This document shows positions 1 through 41,748 of a DNA stretch of 41,748 nt, piece after piece. The notes beneath the pieces are model-generated. The model saw nothing but the letters and a program-made list of their open reading frames with translations, did not search any database and was not told where the DNA came from. Within the stretch, counting starts at the first letter, position 1. Each line of letters starts with the position of its first letter. The position numbers were made by a program, and so were the translations under genes. The DNA is from Deltaproteobacteria bacterium (GTDB taxonomy: Bacteria > Desulfobacterota > JADFXK01): the NCBI GenBank assembly GCA_015233055.1, contig JADFYN010000003.1, positions 1 through 41,748 on the forward strand. The letters run 5' to 3'.

Positions 1-127
1 ATCAAAAAGGAAGTCAAAAAAGATCGAGAGGCAGGAAGAAAAAAGGCAAGGTGGGGTACTTTTGACCGGCCGGGGTGGTGTATTTTTTCACCGGCCAAAA
101 TGGCTTACTTTTTCACCGGCGATAATA
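1..127. mobile_element. End of an IS21-family insertion sequence (cut by the window edge)
   Basis: Three ~22 bp direct repeats at 24-25 bp spacing (51-71 gtggggtacttttgaccggcc, 75-96 gtggtgtattttttcaccggcc, 100-121 atggcttactttttcaccggcg), ending ...ccggcgataata at 127. Multiple subterminal repeats are typical of IS21 ends. No transposase is visible in the window. Confidence 0.7.
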
Positions 128-256
128 GGCGGGAGTTTATCGCCGGAATTATATTTGAATATAGCTAAAACAGTTGGGGCTGACCGGACTATTGCTAAAC
201 CGGTTTTCAGGGATGAATTGCTTAAAATAGTTGGTCAGGTCTTGGGCGGCCGATAA
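128..256 (+). pseudogene. 3' fragment of a receiver-domain response regulator interrupted by the IS end
   Basis: Translation GGSLSPELYLNIAKTVGADRTIAKPVFRDELLKIVGQVL matches the C-terminal half of a CheY-like domain (GA..I.KP motif) and starts exactly at the IS terminus. Confidence 0.75.
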
Positions 257-321
257 AGGAATTTACTTTCAGGGAAATCCATTAATTCTCTATCATCAAA
301 AAAAGTTTCGCATGGAAACCT

Positions 322-702
322 CAATGTCGTTGACTTAAGGGTGCAGGGCAATCGGATCTGATTCTAATATCCAATAAATGGCAACTCCAATTAAGCCCCA
401 ACGGGGCGCTCTAGGTTAGCCCAGGGCAGCGCCCTGGGGAGGGGCGATACATATATAAAATGCCATGTAACATCAACATAAAATCGCCGGCCATCCATCA
501 TTTCAGCCGTAGTTATATATCTCCTTCAACGGAAATGGTTTTGGGGTTGGCCTGCCACCTGACCATCATGCTGATATGTAACCATCTGGATTTCCCAGGG
601 CGTTGCCCTGGGCTAACCTAGATCGCCCCGTTGGGGCTTGTTTGGAATTGACTATTTTAGAATATTTAGCTCGTTTGTCCTTCGCTTAAGTCAATGACAT
701 TG
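322..702. mobile_element. 381 bp MITE with IS4-like terminal inverted repeats
   Basis: 18 bp TIRs CAATGTC(g/a)TTGACTTAAG at 322-339 and 685-702 (17/18 match). 10 bp flanking duplication atggaaacct (312-321) / atgcaaacct (703-712). No ORF inside. Confidence 0.8.
393..639. repeat. Inverted REP-like doublet inside the MITE
   Basis: 46 bp arms at 393-438 and 594-639 (44/46 complementary), each with internal palindromes GCCCCAACGGGGC and CCCAGGGCA(a/g)CGCCCTGGG. Confidence 0.85.
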
Positions 703-792
703 ATGCAAACCTGATGAAATGGTATCTATTGTTAAAAAAACTTATTAATAGTTTTATTATTGATAGATATGATCAGGACGGCGTCCATGCCT

Positions 793-3700
793 TCACCAGG
801 TCTCAACAAACTTGACCAAGATAGGTCTTGCCGCCTCAACCTGATTTACTAACTCCCGATAGACCTCGGCCGCCGTCTGGAAATTGCCTTCTTTAGCCAT
901 TTGTTCTAGTTCGGCTGCTGCCTTACTTATTCCTATCGCTGACACGTTGCCGGCCGATCCTTTTAGAAAATGAGATTCTTCCCGTAGCGCTTCGGATATT
1001 TTTGCTTGTATGGCTCGCTCAATCCTTTCTAAAGATGACGGACACTGAGCTATGAACCCCGTCACCATTTCCTTGGCTAAGTCGACCTGATCCAAAACTC
1101 GTTGCAGGAGATCATTCTGGTCAAAAATCTCGTGGAGAGGTGAAAGGTTATCTGTTTCCAGATGGGAATATCCGACCAAACCCAAGGAAGGGGTGGGCTC
1201 GCCCGTCATAACCATGTTGATAATATCATAGAGTTTTTCTGGAGATATGGGTTTGGTAAGGTATTCATCCATCCCGGAGTTTAAACACCGCTCCCGATCC
1301 CCTTTCATGGCATAAGCCGTCATGGCGATTATCGGGATATGTTTACCGGATAATTCCTCCTTTTGACGGATAATCCGAGTCGCCTTAAACCCGTCCATGA
1401 CGGGCATCTGGACGTCCATCAATATCAAGTCGTAATCACCTTCGGCAAATTTTTCGACCGCCTCTGCACCGTTGTTCGCGATATCAACACAATGACCAGC
1501 CTTGATCAGGAGTGCTTTTGCAATCAGTTGGTTAATCTGATTGTCTTCGACCAACAACACGTTTTTGCTTGGCTGCCGGTAATACCCTTTGGGTATTATC
1601 TCTTCATCAGGGAGAATATCTTGCCCCAACTCCACCCAGACAGTAAAATAGAAAATCGTACCTTGCCCGGATTCAATATTATGCTCCGCCCAGATTTCGC
1701 CGCCCATAAGCTCAACTATTTTCTTGGAGATGGCCAATCCTAACCCGGTTCCACCGAACCTCCGGGTCATTGAGCCGTCAACCTGCTCAAAAGGCTCAAA
1801 TATGTCAACGATCTTGTCCGGAGGAATACCAATGCCGGTGTCTTTTACTCTGAATCCGAGTTTGAACCGGACGCCGTTTCCTTCTTCTAAGCCGACTTCA
1901 GCCGAAACAAATCCTTCCGAAGTAAACTTAATTGCATTCCCCAGGAGATTAATCAGGACTTGCCTCAGCCGGACGGGATCACCCTTCAAAAATTGGGGAA
2001 CGCAGGCATCTATTGAATAGTCCAACCGGACTTGTTTTTCGGCTGTCTTCGGCGTGATAATACTGAAGACTTGAGACAGGATTTGCCTTAAGTCAAAATC
2101 GACTCTTTCAAGTTCCATCTTCCCTGCTTCAATTTTTGACAAGTCCAAAATGTCATTTATCAAATCGAGAAGAGTTTCGGCTGAGACTTTGACCATCACG
2201 GCGTAATTATACTGCTGGATGTTAAGATCGGTATCGACCAATAAAGACGCTCCGCCGATGATGCCGTTTAGGGGTGTTCTAATCTCGTGGCTCATATTGG
2301 CTAGAAATTCACTCTTTGTTCTATTCGCGACCAGGGCTGCCTCTTGTGCGCTTATTAGTTCACCCTCGGCGTGTTTCCTCTCGGAGATATCATCGAATAT
2401 CCATATAGAACCCCGCGTATCTCGATCTTCAGCAATTGCTTGACCGGTAAGGGAGCACCAAAATAGAGATCCATCTTTACGTTTCAATAATTTTTCGGTA
2501 TGAAATATATTGCCGTCTGCCAGCGCCTGATAAGCCTGTTTGCCCGTCTCTTCGTAATCATCCGTTGTTGGGTAGATCACTTCACTAGTGACATCTGCCA
2601 AGTCCTCCAGGGTGTGTCCAAAAATCCTATTAAATCTATCATTTATCCAGATGAATTGTCGATTGACGGCATACCCGATACCAACAGGTACATTCTCAAG
2701 AATTGCATTGTGTTGAGTCAATATCCGATTAAGTTCCGTTTCCGCCTTCTTGCGTTCGGTTATATCTTCTACGATACCGGAAATACGGTAACCCGCCCCA
2801 GCCTGGTTCCGGACTGGAAAATAGCGAGCCGAAACCCACCGAATTTTGCCGTCCGTAGACCGAATACGGGCATCTGGAAACTTACCGGTCGAATCCGTCC
2901 CGTTTCTTATACTCTCAAAGTAAGTCACCACTTCCTGCCGGTCCTCTTCTACGACACCATCCAACCAGGAAAATGGTTGTTCATACAGACTAGCACAAGG
3001 GCGTCCCCAAATTTTTTCATAAGCCGGGCTGACATAATAGACGGCAGTCCAATCAATTGCCCCCAACCAGAAAACATCCTGAATATTTTCGGACAACTGG
3101 CGAAATTTCTCTTCGCTCTCTATCAAGGCGTATTCTGCCCGTTTTCTCTCGGTAATGTCATGAATTATGGAATATAATATTTTCTTTCCTTGAATGGTGA
3201 TAGGTCCGGCATACACTTCGACATCACGAATTTCGCCTGAAGACAGTCTGTGGAGAAGCTGAAAGTATAACTGCTCGCCTGAAATTGCTTTTTCTATGTT
3301 CTCCTTTATTACATCAGAAGGAAAAATATTTATCTGAGCGAGCGACATTCCGATTAACTCTATCTTTGTATAACCATAAAAGTTACAGGCAGCATAATTG
3401 GCGTCAACAATCCGGTTGTCATCGGGATTCACCAGAAGCTTAACCGCCCGGTTTGTCTCAAACATCTGCCGAAACCGCTCCGCGCTCTCCCTAAGCGCTT
3501 CTTCAGACCTCTTAAGCTCCGTGATATCACGGGATATACCGAAGACAGCGCTATGGTTTTCCCATGAACCCTTAGACATCCGGGTATCAACAAGAACATA
3601 TGAACCGTCCCTTTTCAATATGGGTATGTCGTGCCTTGCCCCTCCCGCACTAATTACCTCATCAAGCACCAGGGTAATTTTAGGTCTATCTTGATCAGGA

Positions 3701-4983
3701 TGAAACTCATGAATATACTTATCCTTTATCTCATCGAGCGGACAGCCCAGACAAGACAGGGCCGCGGGATTACAGCCCAGGATCCGGCCGTCATCACTTA
3801 AAACGAAAACCAGATCGTCGATACTGTCAAACAGCTTTTTGAGGTCCATCTGGCGTTGAATTATGCGGCTTTGGCTTCGTATCCTGGTAATGGCGGCCTG
3901 GGTCCGGTAAACGATGGTCTCTAAACCGGTCTGCAGGTAATATTCTAAAATGCTTTTCGAGTATGACAGCAGCACCAGGAGGGCCACGACCTGGCCTTCC
4001 GTCTTCAGGGGAATCAGGGAGATGACATTGAGCCCGCCTGATCTAAGTTGATCTTTTGTTTTCTGATCAAACTCATATATGGAGCCACCAGAACCTGTCC
4101 GAACAACATGGTCATCAGCCACTATATAATCCGGTAATCCATGATCGTGCAAGAGGCTTATCCGTTCGGCCCGGTCATCCACCAAATAAATACCGCCACG
4201 ATCTATTCCGTCTATCTTTATTAAGGCATTCAGACAAAAACGAAGGACCTCGTTTGTGTCTGCGGCGGAACTAAACTCAAAGCTAAGGTCATGTTGGATT
4301 TGGGCCAGTTGTTCGGAAAATTTTTTTTCGGTTATATCTTGCCCTACGGCCTGAACCTCGATGACATGCCCAGGAGTGCCTGAAATAGGGCGGAAAGTCC
4401 ACTGAGTCCATCTGGCTTGCCCGCCGGGTAAGACCATCCGGCATTCAATATCAAACAAAGAACCTTGGGGATGAAAGATGTCGAGTTGATTTTCCAACAC
4501 ATACCGGTCAGACTGATAAATCAGGGATAAAAAATCTTGTCCCATAAGTTCATTATGTTTCTTTGAAAAATAGCGGGAAATAGCTCCGTTGGCGAAGGTC
4601 AACCTCCGGTCGGGTAAAAACCGACAGATAAACTCGGTCTGGTCCTCAACTATACTGCGATAACGGCGTTCGCTTAACCTGCGTGCTTCGACTTCGATAA
4701 TGACCCGGCTTAATAGTCGCTTTTGTTTTGCCCATAGGTAGGCCGTGAATGTGGAGATTGAGGTGACAAATATTATGGTTATCAGATTTGATTGGAGCAA
4801 GGTCATTTGGGGAAATACCGTCCACTTGAGGAATTGATACCCTGTCATAAACGTGAAGGTGGCTAAGGCTGCTCCGATCACATAGAGTACAACGCCGGCC
4901 GGGCTAGCCTGGTCAGAGGAGCAATGATCGACTTCTGTCTTATTTTCTAATAAATTATCCGGCGGTTGATGTTGATCTGACAT
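793..4983 (-). CDS. Hybrid sensor histidine kinase (2 TM, multiple PAS, GAF, HisKA, HATPase, REC, Hpt), ~1396 aa
   Basis: H-box FLANMSHEIRTPLNG, N-box NLLGNAIKF, G-boxes DTGIGI and GGTGLGL, REC LILMDVQMP, Hpt SHFLKGSAG. Start moved to the ATG at 4983, which follows a purine-rich RBS (the ORF track starts at 5079). Confidence 0.95.
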   Translation of the reverse strand: MSDQHQPPDNLLENKTEVDHCSSDQASPAGVVLYVIGAALATFTFMTGYQFLKWTVFPQMTLLQSNLITIIFVTSISTFTAYLWAKQKRLLSRVIIEVEARRLSERRYRSIVEDQTEFICRFLPDRRLTFANGAISRYFSKKHNELMGQDFLSLIYQSDRYVLENQLDIFHPQGSLFDIECRMVLPGGQARWTQWTFRPISGTPGHVIEVQAVGQDITEKKFSEQLAQIQHDLSFEFSSAADTNEVLRFCLNALIKIDGIDRGGIYLVDDRAERISLLHDHGLPDYIVADDHVVRTGSGGSIYEFDQKTKDQLRSGGLNVISLIPLKTEGQVVALLVLLSYSKSILEYYLQTGLETIVYRTQAAITRIRSQSRIIQRQMDLKKLFDSIDDLVFVLSDDGRILGCNPAALSCLGCPLDEIKDKYIHEFHPDQDRPKITLVLDEVISAGGARHDIPILKRDGSYVLVDTRMSKGSWENHSAVFGISRDITELKRSEEALRESAERFRQMFETNRAVKLLVNPDDNRIVDANYAACNFYGYTKIELIGMSLAQINIFPSDVIKENIEKAISGEQLYFQLLHRLSSGEIRDVEVYAGPITIQGKKILYSIIHDITERKRAEYALIESEEKFRQLSENIQDVFWLGAIDWTAVYYVSPAYEKIWGRPCASLYEQPFSWLDGVVEEDRQEVVTYFESIRNGTDSTGKFPDARIRSTDGKIRWVSARYFPVRNQAGAGYRISGIVEDITERKKAETELNRILTQHNAILENVPVGIGYAVNRQFIWINDRFNRIFGHTLEDLADVTSEVIYPTTDDYEETGKQAYQALADGNIFHTEKLLKRKDGSLFWCSLTGQAIAEDRDTRGSIWIFDDISERKHAEGELISAQEAALVANRTKSEFLANMSHEIRTPLNGIIGGASLLVDTDLNIQQYNYAVMVKVSAETLLDLINDILDLSKIEAGKMELERVDFDLRQILSQVFSIITPKTAEKQVRLDYSIDACVPQFLKGDPVRLRQVLINLLGNAIKFTSEGFVSAEVGLEEGNGVRFKLGFRVKDTGIGIPPDKIVDIFEPFEQVDGSMTRRFGGTGLGLAISKKIVELMGGEIWAEHNIESGQGTIFYFTVWVELGQDILPDEEIIPKGYYRQPSKNVLLVEDNQINQLIAKALLIKAGHCVDIANNGAEAVEKFAEGDYDLILMDVQMPVMDGFKATRIIRQKEELSGKHIPIIAMTAYAMKGDRERCLNSGMDEYLTKPISPEKLYDIINMVMTGEPTPSLGLVGYSHLETDNLSPLHEIFDQNDLLQRVLDQVDLAKEMVTGFIAQCPSSLERIERAIQAKISEALREESHFLKGSAGNVSAIGISKAAAELEQMAKEGNFQTAAEVYRELVNQVEAARPILVKFVETW

Positions 4984-5084
4984 TGGTCCGTCCCCGCGTT
5001 GGTTTCTCCAAACCTGCTGACGATTATCTCTTGGGCTGTCAACGTCCGCGATAAGGTTATAAATTAAAGCAAGAATCATTTTGA

Positions 5085-6815
5085 TTATTGCCCGGTGCTC
5101 TTGCTTATGTCAATAATTTGCTTACCCCCGGGATAGGAAACAGGTTCATATTTAGTAATTTTCTCAAGTTTAGATGTAATCCCGGCCATCCGCTTAATTT
5201 CCTGTCTTATCGTGACCAGCTCTTCAACCAAGGTCTCTTTGTCGGGGATTTCTTCGAGCAACATTTCCGAATATCCCAGTATCACCTGCATCGGCTGGTT
5301 CATTTCGTGGCAGACAGCCCCAGCCATCTCAAGGACACCCTGCAGTTTAATATGCCGGTGTTGTTCTGCCTCTGCTTTTAGGCGGTCGCTGATATCACAC
5401 AAGAAGCTTAAAGTAGCCGTTTTACCGTCCCAATCAATCAATACCGAGGTGCCCTCAACCGATTTTTCAGCACCATGGGCGTCAATGATTCTAAACTTAA
5501 ATGGCTCGGTCATAGAACGGCCTGAAAGCCTTCTAATGTATCGTTCTATTACCTTCTCCCGGTCCTCAGGGTGGATATAATCAATAAAAGGTTTAAGCAA
5601 ATACTTCCCTCCTGAGTATCCTGTCAGTTCAATTGTCCGGCGATTAAAAAACTTGATCACGCCATCCTGGGTAACGACAATGGCGTCATTTGAGTTTTCG
5701 ACCACCTGGCGGTACCGGTGCTCACTTTTACGCAGTAACTCTTCAGCCGCCTTGCGCGCCGTTATATCGGTAATTACGGCAAAGGAACCTTTATACTTTC
5801 CATTCTTATCAGTGATAATTTCAGGCGATATCACCGTTGTCACCCGCTCACCGCTCTTCTTGATCCAGGCGACCTCATAAGACGCCCGGCCTCCCCTCTT
5901 TCGCTTGACTATCAGATCCCTCCAGATTTTCTGGCCCTCTTCATCCAATAAATCAGGAACCTGACGGCCAAGAAGTTCACGTTTGGAGTATCCGAGCATC
6001 TCACACATCCTGGCGTTCACATAGGTTATTATTCCGGCGGCATCTTGAATTCCCAGGCCGTCGTTCATTCTCTCGACTAAGGTGCGATATTTCTCCTCAC
6101 TTTCACGAAGTTGTTCTTCGATCAGCGCCCGGCGGGTGACGTTAAGAAAGTATTCTATTATTTCAACAACATTCCCGTCAGCATCGAAGACAGGACGGGC
6201 ATGAACTTCATAGCTGCCCAGGACTCCCAGATGGTCATGATGGAGATGCTCTACCATGATCGGTTTACCGGTCTTCTTGACTTTGACTAATGGGCAGGGG
6301 TGCTCGTCCCCTTCACAGGGGCTGTTTCTCTGGTGGGAAATGGAATAACAGGTGGCGGGTTCCGTCAAATCATTCCGAAGAGGCATGTTGGTTAATCTTA
6401 TCGTATAATCATGAGCGTTTATGATAAAAAAAGGATAAGGCATGTCCTTGACGACGTTATCCAGGATCAGATTTTGTTCTTGCAGTTTTTGTTCCGCCTG
6501 CCGTCGAGAAACGATTTCGCGGGAGAGTTGATCGGTCAAGATCATGAATTTGCGGGTTATGAGGTAGGCGGCGGTCGTGGCGACAAAGCTTCCCACGATG
6601 ATTGTGATGATATTTGAATGGATCAGGGTCATTCCCGGATATACAAGCCATTTCAATAACTGGTAGGCGGTCAGAGCCGTGGCGCTGATCAACCAGACCC
6701 AAATCCAGAGCCATCTCGAAGGATGGATTATTTGTTGATCCATTGAGATAAACCCTACCTCCCCGTCTTTCGGAGCCTTTTCATCTAGGTGATTGTTTGA
6801 GATCGCGGCTGACAT
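5085..6815 (-). CDS. Membrane PAS-domain protein with a C-terminal HisKA dimerization domain and no ATPase domain
   Basis: Two N-terminal TM helices and three PAS/PAC repeats. Ends GVLEMAGAVCHEMNQPMQVILG...KQIIDI with no N/G boxes. RBS AGGAG upstream. Confidence 0.9.
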   Translation of the reverse strand: MSAAISNNHLDEKAPKDGEVGFISMDQQIIHPSRWLWIWVWLISATALTAYQLLKWLVYPGMTLIHSNIITIIVGSFVATTAAYLITRKFMILTDQLSREIVSRRQAEQKLQEQNLILDNVVKDMPYPFFIINAHDYTIRLTNMPLRNDLTEPATCYSISHQRNSPCEGDEHPCPLVKVKKTGKPIMVEHLHHDHLGVLGSYEVHARPVFDADGNVVEIIEYFLNVTRRALIEEQLRESEEKYRTLVERMNDGLGIQDAAGIITYVNARMCEMLGYSKRELLGRQVPDLLDEEGQKIWRDLIVKRKRGGRASYEVAWIKKSGERVTTVISPEIITDKNGKYKGSFAVITDITARKAAEELLRKSEHRYRQVVENSNDAIVVTQDGVIKFFNRRTIELTGYSGGKYLLKPFIDYIHPEDREKVIERYIRRLSGRSMTEPFKFRIIDAHGAEKSVEGTSVLIDWDGKTATLSFLCDISDRLKAEAEQHRHIKLQGVLEMAGAVCHEMNQPMQVILGYSEMLLEEIPDKETLVEELVTIRQEIKRMAGITSKLEKITKYEPVSYPGGKQIIDISKSTGQ

Positions 6816-6949
6816 AGATAACGCTCCTAATAGGTCTTCGAGATAGATTTAGCCGGATGATAATTCGGTTACCGGTTGAAGATAGGAGTCTATTGAAGAG
6901 AGCACCTCGAAACAGCGATCAGCGATGTAGGGTAAAGATTCCCATAAGG

Positions 6950-7354
6950 TTAGTTCTTAACGAATTGGTCCAGGATTTGTGCTATTATTTCGGGGGTAAT
7001 TGGTTTAAGGACATAACTATCGGCACCTGCCTCCATTGCCCGGTGATAATCCTCAGGCAATTCCGAGGCAGTCATGGCTATAATGGGGATGCGCTTTCTT
7101 GTTTCCGATTCTTGCTTTCTGATATGTCTAATCAGTTCAAAGCCATCCAAGTTAGGCAGCCGGATGTCCATTAAAATTAAATCGAATTCCTTCTCCAGCA
7201 GCTTATCAATGGCTTCCACCCCGTCACCGGCGATCTCTATAGCGCACGTGACCCGTTCTAAAAACCTGGCAATAATCCGCTGGGTCGTCACATCATCTTC
7301 AACCAACAGAATATTCAGCCTGGTACTAGACTCGACACAAACGTTATTCTCCAT
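6950..7354 (-). CDS. Single-domain response regulator (CheY-like)
   Basis: LLVEDD, LILMDIRLP, IIAMTA and LKP receiver motifs. Confidence 0.93.
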   Translation of the reverse strand: MENNVCVESSTRLNILLVEDDVTTQRIIARFLERVTCAIEIAGDGVEAIDKLLEKEFDLILMDIRLPNLDGFELIRHIRKQESETRKRIPIIAMTASELPEDYHRAMEAGADSYVLKPITPEIIAQILDQFVKN

Positions 7355-7786
7355 CTTGATCGGACCTTATGTTGAGGTTATCTATCATTCGTGCGACCAG
7401 GGGCCAAGCAGGAAGTTTAAAGATCACCTGTCGCCCTGGAACGAGCAGTCCATTTTTTTACCCTTGCCACAGATCTATGGTGTTAAGCGTTCACCCCGGT
7501 AATTTGACTTAGGAGGCTTTTTCCGAGTTGGGAGTGAATATATCCCCTTCGCTGGTTTTATACTTGACTCAATCAGTTACCGAGGCATAAAGGTTAACTA
7601 TTTGAAGCTTAACTGGTTATGCTGAAAAAATCAATCAAATTATTATTCGAAGCGGAGGGCTATCACAAGTCCATAATAATTTCCATATACGGAGTTACGC
7701 TGACTATTATTAACGGACTCTCCTATCCCGGTCTGGGAGCGATGCGGTTTAATTAAGGGGACAGCTTGGACTGGAATCCGCATCAT

Positions 7787-7920
7787 TGTCTGAACCTTGA
7801 TTACGCTGATTAATTGATAGGCTATGAAAAAGCAGGCCTTCCTCGCGTTAGACAGATGGTTTGCCGTGAGGGTTCGACCTCATAGTAAATCAGTCAATCA
7901 GCGTAAGCACAGTTCAGACA
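7787..7920. repeat. Intergenic inverted repeat (REP-like hairpin)
   Basis: 32 bp arms tgtctgaaccttgattacgctgattaattgat (7787-7818) and atcagtcaatcagcgtaagcacagttcagaca (7889-7920), 27/32 complementary. Confidence 0.75.
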
Positions 7921-8105
7921 CTAGATTATTTTGATTATTTTTGACAAGATTTTGTCTGGACAATATAGAGGTGGGATTACTTCAAAGACGTTCTAGCTAA
8001 CTGTTGTCAGAGGAACTTCTTGCAACACTAATCTGCGTGATACATGGATAACCATGACTGACTTGGGGTAAAAAATACCGAAAAGGCTCCTAAGCCCAGG
8101 TCAGC

Positions 8106-8254
8106 CTGTCAAGGGCCATAATTCAATCCGCAGATTGCACCGATTTGCGCAGATTAGGGCCAAAATAGGTCTATGGGGCTTTCCCATCTGCGTTCATCTG
8201 TGAAATCTGCGGATATATTTCTGGTGGTTAATTAATAAACTCGTCGAACTCAGG
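8106..8254. mobile_element. Partial copy of the CCTGAGTTCGA-TIR MITE family
   Basis: Ends aaactcgtcgaactcagg and carries the ccgcagatt...atctgcgttcatctgtgaaatctgcgg hairpin. Homologous to 32648-32836. The left boundary is approximate. Confidence 0.75.
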
Positions 8255-8273
8255 CCCTGGGTTTTCTCTGTTT

Positions 8274-10214
8274 TCAGACAAACACTACCAAAACCCAATT
8301 CAGAAGACCGGCCATACAAACTGCGGTGATAAAAATGGCCGAGGCCATCAGGATGGCGCTCTTAACCCCGAGTGTCCTGGCCATCGCGGTAAACGTGGCG
8401 AAACAAGGGAAAGCCATAGTAGTGAGAATCACGGCCACAATACACTGGACATAGTTAAGCTGGCCTTTGCGGACGAGGTTGATGACCTGCCCCACGCCGG
8501 CTTCATTTCGGGCTAGACAGAGAATCATAACGTCAACCATGGCCAGGGGAAGTCCGAGCAACCCCTCGATCAACGGCCTTAACAGCCTTTTACTTGCTTC
8601 CAACAATCCAAGCTTATCAAGAGTGAATAACCCGACGGCGGCCAGAAGAAAAACCAAAAGGGATTCCCGAAGAAACGAGTATAAACGAAAATAGGTCTTC
8701 TTCAAAACCCATTTGAGTTTGGGTAGCCGAATAGGCGGAAGATCCTGAATAAAGGCCAGGTTAAGTTCAGTTCTCTTTAAGAACCGATTCAACAAAAGAC
8801 CGGCGCATATTTCCGACAAGACTAAGACGGCGAACACGATCATAAAGGCGCTCCACCCCATGAGACCCAGAACGCTTATGTCCAGACCCAATTGAGGAGC
8901 ACACGGGATGGCGAAGGACAACAAAAAAATCACGATATATTTTTCTCTTTTTGAAGGAATAGTCCTGGCGGTCAAAGTGGCCATAGCCTTACAGCCGAAA
9001 CCAAGCACCAGAGTGATTAATCCTTCACCACCCAGCCCAAGTTTTTCCAGGATTCTTTTCGTCAGGACCGACAGGTTGAGAATATATCCTGTATCTTCCA
9101 AGGTATTGAGCAACAAGAGAAAGACCGTTAAAATCGGCAGGACCGTCAGCAGAGCGTTGACCAGCCCCAGGGAAATAACCCCATAATCGCCGATAAAAAA
9201 ATCATGCCAGAAACCGGCGGGCAAAACCTTGGACAGGATTGCCTCCACCGGAACCCAGAGTTTATTGGTCAGCCACTCGGAGATACCATTAGCCACATGC
9301 ACCACCAACATAAACATTATCGATAAAATCACTACCAGAATCGGTGGCCCAAAGATAGGATGCCGGGTCAATCGGGCTATCGTTTGATACACTTCTTTTT
9401 GGGAAACCTTCTGCCTCTTTACAACCTTTTCCACCAGATCATCGATCCAGGAGCTTCGGTGTTTGTCAATAGCCCGATTAAGCCCCCCGAGAAATTGCCC
9501 GGATAGATTCTCCATCTCTTGCTTTAGTTCGGTCATGATCTCACTGCCGCAAGTTTTTTGTAAGTACTCCATAACCAGCGGATCCTGCCTCATCAAGAGA
9601 AACGCCACCAGGTGTCGGAAATGGATGTGCTCAGGCAGCTTGGACGCCAAAACCATCAAGCCCTGATCAATCACAGGGCCGTAGCTGACAGCAGATAATT
9701 TTCCAGGTTGGGCTCTGACGATGGCCGCCTTCAATTCACTGGCGCCATTACCGGCCACGGGAATGGATTCCACCACGGGAACGCCTATCAGCCTGGAGAG
9801 ACCCGGTGAGTCAATCCATATCCCCTTTCGGGTTGTTTCATCGAGTGCGTTTAAGGAAATGATCAGAGGGATACCGGTAAGAATCAGCTCGATGGTCAAG
9901 ACTAACGATTGTTTCAAACGATTGGCGTCAATGCACTGGATGATCACATCGGGCGGCTCGGACAAAATCGCCTCTCTCACCAGCTTGTCTTCTTCTGAAT
10001 ACGAATAGATACTCAGTAGGCCGGGGGTGTCGATTATTTCATAAACCTGTTCTTCGATTTTGAACCGGGCTCGTTTCATGTCTATGGTGGTTAACGGGGA
10101 GTTGGCCACCGCCGTGTATTGTCCGCTTAAATTGATAAAAACATGGCTCTTACCGGTGTTGGGTAACCCGACGATCATGACCTTTGGGTCGGCTTTTGTT
10201 GCGGCTGACATCAT
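8274..10214 (-). CDS. feoB: Ferrous iron transporter FeoB (~646 aa)
   Basis: G1 GLPNTGKS, G3 DTPG, G4 NALD, membrane domain with GFGC, AIPC and FPC gate cysteines. Start set at the ATG after RBS GAGGA. Confidence 0.93.
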   Translation of the reverse strand: MMSAATKADPKVMIVGLPNTGKSHVFINLSGQYTAVANSPLTTIDMKRARFKIEEQVYEIIDTPGLLSIYSYSEEDKLVREAILSEPPDVIIQCIDANRLKQSLVLTIELILTGIPLIISLNALDETTRKGIWIDSPGLSRLIGVPVVESIPVAGNGASELKAAIVRAQPGKLSAVSYGPVIDQGLMVLASKLPEHIHFRHLVAFLLMRQDPLVMEYLQKTCGSEIMTELKQEMENLSGQFLGGLNRAIDKHRSSWIDDLVEKVVKRQKVSQKEVYQTIARLTRHPIFGPPILVVILSIMFMLVVHVANGISEWLTNKLWVPVEAILSKVLPAGFWHDFFIGDYGVISLGLVNALLTVLPILTVFLLLLNTLEDTGYILNLSVLTKRILEKLGLGGEGLITLVLGFGCKAMATLTARTIPSKREKYIVIFLLSFAIPCAPQLGLDISVLGLMGWSAFMIVFAVLVLSEICAGLLLNRFLKRTELNLAFIQDLPPIRLPKLKWVLKKTYFRLYSFLRESLLVFLLAAVGLFTLDKLGLLEASKRLLRPLIEGLLGLPLAMVDVMILCLARNEAGVGQVINLVRKGQLNYVQCIVAVILTTMAFPCFATFTAMARTLGVKSAILMASAIFITAVCMAGLLNWVLVVFV

Positions 10215-10292
10215 CTTGATCCTCTTCAGAAAAATTGAGATAAAGGGCATAATCGTTCAGAACAAAACTTTTGCATTTCATGACCACGGCTT

Positions 10293-11060
10293 CTAAATCT
10301 TGCCGGGCCGCTTCCGCCCGGGCATAAACCCCTTAGACCACCAGGGCCTCGGCTTCTTTTCCTTCGACGAGAGATCCAGCTTGGGACGTTCAGCCGGCGG
10401 TCCCTGGGACCAGACACAAATGGAGGCCACGATGTCCTCATCCAAGGCAATGCTGGCCCCTTCACATTCGATCACAAAACATGGGTAGCGCTGGTGCAGT
10501 TTAACATTGATTCCGGGCCTGACCTGGAGGTCGTCAAGTCTATGGAGCAGATGGTCGTCTCGGCAATTGATATAGGCAATGCGGGCCGATTGATTCAATT
10601 CAGCTTCGGTTAACGGGATAACCATGTTGCGTGTTGTCTGTTCGGAGCGGCGGCAGCACTCGCCTTCCGGGATGGACATGCCGTGGGGACAGGTCCGGGG
10701 GTGTCCCAGGAGGATACAGATACTGTCCACTAATTCCGAAGTAACGGTATGTTCAAATTCACAGGCACCGGTTTCAAATTCTCCGCCCAAGACATTGTGA
10801 AGCAGTCGCTCTGCTATCCGGTGCGCCCGGATAATCCGGCGGGCCTCTTTCTCCCCTGACTCGGTTAGAACAATTTTTCTGTTTCCCTCACTTAACGCGA
10901 CCATCCCATCTACGGCCAGTTCTTCCACCAACTGGGCATCGAAGTCGCCTTTCATGGAATCTTCCAGGTACTCGACGGCTTCCTGCTCTCCCTCTTTCAT
11001 TCCCCACAATCGTTCTAGATGTTCTTCTTTTTCTCGCTTTCGATTCCGCACGTTATCCAC
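10293..11060 (-). CDS. DtxR/MntR-family metal-dependent regulator with a C-terminal FeoA domain
   Basis: RAHRIAERLL, ACEFEH and LGHPRTCPHG..IP motifs followed by a FeoA-like SH3 domain. GTG start. Confidence 0.9.
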   Translation of the reverse strand: MDNVRNRKREKEEHLERLWGMKEGEQEAVEYLEDSMKGDFDAQLVEELAVDGMVALSEGNRKIVLTESGEKEARRIIRAHRIAERLLHNVLGGEFETGACEFEHTVTSELVDSICILLGHPRTCPHGMSIPEGECCRRSEQTTRNMVIPLTEAELNQSARIAYINCRDDHLLHRLDDLQVRPGINVKLHQRYPCFVIECEGASIALDEDIVASICVWSQGPPAERPKLDLSSKEKKPRPWWSKGFMPGRKRPGKI

Positions 11061-11152
11061 CTTTTCAAGTTACAACAGGTCCGCCAGGGTTCAATATAAT
11101 GCTCCGGCTACGGCAACATGGCTCATAACCAGGAGAATAATCGCCATAAATA

Positions 11153-11266
11153 GAATTGCTCAGATGTGAGCGAAAATGGGTCTGTGGGTCTTTTCCATCT
11201 GCGTTTATCTGGGAAATCTATGGATACATTTAGGTTAGTCAATTTAAAAAACTCGTCCGACTCAGG
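11153..11266. mobile_element. Partial copy of the CCTGAGTTCGA-TIR MITE family
   Basis: Ends aaactcgtccgactcagg. Interior atctgcgtttatctgggaaatctatggatacatt is homologous to the copies at 8.2, 20.8 and 32.7 kb. The left boundary is approximate. Confidence 0.7.
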
Positions 11267-11291
11267 TCTTTTGGCTCCATGTGCTGTGTAT

Positions 11292-11310
11292 AACGATATT
11301 CATTATCATT
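11292..11310. promoter_or_regulatory. Fur box upstream of dtxR-feoB
   Basis: aacgatatt-c-attatcatt is a 9-1-9 palindrome with 2 mismatches to AATGATAAT-N-ATTATCATT. Confidence 0.75.
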
Positions 11311-11331
11311 AAAAAGAGTTTTTAAAAAATG

Positions 11332-11763
11332 TCACCGACAATTCTTGCAAAGACCGTATATTTCCAACTTGTGCCGAAGGGGCAGAAAATCGTTCGCCTC
11401 GGCCAGCCTCTCCTGGAGCTGTTCGATCTGGTTGTTGTTCACCTCAATAAAACATTTGCATTTCAAACAGATGAGATGGTCATGGTGGGTCCGTCCGCAG
11501 GTTGGCTCAAACCTGGTTTTTTCATTGCCGATTTTTATTTCGTCAGCCAGGCCGCATTCCCGGATTAAGTTCAAGTTCCGATGCACCGTGGCGTAACCTA
11601 TCCCGGGATGGATCCGGGTGACGATCTGGAACAGTTCTTCTACGGTGAGGTGCCCGGCGGCCGACAGAAAGGCATCGATAATCGTGTCCCTTTGCCAGGT
11701 GTGGCGGAGGCCCTTGGCTTTGATATAGCCTCTAAAAATCTCTTTAGCGTTAGGTGTGATCAT
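11332..11763 (-). CDS. fur: Fur-family transcriptional regulator
   Basis: GLRHTWQR, IGYATVHRNL, the HHDHLIC signature, and two CxxC motifs (CLKC, CKNC). Confidence 0.92.
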   Translation of the reverse strand: MITPNAKEIFRGYIKAKGLRHTWQRDTIIDAFLSAAGHLTVEELFQIVTRIHPGIGYATVHRNLNLIRECGLADEIKIGNEKTRFEPTCGRTHHDHLICLKCKCFIEVNNNQIEQLQERLAEANDFLPLRHKLEIYGLCKNCR

Positions 11764-11777
11764 TGCCTTCTGTTGTT

Positions 11778-11796
11778 ATTGATATTCATTATCAGT
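11778..11796. promoter_or_regulatory. Fur box upstream of fur (autoregulation)
   Basis: attgatatt-c-attatcagt shares the 14 bp core gatattcattatca with the 11292 box. It abuts a candidate minus-strand promoter TTGACA (11820-11825)-17-CATTAT. Confidence 0.72.
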
Positions 11797-11923
11797 ATAA
11801 TGACAAATTAAAACTCAATTGTCAAGAACAAAATTATTTGTCGTTGATAACGGAAAACCAAAGGGGTAACCTGATTCAGAGGCACAATCCCCCCAAGCCC
11901 CCTACTCTTCCCGCGTTGGTTTC

Positions 11924-12814
11924 TTATTGCTCATGAAGTATACCGCCGGCATGAGGATCGGCCAGGGCGGTCCGGATGTGTTTCGGCAGAGAGAACATGC
12001 CCTGGTGAGATTCAGGGTCATAATGCTTTAGCTTTAAGTTCCTCAAGGCGATGGCCCGGCCGATCTCGGCCGCGGAGCACCGGTCTTTGAGGTTCGCCGG
12101 CCCGGCCAGGGCAAAAGCATTGATATCGGCAAAAAGCGTAATGGGCGTGTGAAAGGGTACGACCCCTTCAAAAAGCCGGCTCAGGGTTTTAATAATGGAA
12201 ACGAAGGGCAGGTGAAAACCGGGTTCGGTATGCTCGGCAATGGTGGCCAGAATGCCTCCGGCAGCCAGGCGGGTTTTGGCCAGAGCATAAAATTCAGATG
12301 TGGCGAAAGGAGATGGAAACTCTTCAAAATCGCTCTTAACATCGATGAAGATAATATCAAAAAAATCTTCCGTGTTGGCCAGATAATCCCTGGGGTTTTG
12401 GTAGATCGTCTCCACCCGTGAATCATCAAACGCCCCTTGGAGCCAGTCCTGGAGATGTTCCTTAGCCAGCCTGACCAGGGTTTCATCCCGTTCAGCCAGA
12501 ACAACCCGGTCTACCGAAGAGTGTTTTAGGATTTCGTTCAAGATCAATCCTTCACCGCCTCCGGCCACAAACACCCGCCGGGGACCGGCATGGGTCAGCA
12601 TGGATGGATGCACCAAAGCTTCGTAGTAAACCTGTCTATCCAAACCTGATAGCCTGGCCATCCCGTCGAGAAAAACAGCCCGGCCGAAAAACTGCGTATC
12701 CGCGATGATAATCTCCTGGTAAGGTGATTCGGTCTGGGCGATAACCCGGTTGACTTCATACATGAAGGACCGGCTTTTTTTTGAATAATCAATGATCCAA
12801 TTGTTTGAACTCAT
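11924..12814 (-). CDS. Spermidine synthase-like aminopropyltransferase paralog with degenerate motifs
   Basis: SPYQEIII, FLDG and AGGGEG motifs, collinear with the adjacent speE. Several substrate-binding residues are altered. Confidence 0.88.
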   Translation of the reverse strand: MSSNNWIIDYSKKSRSFMYEVNRVIAQTESPYQEIIIADTQFFGRAVFLDGMARLSGLDRQVYYEALVHPSMLTHAGPRRVFVAGGGEGLILNEILKHSSVDRVVLAERDETLVRLAKEHLQDWLQGAFDDSRVETIYQNPRDYLANTEDFFDIIFIDVKSDFEEFPSPFATSEFYALAKTRLAAGGILATIAEHTEPGFHLPFVSIIKTLSRLFEGVVPFHTPITLFADINAFALAGPANLKDRCSAAEIGRAIALRNLKLKHYDPESHQGMFSLPKHIRTALADPHAGGILHEQ

Positions 12815-12896
12815 CTTTTCACTCCCGCCTGATAATTCCTGGTTGGACGCCCGTCTGATCCATGGTTGTTCATGTTCTGATCATATCCGCCGGTGC

Positions 12897-13829
12897 CTAA
12901 ATGTTGCATGATCCGGGTTTGGGAAGGTTCAAGAGTCTGGAGTCGCTGATAATCATGCCGAAGTCGGTATTATTGAGGTCATCGCGCAGGTATTTGGGAG
13001 CTGAGAATAAATTTGTGTGGGTTTCGCCGTCATAGAATTTCAATCCCGCGTTCAAGTTACCAACTGTGGCGTCCACGTGGGCCGGGGTCATGATTTCAGG
13101 CAGGGGGCTGTCGCTGGCCAAAACGAATCCCCAAATGACTCGGTAAAAATAGATCATGGTATAGTAGGGCATGACGTACTTAAATACCTGTTTCAAGGTC
13201 TTGATGATGGAGACGTGGGCGTATTGCTCTCCCATCAGGGCATGCTCCGCCTGAGCGGCGAAAACGCCTCCCTCATTCAAACGGGATTTGACGATGTTAT
13301 AGAAATCCAGGGTGAACAGTCCGGCCGAGGGACTGCCCTCGAATGGATCGGTCAGATCCATGATAATACAGTCAAATTTTTCGTTAGTCGTGGCCAGGTA
13401 ACCGCGGGCGTCCTCATGTTTCAGCTCCACCCGGGGGTCGTCAAAGGCACCCTGGTGCCATTCATAGAGATGCTCCCTGGCCATGTCGACCATGATGTCG
13501 TCGATGTCGATCATGAGCACTTTTTCCACGGAGTTGTGCTTCAGGGTCTCCCGAACTACGGCACCTTCGCCACCCCCGGCCAGGAAGACCTTCTTGGGCC
13601 GCCCATTGGCCACCAGGGCCGGATGGATCAATGTTTCGTGATAAATATGTTCATCCAGGGCAGCAGACTGGGGTACTCCGTCCAGAAACAGAGCTTTACC
13701 AAAATGGTCCACATCGGCGATCAAGATATTCTGAAAACGCGACTGGGTGGACACGATGGTCTTTTTGATCTTAAACATATGAGCTCGGCACCGGCCGAAG
13801 AATTCAATAAGCCAGTTTTCAGTGCGCAT
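12897..13829 (-). CDS. speE: Polyamine aminopropyltransferase (spermidine/thermospermine synthase type)
   Basis: LDGVPQS...DEHIYHE, GGGEG, IDID and IIMDLTDP motifs intact. Confidence 0.93.
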   Translation of the reverse strand: MRTENWLIEFFGRCRAHMFKIKKTIVSTQSRFQNILIADVDHFGKALFLDGVPQSAALDEHIYHETLIHPALVANGRPKKVFLAGGGEGAVVRETLKHNSVEKVLMIDIDDIMVDMAREHLYEWHQGAFDDPRVELKHEDARGYLATTNEKFDCIIMDLTDPFEGSPSAGLFTLDFYNIVKSRLNEGGVFAAQAEHALMGEQYAHVSIIKTLKQVFKYVMPYYTMIYFYRVIWGFVLASDSPLPEIMTPAHVDATVGNLNAGLKFYDGETHTNLFSAPKYLRDDLNNTDFGMIISDSRLLNLPKPGSCNI

Positions 13830-13844
13830 GGTCGTCCCCTTGAT

Positions 13845-13892
13845 GCGGGTTGCTGGTTACGTGTTGCGGGTTACGTGTTGCGGTTTGCTGAT
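13845..13892. repeat. Degenerate heptamer tandem repeat
   Basis: gcgggtt gctggtt acgtgtt gcgggtt acgtgtt gcggttt gctgat, lying between the speE RBS and a MITE end. Confidence 0.8.
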
Positions 13893-14064
13893 CAATGTCA
13901 TTGACTTAAGCGAAAGGAAAATGAGCTAAACCTTTTAAAATAGTCAATTCCAAACAAGCCCCGGAGGGGCGCTCTAGGTTAGCCCAGGGCAGCGCCCTGG
14001 GAAATACGGATAGTTACGTGTCAGCAAGATGGTCAGGAGGTCGCTAGCCCCCAAAGTCATTTCC
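13893..14064. mobile_element. Truncated inverted copy of the IS4-like MITE
   Basis: Begins CAATGTCATTGACTTAAG, contains one REP arm, and aligns with the reverse complement of 531-702 over 172 bp. No second TIR was found. Confidence 0.8.
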
Positions 14065-14347
14065 AAAGAATCAATTATGCCTGTTCGAGGCATCCGTCCG
14101 TGGTGGGGGTTGTTTTTTGTCCGTCGGGTAACGTCACCCCGGTCGGGTTTGAATCGGATCTGTAGGAGATTGACCGCAACATTACCGAAAAGAGGACACG
14201 GGCGCAAGGGATATTTGCCGGTAGCAGAATAATCAGCCCGGTAAACGGTTAAGGTTAATGTCCGGATGCTGTTATTTGAACAATTCTCATGATATTACAT
14301 GGGCTTTATGGTATTACAAGAAAATACCATCCGGCCGAATTTTTCTA

Positions 14348-14376
14348 TTGATATTCTTTATACCTTCTGCTATGCT
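14348..14376 (+). promoter_or_regulatory. Sigma70-type promoter for the speD leader
   Basis: TTGATA-17 bp-TATGCT with a TG extended -10. Confidence 0.6.
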
Positions 14377-14401
14377 TCGCTCCTTTTCAAATTATGACTA
14401 C

Positions 14402-14458
14402 TCTTGGGTCGAAGCGGAAAGACCAAACCTATACGGATGTTAACCAATTAGGACAAGA
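14402..14458 (+). ncRNA. Candidate cis-regulatory structured RNA in the speD 5' leader
   Basis: Possible three-stem fold: UCUUG/CAAGA, GGUC/GACC and CCUA/UAGG, closing at the AAGGAG RBS. The stems are short and conservation was not checked. Confidence 0.3.
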
Positions 14459-14470
14459 AAGGAGAAAACA

Positions 14471-14545
14471 ATGAAGAGGAATCGGCTTCCTTATCATTTG
14501 ATACGCCATTTCAACGTTACGCACATTGGCTATGGACACACTTAA
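14471..14545 (+). CDS. Putative 24 aa leader peptide MKRNRLPYHLIRHFNVTHIGYGHT
   Basis: ATG preceded by strong RBS AAAGGAGA with an A-rich spacer. Stops 29 nt before the speD ATG. Below the ORF track size cut-off. Confidence 0.55.
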   Translation: MKRNRLPYHLIRHFNVTHIGYGHT

Positions 14546-14574
14546 GTTAAAACCGTTTGTGTTATGGTGCTGCT

Positions 14575-14964
14575 ATGAAATCATTAGGAAAACACCTCAT
14601 CATCGAGCTATACGAATGCGATCGGGAGATCATCAACGACTTAGAAGCCGTCGAACACCACATCACGGAATCTGTTCGGGTCTCCGGCGCGTCAATTATC
14701 AAACCTTACTTTCATAAATTCTCCCCCCACGGTATCAGCGGCATGGTCATCATTGCCGAATCCCATTTCTCTATCCATACCTGGCCGGAATACGGCTACT
14801 GCGCCGTAGATATCTTCACTTGCGGTGACCTTATCCAGGGTGATAAGGCTATGAACTATTTAAAAGAACACTTCAAGTGCCAGAACGTCTCCTTAATGGA
14901 AATAAAGCGCGGCGTCCTTGATTTACCTGACTCAGAGATAAAACACAAACCCGATCAGTCTTGA
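14575..14964 (+). CDS. speD: S-adenosylmethionine decarboxylase proenzyme (129 aa)
   Basis: MKSLGKHLIIE N-terminus, ESH self-cleavage site, HTWPE and DIFTCG motifs. Confidence 0.96.
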   Translation: MKSLGKHLIIELYECDREIINDLEAVEHHITESVRVSGASIIKPYFHKFSPHGISGMVIIAESHFSIHTWPEYGYCAVDIFTCGDLIQGDKAMNYLKEHFKCQNVSLMEIKRGVLDLPDSEIKHKPDQS

Positions 14965-15032
14965 AAAATATTGCGCCATTCGGCCGGTTCTCCAGGGGGA
15001 ATACTATTCCCGGAAGTTCCGAGGCAAGGGCT

Positions 15033-15941
15033 ATGGACGAGTATCTTGATAGGTTCTTCGACTTCTTGAAGGTAGAGCGGGGACTGGCCGATAATTCTAT
15101 TTCTTCCTACAACGGGGACCTCCTCGGGTTTGTCCATTTTCTGAATGTTCGGGGCATCACCGACCTTAAAGCCGTGACCCGGATAGATCTTACGGCATAC
15201 ATCTTTGACCTGAAAAAACAGGGCTTCAAGGATTCGACCGTAGCCCGGCGGATGGCGGCCGTGCGGACCCTTTTTCGGTTTCTGGTCCAGGATCGAATCA
15301 TCGAGACGACTCCGGCCGCGGAGTTGGATCTACCCAGATTGAGACAGAAGATACCCGGCATCCTCAGCGCCGAAGAAGTGGATAAACTGCTGGCCGCGCC
15401 GGATCAGACCACCCCGCGGGGACTGCGGGATGCGGCCATGCTCGAGGTCATTTATGCCACCGGGATGCGTGTCTCCGAACTCGTTTCTTTGACTTTGAAC
15501 AATCTCAACCTGGAGCTGGGCTTTATTCGGGCTATCGGGAAGGGGTCAAAAGAGCGGATCGTCCCTTTGGGGCAGGCGGCCATAAACAGGACCAGAGAAT
15601 ACCTGGAGTCGGGCCGGTCACGCTTGACCAAGGCCAGGCCGGAGCCGTATGTCTTTATCAACAGGTCGGGCAAGCCGTTAACCCGGCAGGGATTTTGGAA
15701 GCTTATCAAAAAATACGCCCTGATCTCAGGCATACAGGGTGACATCACCCCCCATACAATGCGGCATTCCTTTGCCAGCCACCTGCTGGAACGAGGGGCA
15801 GACCTGCGCGCCGTCCAGGAGATGCTCGGCCATGCGGATATTTCCACCACCCAGATATACACCCATCTCCGCATGGAACGCTTGCAGCAGCTTCATCAAG
15901 ACTGCCACCCCCGGGGGAAACCCCTAGGCGACAATGACTAG
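15033..15941 (+). CDS. xerD: Site-specific tyrosine recombinase XerD
   Basis: YATGMRVSEL, GKGSKER, LTRQGFW, PHTMRHSFASH and LGHADISTTQIYTH. Start set at MDEYLD. Confidence 0.95.
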   Translation: MDEYLDRFFDFLKVERGLADNSISSYNGDLLGFVHFLNVRGITDLKAVTRIDLTAYIFDLKKQGFKDSTVARRMAAVRTLFRFLVQDRIIETTPAAELDLPRLRQKIPGILSAEEVDKLLAAPDQTTPRGLRDAAMLEVIYATGMRVSELVSLTLNNLNLELGFIRAIGKGSKERIVPLGQAAINRTREYLESGRSRLTKARPEPYVFINRSGKPLTRQGFWKLIKKYALISGIQGDITPHTMRHSFASHLLERGADLRAVQEMLGHADISTTQIYTHLRMERLQQLHQDCHPRGKPLGDND

Positions 15942-16031
15942 ACAATGGACGGACGAAGCCGGGTGATGCCCGGCTCCCCCGACCGGACGACTGACCACCA
16001 GGCGGGGCTTGTCACACCATCAACCATCAAG

Positions 16032-16592
16032 TCAGAATTCGTCCATCTGCCAACTGAGCCGATATCTGTTCCAGATTTCCCGCCTATCTTTACCGGAATC
16101 CGGCCCCAGCAAATTGCGGTTCAGAAGAACTTGCTTTTCCAATGACATATAATCGGCCAGCCGGCATTGGCTGACGAAGGAAATCTCATTGGGGAACTGT
16201 CTGACGAATTTAATCCCATGGTCATCAATGAGACACTTGAAGCCTTCCTCTGCTCTAGTTTTCTTTCCCCGCTCAGTTTCGGAATCGGGAATCATCAGAG
16301 TCAGGTAGATCTTTTCCGCTCCCGGATATTCCTTCACCAGATGATATATCTTCCGGTTAATCTCCAATCGGAACAGGTTGACATCCTCGGCTACTTTGGC
16401 GTCATTCTCAAAAGGCTTGCCAAAAATATAGGAGGTCTCGAACAATCCTTGGGCCCTGATGACCTTTCCGCCCTGTCTGGTGGACACCTCCAAGGAATTG
16501 TCCGCAAAACACCTTAAGGGAACAAGCCAGACAGCCGCCAAAAGGATTATCATCGCCGCCGGAACACGCCAACGCCTGGGTTCTGCTTTCAT
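16032..16592 (-). CDS. Hypothetical exported protein
   Basis: Basic N-terminus plus hydrophobic signal peptide, RBS GAGGTG, directly downstream of amrB. No recognised domain. Confidence 0.7.
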   Translation of the reverse strand: MKAEPRRWRVPAAMIILLAAVWLVPLRCFADNSLEVSTRQGGKVIRAQGLFETSYIFGKPFENDAKVAEDVNLFRLEINRKIYHLVKEYPGAEKIYLTLMIPDSETERGKKTRAEEGFKCLIDDHGIKFVRQFPNEISFVSQCRLADYMSLEKQVLLNRNLLGPDSGKDRREIWNRYRLSWQMDEF

Positions 16593-16618
16593 CTTCAACA
16601 CCTCTGATGAGGCCCCGA

Positions 16619-17422
16619 TCAATAAATCGTCAGGCCGGCATAGCCCACAACCCGAGCGTAGTCCCCGGCCACATCACCTGAAGTGGCGTACTTGACCAGT
16701 TCGGCCTTGGTCGCACCCAGCTTGATGGCCGCGACTAAAGCAATGGTCGTGGGGATAACGCCACACATGGTAATTCCCCGGCTTCTGACTGCTTTCAATA
16801 AACCCTCAGGATCCATGGCCAGGATCCGGTCAATGGCCAGTTGATCTTTCTTTTGCGCCGAAGACTGGGATTCGAAATGGGTCATATCAGTGCTGGCCAC
16901 GATGAGCACCGGCCGCCCATATTCCTTTATCGCTTGGGCCAGACCCAGACCCACTTCCCGGCAGGACGTGTAATCAAGTCCGGACACACAAATAGGCACA
17001 ATTTGGCACTGGGGATTCAAATGCTGAATAAACGGGACCTGGACCTCCAGGGAGTGCTCGTGCAAATGGGCCGTCACGTCGTTAGCCATGAATCGAGACT
17101 GCCTGAGGACAATGTCGGCCAGGCCGGAATTGATGGCCACCAGGCCTAAAGGAGTCTCCCAGTTTCCCGATGCGTAGACGGCCACCGGTTGACCCACACC
17201 GTGGTGGTTGGGGCCCAAGATGATTACATCATTGGGGATATTAATCTTGGAGAATACTTCGCCGGCTACTCCCCCTGAATACACATATCCTGCGTGGGGA
17301 GACACAATGGCCGTCACGTCTCTCTTCTCAGCAGTCTCAATGATCATGGACTGGACCAGTGAAGAAAGTGTCCGGCCATTATCCGGGTAAAACTGTCCTG
17401 CAACAGCCGGTTTCCTGTTCAT
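16619..17422 (-). CDS. amrB: AmmeMemoRadiSam system protein B (MEMO1 family)
   Basis: RKPAVAGQFYP, PHAGYVYSG, GPNH, EHSLEVQVPF, STDMTH, TMCG and VVGYA. RBS GGAGG before the ATG at 17422. Confidence 0.94.
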   Translation of the reverse strand: MNRKPAVAGQFYPDNGRTLSSLVQSMIIETAEKRDVTAIVSPHAGYVYSGGVAGEVFSKINIPNDVIILGPNHHGVGQPVAVYASGNWETPLGLVAINSGLADIVLRQSRFMANDVTAHLHEHSLEVQVPFIQHLNPQCQIVPICVSGLDYTSCREVGLGLAQAIKEYGRPVLIVASTDMTHFESQSSAQKKDQLAIDRILAMDPEGLLKAVRSRGITMCGVIPTTIALVAAIKLGATKAELVKYATSGDVAGDYARVVGYAGLTIY

Positions 17423-17499
17423 AGGCCACCTCCTGGGGACGTCGGTTATAGAAAGTACGAATATAGACGTTATCGGCAAAAGAAAAACCGATTACTTAC

Positions 17500-17528
17500 A
17501 GTAAACCACAATTTTGGGTAAATGTCAA
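17500..17528 (-). promoter_or_regulatory. Sigma70-type promoter for amrB
   Basis: Minus strand TTGACA-17-TTTACT. Confidence 0.55.
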
Positions 17529-17626
17529 GTAAGGTTAATGTGTTGTATCCGGCATACGACTAAGAACATTTTCGCCGGTTAGCCTGGTCTGCCGGCCTTA
17601 CTCAATTGCCTATAAGACCAAAAGGG

Positions 17627-17655
17627 TTGACCTTAACCCAAGGTAGATGTAGAAT
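17627..17655 (+). promoter_or_regulatory. Sigma70-type promoter for the M48 peptidase gene
   Basis: TTGACC-17-TAGAAT. Confidence 0.55.
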
Positions 17656-17768
17656 TGTGACTGTGAAATGGATTGACCTGTGATATTGGTCGTTCTGCCG
17701 GAGGCGGACAGACTTCAGGCCGCTAAGCCCCCAAAACTATGAATGTTTGAACCCACAAAACGAATCTA

Positions 17769-19625
17769 ATGTACACTAACCTCATCTATTATTTGCTGGT
17801 CCTGCTAATCTTTAATGCCTACCAACCGCCGCGGGTGGTCAAAGGGGACGCCTGGACAGCCGTCTCCTGGCTACTGCTGGGTGTGCTTGTCTTGGTTATG
17901 GCCGGCCGGATCTATTTTCGGAAATTAGAGAAGGATATCCGTCTGGGTACCGGCCGAGGAGATCTGCATCGGCAGTATCACCAGATTATCGGCCAACTGG
18001 CCGTTATGGCCATCATTATTTTTACCCTGGATGTGTATCTGGTTCATGCCCCCCACTATTTGACCCGAATGGCGTTGTTTCGGCAGTTTGAGATTCTCCC
18101 CGGTCTGGTCGCTTTAGCCGTATTTACTTTTTACCTGGCCATAATTTGGTCTTCGGCTTATCCTTCGTACCGGGTGCTTTACCATTCCAAACAGACCAGA
18201 GGTCGCTTTGTTTGGTCCAATATCACGTTTATCCTGCCGATGATCTTCCCCTGGTTCCTTATTTCCCTGATATTTGACCTGGTTAAGCTGTTGGTCCCGG
18301 CCCAGGCGCGGATGGCCATAGCCAACCCACTTGGCCAATTGGGATTTTTTTTTGTATTTCTAGTATGTTTGGCCGTGTTCCTGCCTTATCTGATTAAGAC
18401 CTGGTGGGGTTGCCAACCCTTGCCGGCCGGTCCGGTCAGGACGGCGATTGAGGACTTCTGTGCTAAAATCGGGTTCACGTATGCCGACTTACTCCGCTGG
18501 CCCATTTTTGAGGGAAACATCATTACGGCTGGAGTAATGGGCCTGATTAAACGCTTTCGTTATGTTTTGATTACCGATTCTTTGATCAGCAGTTTGGACG
18601 TCGAAGAGATCAAGGCGGTGGTCGCCCATGAAGCAGGGCATATTAAAAAACATCATCTTCTTTTTTACCTGTTTTTTTTCATGGGCTATATGATATTGGT
18701 CTATGCCGTCTTGGACCTGATAGCCCATTGTTTACTCAGTCTCGATTTCATTTTTGATTTACTTAACTCAGTTGATGAGCAATTTCAACGAACTGTATTT
18801 TCATTAGTCTATACCTTGCCCATGATCGTCTTGTTGGTTCTCTATTTTCGATATCTTTTTGGTTTTTTTATGCGAAATTTTGAACGCCAGGCCGACTTAT
18901 ACGCCTTGGAGATTTTGCCTCAGCCGATTAGGGTGGCTACGGCCTTGGAGAAGATCGCCTTTTATAGCGGCAACATCCGCGACCTGCCGAGCTGGCACCA
19001 TTTCAGCGTCCGGGAGCGGGTCGAATACATTATAAAGTGCCTGAACAATCCCGATTGGATTACCCGACATAACCAAAAAGTCCGGCTGGCTACCCGGCTC
19101 TACACCGGAGGAGTGCTGTTGGTTTTGATTTTGGGATACATCCTGAATTTCACCAATGTCGGCGCTTCCCTAAAATCTCAAACAATGGTTAAGGCGGCCC
19201 AACGAGCCGTGTCTTTAAACCCGGCAGACGCTGACTTACGCCTGGCCGTGGCCGGACTTTACCTGGAAAGGGGTATGATCGGGCCGGCGGTTAAGGAGTA
19301 TCACCAGGTCATGGGACTTAGCCCGGGCAACGCCGAGGCCATGAATAACCTGGCCTGGATTTACGCCACGACCAAAGAAAGAGCACACTACCGGCCGAAA
19401 CTGGCTTTAGAACTGGCTCGGCGGGCGGTTAAATTAAAACCGGCGGCATATATTTATGATACTCTGGCCGAGGCCCTGTTGGCCACCGGACAGTTTCAGG
19501 AGGCCCTGGACGCGGCCCGTCAGGCCGTGCATCTTGGCGGCGACGAACGGTCCTTTTATGTCACGCGGCTGCAACGCTTTGACGCCGCGGCGCGGGAAAG
19601 GCATTATCCCGGTCCCCCGGACTAA
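17769..19625 (+). CDS. M48 (Ste24/HtpX-like) membrane zinc metalloprotease with C-terminal TPR
   Basis: Multiple TM helices, HEAGH zinc motif, ERQAD, and TPR motif AMNNLAW. Confidence 0.9.
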   Translation: MYTNLIYYLLVLLIFNAYQPPRVVKGDAWTAVSWLLLGVLVLVMAGRIYFRKLEKDIRLGTGRGDLHRQYHQIIGQLAVMAIIIFTLDVYLVHAPHYLTRMALFRQFEILPGLVALAVFTFYLAIIWSSAYPSYRVLYHSKQTRGRFVWSNITFILPMIFPWFLISLIFDLVKLLVPAQARMAIANPLGQLGFFFVFLVCLAVFLPYLIKTWWGCQPLPAGPVRTAIEDFCAKIGFTYADLLRWPIFEGNIITAGVMGLIKRFRYVLITDSLISSLDVEEIKAVVAHEAGHIKKHHLLFYLFFFMGYMILVYAVLDLIAHCLLSLDFIFDLLNSVDEQFQRTVFSLVYTLPMIVLLVLYFRYLFGFFMRNFERQADLYALEILPQPIRVATALEKIAFYSGNIRDLPSWHHFSVRERVEYIIKCLNNPDWITRHNQKVRLATRLYTGGVLLVLILGYILNFTNVGASLKSQTMVKAAQRAVSLNPADADLRLAVAGLYLERGMIGPAVKEYHQVMGLSPGNAEAMNNLAWIYATTKERAHYRPKLALELARRAVKLKPAAYIYDTLAEALLATGQFQEALDAARQAVHLGGDERSFYVTRLQRFDAAARERHYPGPPD

Positions 19626-19698
19626 GCCGGACGGCTGGAAGCTACTGCCTCATGTCATAAACAATATGGCCCATATCAAGATTAAAGAAAGGTTCAAG

Positions 19699-20673
19699 AT
19701 GCCTGTAAAGATTTTCTCCCGGGAGGATTTTATCAGCCAAGGCGGGTTGCAGAGCCGCCCCTGGCACCACAATTACCTGGCCATGTATAATAGCCTGATC
19801 GACGGTATCGTGACCGACCCGGCTTTGATGGTGATACCTTTGGATGACCACATGGTCCACCGCAGTGATGGCGTCTTCGAGGCATTTAAATGCGTTAACG
19901 GTAATATCTACAACCTGGAGCGGCATCTGGAGCGGCTGGACAAGTCGGCTGAAGCCATATTCTTAAATCTGCCCGTGTCTCGGGATACTCTTAGGAATTT
20001 GGTAGTCGAGACAACTCGGGCCGGAGGAAAAAGGGAAGCCGTGATTAGAATCTTCATTTCCCGCGGGCCGGGAGGATTCTCCGTTGATCCCACTGAACCT
20101 CCCGCCGCCCAGGTGTATATCGTCGTGACGACCCTGGTCACCCCAGACAATACCGATTTTGAACAAGGGATACCGGCGATCACCGTCCAGGTGCCGCTTA
20201 AACCGTCATTTTTTGCCAATATTAAGGCCACCAATTATTTACCCAACATGTTGGTCAAGTTGGCCGCCAAAAAGGCCGGGGTGACCTTCGCCATTGCCCT
20301 AGACGAGAATAACTGCCTGACTGAAGGGGCAACCGAAAGCGTGGCCGTAGTCGACCGGCAGGGCCGCCTGATCACCCCGGAGTTGGATAAGATCATCAAG
20401 GGGACCACAGCCTGCCGGGTGATGGAACTGGCTGACGACCTGGCCCGACAAGGAAAAATGCCCAGCCCCCAGTTTGGTTCTATTCCTTTAGCCGAGACCT
20501 ATCGGGCCGGCGAGGTCATGTTTCTGGGGACTTCCATCGATATTCTACCGGTGGTCAACCTGGACGGGAAAAAGATTGGAACGGGCCAACCCGGTCCTGT
20601 TTATCGGCTGCTGCGGGAAACTTTCTTGAAAGACATTTACGAAAACAAAGATTTTTTGACCCCGGTCTTTTAA
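19699..20673 (+). CDS. Class IV PLP aminotransferase (D-amino acid transaminase / aminodeoxychorismate lyase-like)
   Basis: DDHMVHRSDGVFE, HLERL, IKATNYL (PLP lysine), EG and GTT motifs. Start set after RBS GAAAGG. Confidence 0.9.
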   Translation: MPVKIFSREDFISQGGLQSRPWHHNYLAMYNSLIDGIVTDPALMVIPLDDHMVHRSDGVFEAFKCVNGNIYNLERHLERLDKSAEAIFLNLPVSRDTLRNLVVETTRAGGKREAVIRIFISRGPGGFSVDPTEPPAAQVYIVVTTLVTPDNTDFEQGIPAITVQVPLKPSFFANIKATNYLPNMLVKLAAKKAGVTFAIALDENNCLTEGATESVAVVDRQGRLITPELDKIIKGTTACRVMELADDLARQGKMPSPQFGSIPLAETYRAGEVMFLGTSIDILPVVNLDGKKIGTGQPGPVYRLLRETFLKDIYENKDFLTPVF

Positions 20674-20749
20674 CACGGAACACGGAACGGAATACCCCCA
20701 GCGCAGGAGAATATTCATGCCCAAATCCGGGACGAGAGGTTCCGATGCA

Positions 20750-20802
20750 AAATCTGTGGATACATTTCTGCCTCCTAATTAATTAAACTCGTCGAATTCA
20801 GG
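20750..20802. mobile_element. Short terminal fragment of the CCTGAGTTCGA-TIR MITE family
   Basis: aaatctgtggatacatttct...aattaattaaactcgtcgaattcagg matches the right end of the other three copies. Confidence 0.7.
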
Positions 20803-20845
20803 TCAATTAACATCGAAGGAACAATTTGAAGTCGATCCAGAACCC

Positions 20846-23800
20846 ATGAGCCGGACCATAAAGAGAATAATAATTTACGCGGGGCTGGCCGGCCTGATCT
20901 TGGCCGTGTCTGCGACCTACCTGGCTGATCGGGTCATCAACCGTCCTGAAAACCTGGCGCGCCTAAACCGGACCTTGGAATCCTACCTGGGTCACCAGGT
21001 GTCATTCAGCCGTTTGGAGACATCGCTTTGGGGCGGGGTTTTGCTAAAGGCGCATAAGGTCAGCCTCTCCGACCCCGCAACCGGATTCAATTGCATTGCC
21101 AAGTCGGTGGCCATCGGTCTGGATATCCTGGCGCTGCTTAATTTTGAGACGAAACCCGAATCTCTGGTGTTCGATTCTCCCTCCATCCAGATGACCACGA
21201 ACTCAGGTCCGGGTCAAAAAGAGACGGAGTCCGGGGCCATCCCCTTCCCCGGCCCATGTCTGGATGGACTCCATCGGGTTATCATCAAGCACGGCCGCGT
21301 CAATTGGCGGATTCAGGGTCCCGCTTCAGCGGCTGGTGACTTATCGTTTTCCGATGTCTACCTGGATGCCGGCTTGACTAATCAGGACAAGTGTTCCTTT
21401 CACCTGTCCTGCCTGGCCGGAGCTTCTCCCGCTTCGGGGCAATTGCGTTTGTCGGGCAAATTGGTCAGGCTGCCCGGCCCGTCGCCGAATAAGGATCATT
21501 GGACGGCCCAACTCTCCATTGACCTGGCCGGGTGGGACGTGATGCCCTTTAAGCCTATTTTTCCCGGAATCGATCACCTCTTCGAGCAAGTCGGTCCGGT
21601 CTCCGCCTCATTAAAATACACCGTGACCAAGGAATCCCAACACCACATCCAGGGTATGATCAAGTCCGGCCAGACCACCCTCAACCTCAACGGCTACCGG
21701 CCCACCTTGAGCAAACTGGTGGTCAGAGGTGAGGCTACCCTGGCCGACGGGGCAGTCAAGGTAAGCGGTCTAAAGCTGGCCTCCAGTGAGTTGAATCTCT
21801 CGGGAGATCTGCTGGTCGGCGCGGTGACCGATCCACGGGCCCGCGTAATCGGCCACTTTCGACTTAACCCCATGCCCTACGACGAGGCATTGCGTCTTAC
21901 CCCCACCGGATTATTCAAGGAATGGATTTCCCGGGATATCCTGTTTCGGTTGAACAGCGGCCGGGTATCCATTAATCAGGCTGACTTTGATGTACCCCGG
22001 AAATCAGCCGGTGACGGGCAAGCCTGGGGCCGGGGGTTACGGATAAATGTGCTTTTTGATGGTATAGAAGCGCATCCTGGGGAAGGAATCCCTCCTTTCA
22101 CCCGCCTATCCGGGCAGGCCGGGTTGGCCTATGGACACATGGTGTTCAAACGGGTGAGTGCTGTCCAGGGCAAGAACCGGGTTCGAGATTTCGAACTGTC
22201 ACTGGAGAATGTTTTTTTCAACTGCCGGCCCGGATTCTCTACCAGATGTGACTTTGAACTCAAAGACATCAAGACCCTGGCCACCGCCTCCATGGTTCCT
22301 AAAGGACTGCAAACCTGGATGGACGGGTTCCAGTCTCTGTCCGGGGCCATTGCCGGCCGGTTAACCTTTAAACAGACACCCACGGCGCCCATCGCGGCCG
22401 GCCGGTTTCGGCTAAATCAAGTATCCTTTACCAGAGATGACTTTCCTTTGCCGGTGCGGGATTTGACCGGCCTGGTCAGCCCCGAAAATAAGGATATGGT
22501 TTTCGATCAGATATCGGGCCGGCTGGGTGATTCCCAACTAAGCGTCAATGGCCGGATTCAAAATTTCTTTTCACCAAACCGGGACTACCAGGTGACTGTG
22601 CAGGGTCGGGCCAGGTTGGGTGAGTTATTGAAAGCCTGGCCGGCCGTGGCGCCTGACTGGCTGCTGGCCTCCGGTGACCAGGAGGTGAGCTATGTCCACC
22701 ATGGGCCCTTGTCCGGGTTTGGGTTTAAGGGACATACGTCTTTGAAGGGACTGACGTTGACGGGTCCGGGTTGGAGCCTGGCGCTTCCCAGCGAGACAGA
22801 CGCGTTGCTTTTGGAAGGCACCTGGGATGGCCAGTCCGGTCTGCTTGAGGTTGAACGGGCGGAGTTGACCGCTAAGAAATCTTTAGGATCGGCGAAAGGC
22901 AAAATCGACTGCGGCTCGGACGGTCAGGTAGACGTGTCCTTGACCAGCTCCGGTTTGGACCTGGCCGACCTGAACCTGTCTGCCGGGACCCAACACCTGC
23001 CTGCCACCGGCCGAATTGCGGGGCACATTTCCCTCACCGGCCCGAGATCAAACCTGACAGTCAAATCCGGCCGGGGAAACTTCACTCTGGACCAAATTTC
23101 CTTACCGGCCGTCTACACTCCTGAGGCCATAAAGTTATCAGGAAAAGTCAGCCTGGATGACCAAGGGGTGCATCTGAAAAACTGGAGGGGTCAGGTGGGG
23201 CAGAGTGACCTGGCCATATCCGGGACCCTGGATCGGCTGAATAAACCACGGGGACAGTTGGAGATCACAGGGGAGACACTCCGCAAGGATGATTTCATTG
23301 CATCTGGAACCAGCCCCGCAGAGTTGTCTCGGTTTTGGAATTTTCTCAATGACACAAACATCTCCAGCCAGATCAAATTCCACCGGGTCCTCTATGGCCA
23401 GGCTGGATACAAAGACGTGTCGGGCCGTTTGGGTTTAAAGGAAGGACAGGTGGTCTGGGCCCCATTTTCTCTGGAGGTCAGCCGGACCAGGTTGGCCGGT
23501 GAAATGAAAATCTTGCTGCCGCCACGCCGCGGTTTCCAGGCGGAGGTGGATGTGAAGGCCGCGGAAGATAAAATCGAGGAAATTGTCTCGGCTTTGGGTT
23601 TTCCGGATAAAACCCTTTCGGGCAAAATATCGCTTAACGGCCACCTGGCCGGCCAAAGTTATGATTCCGTACCATTTGTGAACGCCCTGGCCGGAACCCT
23701 GGCGGTTGAGGCCGACACGGTCTCCATGAAGAGTTTCAAGACGTTAATTCTTATACTTAATTACTTGAACGAGTCGCAGGCCCTACCACGGGACTTCCCC

Positions 23801-24226
23801 GACCCGGCCAAGGAAGGCTTGCGTTTCACCCAAATGAAATGTAACCTGTTGATAAAGGACGGAATTGCTCGAAGTGAAGATTTCTTTTTGGATAGTCCGG
23901 ACATCCGCTGTCTGGCCGAAGGAAACATCCGGTTAAAAGATCAAGAGCTTGATCTCTCGGTAGGGGTTCTGCCATTGCGCATGATGGACAAAGTGGTTTC
24001 TCACATCCCCATTGCCGGCTATATTCTGACTGGAGAGAACAAAAACCTGGTAGCCTTCTATTTTAAGGTTACCGGCCGGCCCGGACAAACAAAGGTAGAA
24101 CCGGTGAGCATCAGCCCCATGGGCGGCGGCTTCCTCAACATGCTCAAACGCCTGGTCACCACTCCTTTCCGCCTTCTGTCCCTTGATCAGCCGGACAAAA
24201 AAAGCCCACCCGAAAAAAAGCCCTAG
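20846..24226 (+). CDS. AsmA-like / YhdP-type envelope protein
   Basis: Single N-terminal TM anchor, long beta-rich repeats, and an AsmA-like C-terminus (IKDGIARSEDFFLDS...IPIAGYILTG). Confidence 0.85.
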   Translation: MSRTIKRIIIYAGLAGLILAVSATYLADRVINRPENLARLNRTLESYLGHQVSFSRLETSLWGGVLLKAHKVSLSDPATGFNCIAKSVAIGLDILALLNFETKPESLVFDSPSIQMTTNSGPGQKETESGAIPFPGPCLDGLHRVIIKHGRVNWRIQGPASAAGDLSFSDVYLDAGLTNQDKCSFHLSCLAGASPASGQLRLSGKLVRLPGPSPNKDHWTAQLSIDLAGWDVMPFKPIFPGIDHLFEQVGPVSASLKYTVTKESQHHIQGMIKSGQTTLNLNGYRPTLSKLVVRGEATLADGAVKVSGLKLASSELNLSGDLLVGAVTDPRARVIGHFRLNPMPYDEALRLTPTGLFKEWISRDILFRLNSGRVSINQADFDVPRKSAGDGQAWGRGLRINVLFDGIEAHPGEGIPPFTRLSGQAGLAYGHMVFKRVSAVQGKNRVRDFELSLENVFFNCRPGFSTRCDFELKDIKTLATASMVPKGLQTWMDGFQSLSGAIAGRLTFKQTPTAPIAAGRFRLNQVSFTRDDFPLPVRDLTGLVSPENKDMVFDQISGRLGDSQLSVNGRIQNFFSPNRDYQVTVQGRARLGELLKAWPAVAPDWLLASGDQEVSYVHHGPLSGFGFKGHTSLKGLTLTGPGWSLALPSETDALLLEGTWDGQSGLLEVERAELTAKKSLGSAKGKIDCGSDGQVDVSLTSSGLDLADLNLSAGTQHLPATGRIAGHISLTGPRSNLTVKSGRGNFTLDQISLPAVYTPEAIKLSGKVSLDDQGVHLKNWRGQVGQSDLAISGTLDRLNKPRGQLEITGETLRKDDFIASGTSPAELSRFWNFLNDTNISSQIKFHRVLYGQAGYKDVSGRLGLKEGQVVWAPFSLEVSRTRLAGEMKILLPPRRGFQAEVDVKAAEDKIEEIVSALGFPDKTLSGKISLNGHLAGQSYDSVPFVNALAGTLAVEADTVSMKSFKTLILILNYLNESQALPRDFPDPAKEGLRFTQMKCNLLIKDGIARSEDFFLDSPDIRCLAEGNIRLKDQELDLSVGVLPLRMMDKVVSHIPIAGYILTGENKNLVAFYFKVTGRPGQTKVEPVSISPMGGGFLNMLKRLVTTPFRLLSLDQPDKKSPPEKKP

Positions 24227-24312
24227 TTTGGGATGATCCGGTGCAAAGAATTCCAGCAAGCTACTCCGGTCAAAATTTTCGTGCAGTCGCCCTTAACCAC
24301 ATATTTCAGGGG

Positions 24313-24341
24313 TTGAGTTATCGTCCTTTATCTGTTATACT
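24313..24341 (+). promoter_or_regulatory. Sigma70-type promoter
   Basis: TTGAGT-17-TATACT with a TG extended -10. Confidence 0.55.
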
Positions 24342-24413
24342 CCAGAGCAAGATTGTTGATTACATCCATTCCCTCCCTCCCCATCCTAATGCCGAATACC
24401 GACCGGAGCCATC

Positions 24414-25319
24414 ATGAAAGAAAAAGCCGAAGCCATGATTTTGGGCTCTTTCCTGGGAGATTCGCTCGCCCTGGGGGCCCACTGGATTTACGATCAAAAG
24501 CAATTAGCCGAGAGATTTGGCCGGGTTGACTCTTTGCGGAAACCAACTCCGGATTCCTACCATCCGACTAAAGATGCGGGAGAATTCACCCATTACGGTG
24601 ACCAGACACTGGTCTTGCTCCAATCTTTGGCCGCGGCCAAGGGGTTCGATCCGGCCGACTTCTCCGTTAACTGGAAAAAATCATTTGATAATTACCGAGG
24701 GTACATCGACCGGGCCACCCGCCAGACCCTGGACAATTTCGCTGGGGGAGCCAACCCGACGGGTTCAGGATCTCCATCCCATGACTTGGCCGGCGCCTCC
24801 CGTATCGCCCCGCTGATCTACCGGTACCGCAATGACCTCGATGCCCTGGTCCAGGCTGGGCGATCTCAAACAACCATGACTCACAACGATCCATTTGTTA
24901 TTGATTCCGCCGAGTATTTCGCCCGAGTCACCCACCGGGTGCTCCAGGGTGGTTCGCCGGTGGAGAGCATGGACCTGGTCGCTCAGGAACACTTCCCCAA
25001 GTCAACGATCTCCAGATTGGTTCAAGCCGGATTGGACTCGAAACAGGAGGATAGTCTGACGGCCATCGCCCGGTTCGGTCAAAGTTGCGCGGCGGAATCG
25101 GCTTTTCCGGGGGTTGTCCAGTTGCTGGCCAGGCATGAGCAGGACTTCTCCTCCGGCCTCATCGACTGCGTCATGGCGGGAGGGGACTCAGCCGGACGGG
25201 GCATGTTGGTCGGGATGGTCTTAGGCGCGCACCTGGGCCTGGCCGGCTTGCCCCGGGAATGGCTGAACACGCTTAAAAAATATGACGAAATACTGAGGCT
25301 TCTAACCAGTCTGGAATAA
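24414..25319 (+). CDS. ADP-ribosylglycohydrolase family protein
   Basis: GSFLGDSLALG.HW.Y, THYGDQ, MTH and AGGDSAGR motifs. Confidence 0.88.
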   Translation: MKEKAEAMILGSFLGDSLALGAHWIYDQKQLAERFGRVDSLRKPTPDSYHPTKDAGEFTHYGDQTLVLLQSLAAAKGFDPADFSVNWKKSFDNYRGYIDRATRQTLDNFAGGANPTGSGSPSHDLAGASRIAPLIYRYRNDLDALVQAGRSQTTMTHNDPFVIDSAEYFARVTHRVLQGGSPVESMDLVAQEHFPKSTISRLVQAGLDSKQEDSLTAIARFGQSCAAESAFPGVVQLLARHEQDFSSGLIDCVMAGGDSAGRGMLVGMVLGAHLGLAGLPREWLNTLKKYDEILRLLTSLE

Positions 25320-25414
25320 CCTGGGAGCCTATCTTGGAGCTGTTTATACTTTGAAGAGCATCATTGGAATTCTTGAAGGAGCCTGTTGCTGCTTAATTAT
25401 ACTTTGACCGACAA

Positions 25415-25630
25415 TCAGGCGGCCAGGCTTTTAAGAGTTACCGAGAGTGGTTTTCCTCGTTCCAAGGCGCTCACTTTCAATATGGAAAAGCCAAGAATAT
25501 TTCCGTCCTCATCTACCTTCTCCATGACCGCATCATTCTCAGTTTCTTTAAAGTAGCCTTCTTTTCTTTCAAAAAGGACTTCCAGGTAGTCTGCTTCCTG
25601 ATCGTACCAAACCTTTACTTCCTTTCCCAC
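25415..25630 (-). CDS. DUF2283-family small protein (putative antitoxin)
   Basis: VKVWYDQEADYLEVLF...DEDGNILGFSIL pattern. GTG start. Confidence 0.85.
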   Translation of the reverse strand: MGKEVKVWYDQEADYLEVLFERKEGYFKETENDAVMEKVDEDGNILGFSILKVSALERGKPLSVTLKSLAA

Positions 25631-25647
25631 AGCATTTCCCCTTTCTT
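25615..25647 (-). pseudogene. Residual last 10 codons of the upstream partner (toxin-like) gene
   Basis: KKGEMLWERK-stop overlaps the DUF2283 start. It resembles the C-terminus of genes normally coupled to DUF2283, and there is no room for the rest of the gene. Confidence 0.5.
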
Positions 25648-25694
25648 TGCTGATTGAATTAGATTTCGGCTTTGGCGGCTCCAGCCTGGCCGCC

Positions 25695-26762
25695 TCAGAT
25701 CAAGGGCTTGACCACTTCCCGGATGCGGCCGGTGGTGATCAGATCATGCCATAAGCTACCAAACTCCATCGATTTGTCTATAATTTCATTCCACAGCCTG
25801 GCCCGCTCTTGGGGACGATGATAGAATTCCCGATAGTCAGTCCGGTCCGGGGCCCGACCCCGCGGGACAGCCGCCATAAAGGCAGGCCCAGGGCAGACTA
25901 ACAAAACGTTTTCCAGGTACTCGGCCATCGGCCGCCGGCCAGGCAACCGTTTATCCAGCCAGACGGGGACCAGGCGCGGGCCATGGTTTAAAATTAAGGT
26001 AATTCCATTGGGATCAGTGATATACCGGGCATTAAGATAGTACTCGGCCAGGCCGGCGTCCTGGTAACTACCCGGAGGAGCCCCAGGAATAGACGTCACC
26101 CCGGGCACGGCCAATGGTACCGCCCCGGACGCCAACAGGGCTTGACGGAGATTTTCCGGATTGAGAGTCACCCGCCGCCCCAACCCCTCGGCGCCATTCG
26201 TGACGGCCCCGGGGGCACAGAAAGTAACCCGCTCGATTAAACTCTCCGTCCTGCCCCGCCACAGCAGGTTAACGGCTCCGGCCAGGCCATAGCCCAGCCG
26301 GCGGATTGTGGAAGATTCGGAGGCCAGCAGCGACTTGACCCTGGCCGTGGTGACGACCAGGCGAAATATCGGATGGGACAGCACCTCAGTCTCGGCTTCT
26401 GGAGGCATAAACCGGTCAATGGCCTGGACCAGTTCATTGGTGCGGTCTTCCGGAGTATCAGTGCTTTTAAACATCATGTCCACATAGGCGGCCCGGAATG
26501 CGGCCAGAGCCTTAATCGGATCAGATCGGCACCAGGCCGTCATCCGCCATGAACCGGCGGAGCCCCCGGCCAGTAGCACCGGGCCGTCACCCCGAAGCAA
26601 CCCGGATTCCAGCAGAGCCACGTCGAGGCCGGCGAAAGCCATCCATCTCGGTCCGGTAGCCGGCCCAACCACGGCCTTAATGGCTCCAGGGGTCAATCCT
26701 TCTTCCCTAATTCTATTGATAATCCGGGGCCCGGCCAGCACCGTCAAAAGTTGGCTATCCAT
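25695..26762 (-). CDS. Patatin-like phospholipase family protein
   Basis: GPATGPRW oxyanion region, GGSAG nucleophile elbow, and DAG acid motif. Confidence 0.82.
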   Translation of the reverse strand: MDSQLLTVLAGPRIINRIREEGLTPGAIKAVVGPATGPRWMAFAGLDVALLESGLLRGDGPVLLAGGSAGSWRMTAWCRSDPIKALAAFRAAYVDMMFKSTDTPEDRTNELVQAIDRFMPPEAETEVLSHPIFRLVVTTARVKSLLASESSTIRRLGYGLAGAVNLLWRGRTESLIERVTFCAPGAVTNGAEGLGRRVTLNPENLRQALLASGAVPLAVPGVTSIPGAPPGSYQDAGLAEYYLNARYITDPNGITLILNHGPRLVPVWLDKRLPGRRPMAEYLENVLLVCPGPAFMAAVPRGRAPDRTDYREFYHRPQERARLWNEIIDKSMEFGSLWHDLITTGRIREVVKPLI

Positions 26763-26979
26763 AATATTGTCCTGTCATCCCTTCCTCCCTCAACGTACCC
26801 GCACCGAACATTAATTTGGAGTTCTTTTGGGCCGCGTCAATCCACTAACCAGGCGAATATGCCCTACCCGGCTTTAATCGACGCCGCGGCGAGCACCAGT
26901 TTTTTGTTTACTCATTAGGGTTACTCATTGAAGACAACCAGAAACCAGCACCGAGTGACGGGCAACTCCCGGCGGCCGG

Positions 26980-27327
26980 TTAGGCGACAACATCCACCAT
27001 CTGCCCCTTTTGGTTGCGGGTCTGCCGGGCCATTTCAGCACTGCAGGCGATATACGCCGTGGCATAGTCTCTGAGCTTTACAGCATAATCCGTCCGTCGA
27101 ATGACGATGTTTGTGTGATCCGGATCCAATATATGGTCCAGTTCCTCAAACGCCCGTGACGGCCGGTGGGACAACTGGAGCACCCCGAGGGGTGAGGCCA
27201 TCAGATATTGCTCGGTGAGGCTGAGCGGGGGGACCACGCGATCGAGTAGCCGGAGATCGGGCTTGGACTGACTGCCGATTAGCGAAGCATATACATTTTG
27301 GCTGTTAGTTAATGCGGTTATAGACAT
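26980..27327 (-). CDS. Hypothetical protein (115 aa)
   Basis: Strong RBS GGAGGAG and C-terminal KGQMVDVVA motif. Confidence 0.7.
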   Translation of the reverse strand: MSITALTNSQNVYASLIGSQSKPDLRLLDRVVPPLSLTEQYLMASPLGVLQLSHRPSRAFEELDHILDPDHTNIVIRRTDYAVKLRDYATAYIACSAEMARQTRNQKGQMVDVVA

Positions 27328-27641
27328 TTAACGACTCCTCCGAACATTCTTCTACCATCCCTGGAGTCGTATTTTCGGTCCTGCCTTGGGCCGTTAACCT
27401 GCCTTAGAGACTTGCTCTAATCCTTTCGTTTAGACGTGACGTGGTGATAACCGCCTGAATCGTCCTTTTGGGTTTTACTTTACCACAAGGCCATCTCGGT
27501 TTCACCAATTTTTTTTATCCTCCGGTTCACCGCGGCTTAAATCGGTTAACCAGTTCAAGAGAGAGGGGAAGACGCCTTGGTCAACATTAAGTCCGCTTTC
27601 GTCTCGGTCTATTAAAATTTGTTTCACGTTGCCTTTTTTAA

Positions 27642-27670
27642 TTGACAAAGCCCTGGGGGTGTCCTATATT
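27642..27670 (+). promoter_or_regulatory. Sigma70-type promoter upstream of dsrA
   Basis: TTGACA-17-TATATT, near consensus, 285 nt before the dsrA ATG. Confidence 0.7.
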
Positions 27671-27955
27671 GTCATCTATTTACGTGGGCAGGTCCCATAT
27701 ATTTGATTTACCTTAATAAATTTTGAATTTTAGCCGTTTTGGACGGATATTCGGGAGATGCCCGAAGGCCGGGAGGAATCCAGATAGGTTCGGTCAAAAC
27801 GGTTCATTCTGAAGTATTTTGCAAGATATTAAGTTAGGAATGGTATATTGGCCTTGGATGAGGTTATTGAGTGAAAAATACGGGCCTTGAAGGTTATTGG
27901 TCACCGGTTTCACCATCCATAACACGTCAGTGTAAGACACATTAAGGAGGAAGGA

Positions 27956-29371
27956 ATGCCAGTAGGACCAGTTGAACAAAAAAAACTAAACTACCAGGAG
28001 TTGAGGATCTACTCAGATGCGGAACTCCACAATTACACGGAAGAGGAGCTGAAGAGCTTTAAAGTTAAGCACGCCACCCCCATTTGCGATGATTACGAAA
28101 AGGGTCCCTGGCCGAGCTTTATTTCCGACGCCAAGCGGGCGGCTCTCCATCGTCATAAGCTCCCCAAAGAAAAGTTGATGCTTTCCCCGGACGTTATCGA
28201 CGACTTTCTGGGTCAGCTTGAACTTTCTTACAAAGAGGGTGAAGGTCACTGGAAACACGGCGGTATCGTGGGCGTGTTCGGTTACGGCGGCGGCGTTATC
28301 GGCCGTTACTCCGATCTGCAGCAAGAATTTCCGGGTATCGCCCATTTTCATACCGTCCGCGTCAATCAACCCGGCAGCAAGTTTTATGACACCGATTTCC
28401 TGCGGACTATCTGCGACTTGTGGGAATTCCGGGGCAGCGGCTTGATGAACCTGCACGGCTCCACCGGCGACTTGGTTCTCTTGGGGACGACTACCGACCA
28501 ATTAGAACCGATTTTCTATGAGCTGACCCACAGCATGGAACAAGACTTGGGCGGATCAGGCTCCAACTTGCGTTCCCCCTCTTGCTGTATCGGCCGGGCT
28601 CGCTGTGAATGGGCTTGCTACGACACGCAGGATCTGTGCTACCAGTTGACCATGAATTACCAGGACGAACTTCACCGTCCGGCTTTCCCTTACAAATTCA
28701 AATTTAAGTTTGACGGCTGCCCCACCGGTTGTGTGGCCTCCATCGCCCGGTCCGACATGTCATACATCGGGACCTGGAGAGACAACATCCGCATCGACCA
28801 GAAGGCCGTCCTGGCTTATGTGAACAATGAAATTCCCCGGAACGGCGGCGCCTTGACCGGTCGTGACTGGGGCAAGTTCGACATCCAAAAAGAAATCATC
28901 AATCTCTGCCCCACCGAGTGCATGTTCTTCGACGGCAAGACCCTGTCCATCAACGACAAAGAATGCAACCGCTGTATGCACTGCATTCACGCCATGCCCC
29001 GGGCCCTCCGGCCTGGTGTCGACACCGGTCTGAGCGTCCTCTTCGGCGCCAAAGCTCCGATTTTGGAAGGCGCCCAGATGGCCACCTTGACAGTGCCCTT
29101 CATGAAAATCGAATCACCCTACGACAACGTCAAGGAACTGGTGGAGAAGGTTTGGGAATACTGGATGGAAGAAGGGAAGAACAGAGAACGCTTAGGCGAA
29201 ATGATCCAACGGATCGGCATCCCCACTTTCATCGAAGCCATTGGTATCAGGGCGATCCCACAAATAGTTAAAGAACCGCGGTCCAACCCGTACATCTTCT
29301 GGAAAGAAGAAGAAGTACCCGGCGGATGGTCTAGAACGATTGAAGAATACAGGTCCAGACATAAGAGATAG
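27956..29371 (+). CDS. dsrA: Dissimilatory sulfite reductase alpha subunit
   Basis: [27 protein letters not shown], siroheme-[4Fe-4S] ligands CIGRARC and CPTGC, ferredoxin motif CNRCMHC. Confidence 0.99.
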
Positions 29372-29382
29372 GAGGTCTACCA

Positions 29383-30570
29383 ATGTCAATGTCGTTAGAG
29401 AAGCTTGGCCTTTACAATCCAGACAAGCCAATGGAAAACCGCATTACGGATATCGGGCCGCGTCACTTTTATCAGTACTTTCCAGAAGTAATCAAAAGAA
29501 ACTATGGCAAGTGGCTGTATCACGAAATCATTAAGCCCGGCGTCCATGTCCATGTCTCCGAATCCGGCGAAAAATGCTTCACCGTCCGCGTTGGCGGCTC
29601 CCGGTTCATGAGCGTGGAACACGTTCGGGAAATCTGTGATATCGCCGACAAACATTGCGACGGCAAAGTGCGCTTCACCACCCGGAACAACATTGAATTC
29701 ATGGTTGATGACGCCGCTAAAGTCGACGCGCTGGTAACCGACCTGGAAAGCCGCAAACATCCCGGCGGTTCCTTTAAGTTCCCGGTAGGCGGCACCGGCT
29801 TCGGCGTAACCAATATCGTCCATACCCAAGGCTTCATCCACTGCCACACCCCGGCGACCGATGCCTCCGGTATGGTCAAGGCCGTGATGGATTACCTGTT
29901 TGACTACTTCAAAACCATGACCCTGCCGGCTAAGGTCCGGGTGTCCATGGCCTGCTGCTTGAATATGTGCGGCGCGGTCCACTGCTCCGACATCGCCCTG
30001 CTGGGTTATCACAGGAAGCCACCGGTTATCGACCACGAGGTCCTGCAGAACCTGTGCGAAATCCCCCTGGCCATTTCCGCTTGCCCCACCGGCGCCGTCT
30101 CTCCGGCAAAGACCGAATCGGGCAAGAAAACGGTCAAGATCAAGAATGAAAAGTGTATGTTCTGCGGTAACTGCTACACCATGTGTCAATGTCTGCCCTT
30201 GGCTGATGCCGAAGGTGACGGCGTGACCATTCTGGTTGGCGGCAAGATATCCAACAGAATTAGTGAACCCAAGTTCTCCAAGGTGGTCATTCCCTTCCTG
30301 CCCAATGAATTCCCCAGATTTGAGCAGACCTGCCAGGCTGTGGCCAAGATCATCGAAGTCTACGCCAAAGACGCCAATATGTATGAACGCCTTGGCGACT
30401 GGGCCGAGAGAATCGGTTGGGAAAAATTCTTTGAGAAAACCGGGATTGAGTTCTCTGAAAAATGTATCGATGACTACCGGCTCTCATATGACACCTTTAG
30501 AACATCGACTCAATTTAAGTTTACTGAACCAGCCTGGGAAGCATCACGGCAGGCGGGCGGAATCGAATAG
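29383..30570 (+). CDS. dsrB: Dissimilatory sulfite reductase beta subunit
   Basis: [32 protein letters not shown] and [11 protein letters not shown]. Confidence 0.99.
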
Positions 30571-30599
30571 TTTCCGCGGATCTGTAAAGGAGCAGTCGC

Positions 30600-30839
30600 A
30601 TGGCCACAACCGCTGATCTAAAAAAGATCATCTTGGAATTTGCCGAAAGCTACAAAAAAAGCAAGTTCTATTTTAATGACATGGTTCACGAGGTGCAGAA
30701 GACCGTTCCCGATGCCAAACAAAGGGACATCAAAAAGGCGTCAACCGAGTTGGTCAATGAAGGCGTGCTGATCTTCTTCTCCACCGGCAGCACCACGATG
30801 TACGGATTAAAAGGCCGGGGTATCACCAACGACGAATGA
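30600..30839 (+). CDS. dsrD: Dissimilatory sulfite reduction protein DsrD
   Basis: KSKFYFND and FFSTGSTTMYGLKG motifs, directly after dsrB. Confidence 0.96.
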   Translation: MATTADLKKIILEFAESYKKSKFYFNDMVHEVQKTVPDAKQRDIKKASTELVNEGVLIFFSTGSTTMYGLKGRGITNDE

Positions 30840-30880
30840 TCGATGTCTGAGGCAGTCCCCCCCGTAAGTTAGACCCAAAA

Positions 30881-30913
30881 GGAGTCGCCGGTTATGCCGG
30901 CGGCTTCTTTTTT
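30881..30913 (+). terminator. Rho-independent terminator after dsrD
   Basis: Stem ggagtcgccgg / ccggcggcttct with a 5 nt loop, followed by a T tract. Confidence 0.85.
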
Positions 30914-30969
30914 CAATATCAAGCCTTGCCGACGCATTTTTTTCTCATTATGTAATGGAGATGAAAAAA

Positions 30970-31173
30970 ATGGGACGATTTCAGGAACGAATTGAGTCCC
31001 GCCAAGACATCATACTGGGAAAGCCGGTGATTAAAGGAACCCGAATTCCAGTATCACTCATCCTCCGTAAGCTGGGGGAGGGGTCAAGTATTGAGGATAT
31101 CCTTGATGGTTATTCCAAGTTGACCATAGAGGATATCCATGCAGCCCTCCTCTATGGCAGCGAGAATTCGTAA
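30970..31173 (+). CDS. DUF433-family protein (putative antitoxin)
   Basis: GKPVIKGTRIPV...Y..LTIEDIHAALLY. Start could also be 30955 or 30961. Confidence 0.88.
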   Translation: MGRFQERIESRQDIILGKPVIKGTRIPVSLILRKLGEGSSIEDILDGYSKLTIEDIHAALLYGSENS

Positions 31174-31251
31174 AAAAATAAATAACTGGATGACAACACC
31201 CTCTCTTTCAAAAGGAGAGGTCTGATCAACTGACCACCTCGTGAGGGACCC

Positions 31252-31878
31252 ATGAAGGAACCACAAGACGCTGAGGATTTTATTGCCGAACAGAAGCAAC
31301 TGCTTAGAGAAGAGCCCCAATGTGCCAATGCCTACTATAACATCGGCGTCACCTTAATGCAGGAAGGCAAGTTTGACGAGGCTATTGATGCCTTTAATAA
31401 CGCCATAGACAACAGCCAGCGGATGTTTGAAGCTTACGTTAACTTGGGGTTTATCTTTTTCAAACTCGGCGAGCTGGAAAAGGTGGTCCAGGCCAATCTG
31501 CGGGCCGTGGAAATTGAACCCCGCTACGCTCGAGGTTATGCCAACCTCGGTTTTGCCTATTTGGAACTGGCCAGAACTGATGAAGCCATCGGCGCCTTGA
31601 AAAAGGCCTTGACTCTCAATGATCGGATTGTTCAAGCCTGGAATAACCTGGCCAATGCCTACATGCAGAAGGGAGACCTGGCCAAGGCGATTCAAACGGG
31701 CCTGAATTTGGTTGAGCTGGCCCCTGAATTCGGACTGGGTCACAACAACCTGGCTGCGGCCTACTATTACAACGGTGATTATGAAAAAGCCATTGAACAT
31801 TGCGACCGGGCCATCAAGCTCGGCTTCGACGTCCACCCCCAATTTAAAGAGGAACTAGAGCCGCATCGTGGAAAATGA
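31252..31878 (+). CDS. Tetratricopeptide repeat protein
   Basis: About five tandem TPR motifs (AYYNIG, AYVNLG, GYANLG, AWNNLA, GHNNLA). Confidence 0.92.
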   Translation: MKEPQDAEDFIAEQKQLLREEPQCANAYYNIGVTLMQEGKFDEAIDAFNNAIDNSQRMFEAYVNLGFIFFKLGELEKVVQANLRAVEIEPRYARGYANLGFAYLELARTDEAIGALKKALTLNDRIVQAWNNLANAYMQKGDLAKAIQTGLNLVELAPEFGLGHNNLAAAYYYNGDYEKAIEHCDRAIKLGFDVHPQFKEELEPHRGK

Positions 31879-32506
31879 AATCAATCAAATTTGGGATGAA
31901 TATCGCCAGTTGACCGCCCAGGCCGACTCGGCTTTTGCCAAGGTTTGTGGAGACTATCCAGAGTTCGTGACATGCCGGGCCCATTGCTCCGACTGCTGCC
32001 GGGCTGTATTTGGTGTGTTTCTCGTTGAGGCCGTAAACATAGCCGAACATTTCAGCCAATTGCCTCCGGAAGAACAACGGCAGGCCTTGATCCGGGCGAA
32101 ACGGGCTGATGAAGAGACCGCCCGGATAAAGAAAAAGATTACAATTGATCCGGATGATCCCGATAAATACTCCCTGGACCTGGCCAACGAACGATTAGAT
32201 TGCCCGTTGCTGAACGACAACCAGGAATGTATTATCTACGAGAACCGGCCCATCACCTGTCGGTCCTACGGTATTCCGGTAAAGATCCGTGGTAAATTGC
32301 ATGCTTGTTTTAGAAATGGGTTCATGGAGGGCCAGACTTATCCCTATTTCAACATGGACGGAGCCTATCAACGGCTTCACCTGATGACCCAGAAGATGAT
32401 GAAGCTGGCCGGAAATAAAGATGTAGAAAACGCTTCCTTGCTCATTACCGTGTCTATGGCCATCAGTACCCCCACTAAAGATTTGTTAACCGCCGATTTC
32501 ATCTGA
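31868..32506 (+). CDS. YkgJ-family cysteine cluster (Zn/Fe-chelating) protein
   Basis: CRAHCSDCC, CPLL...C.IYENRPITCR. GTG start overlapping the TPR gene by 11 nt. Confidence 0.9.
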   Translation: MENEINQIWDEYRQLTAQADSAFAKVCGDYPEFVTCRAHCSDCCRAVFGVFLVEAVNIAEHFSQLPPEEQRQALIRAKRADEETARIKKKITIDPDDPDKYSLDLANERLDCPLLNDNQECIIYENRPITCRSYGIPVKIRGKLHACFRNGFMEGQTYPYFNMDGAYQRLHLMTQKMMKLAGNKDVENASLLITVSMAISTPTKDLLTADFI

Positions 32507-32647
32507 GCCGGTCATATGGATAAAACCAGACCGGTTTTCATATCAGCGCATCCTCTTTTCCACGGCCGTCACTACGGCCTCAAGAATGGAAAGTTAATCA
32601 GTAAACGGCCTACGACTGGGAAAAAATAAAAGAAAGCACCGATATAA

Positions 32648-32836
32648 CCTGAGTTCGATGAGTTCGCTAATCTATTGGAAAGCGACGGTTGACAGGGCAT
32701 GATTTAATCCACAGATTGCGCGCTTCGCTCAGACACAAAAAGACGAATGATCGCATATGCCTGTGGGTTTCCCTCATCTGCGTTCATCTGCGGATACATT
32801 TCTTTCTTCCAATTAATAAAACTCATCGAACTCAGG
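32648..32836. mobile_element. Complete 189 bp MITE with CCTGAGTTCGATGAGTT terminal inverted repeats
   Basis: Perfect 17 bp TIRs at 32648-32664 and 32820-32836, internal atcc(a)cagat.../...atctgcggat arms, and three partial homologs in the window. Confidence 0.82.
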
Positions 32837-32932
32837 CACAATAAAGATTGATTGAAAGCCTTTCTTGTTGCTTCTTGTCCCGTGCATGGATGATCACTTG
32901 CCACTGAATAGAAAGTATGGAGAGGAATTAAT

Positions 32933-34293
32933 ATGGGCGAAATAGAACTTTATGATGTGATTATTGTTGGCGGCGGTCCTGCCGGGCTGGCCGTCGGTTC
33001 GGAGCTTTCATACCACCATAAGGTATTGCTTATAGACAAGGATGTGATAGGCAGGACGACTAAAAGCTGGTTTGTACCGCTTGATGTGGTGGATGAAAAA
33101 GTGATGCCCTATTCATACACCGGCGTTACCAGGTTCATGACTGAAACGTTCGGCGGCGCTAATGTTTCCTGGAGAGCTGAATTATTTGACCGCTATCCCT
33201 ACATCAATGAGAAGACCCTGCTCCCCCATTGGCTGGAGGTCTTGCAAAACAACGGCTCCGAAGTTATCAACCAATGCGCTTATGTCGATAGCACCGTCAA
33301 AGACGGAATTGTCACCGTAGAGACGGCCACAGGCCGTTTCCGATCCAGACTATTGATCGACGCCTCCGGCTACGATTCACCGATCATCCAAAAATACAAA
33401 ATTAATCGCGTCCACGACTATTGGTGGTCCGTTTTCGGCAGCATCGGTGACATCCCAACGGCTTGAACGGCATGGAAGTCGGCGACTATATGATGTGGCA
33501 GACATTCAAGGATACCAATGTGGATCCTTCCGCCTCGATGGCCCGAGGAAGGCCTGTTTTTGAATACGAAATATTAAATGAAAACACTTCGTTTTCGTTT
33601 GTCTTCTTTCTGTGCAAAGAACGCATCGCTCGCGAGGTGATGGAAAAAGAGTACATGACCGTCATCCGTGACGAACCCGCCACTTCCAATTTCCATGAGT
33701 TGCAAATCAAGGAGTTGAAATACGGGTGGTATCCTTCCGGCGCATTGTCGCAACAGCTCGCTGAAGATAATGTTGTTTTTATCGGCGACGCCGCTTGCTG
33801 GACTACGCCCTGTGGCTGGGGGATGACCTTCATTCTAAGGAACTACCGAGATTTCTCCAGCCAGATAAGCAAGCTGCTGGTGGACAACAAACTTGACAAG
33901 AAAAGCCTGCTCTCAGCGCCCCATTATAAGACGCATGAAGAATATGAAATACTTCTGGACACCATTGTCACCCATTTTCTGTCTAATGCCACGGCCCCTG
34001 AACTGGACAGGTTTATTAACCTATTCAACAAGATCCCCAAGATACTGTGCGAGAAAGTCTTCACCCTGACTATCACCCGAGATGAAGTTCACGTTATGCT
34101 GAAAGCCATGCTGACGGAATTCAAGCCGATGGAGTTGGTGCATATTCTGCCGAAAGAGGACTATTTGCTGGTAGTCGAAGAGGCTAAATACTTCGCTGAG
34201 GATGCTTTAGTTGATGAAATGCACAAAGTTATTGGTTTCTTTCACAAAAAAAAGTCAGATTCGGACATGAACAACGGATTTGACTTTAGTTGA
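32933..34293 (+). pseudogene. FAD-dependent oxidoreductase (geranylgeranyl reductase / lycopene cyclase-like) split by a frameshift near 33450
   Basis: The first ORF has Rossmann GGGPAG and IDASG, the second has IGDAA. The second frame opens only at 33451, so one added base restores a single ~453 aa protein. Confidence 0.8.
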
Positions 34294-34312
34294 ATTGGCG
34301 TTGCGCATTATA

Positions 34313-34565
34313 GACCTTGCAACCCTTATAACTTTATGGCATTGCCTACACAACTACCACAAAAACCTGTCTGGCTTGCACCTGCCTGATATAATATGCC
34401 CTTTATGAGTCTGTCCGGACCTCGTTAGTGACAAATATGTTAACCATATTAGTATGTTGAAAAATTAACGAAGAACATCACCCCGCCGAAGCCGATGCCC
34501 GGAACGCCTTGAAAATCTGGTCCCCCATTTTGGTCGAAATGACGTTAAAAGACTTTTGCAAGGAC
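34313..34565. mobile_element. Degraded MITE-like element with a decayed REP doublet
   Basis: gaccttgcaa (34313) / ttgcaaggac (34556-34565) inverted ends, 9/10 match. 34476-34544 resembles a decayed CGTCACCCCGGCGAAGGCCGGGGTCCAG...CTGGATTCCGGC-type REP pair. Confidence 0.35.
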
Positions 34566-35115
34566 AATGACCGCTGGAGTCGGGTTACCAGGGCAAATGG
34601 CGGGGAGTAATTCATCCCGCGTTTATCAAATCTGCACATGATGTCTGTGCAAATATGATATAAATTGATTCTTCGACCTCCCCCTAGTGATTTAGGTGCT
34701 GAAATTTAAGTAGCTTTTTTCAGACACCACCTGGCCCTAAATTTGCTCTAAAATCAGACAACCTATGCCCGGGCCAAAACTTCGGGCTAAAATATGATAG
34801 GTTGTATTAGTTAATTATTAAGTAACGCTCCCACCAATACATCTATCATGATGAGAAGACGATTTTTTTCTATAATATCTGTTAGACAGGGCATCTCGAA
34901 GCGAGTCCCGCCCACAGCGGAAGATACATTTTTATTAATAAAAGATAGGAATAACAGAACGAAATATTGAGCGCCAAAAATCGTAGAGGTGATAGCTATC
35001 GAATATAAGAACTAATTTATTGACCATCTTTCACTATTGGTCCCATACCTATATTTCGGGCTATCTTTGTGCTCTGACTTGGATTGGTGGCAAAAAGATT
35101 TTTGAGGAGCTTCAA

Positions 35116-36174
35116 ATGAGTAAGCTGACTTTCAAACAGACTGATACATTGGGTGAACCCCAAGAAAAAGTATCGGAAGACAGAATCAAGATCATTATTG
35201 CCGACGATGAACAAGAGGTGCACGCGGTTACCCGCTTCGCTCTGAAAGATTACCAGTATAAAGGCAAGAAACTCGAATTTCTGAGTGCCTATTCAGGAGA
35301 AGGAGCCAAGCAATTGCTCCGGGATAATCCCGGCGCGTCCCTGATATTGCTCGACATCGTCATGGAGAAAGATGACTCCGGTTTGGACGTGGCCGAATTT
35401 ATTCGTGAAGATCTTCATAACAATTTGATCCGAATAATCCTGCGCACCGGTCAACCGGGCATGGCGCCCGAAGAAGAAGTGATATACAAATACGACATCA
35501 ATGATTACAAAGAAAAAACCGAACTGACGAGCAGGAAGTTCAGGACGGCTATGACCATGGCTCTACGGTCATATGCCGAAATTGTCACCATAGAATCGTT
35601 TCGGATCATTCTCGAGCAGGAGGTGCAGGCGCGCACGGCTGAATTACAGCAGAAAAACAGTGAATTAGAGAGGCTAAACAAGGAACTTGAGCGCCATGCG
35701 ACCAGAGATGCGCTGACCGGCGCACATAATAGAATGAAGTTTGATACTATCCTGGAAGCCGAAATCCAGCGATGTAAAAGATATAACCACTCCGTCTCAT
35801 TAGCCATGCTTGATATTGACTATTTTAAGCAGATCAATGACCGGCACGGACATGCGGCAGGTGATTCCGCCCTGCGGGAGATCGTGGCGCTGATTTCGGG
35901 GCAGATCAGGGCGTGCGATGTCCTGGCCAGATGGGGCGGTGAGGAATTTATGATTTTGTTTCCGGAAACCACGCTTGAGGCCACGCGCGTTGCATCAGAA
36001 AAGCTAAGGCAAGAGATTGAGGACTATCACTTCGATAAAGTAGGGAAAATGACTTGTAGCTTTGGTGTCACCCAGTTGTTGCATGATGACGATTTTGAAA
36101 GCTTGAACAAGAGAGTTGACGATTCCTTATATGAGGCCAAAAGAACCGGCAGAAACAAAGTCATCTGTAAGTAG
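35116..36174 (+). CDS. Response regulator diguanylate cyclase (REC-coiled coil-GGDEF), 352 aa
   Basis: IADDE, LLDIVME and RTGQPG receiver motifs. DIDYFKQIND, I-site RACD and active GGEEF. RBS GAGGAG before the ATG at 35116. Confidence 0.94.
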   Translation: MSKLTFKQTDTLGEPQEKVSEDRIKIIIADDEQEVHAVTRFALKDYQYKGKKLEFLSAYSGEGAKQLLRDNPGASLILLDIVMEKDDSGLDVAEFIREDLHNNLIRIILRTGQPGMAPEEEVIYKYDINDYKEKTELTSRKFRTAMTMALRSYAEIVTIESFRIILEQEVQARTAELQQKNSELERLNKELERHATRDALTGAHNRMKFDTILEAEIQRCKRYNHSVSLAMLDIDYFKQINDRHGHAAGDSALREIVALISGQIRACDVLARWGGEEFMILFPETTLEATRVASEKLRQEIEDYHFDKVGKMTCSFGVTQLLHDDDFESLNKRVDDSLYEAKRTGRNKVICK

Positions 36175-36185
36175 AAAGTGAAGAC

Positions 36186-39100
36186 ATGTCGCTAACCATC
36201 ACTGGGTTTCAAGTCAACGAAAAAATTTTTGAGAACTACCGGACGCTAATTTACCAGGGAATACGGATGTCTGATAATATTCCCGTGGTCATTAAACTAT
36301 CAAGCGCCCAATATCCCACCCAGTTCGAGCTGGCAAGATTAAAACATGAATATGAGGTTCTCAAGCGGCTCGATATCTCCGGCGTTTCCAAGGTGTATTC
36401 CCTGGAAAAGCATCATAACGGTTTAGCCTTGATCCTCGAAGCGTTCGACGGCAAGCCCTTAGCGGAAGCCATTAAATCGGCCCAAATCGATCTGGTGACT
36501 TTCCTGGATTTTGCCGCCAAGATGGCCAGGATCATAGGAAATATTCATGATTGCGGGATTATCCACAAGGATGTGAATCCATATAATTTTCTTCTAAATA
36601 ATAATACCGCTGAATTCAGAGCCATAGACTTCGGTCTGGCCTCTTTTCTCCAAAGGCAGAAGCAGGAAGCGGTTAGTCCCGGTCTTCTGGAAGGCACCCT
36701 CCCCTATATGTCTCCGGAGCAGACAGGTAGAATGAATCGGGGAATTGATTATCGAACCGATTACTATTCGCTGGGCATCACCTTCTACGAAATATTAACG
36801 GGGGCACACCCCTTCCAGGCTGACGACGCCATAGGTTGGGTACATTGCCATATCGCCAAAACCCCTCCTTCAATCAGAGTCCAACGCCCGGACATTCCAC
36901 CAGTTATTGAAAATATCATCCTCAAATTGATGTCTAAAAAGGCAGAGGACCGCTATCACGGACTATCCGGACTGATCTGGGATTTGGAAAAATGCCGGAA
37001 GCAGATCACTCAGGCCGGAGAAGTAGAAAATTTCGCCTTGGGCATATGCGACATCTCCGAAAAATTTCATATTCCGCAAAAGGCGTACGGACGTACGGCC
37101 GAAACAGGCGTCCTGGAAGATTGTTTTTACCGTATCGCGGCCGGTGGGTCCGAAATGTTGATGGTCGCGGGTTATTCCGGGATTGGCAAGTCCGCCCTGG
37201 TCAATGAAATCCACAAACCCCTGGTGGAAAAATATGGATTTTTCATCTCCGGTAAATTTGACCAGTTCCAGCGCCATATCCCATATTCAGCCATCAGCGG
37301 CGCTTTTCAAGGATTACTGAAACAGTTGCTGATGAGTCGCCCGGAAGAGCTTGCTTCATGGAAAGATAAGCTGCTCGCGGCCCTGGGACCCAATGGCCAG
37401 GTTATCATTGATGTGATTCCGGCGGTGGAAAAAATCATAGGCCCCCAGTTAAAGGTTCCCAATCTTGGAACGGAAGAGAACCAGAACCGGTTCAATATGG
37501 TTTTCCTGCAATTTTTGCGTGTTTTCACCTGCAAAGACAACCCGCTGGTTATTTTCCTGGATGATCTCCAGTGGGCCGACATCGCCACATTGAATTCGAT
37601 CAAGACACTTATGTTGTCCGAAGGAAATGAATATCTATTGTTGATGGGAGCTTATCGGGACAACGAAGTCGATCACACGCATCCTTTCATTATTGCTCTG
37701 GATGAGATCGATAAGGCCGGGATCAGGATCAACAAGCTGACCTTGAAGCCTTTGGATTTACATCATTTGGGCGAGTTGATTTCAGACACTGTCCACGCGG
37801 ATATCGCCGCCGTCAACCCCTTATCCCGACTGGTCATGGATAAGACCGGGGGCAATCCATTCTTCGTCATCCAATTTCTGAGAAACCTTCATCATGAAAA
37901 CCTGTTGACTTTTGATCCCCGGCAACATCGCTGGATATGGGATGTCGCTCAGATCAAATCCGGGGAGATAACCGACAATGTCGTTGAATTAATGGTCACG
38001 AAGCTGAGAGCTCTGCCGGATGTCACTCAGAACTTACTCCGACTGGGCGCGTGTATCGGCAACAGCTTCGATCTCAAAACATTGGCCATCATCGCCGAAC
38101 AACCGGTGGCCGACGTTGCGAGGGATTTGTGGCCGGCCGTCGAAGAGGGATTGCTTCTTCCGCAGGGAAACGGTCACCAGCAGTTAAAAATTATGGATGA
38201 AGGATCCGATGAAAATGACAGAGTCCAGGAGGCCGTAGATAAGTTTCTTCACGACAGGGTGCAGCAGGCGGCCTATTCACTCATTGAAGAGGGCCAAAAA
38301 AAGGCCACGCATCTCAAGATTGCGCGACTATTGCATAAGTCGATACATGAACAGGATTTGGGGACCAGATGCTTTTCCATTGTGGAGCACTACAGCAAGA
38401 GTCTTTCCCTGGTAGAAAATGAAGAAGAGAAACGTACCCTGGCGGCGTTGACCCTTGACGCGGGACGAAGAGCCCAAGAGTCGACCGCCTATGCCCCCGC
38501 TTTGGAATATTTCACCATGGGAGCAGAGTTACTCAACGACGATGCCTGGCAAGACCATCATTCACTGATGTTCGGGATTTACAAAGGAATTACCGAATGT
38601 CAGTTCTTAACCGCAAAAGCCGAAGACGGGATAGCCAGTGCGGATAAATTGCTGAAACGCTGCTCTTCCAAGGAAGAACAGGTAGAGATCAATAATATTT
38701 TGATTCTCTATTACGGCGGCGCCGGGCAAATGGATAAATCGATAGATATCGCCATTGATTCCTTGAGACTCTACCACGAGATGATTCCAAGAAAATGCAA
38801 CCAGGCGCAGCTCCTCATCGAGCTGGCATCAACAAAACTGAGGGAACTCGGCAAGAATGTTGATCACCTGGTGGCGATGCCGAGAACACAGAATGCCGAT
38901 GTGCTGAGTGTCCTGAGCCTGCTCAAGGAGTTGGTTGCGCCTACCTATCTTCAGGGCCTGCTGTTGTTGCCTTTTGTCATCCTGAGGATGTTCAAGCTAA
39001 CCCTGATCCACGGTAACAGCTCTATCTCCTCTTTCATATTTTCCGGATACGGACTGCTCTGGTCTAAACTCGGCTTCCCCTCTCAGGCATATAAGTACGG

Positions 39101-41705
39101 CAAGCTGGCCATGGAATATCTTAAGCAGGTTGACAATCCACCCATGGAGGCCCGAACCTATTTCATGGTGACAAGCTTTGCCATGTTCTGGAAACAGCCG
39201 ATTTCCGACACCCTGGAGCCCAGGAAGCAGGGCTTGCAAAAACTCGTCAATACAGGCGAAAACTTCTGGGCTTCATATATTTACCTGTTTGGTTTCTGGC
39301 AGGAAGTGGCGCTGTCCAAATCGATTGCCGATGTGGTCAAGATGGCCGAAAGAGAGGTAAAGTTTGCCAAAAAGGTCAAACAAATAGAGCTGTTCCATGT
39401 CCACTCGCTCCACCGGGCTCTGTTCATGAATCTATTGGGTGAGATTGAAAACACAGACTCACTGGATTACCAGGACCATAACGAGGAGCAAGCGGTTGCT
39501 TATTTCGATTCCAACGTCACATCCACCTGCGGCACGTTCTATCACGCGACCACCCGCCTGATCCTCAATTACTACTATGAAAACTATAAGGACGCGGTGG
39601 AAGTGGCCACCGGGCCGAAAATCACCGCGGAGGTGATAGCAGATCCCACTTACAACGTAACCGCATATACCTTCTTCACCTGCCTGGCCATCCTGGCTGC
39701 AATGAAGGACTTTAACGACGCGGAAAAGAAGCACTACCAAAAGATTTATGCCTCGGGCAAACGAAAGATAAAGAAGTGGGCCAATTGCGGCCCAACCAAC
39801 TTCAACGTTATGTTGTTTTTGCTCACGGCGGAAGAGGCCCGGGTTGAAGGACGACGCCAGGAAGCAGTTGAAATCTACTCGCGAGCGATAGAAGCCGCGA
39901 AAGAAATGCATTCTTTCTTGTATGAGAGTCTCTGCAATGAATGCTGTGCAAAATTCTGGTTAAGCATCGAAGAAGAGAGAATCGCCCAAGTCTACATGCA
40001 GGAGGCGGCCTTTCTGTACGATGAGTGGGGTGCCCTGGCCAAAGTAAAGCAGATGCAAGCGCAATACCCCAAGTTATTGTCGGCCGGACAGGCCAGAAGA
40101 CGCAGCTCCGACAGAATGTCCACTATGTCCACTTCAAGTACCTCCGTTGTTGGGCAGTTGGATGTGTCAACGGTGATCAAGGCATCGCAAGCCATATCCG
40201 GCCAGATCGTTCTCGGGAAATTGCTCGAGAAACTGATGAACATCCTGATTGAAAATGCCGGAGCGCGTCGGGGAATTTTAGTCCTCAAGCAGAATGGACG
40301 CCTGTTTGTCGAGGCGGAAGGCAATGTGCAAGAAAACGAGGTCAAGGCGCTCCAGGCCATTCCTCTGGAAGAACGGGGGGAGCTTCCTCTCTCCCTAATT
40401 CGATATGTTACAAGAACCGAGGAAACCCTCGTACTAAGCGATGCGACGCGTGAGGGTGCCTTTAGCGGTGATGACTACATCAAGACGAAACAGCCGAAGT
40501 CCCTTCTGGCCATGCCGATCATTAACCACGGAAAGCTCCTGGGGATTCTATATCTCGAAAATGACCTGATTGAAGGGGTTTTTACGCCGGAACGACTGGA
40601 ATTACTGAAGGTATTGGCCTCACAAGTTGCCATCTCCATTGAAAATGCTTTTTTTTACAACAGTATGGAAAAGAAGGTCGAGGAAAGAACGGCTGAGTTA
40701 CAAGAAGCTCTGGCCGATCTCAAGCGCAGTCAGCAGCAGTTGATTGAGTCAGAAAAAATGGCGGCGCTTGGTCAGTTGGTAGCAGGTGTCGGCCATGAGG
40801 TGAATACGCCCCTGGGGGCGATTAAGTCGTCTGTAGGCAATATTGAGAGTTGTCTGAAAGAGACGCTGGCCCAGTTACCCCGGCTCTTCCAACTCTTGGA
40901 TAAGAATCAGCAGCAGGAATTCCTGGCCTTGCTTGGGCATTCCGCCAACAATGGGGCGGTCCTGACCACTCGGGAGGAGAGGGAAATAAGAAGAACCTTA
41001 GAAGCCGAACTGAAAGGTCATGGCTTTGAAAACACAAGAAAATTGGCCAACATATTCATCAAATTAAATATTCTCAAAGGCGTTGACTCCTTTATCCCCT
41101 TGTTGAAAAGTGAAAACGCCGAGTTGGTTTTTGATACGGCGTACAAACTTTCCGACCTGATTTCAAACACGACCAATATCGCTTTAGCGGTGGAAAAAGC
41201 TGCAAAGATCATCTTTGCTCTAAAAAACTTCGCCCGCTTTGACAAGAGCGGCGAGATGATCAAGGTGGGATTGAAAGACGGACTGGAAACAGTCTTGACC
41301 ATTTACCACAATCAGATCAAGCGCAACACAACACTGGTTACGGAATATGAAGAGTTGGAAGAGATCTACTGTTTCCCGGATGAGTTAAACCAGGTCTGGA
41401 CAAACCTGATCCACAATGCCTTGCAGGCGATGGATTACAACGGGACGTTGACCATAACGCTTAATAAAAGCGGTGAGTATCAGGTTGTTGTGATAAGGGA
41501 TAGCGGCCAGGGAATCCCTGAGGATATTCTCGGCAATATATTTACGCCCTTCTTCACCACCAAGAAAGCGGGTGAAGGAAGTGGCTTGGGGCTCGATATC
41601 GTCAAAAAGATCGTTGACAAGCATAAAGGCAGAATAGAGGTGGCCAGTACTGTAGGAAAAGGTACGGCTTTTTCCATATTCATTCCTGCCGTTGTAAATA
41701 AATAA
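36186..41705 (+). CDS. Trifunctional Ser/Thr kinase - AAA ATPase - GAF - histidine kinase (1839 aa)
   Basis: IHKDVNP.N, DFG and YMSPEQTGR kinase motifs. Walker A GYSGIGKS, Walker B FLDDLQWAD, GAF (GILYLEN), H-box GHEVNTPLG, and G-boxes DSGQGI and GSGLGL. Confidence 0.95.
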   Translation: MSLTITGFQVNEKIFENYRTLIYQGIRMSDNIPVVIKLSSAQYPTQFELARLKHEYEVLKRLDISGVSKVYSLEKHHNGLALILEAFDGKPLAEAIKSAQIDLVTFLDFAAKMARIIGNIHDCGIIHKDVNPYNFLLNNNTAEFRAIDFGLASFLQRQKQEAVSPGLLEGTLPYMSPEQTGRMNRGIDYRTDYYSLGITFYEILTGAHPFQADDAIGWVHCHIAKTPPSIRVQRPDIPPVIENIILKLMSKKAEDRYHGLSGLIWDLEKCRKQITQAGEVENFALGICDISEKFHIPQKAYGRTAETGVLEDCFYRIAAGGSEMLMVAGYSGIGKSALVNEIHKPLVEKYGFFISGKFDQFQRHIPYSAISGAFQGLLKQLLMSRPEELASWKDKLLAALGPNGQVIIDVIPAVEKIIGPQLKVPNLGTEENQNRFNMVFLQFLRVFTCKDNPLVIFLDDLQWADIATLNSIKTLMLSEGNEYLLLMGAYRDNEVDHTHPFIIALDEIDKAGIRINKLTLKPLDLHHLGELISDTVHADIAAVNPLSRLVMDKTGGNPFFVIQFLRNLHHENLLTFDPRQHRWIWDVAQIKSGEITDNVVELMVTKLRALPDVTQNLLRLGACIGNSFDLKTLAIIAEQPVADVARDLWPAVEEGLLLPQGNGHQQLKIMDEGSDENDRVQEAVDKFLHDRVQQAAYSLIEEGQKKATHLKIARLLHKSIHEQDLGTRCFSIVEHYSKSLSLVENEEEKRTLAALTLDAGRRAQESTAYAPALEYFTMGAELLNDDAWQDHHSLMFGIYKGITECQFLTAKAEDGIASADKLLKRCSSKEEQVEINNILILYYGGAGQMDKSIDIAIDSLRLYHEMIPRKCNQAQLLIELASTKLRELGKNVDHLVAMPRTQNADVLSVLSLLKELVAPTYLQGLLLLPFVILRMFKLTLIHGNSSISSFIFSGYGLLWSKLGFPSQAYKYGKLAMEYLKQVDNPPMEARTYFMVTSFAMFWKQPISDTLEPRKQGLQKLVNTGENFWASYIYLFGFWQEVALSKSIADVVKMAEREVKFAKKVKQIELFHVHSLHRALFMNLLGEIENTDSLDYQDHNEEQAVAYFDSNVTSTCGTFYHATTRLILNYYYENYKDAVEVATGPKITAEVIADPTYNVTAYTFFTCLAILAAMKDFNDAEKKHYQKIYASGKRKIKKWANCGPTNFNVMLFLLTAEEARVEGRRQEAVEIYSRAIEAAKEMHSFLYESLCNECCAKFWLSIEEERIAQVYMQEAAFLYDEWGALAKVKQMQAQYPKLLSAGQARRRSSDRMSTMSTSSTSVVGQLDVSTVIKASQAISGQIVLGKLLEKLMNILIENAGARRGILVLKQNGRLFVEAEGNVQENEVKALQAIPLEERGELPLSLIRYVTRTEETLVLSDATREGAFSGDDYIKTKQPKSLLAMPIINHGKLLGILYLENDLIEGVFTPERLELLKVLASQVAISIENAFFYNSMEKKVEERTAELQEALADLKRSQQQLIESEKMAALGQLVAGVGHEVNTPLGAIKSSVGNIESCLKETLAQLPRLFQLLDKNQQQEFLALLGHSANNGAVLTTREEREIRRTLEAELKGHGFENTRKLANIFIKLNILKGVDSFIPLLKSENAELVFDTAYKLSDLISNTTNIALAVEKAAKIIFALKNFARFDKSGEMIKVGLKDGLETVLTIYHNQIKRNTTLVTEYEELEEIYCFPDELNQVWTNLIHNALQAMDYNGTLTITLNKSGEYQVVVIRDSGQGIPEDILGNIFTPFFTTKKAGEGSGLGLDIVKKIVDKHKGRIEVASTVGKGTAFSIFIPAVVNK

Positions 41706-41748
41706 GTGTTCGTGAGAGGTTCTTATATGTCTAAATGCGTTATTCTTT

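Follow-up and report, generated by a model that had tools for sequence, protein, structure and literature searches.

Decarboxylation by AdoMet decarboxylase is the step that commits SAM to the synthesis of polyamines, and the eukaryotic enzyme is a standard example of uORF-mediated, polyamine-responsive translation. The question raised by the present locus is whether the bacterial gene for this enzyme, speD, can be put under the control of a short open reading frame (ORF) in its own leader. The locus lies in a stretch of 41,748 nucleotides from a Deltaproteobacteria bacterium (below called the window), where a 24-codon ORF precedes speD. A first-pass annotation, made from the sequence alone, proposed this ORF as a polyamine-sensing translational switch.

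Among the genes of bacterial polyamine pathways, control by leader ORFs is known, according to the published summaries, for speF (by the peptide SpeFL) and for mdtJI (by MdtU). A full-text search, with most subscription journals outside its scope, returned no leader peptide or uORF described for bacterial speD, in agreement with the first-pass annotation, which knew of none. The analysis below suggests that leader-ORF control of speD in this organism is plausible, and that it would be new.

Results

Anatomy of the speD Leader

The speD gene occupies positions 14575 to 14964 of the forward strand and encodes 129 amino acids, which match the Pfam family AdoMet_dc (PF02675, E = 8.9e-42) over their whole length. 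The product is the proenzyme of a class-1 S-adenosylmethionine decarboxylase, i.e., of the small Bacillus/Thermotoga type. Its N-terminus MKSLGKH aligns with those of homologues from Met1, and the processing site E62-S63-H64 is invariant. Upstream of speD, and divergent from it, the minus strand carries two spermidine-synthase-like genes, at 12897-13829 and at 11924-12814, and after speD comes a xerD-like recombinase gene.

The leader ORF extends from 14471 to 14545 of the forward strand, with 24 sense codons followed by a TAA stop at 14543-14545. It encodes the peptide MKRNRLPYHLIRHFNVTHIGYGHT, which has Arg at positions 3, 5, and 12 and His at positions 9, 13, 18, and 23. Its Shine-Dalgarno (SD) sequence is carried by AAAGGAGA at 14459-14466, where the core AGGAG (14460-14464) is separated by a 6-nt spacer from the ATG at 14471, and where the duplex with the anti-SD has a calculated energy of -9.0/-9.4 kcal/mol. 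The two elements by which a uORF is generally recognized, an SD and a start codon in the 5' leader, are thus both present. The leader stop is separated from the speD ATG at 14575 by a spacer of 29 nt (14546-14574), which contains the motif TGTGT (14558-14562) and the sole SD-like element ahead of speD, GGTG at 14566-14569 (within TGGTG, 14565-14569). The length of the ORF, its three Arg and four His, its strong ribosome binding site (RBS), the 29-nt gap, and the weak RBS of speD had all been listed in the first-pass annotation, and each of them is found in the sequence as described there.

A fusion of the leader peptide to SpeD by frameshifting was considered and rejected. The two start codons are offset by 104 nt, which places the leader and speD in different frames, and a TAA at 14548-14550 stands in the speD frame. 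From this follows that a fusion is excluded, as the first-pass annotation had already stated.

To see how unusual the weak RBS is, consider the SD duplex of this speD in relation to those of 152 speD loci that lack a uORF of this kind. Here the duplex has an energy of -2.8 kcal/mol, while the median for the 152 loci is -10.7 kcal/mol, with quartiles of -12.0 and -6.5 kcal/mol. Judged by these calculated energies, the SD of this speD is atypical for its family.

Conservation within the Genus

The genus is represented in the collection by three genomes, the present one (G000), G001, and G002, with none further for its order or class. The leader ORF is intact in all three, with identical start, SD, length, stop, and 29-nt gap. 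In relation to G000, G001 has one synonymous change in the ORF, while G002 has three synonymous changes (in His9, Arg12, and His13) together with the replacements L6H, P7S, and T17M. Two of these replacements come from the change of codons 6-7 from CTTCCT to CATTCC, which leaves the frame intact. There are eight substitution events in all. Five of them affect the third base of a codon (p about 0.09 by a binomial test, uncorrected for the choice among three frames), and the changed codons are four synonymous and three non-synonymous, in a comparison of three close genomes. The preservation of His9, Arg12, and His13 through synonymous changes was counted for a translated reading of the frame, and the non-conservative change of 3 of the 24 residues in G002 was counted against it. 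When the first-pass annotation suggested that RBS, ORF length, and amino acids be compared among relatives, it left the outcome open; RBS, length, and stop turn out to be conserved in the three genomes, but the amino acids are not strictly so, due to the three replacements in G002. As judged from these substitutions, the evidence for a constraint of the leader ORF at the coding level is weak.

The constraint on the nucleotide sequence has a sharp upstream boundary. In the block from 14440 to 14574, G000 differs from G001 at 5 of 135 positions and from G002 at 11 of 135 (4-8%), while in the noncoding sequence upstream, 14130-14439, the corresponding numbers are 58 of 309 and 61 of 308 (about 19-20%). 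From this drop in divergence at 14440 follows that the 135-nt block up to the speD ATG is constrained. Its level of difference is close to that of the speD coding region, which is 15 of 390 between G000 and G001. The first part of the block, TTAACCAATTAGGACAAGAAAGGAGAAAACA at 14440-14470, which contains the leader SD, has one or two differences in 31 nt, versus 11 or 12 in the 55 nt directly upstream. The spacer at 14546-14574 has one to three differences in 29 nt, all of them within 14553-14557. Invariant in the three genomes are the C-terminal residues HIGYGHT and nucleotides 14521-14552.

When 14440-14574 was compared by BLAST with 400 genomes of the phylum, the block was found only in the same three genomes, and the remaining matches were at most 45 nt long with E values of at least 8.6e-5. 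Seven loci with such short matches were examined; two of them are RBSs of real genes, and the rest either have no called ORF or lie within unrelated sequence. A scan of metagenomes found no speD with more than 68% identity to the present one.

An RNA Element as Alternative

On either side of the ORF, the noncoding flanks (14440-14470 and 14546-14574) equal it in their degree of conservation, which means that a constraint on the RNA sequence alone could account for the conservation. This leads to the alternative that 14440-14574 is a cis-regulatory RNA element, which would act by its structure or by binding a protein or an sRNA, and in which the open frame is incidental. We regard such an element as rather unlikely, and the predicted structures speak both for and against it.

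A small hairpin, AAUGA-GAGGAA-loop-UUCCUU-UCAUU, is predicted at 14470-14498 of the forward strand, where it encloses the leader AUG. Its energy in G000 is -9.3 kcal/mol with z = -1.7, and its z values in relation to shuffled sequences range from -0.5 to -1.7. The core AGGAA/UUCCU is retained in G002 in spite of the change in codons 6-7, which favours an RNA element, while in the minimum free energy (MFE) fold of G001 the UUCCUU segment pairs instead with the SD region. The significance of the hairpin is modest. In a consensus fold of the three sequences (RNAalifold), 2 of 48 pairs are changed on both sides, too few to build on, and one long-range pair covaries in G002, where 14506 goes from C to T together with 14607 from G to A. 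The SD and AUG of speD are both predicted to be mostly paired, with unpaired probabilities of 0.10 and 0.24, respectively. A duplex between the leader and the speD start has a raw energy of -26 kcal/mol, to which no weight is given here. The first-pass annotation had further pointed out that ACACA (14536-14540) can pair with TGTGT in the spacer, across the leader stop. These motifs are present, and they are paired in one MFE fold, as a helix of 5-6 bp with a 17-nt loop that is invariant and without covariation, but the helix is absent from several other folds.

Against an RNA element stands that the leader as a whole folds no more stably than its dinucleotide shuffles, with z = +0.7 for 181 nt and z = +1.1 for 238 nt. 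When 13700-14700 was searched with cmscan at E <= 10, there was no match on the plus strand to any Rfam family; the only matches were Acido-Lenti-1 on the minus strand and three chance snoRNA-like ones. At the gathering score, Acido-Lenti-1 was also the only Rfam match in the whole window. A terminator-like site was not found between 14380 and 14575. The speD leaders of relatives in the Syntrophobacteraceae, on the other hand, have a long terminator-like hairpin, from which follows that control at the RNA level is present in the clade. Finally, ribosomes should be loaded by a near-optimal SD with an ATG behind it in a 5' leader, irrespective of any other role of the RNA. Taken as predictions, the folds suggest that RNA structure may contribute to the conservation of the leader block, but that structure alone does not explain it.

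Transcription of the Leader

The sole promoter-like site on the plus strand ahead of speD, from a consensus scan, is the sigma-70-like TTGATA-17 nt-TATGCT at 14348-14376, with a TG before the -10 hexamer. The scan gave two matches in the region, while 2.5 are expected from shuffled sequences, and the site is therefore not evidence by itself. Its hexamers are mostly retained in G001 and G002. If the site is used, the transcript would start near 14383; a start near 14440 may instead be considered, and would fit the conservation boundary. With either start, no other frame would precede the leader ORF on the mRNA.

Among 17 listed sequencing runs, 16, with 13 of them recorded as RNA, contain less than one quarter of the words sampled, and run X1 contains a fraction of 0.34. 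In four peat metatranscriptome runs there are contigs over speD, and one of 200 nt, which covers 14497-14696 with one difference, runs from within the leader ORF, of which it includes the 3' two-thirds, into the start of speD. These contigs are assembled and may contain carried-over DNA, so that they neither locate 5' ends nor prove transcription. There was no contig over 14346-14496 in the four runs. Two of the metatranscriptome contigs stop near 14558, beside the strain-variable positions 14553-14557. Neither this nor the gap in coverage is given weight here.

A Mini-uORF in Sister Lineages

For comparison outside the genus, speD loci were gathered irrespective of their leaders, 27 from genomes of relatives, 80 from metagenome contigs, and 80 from species-representative genomes. 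The nearest speD genes have 60-68% identity to the present one and belong to uncultured "Deltaproteobacteria", Syntrophobacterales, Desulfosoma, and Desulforhabdus. At 16 of these nearest loci, a mini-uORF of the form ATG-ACN-TGA ends 15-33 nt before the ATG of speD. It is always preceded, at a distance of 5-6 nt, by AAGGT (or AAGGGT, GAGGT, or AAGGC). Its second codon ends in C, G, or A and encodes Thr in every case, and TGA serves as the stop throughout, while spacer and flanks are unalignable between the four subgroups. Searching the 400 phylum genomes for the pattern gave 10 matches, nine of which are true speD leaders (four in family f42, four in family f81, and one in family f74); the tenth, in G316, is a false positive, where the gene is not speD. 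The reversed pattern, used as a control, occurred in none of the 400 genomes. Compared with Rfam, nine mini-uORF loci gave nothing but chance miRNA-like matches.

The SD of speD itself is weak also at the mini-uORF loci (-3.4 to -6.2 kcal/mol), while in most of the more distantly related speD genes a strong SD immediately precedes the start. The SD of the mini-uORF, too, is only about 4 nt long (-3.9 to -6.5 kcal/mol), which counts against our reading. Translation of the mini-uORF is putative, and is suggested by the fixed spacing between SD and start together with the wobble pattern of the second codon.

In a quick maximum likelihood tree of 166 SpeD proteins, the present one groups with nine of the mini-uORF loci and with four loci in which an SD directly precedes speD (SH-aLRT 83); the remaining seven mini-uORF loci lie next to this group, at an unresolved fork. 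This gives weak support to a history in which the 24-codon leader came into being within a clade where a short uORF before a weak-SD speD was ancestral. The leaders of G000, G001, and G002 contain no ATGACNTGA, i.e., they are without the mini-uORF motif, and sequence homology between the mini-uORF and the 24-codon ORF could not be demonstrated. The two leader types have in common only the architecture, Thr as the last sense codon (ACT here), and a loose TAACC...AAAGG-N6-ATG context. Since a uORF stands before a weak-SD speD in the nearest lineages too, this arrangement looks like a trait of the clade, of which the 24-codon frame would be one version.

Discussion

A Translated Leader as a Proposed Gate of speD

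The reading that we prefer is that the 24-codon ORF is translated and gates the translation of speD, to which we give about an even chance. To exemplify how this could work, consider a ribosome that initiates on the speD mRNA. It would be recruited by the strong leader SD (AGGAG with its 6-nt spacer), and not by speD's own GGUG. By translating the leader it would open the local pairings in which the leader AUG and the start region of speD are held, and it would terminate at the UAA, 29 nt upstream of the speD AUG. Some of the ribosomes, or of the 30S subunits kept after termination, would then reinitiate at speD, helped by GGUG. If a ribosome lingered on the leader stop, it would extend to about 14556 and border on the site of speD initiation, so that slow termination would lower the output of speD. 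The first-pass annotation let speD expression depend on ribosomes that translate the leader or stall on it. As far as translation is concerned, uORF-dependent expression of speD can reasonably be inferred from the conserved leader ORF, the weak SD of speD, and the uORFs of the sister lineages. The first-pass reading is to this extent partly supported. Stalling amounts to a different proposal.

A Possible Arrest Peptide

In that proposal, the nascent 24-mer and a polyamine or SAM-derived metabolite would together block release at the UAA, and the stalled ribosome would occlude or expose the start of speD, so that speD would be under feedback control in the manner of MAGDIS, SpeFL, or TnaC. We hold this to be possible but rather unlikely. 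It would be in line with the invariance of HIGYGHT and of 14521-14552 in the three genomes, with the synonymous preservation of His9, Arg12, and His13, and with the position of the stop, at which a parked ribosome would, by its estimated geometry, abut the initiation footprint of speD. That L6H, P7S, and T17M are tolerated within the genus argues against it. How well the leader fits a sensing role can further be judged from leader ORFs that are already known.

Key residues of TnaC are W12, D16, and P24. At these positions the speD leader has R12, V16, and T24, its stop is UAA instead of UGA, and the gene that follows is speD and not tnaA, so that it is no member of the TnaC family. According to its published summary, TnaC is a leader peptide of 24 residues that brings about a Trp-dependent block of release by RF2. 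The two are thereby alike in length and as leader ORFs for which regulation occurs, or would occur, at termination, but the speD leader is without an evident Rho-dependent spacer and belongs to another pathway.

A closer functional precedent is SpeFL, the leader peptide of enterobacterial speF, which is described as arresting, in dependence on ornithine, at its own stop codon and as acting by Rho antitermination. In the available description, SpeFL has 34 residues and lies 257 nt from speF; its motif HIRRXXH at positions 10-16, about 18-24 residues from the C-terminus, recognizes ornithine, and its Phe core (Phe20, 26, 28, 30, and 31) makes up the C-terminal effector domain. Like SpeFL, the speD leader is a short, basic, His- and Arg-rich ORF 5' of a gene for polyamine biosynthesis, but it has 24 residues with a single Phe (F14), and it ends 29 nt before speD, not speF. 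In the segment Y8-H9-L10-I11-R12-H13-F14-N15-V16-T17-H18 there is neither RR nor a His at +6, and no register fits the motif. With HIRRXXH and the five-Phe core both missing, the precedent of the SpeFL arrest peptide that the first-pass annotation had brought up does not extend to the sequence, where no relationship to the published motifs is seen.

The other bacterial precedent, MdtU, is encoded by a uORF of Escherichia coli mdtJI and is, as summarized in the literature, induced by spermidine in a Rho- and translation-dependent way. It has 34 codons, with the stop 106 nt upstream of mdtJ, and mdtJI encodes an exporter. Here the likeness consists in a bacterial uORF in polyamine homeostasis, with the C-terminus as the most conserved part and with overlapping RNA that is predicted to pair with the downstream RBS. 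Compared by description and not by peptide sequence, the two differ in length and in downstream gene, so that the speD leader is not an MdtU; moreover, MdtU controls an exporter and is induced rather than repressed by spermidine.

The same enzyme is controlled by uORFs in eukaryotes. In mammals the peptide is MAGDIS, where the terminating ribosome is reported to block the main start, and plants are described as having a tiny uORF of 2-3 codons together with a small uORF of 48-55 codons. A 2009 survey, which in its accessible part covers eukaryotes only, concludes that such control of AdoMet decarboxylase arose at least three separate times, which counts in favour of the arrest proposal. The 2-3-codon uORF of plants, with reinitiation, has a parallel in the Met-Thr-stop mini-uORF of the sister lineages. 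Since eukaryotes use cap-dependent scanning without an SD, and since the peptides are unrelated, the likeness could at most be a case of convergent evolution. Start-stop and other very short bacterial uORFs, as well as upstream RBSs, have been described in a Ribo-RET study and in a study of uRBSs in Sinorhizobium. In these, too, a minimal frame led by an SD lies in the 5' leader and affects expression of the gene behind it, through coupling or by occluding the RBS, but the cases are generic, in their published summaries none concerns speD, and they do not explain why the mini-uORF has a conserved Thr codon and an unvarying UGA.

The mini-uORF weighs also on the arrest proposal. A uORF of two codons is unable to sense through the exit tunnel, from which follows that what the clade has conserved is something other than sensing by a peptide.

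Conservation without Function and a Free-Standing Peptide as Less Likely Readings

Returning to the preferred reading, a translated leader that gates speD, its evidence must be set against what chance could produce. The motif AGGAG-N4-9-ATG occurs 14 times on the two strands of the window, in 8 cases at the head of ORFs of at least 79 codons and in 6 cases at the head of ORFs of 16-33 codons. Besides the leader ORF, there are thus five other short ORFs with AGGAG and ATG, and the motif by itself is therefore weak evidence. RBS strings nearly identical to that of the leader are found ahead of real genes, in G000 itself (C266, 169 aa) as well as elsewhere in the phylum (L191 and L194), which counts for the preferred reading. 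The string TTAACCAATT, which occurs 23 times in G000 when about 8 copies are expected at equal base frequencies, was considered as a common translation initiation region or promoter box, and dropped because its copies lie mostly away from gene starts.

It could be argued that the frame is a chance one without function, and that its conservation comes from close kinship or from the promoter or 5' end of speD. The genomes are three and related, the window has other ORFs of the same kind, and for a 75-nt frame it is not improbable to survive eight substitutions. This explanation is nonetheless improbable. Divergence falls exactly at 14440, where the stretches on both sides are noncoding by annotation; the weak SD of speD is atypical; and the sister lineages have, independently, a uORF in the same position. 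The case beyond chance rests on the conservation in all three genomes of the genus, the sharp boundary at 14440, and the analogous uORF in the sister speD lineages.

Least credible of all, and in our judgment very improbable, is a free-standing small protein that acts in trans, e.g., as a His-rich metal binder or as a regulator made from the speD transcript, for although the RBS is good and the composition unusual (four His and three Arg in 24 residues), the peptide has no paralog in G000 (the next best tblastn match has E = 1.1), no similar peptide or uORF upstream at any of the 187 speD loci compared, no Pfam match, no hydrophobic segment, and non-conservative changes inside the genus.

Implications

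The uORF pattern of the clade is clear and is unreported in the literature searched; for the 24-codon ORF itself the evidence is comparative and thin. A bolder proposal, which we put forward as speculative and rather unlikely in its full extent, is that this clade of Desulfobacterota regulates AdoMet decarboxylase by uORFs, in convergence with animals, plants, and fungi. The 24-mer would then be a new termination-arrest sensor for a polyamine or SAM metabolite, and Met-Thr-UGA would be a minimal version that operates at the release step.

If the leader ORF and the mini-uORF gate the translation of speD, then the same regulatory logic, applied to the same enzyme, would extend to bacteria. In that case, the two-codon uORF, in which neither the Thr codon nor the UGA varies, would also offer a tractable system of very small size for studying how reinitiation or the release step is controlled.

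Initiation Signals of the Leader ORF and of a Mini-uORF in Sister Loci

On contig G000:C266 of the window's own genome (about 17539-17572, minus strand; locus L198), an initiation region composed of TTAACCAATT, 10 nt, GAAAGGAGAAAAC and ATG heads a gene for a 169-residue, secreted-looking protein, and this region is near-identical to that of the 24-codon leader ORF upstream of speD. The RBS of the leader ORF therefore has a match in front of a real gene of this genome.

In sister lineages of the window's speD, the Syntrophobacterales and allied uncultured lineages, a much shorter frame, Met-Thr-stop, is found 15-33 nt ahead of the gene (loci L028-L030, L032-L035, L037, L039, L040, L108-L110, L112-L114 and L200-L208). 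This mini-uORF is built from an AAGGT-like SD, 5-6 nt and ATG-ACN-TGA, its Thr codon and UGA stop are invariant across these loci, and the speD that follows the conserved frame has only a weak SD.

A long terminator-like hairpin with a U-run behind it is present in L037, L039, L040, L110, L112, L113 and L201-L208; it separates the promoter-like region from the mini-uORF and lies about 25-110 nt 5' of the mini-uORF. Its arms are CCUCCAUUUAUGG and CCAUGAAU(C)GGAGG, while the inner loop is variable. The hairpin looks like a candidate transcription attenuator or riboswitch platform; an Rfam scan of nine mini-uORF loci, including hairpin carriers L037, L039 and L040, gave no match.

Genomic Neighbourhood of speD

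Divergent from speD in the window lies a tandem pair of spermidine-synthase-like genes (11924-12814 and 12897-13829, both on the minus strand), the second of which has a weaker Pfam match and may encode a different aminopropyltransferase. Another contig (G000:C36:2822-3109) carries a second, distant speD-like gene with 28% identity.

The Acido-Lenti-1 RNA motif occurs at 13957-14001 (minus strand, 43.9 bits), 594-638 (plus strand, 39.3 bits) and 394-438 (minus strand, 39.2 bits), the gathering score being 37. The first copy sits between the speE-like gene and speD. The stretch that holds it is absent from G002 and mostly absent from G001, the two other genomes of the genus, and no copy of the motif was found in their matching loci. 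Matches to 13938-14043 occur in many contigs from peat metatranscriptomes, and these contigs then continue into sequence that is unrelated, the behaviour expected of a dispersed repeat.

Other speD Leaders

Immediately 5' of Atribacterota-type speD (L044, L046, L053, L055, L057, L059, L063, L126) there is a G-run and then a GCGATAT...ATATCGC element, a region that can be read as a 7-codon ORF in L044 and L046. Since this ORF is lost in the other loci, the element is probably an RNA hairpin. In Deferrimicrobium-type speD (L047, L049, L058, L070, L078, L116), GGAGGTAGG is placed 17-25 nt 5' of the start, an unusually long SD spacing. Start-stop pairs behind a strong SD occur in L070 (ATG TAA) and L063 (ATG TAG). 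Finally, sister loci L041 and L065 have in common a 12-codon, SD-led uORF 50-56 nt upstream of speD, with similar predicted peptides (MEPFLQIPLRFN and MLIFLKFPLRSV); it may encode another speD leader peptide.
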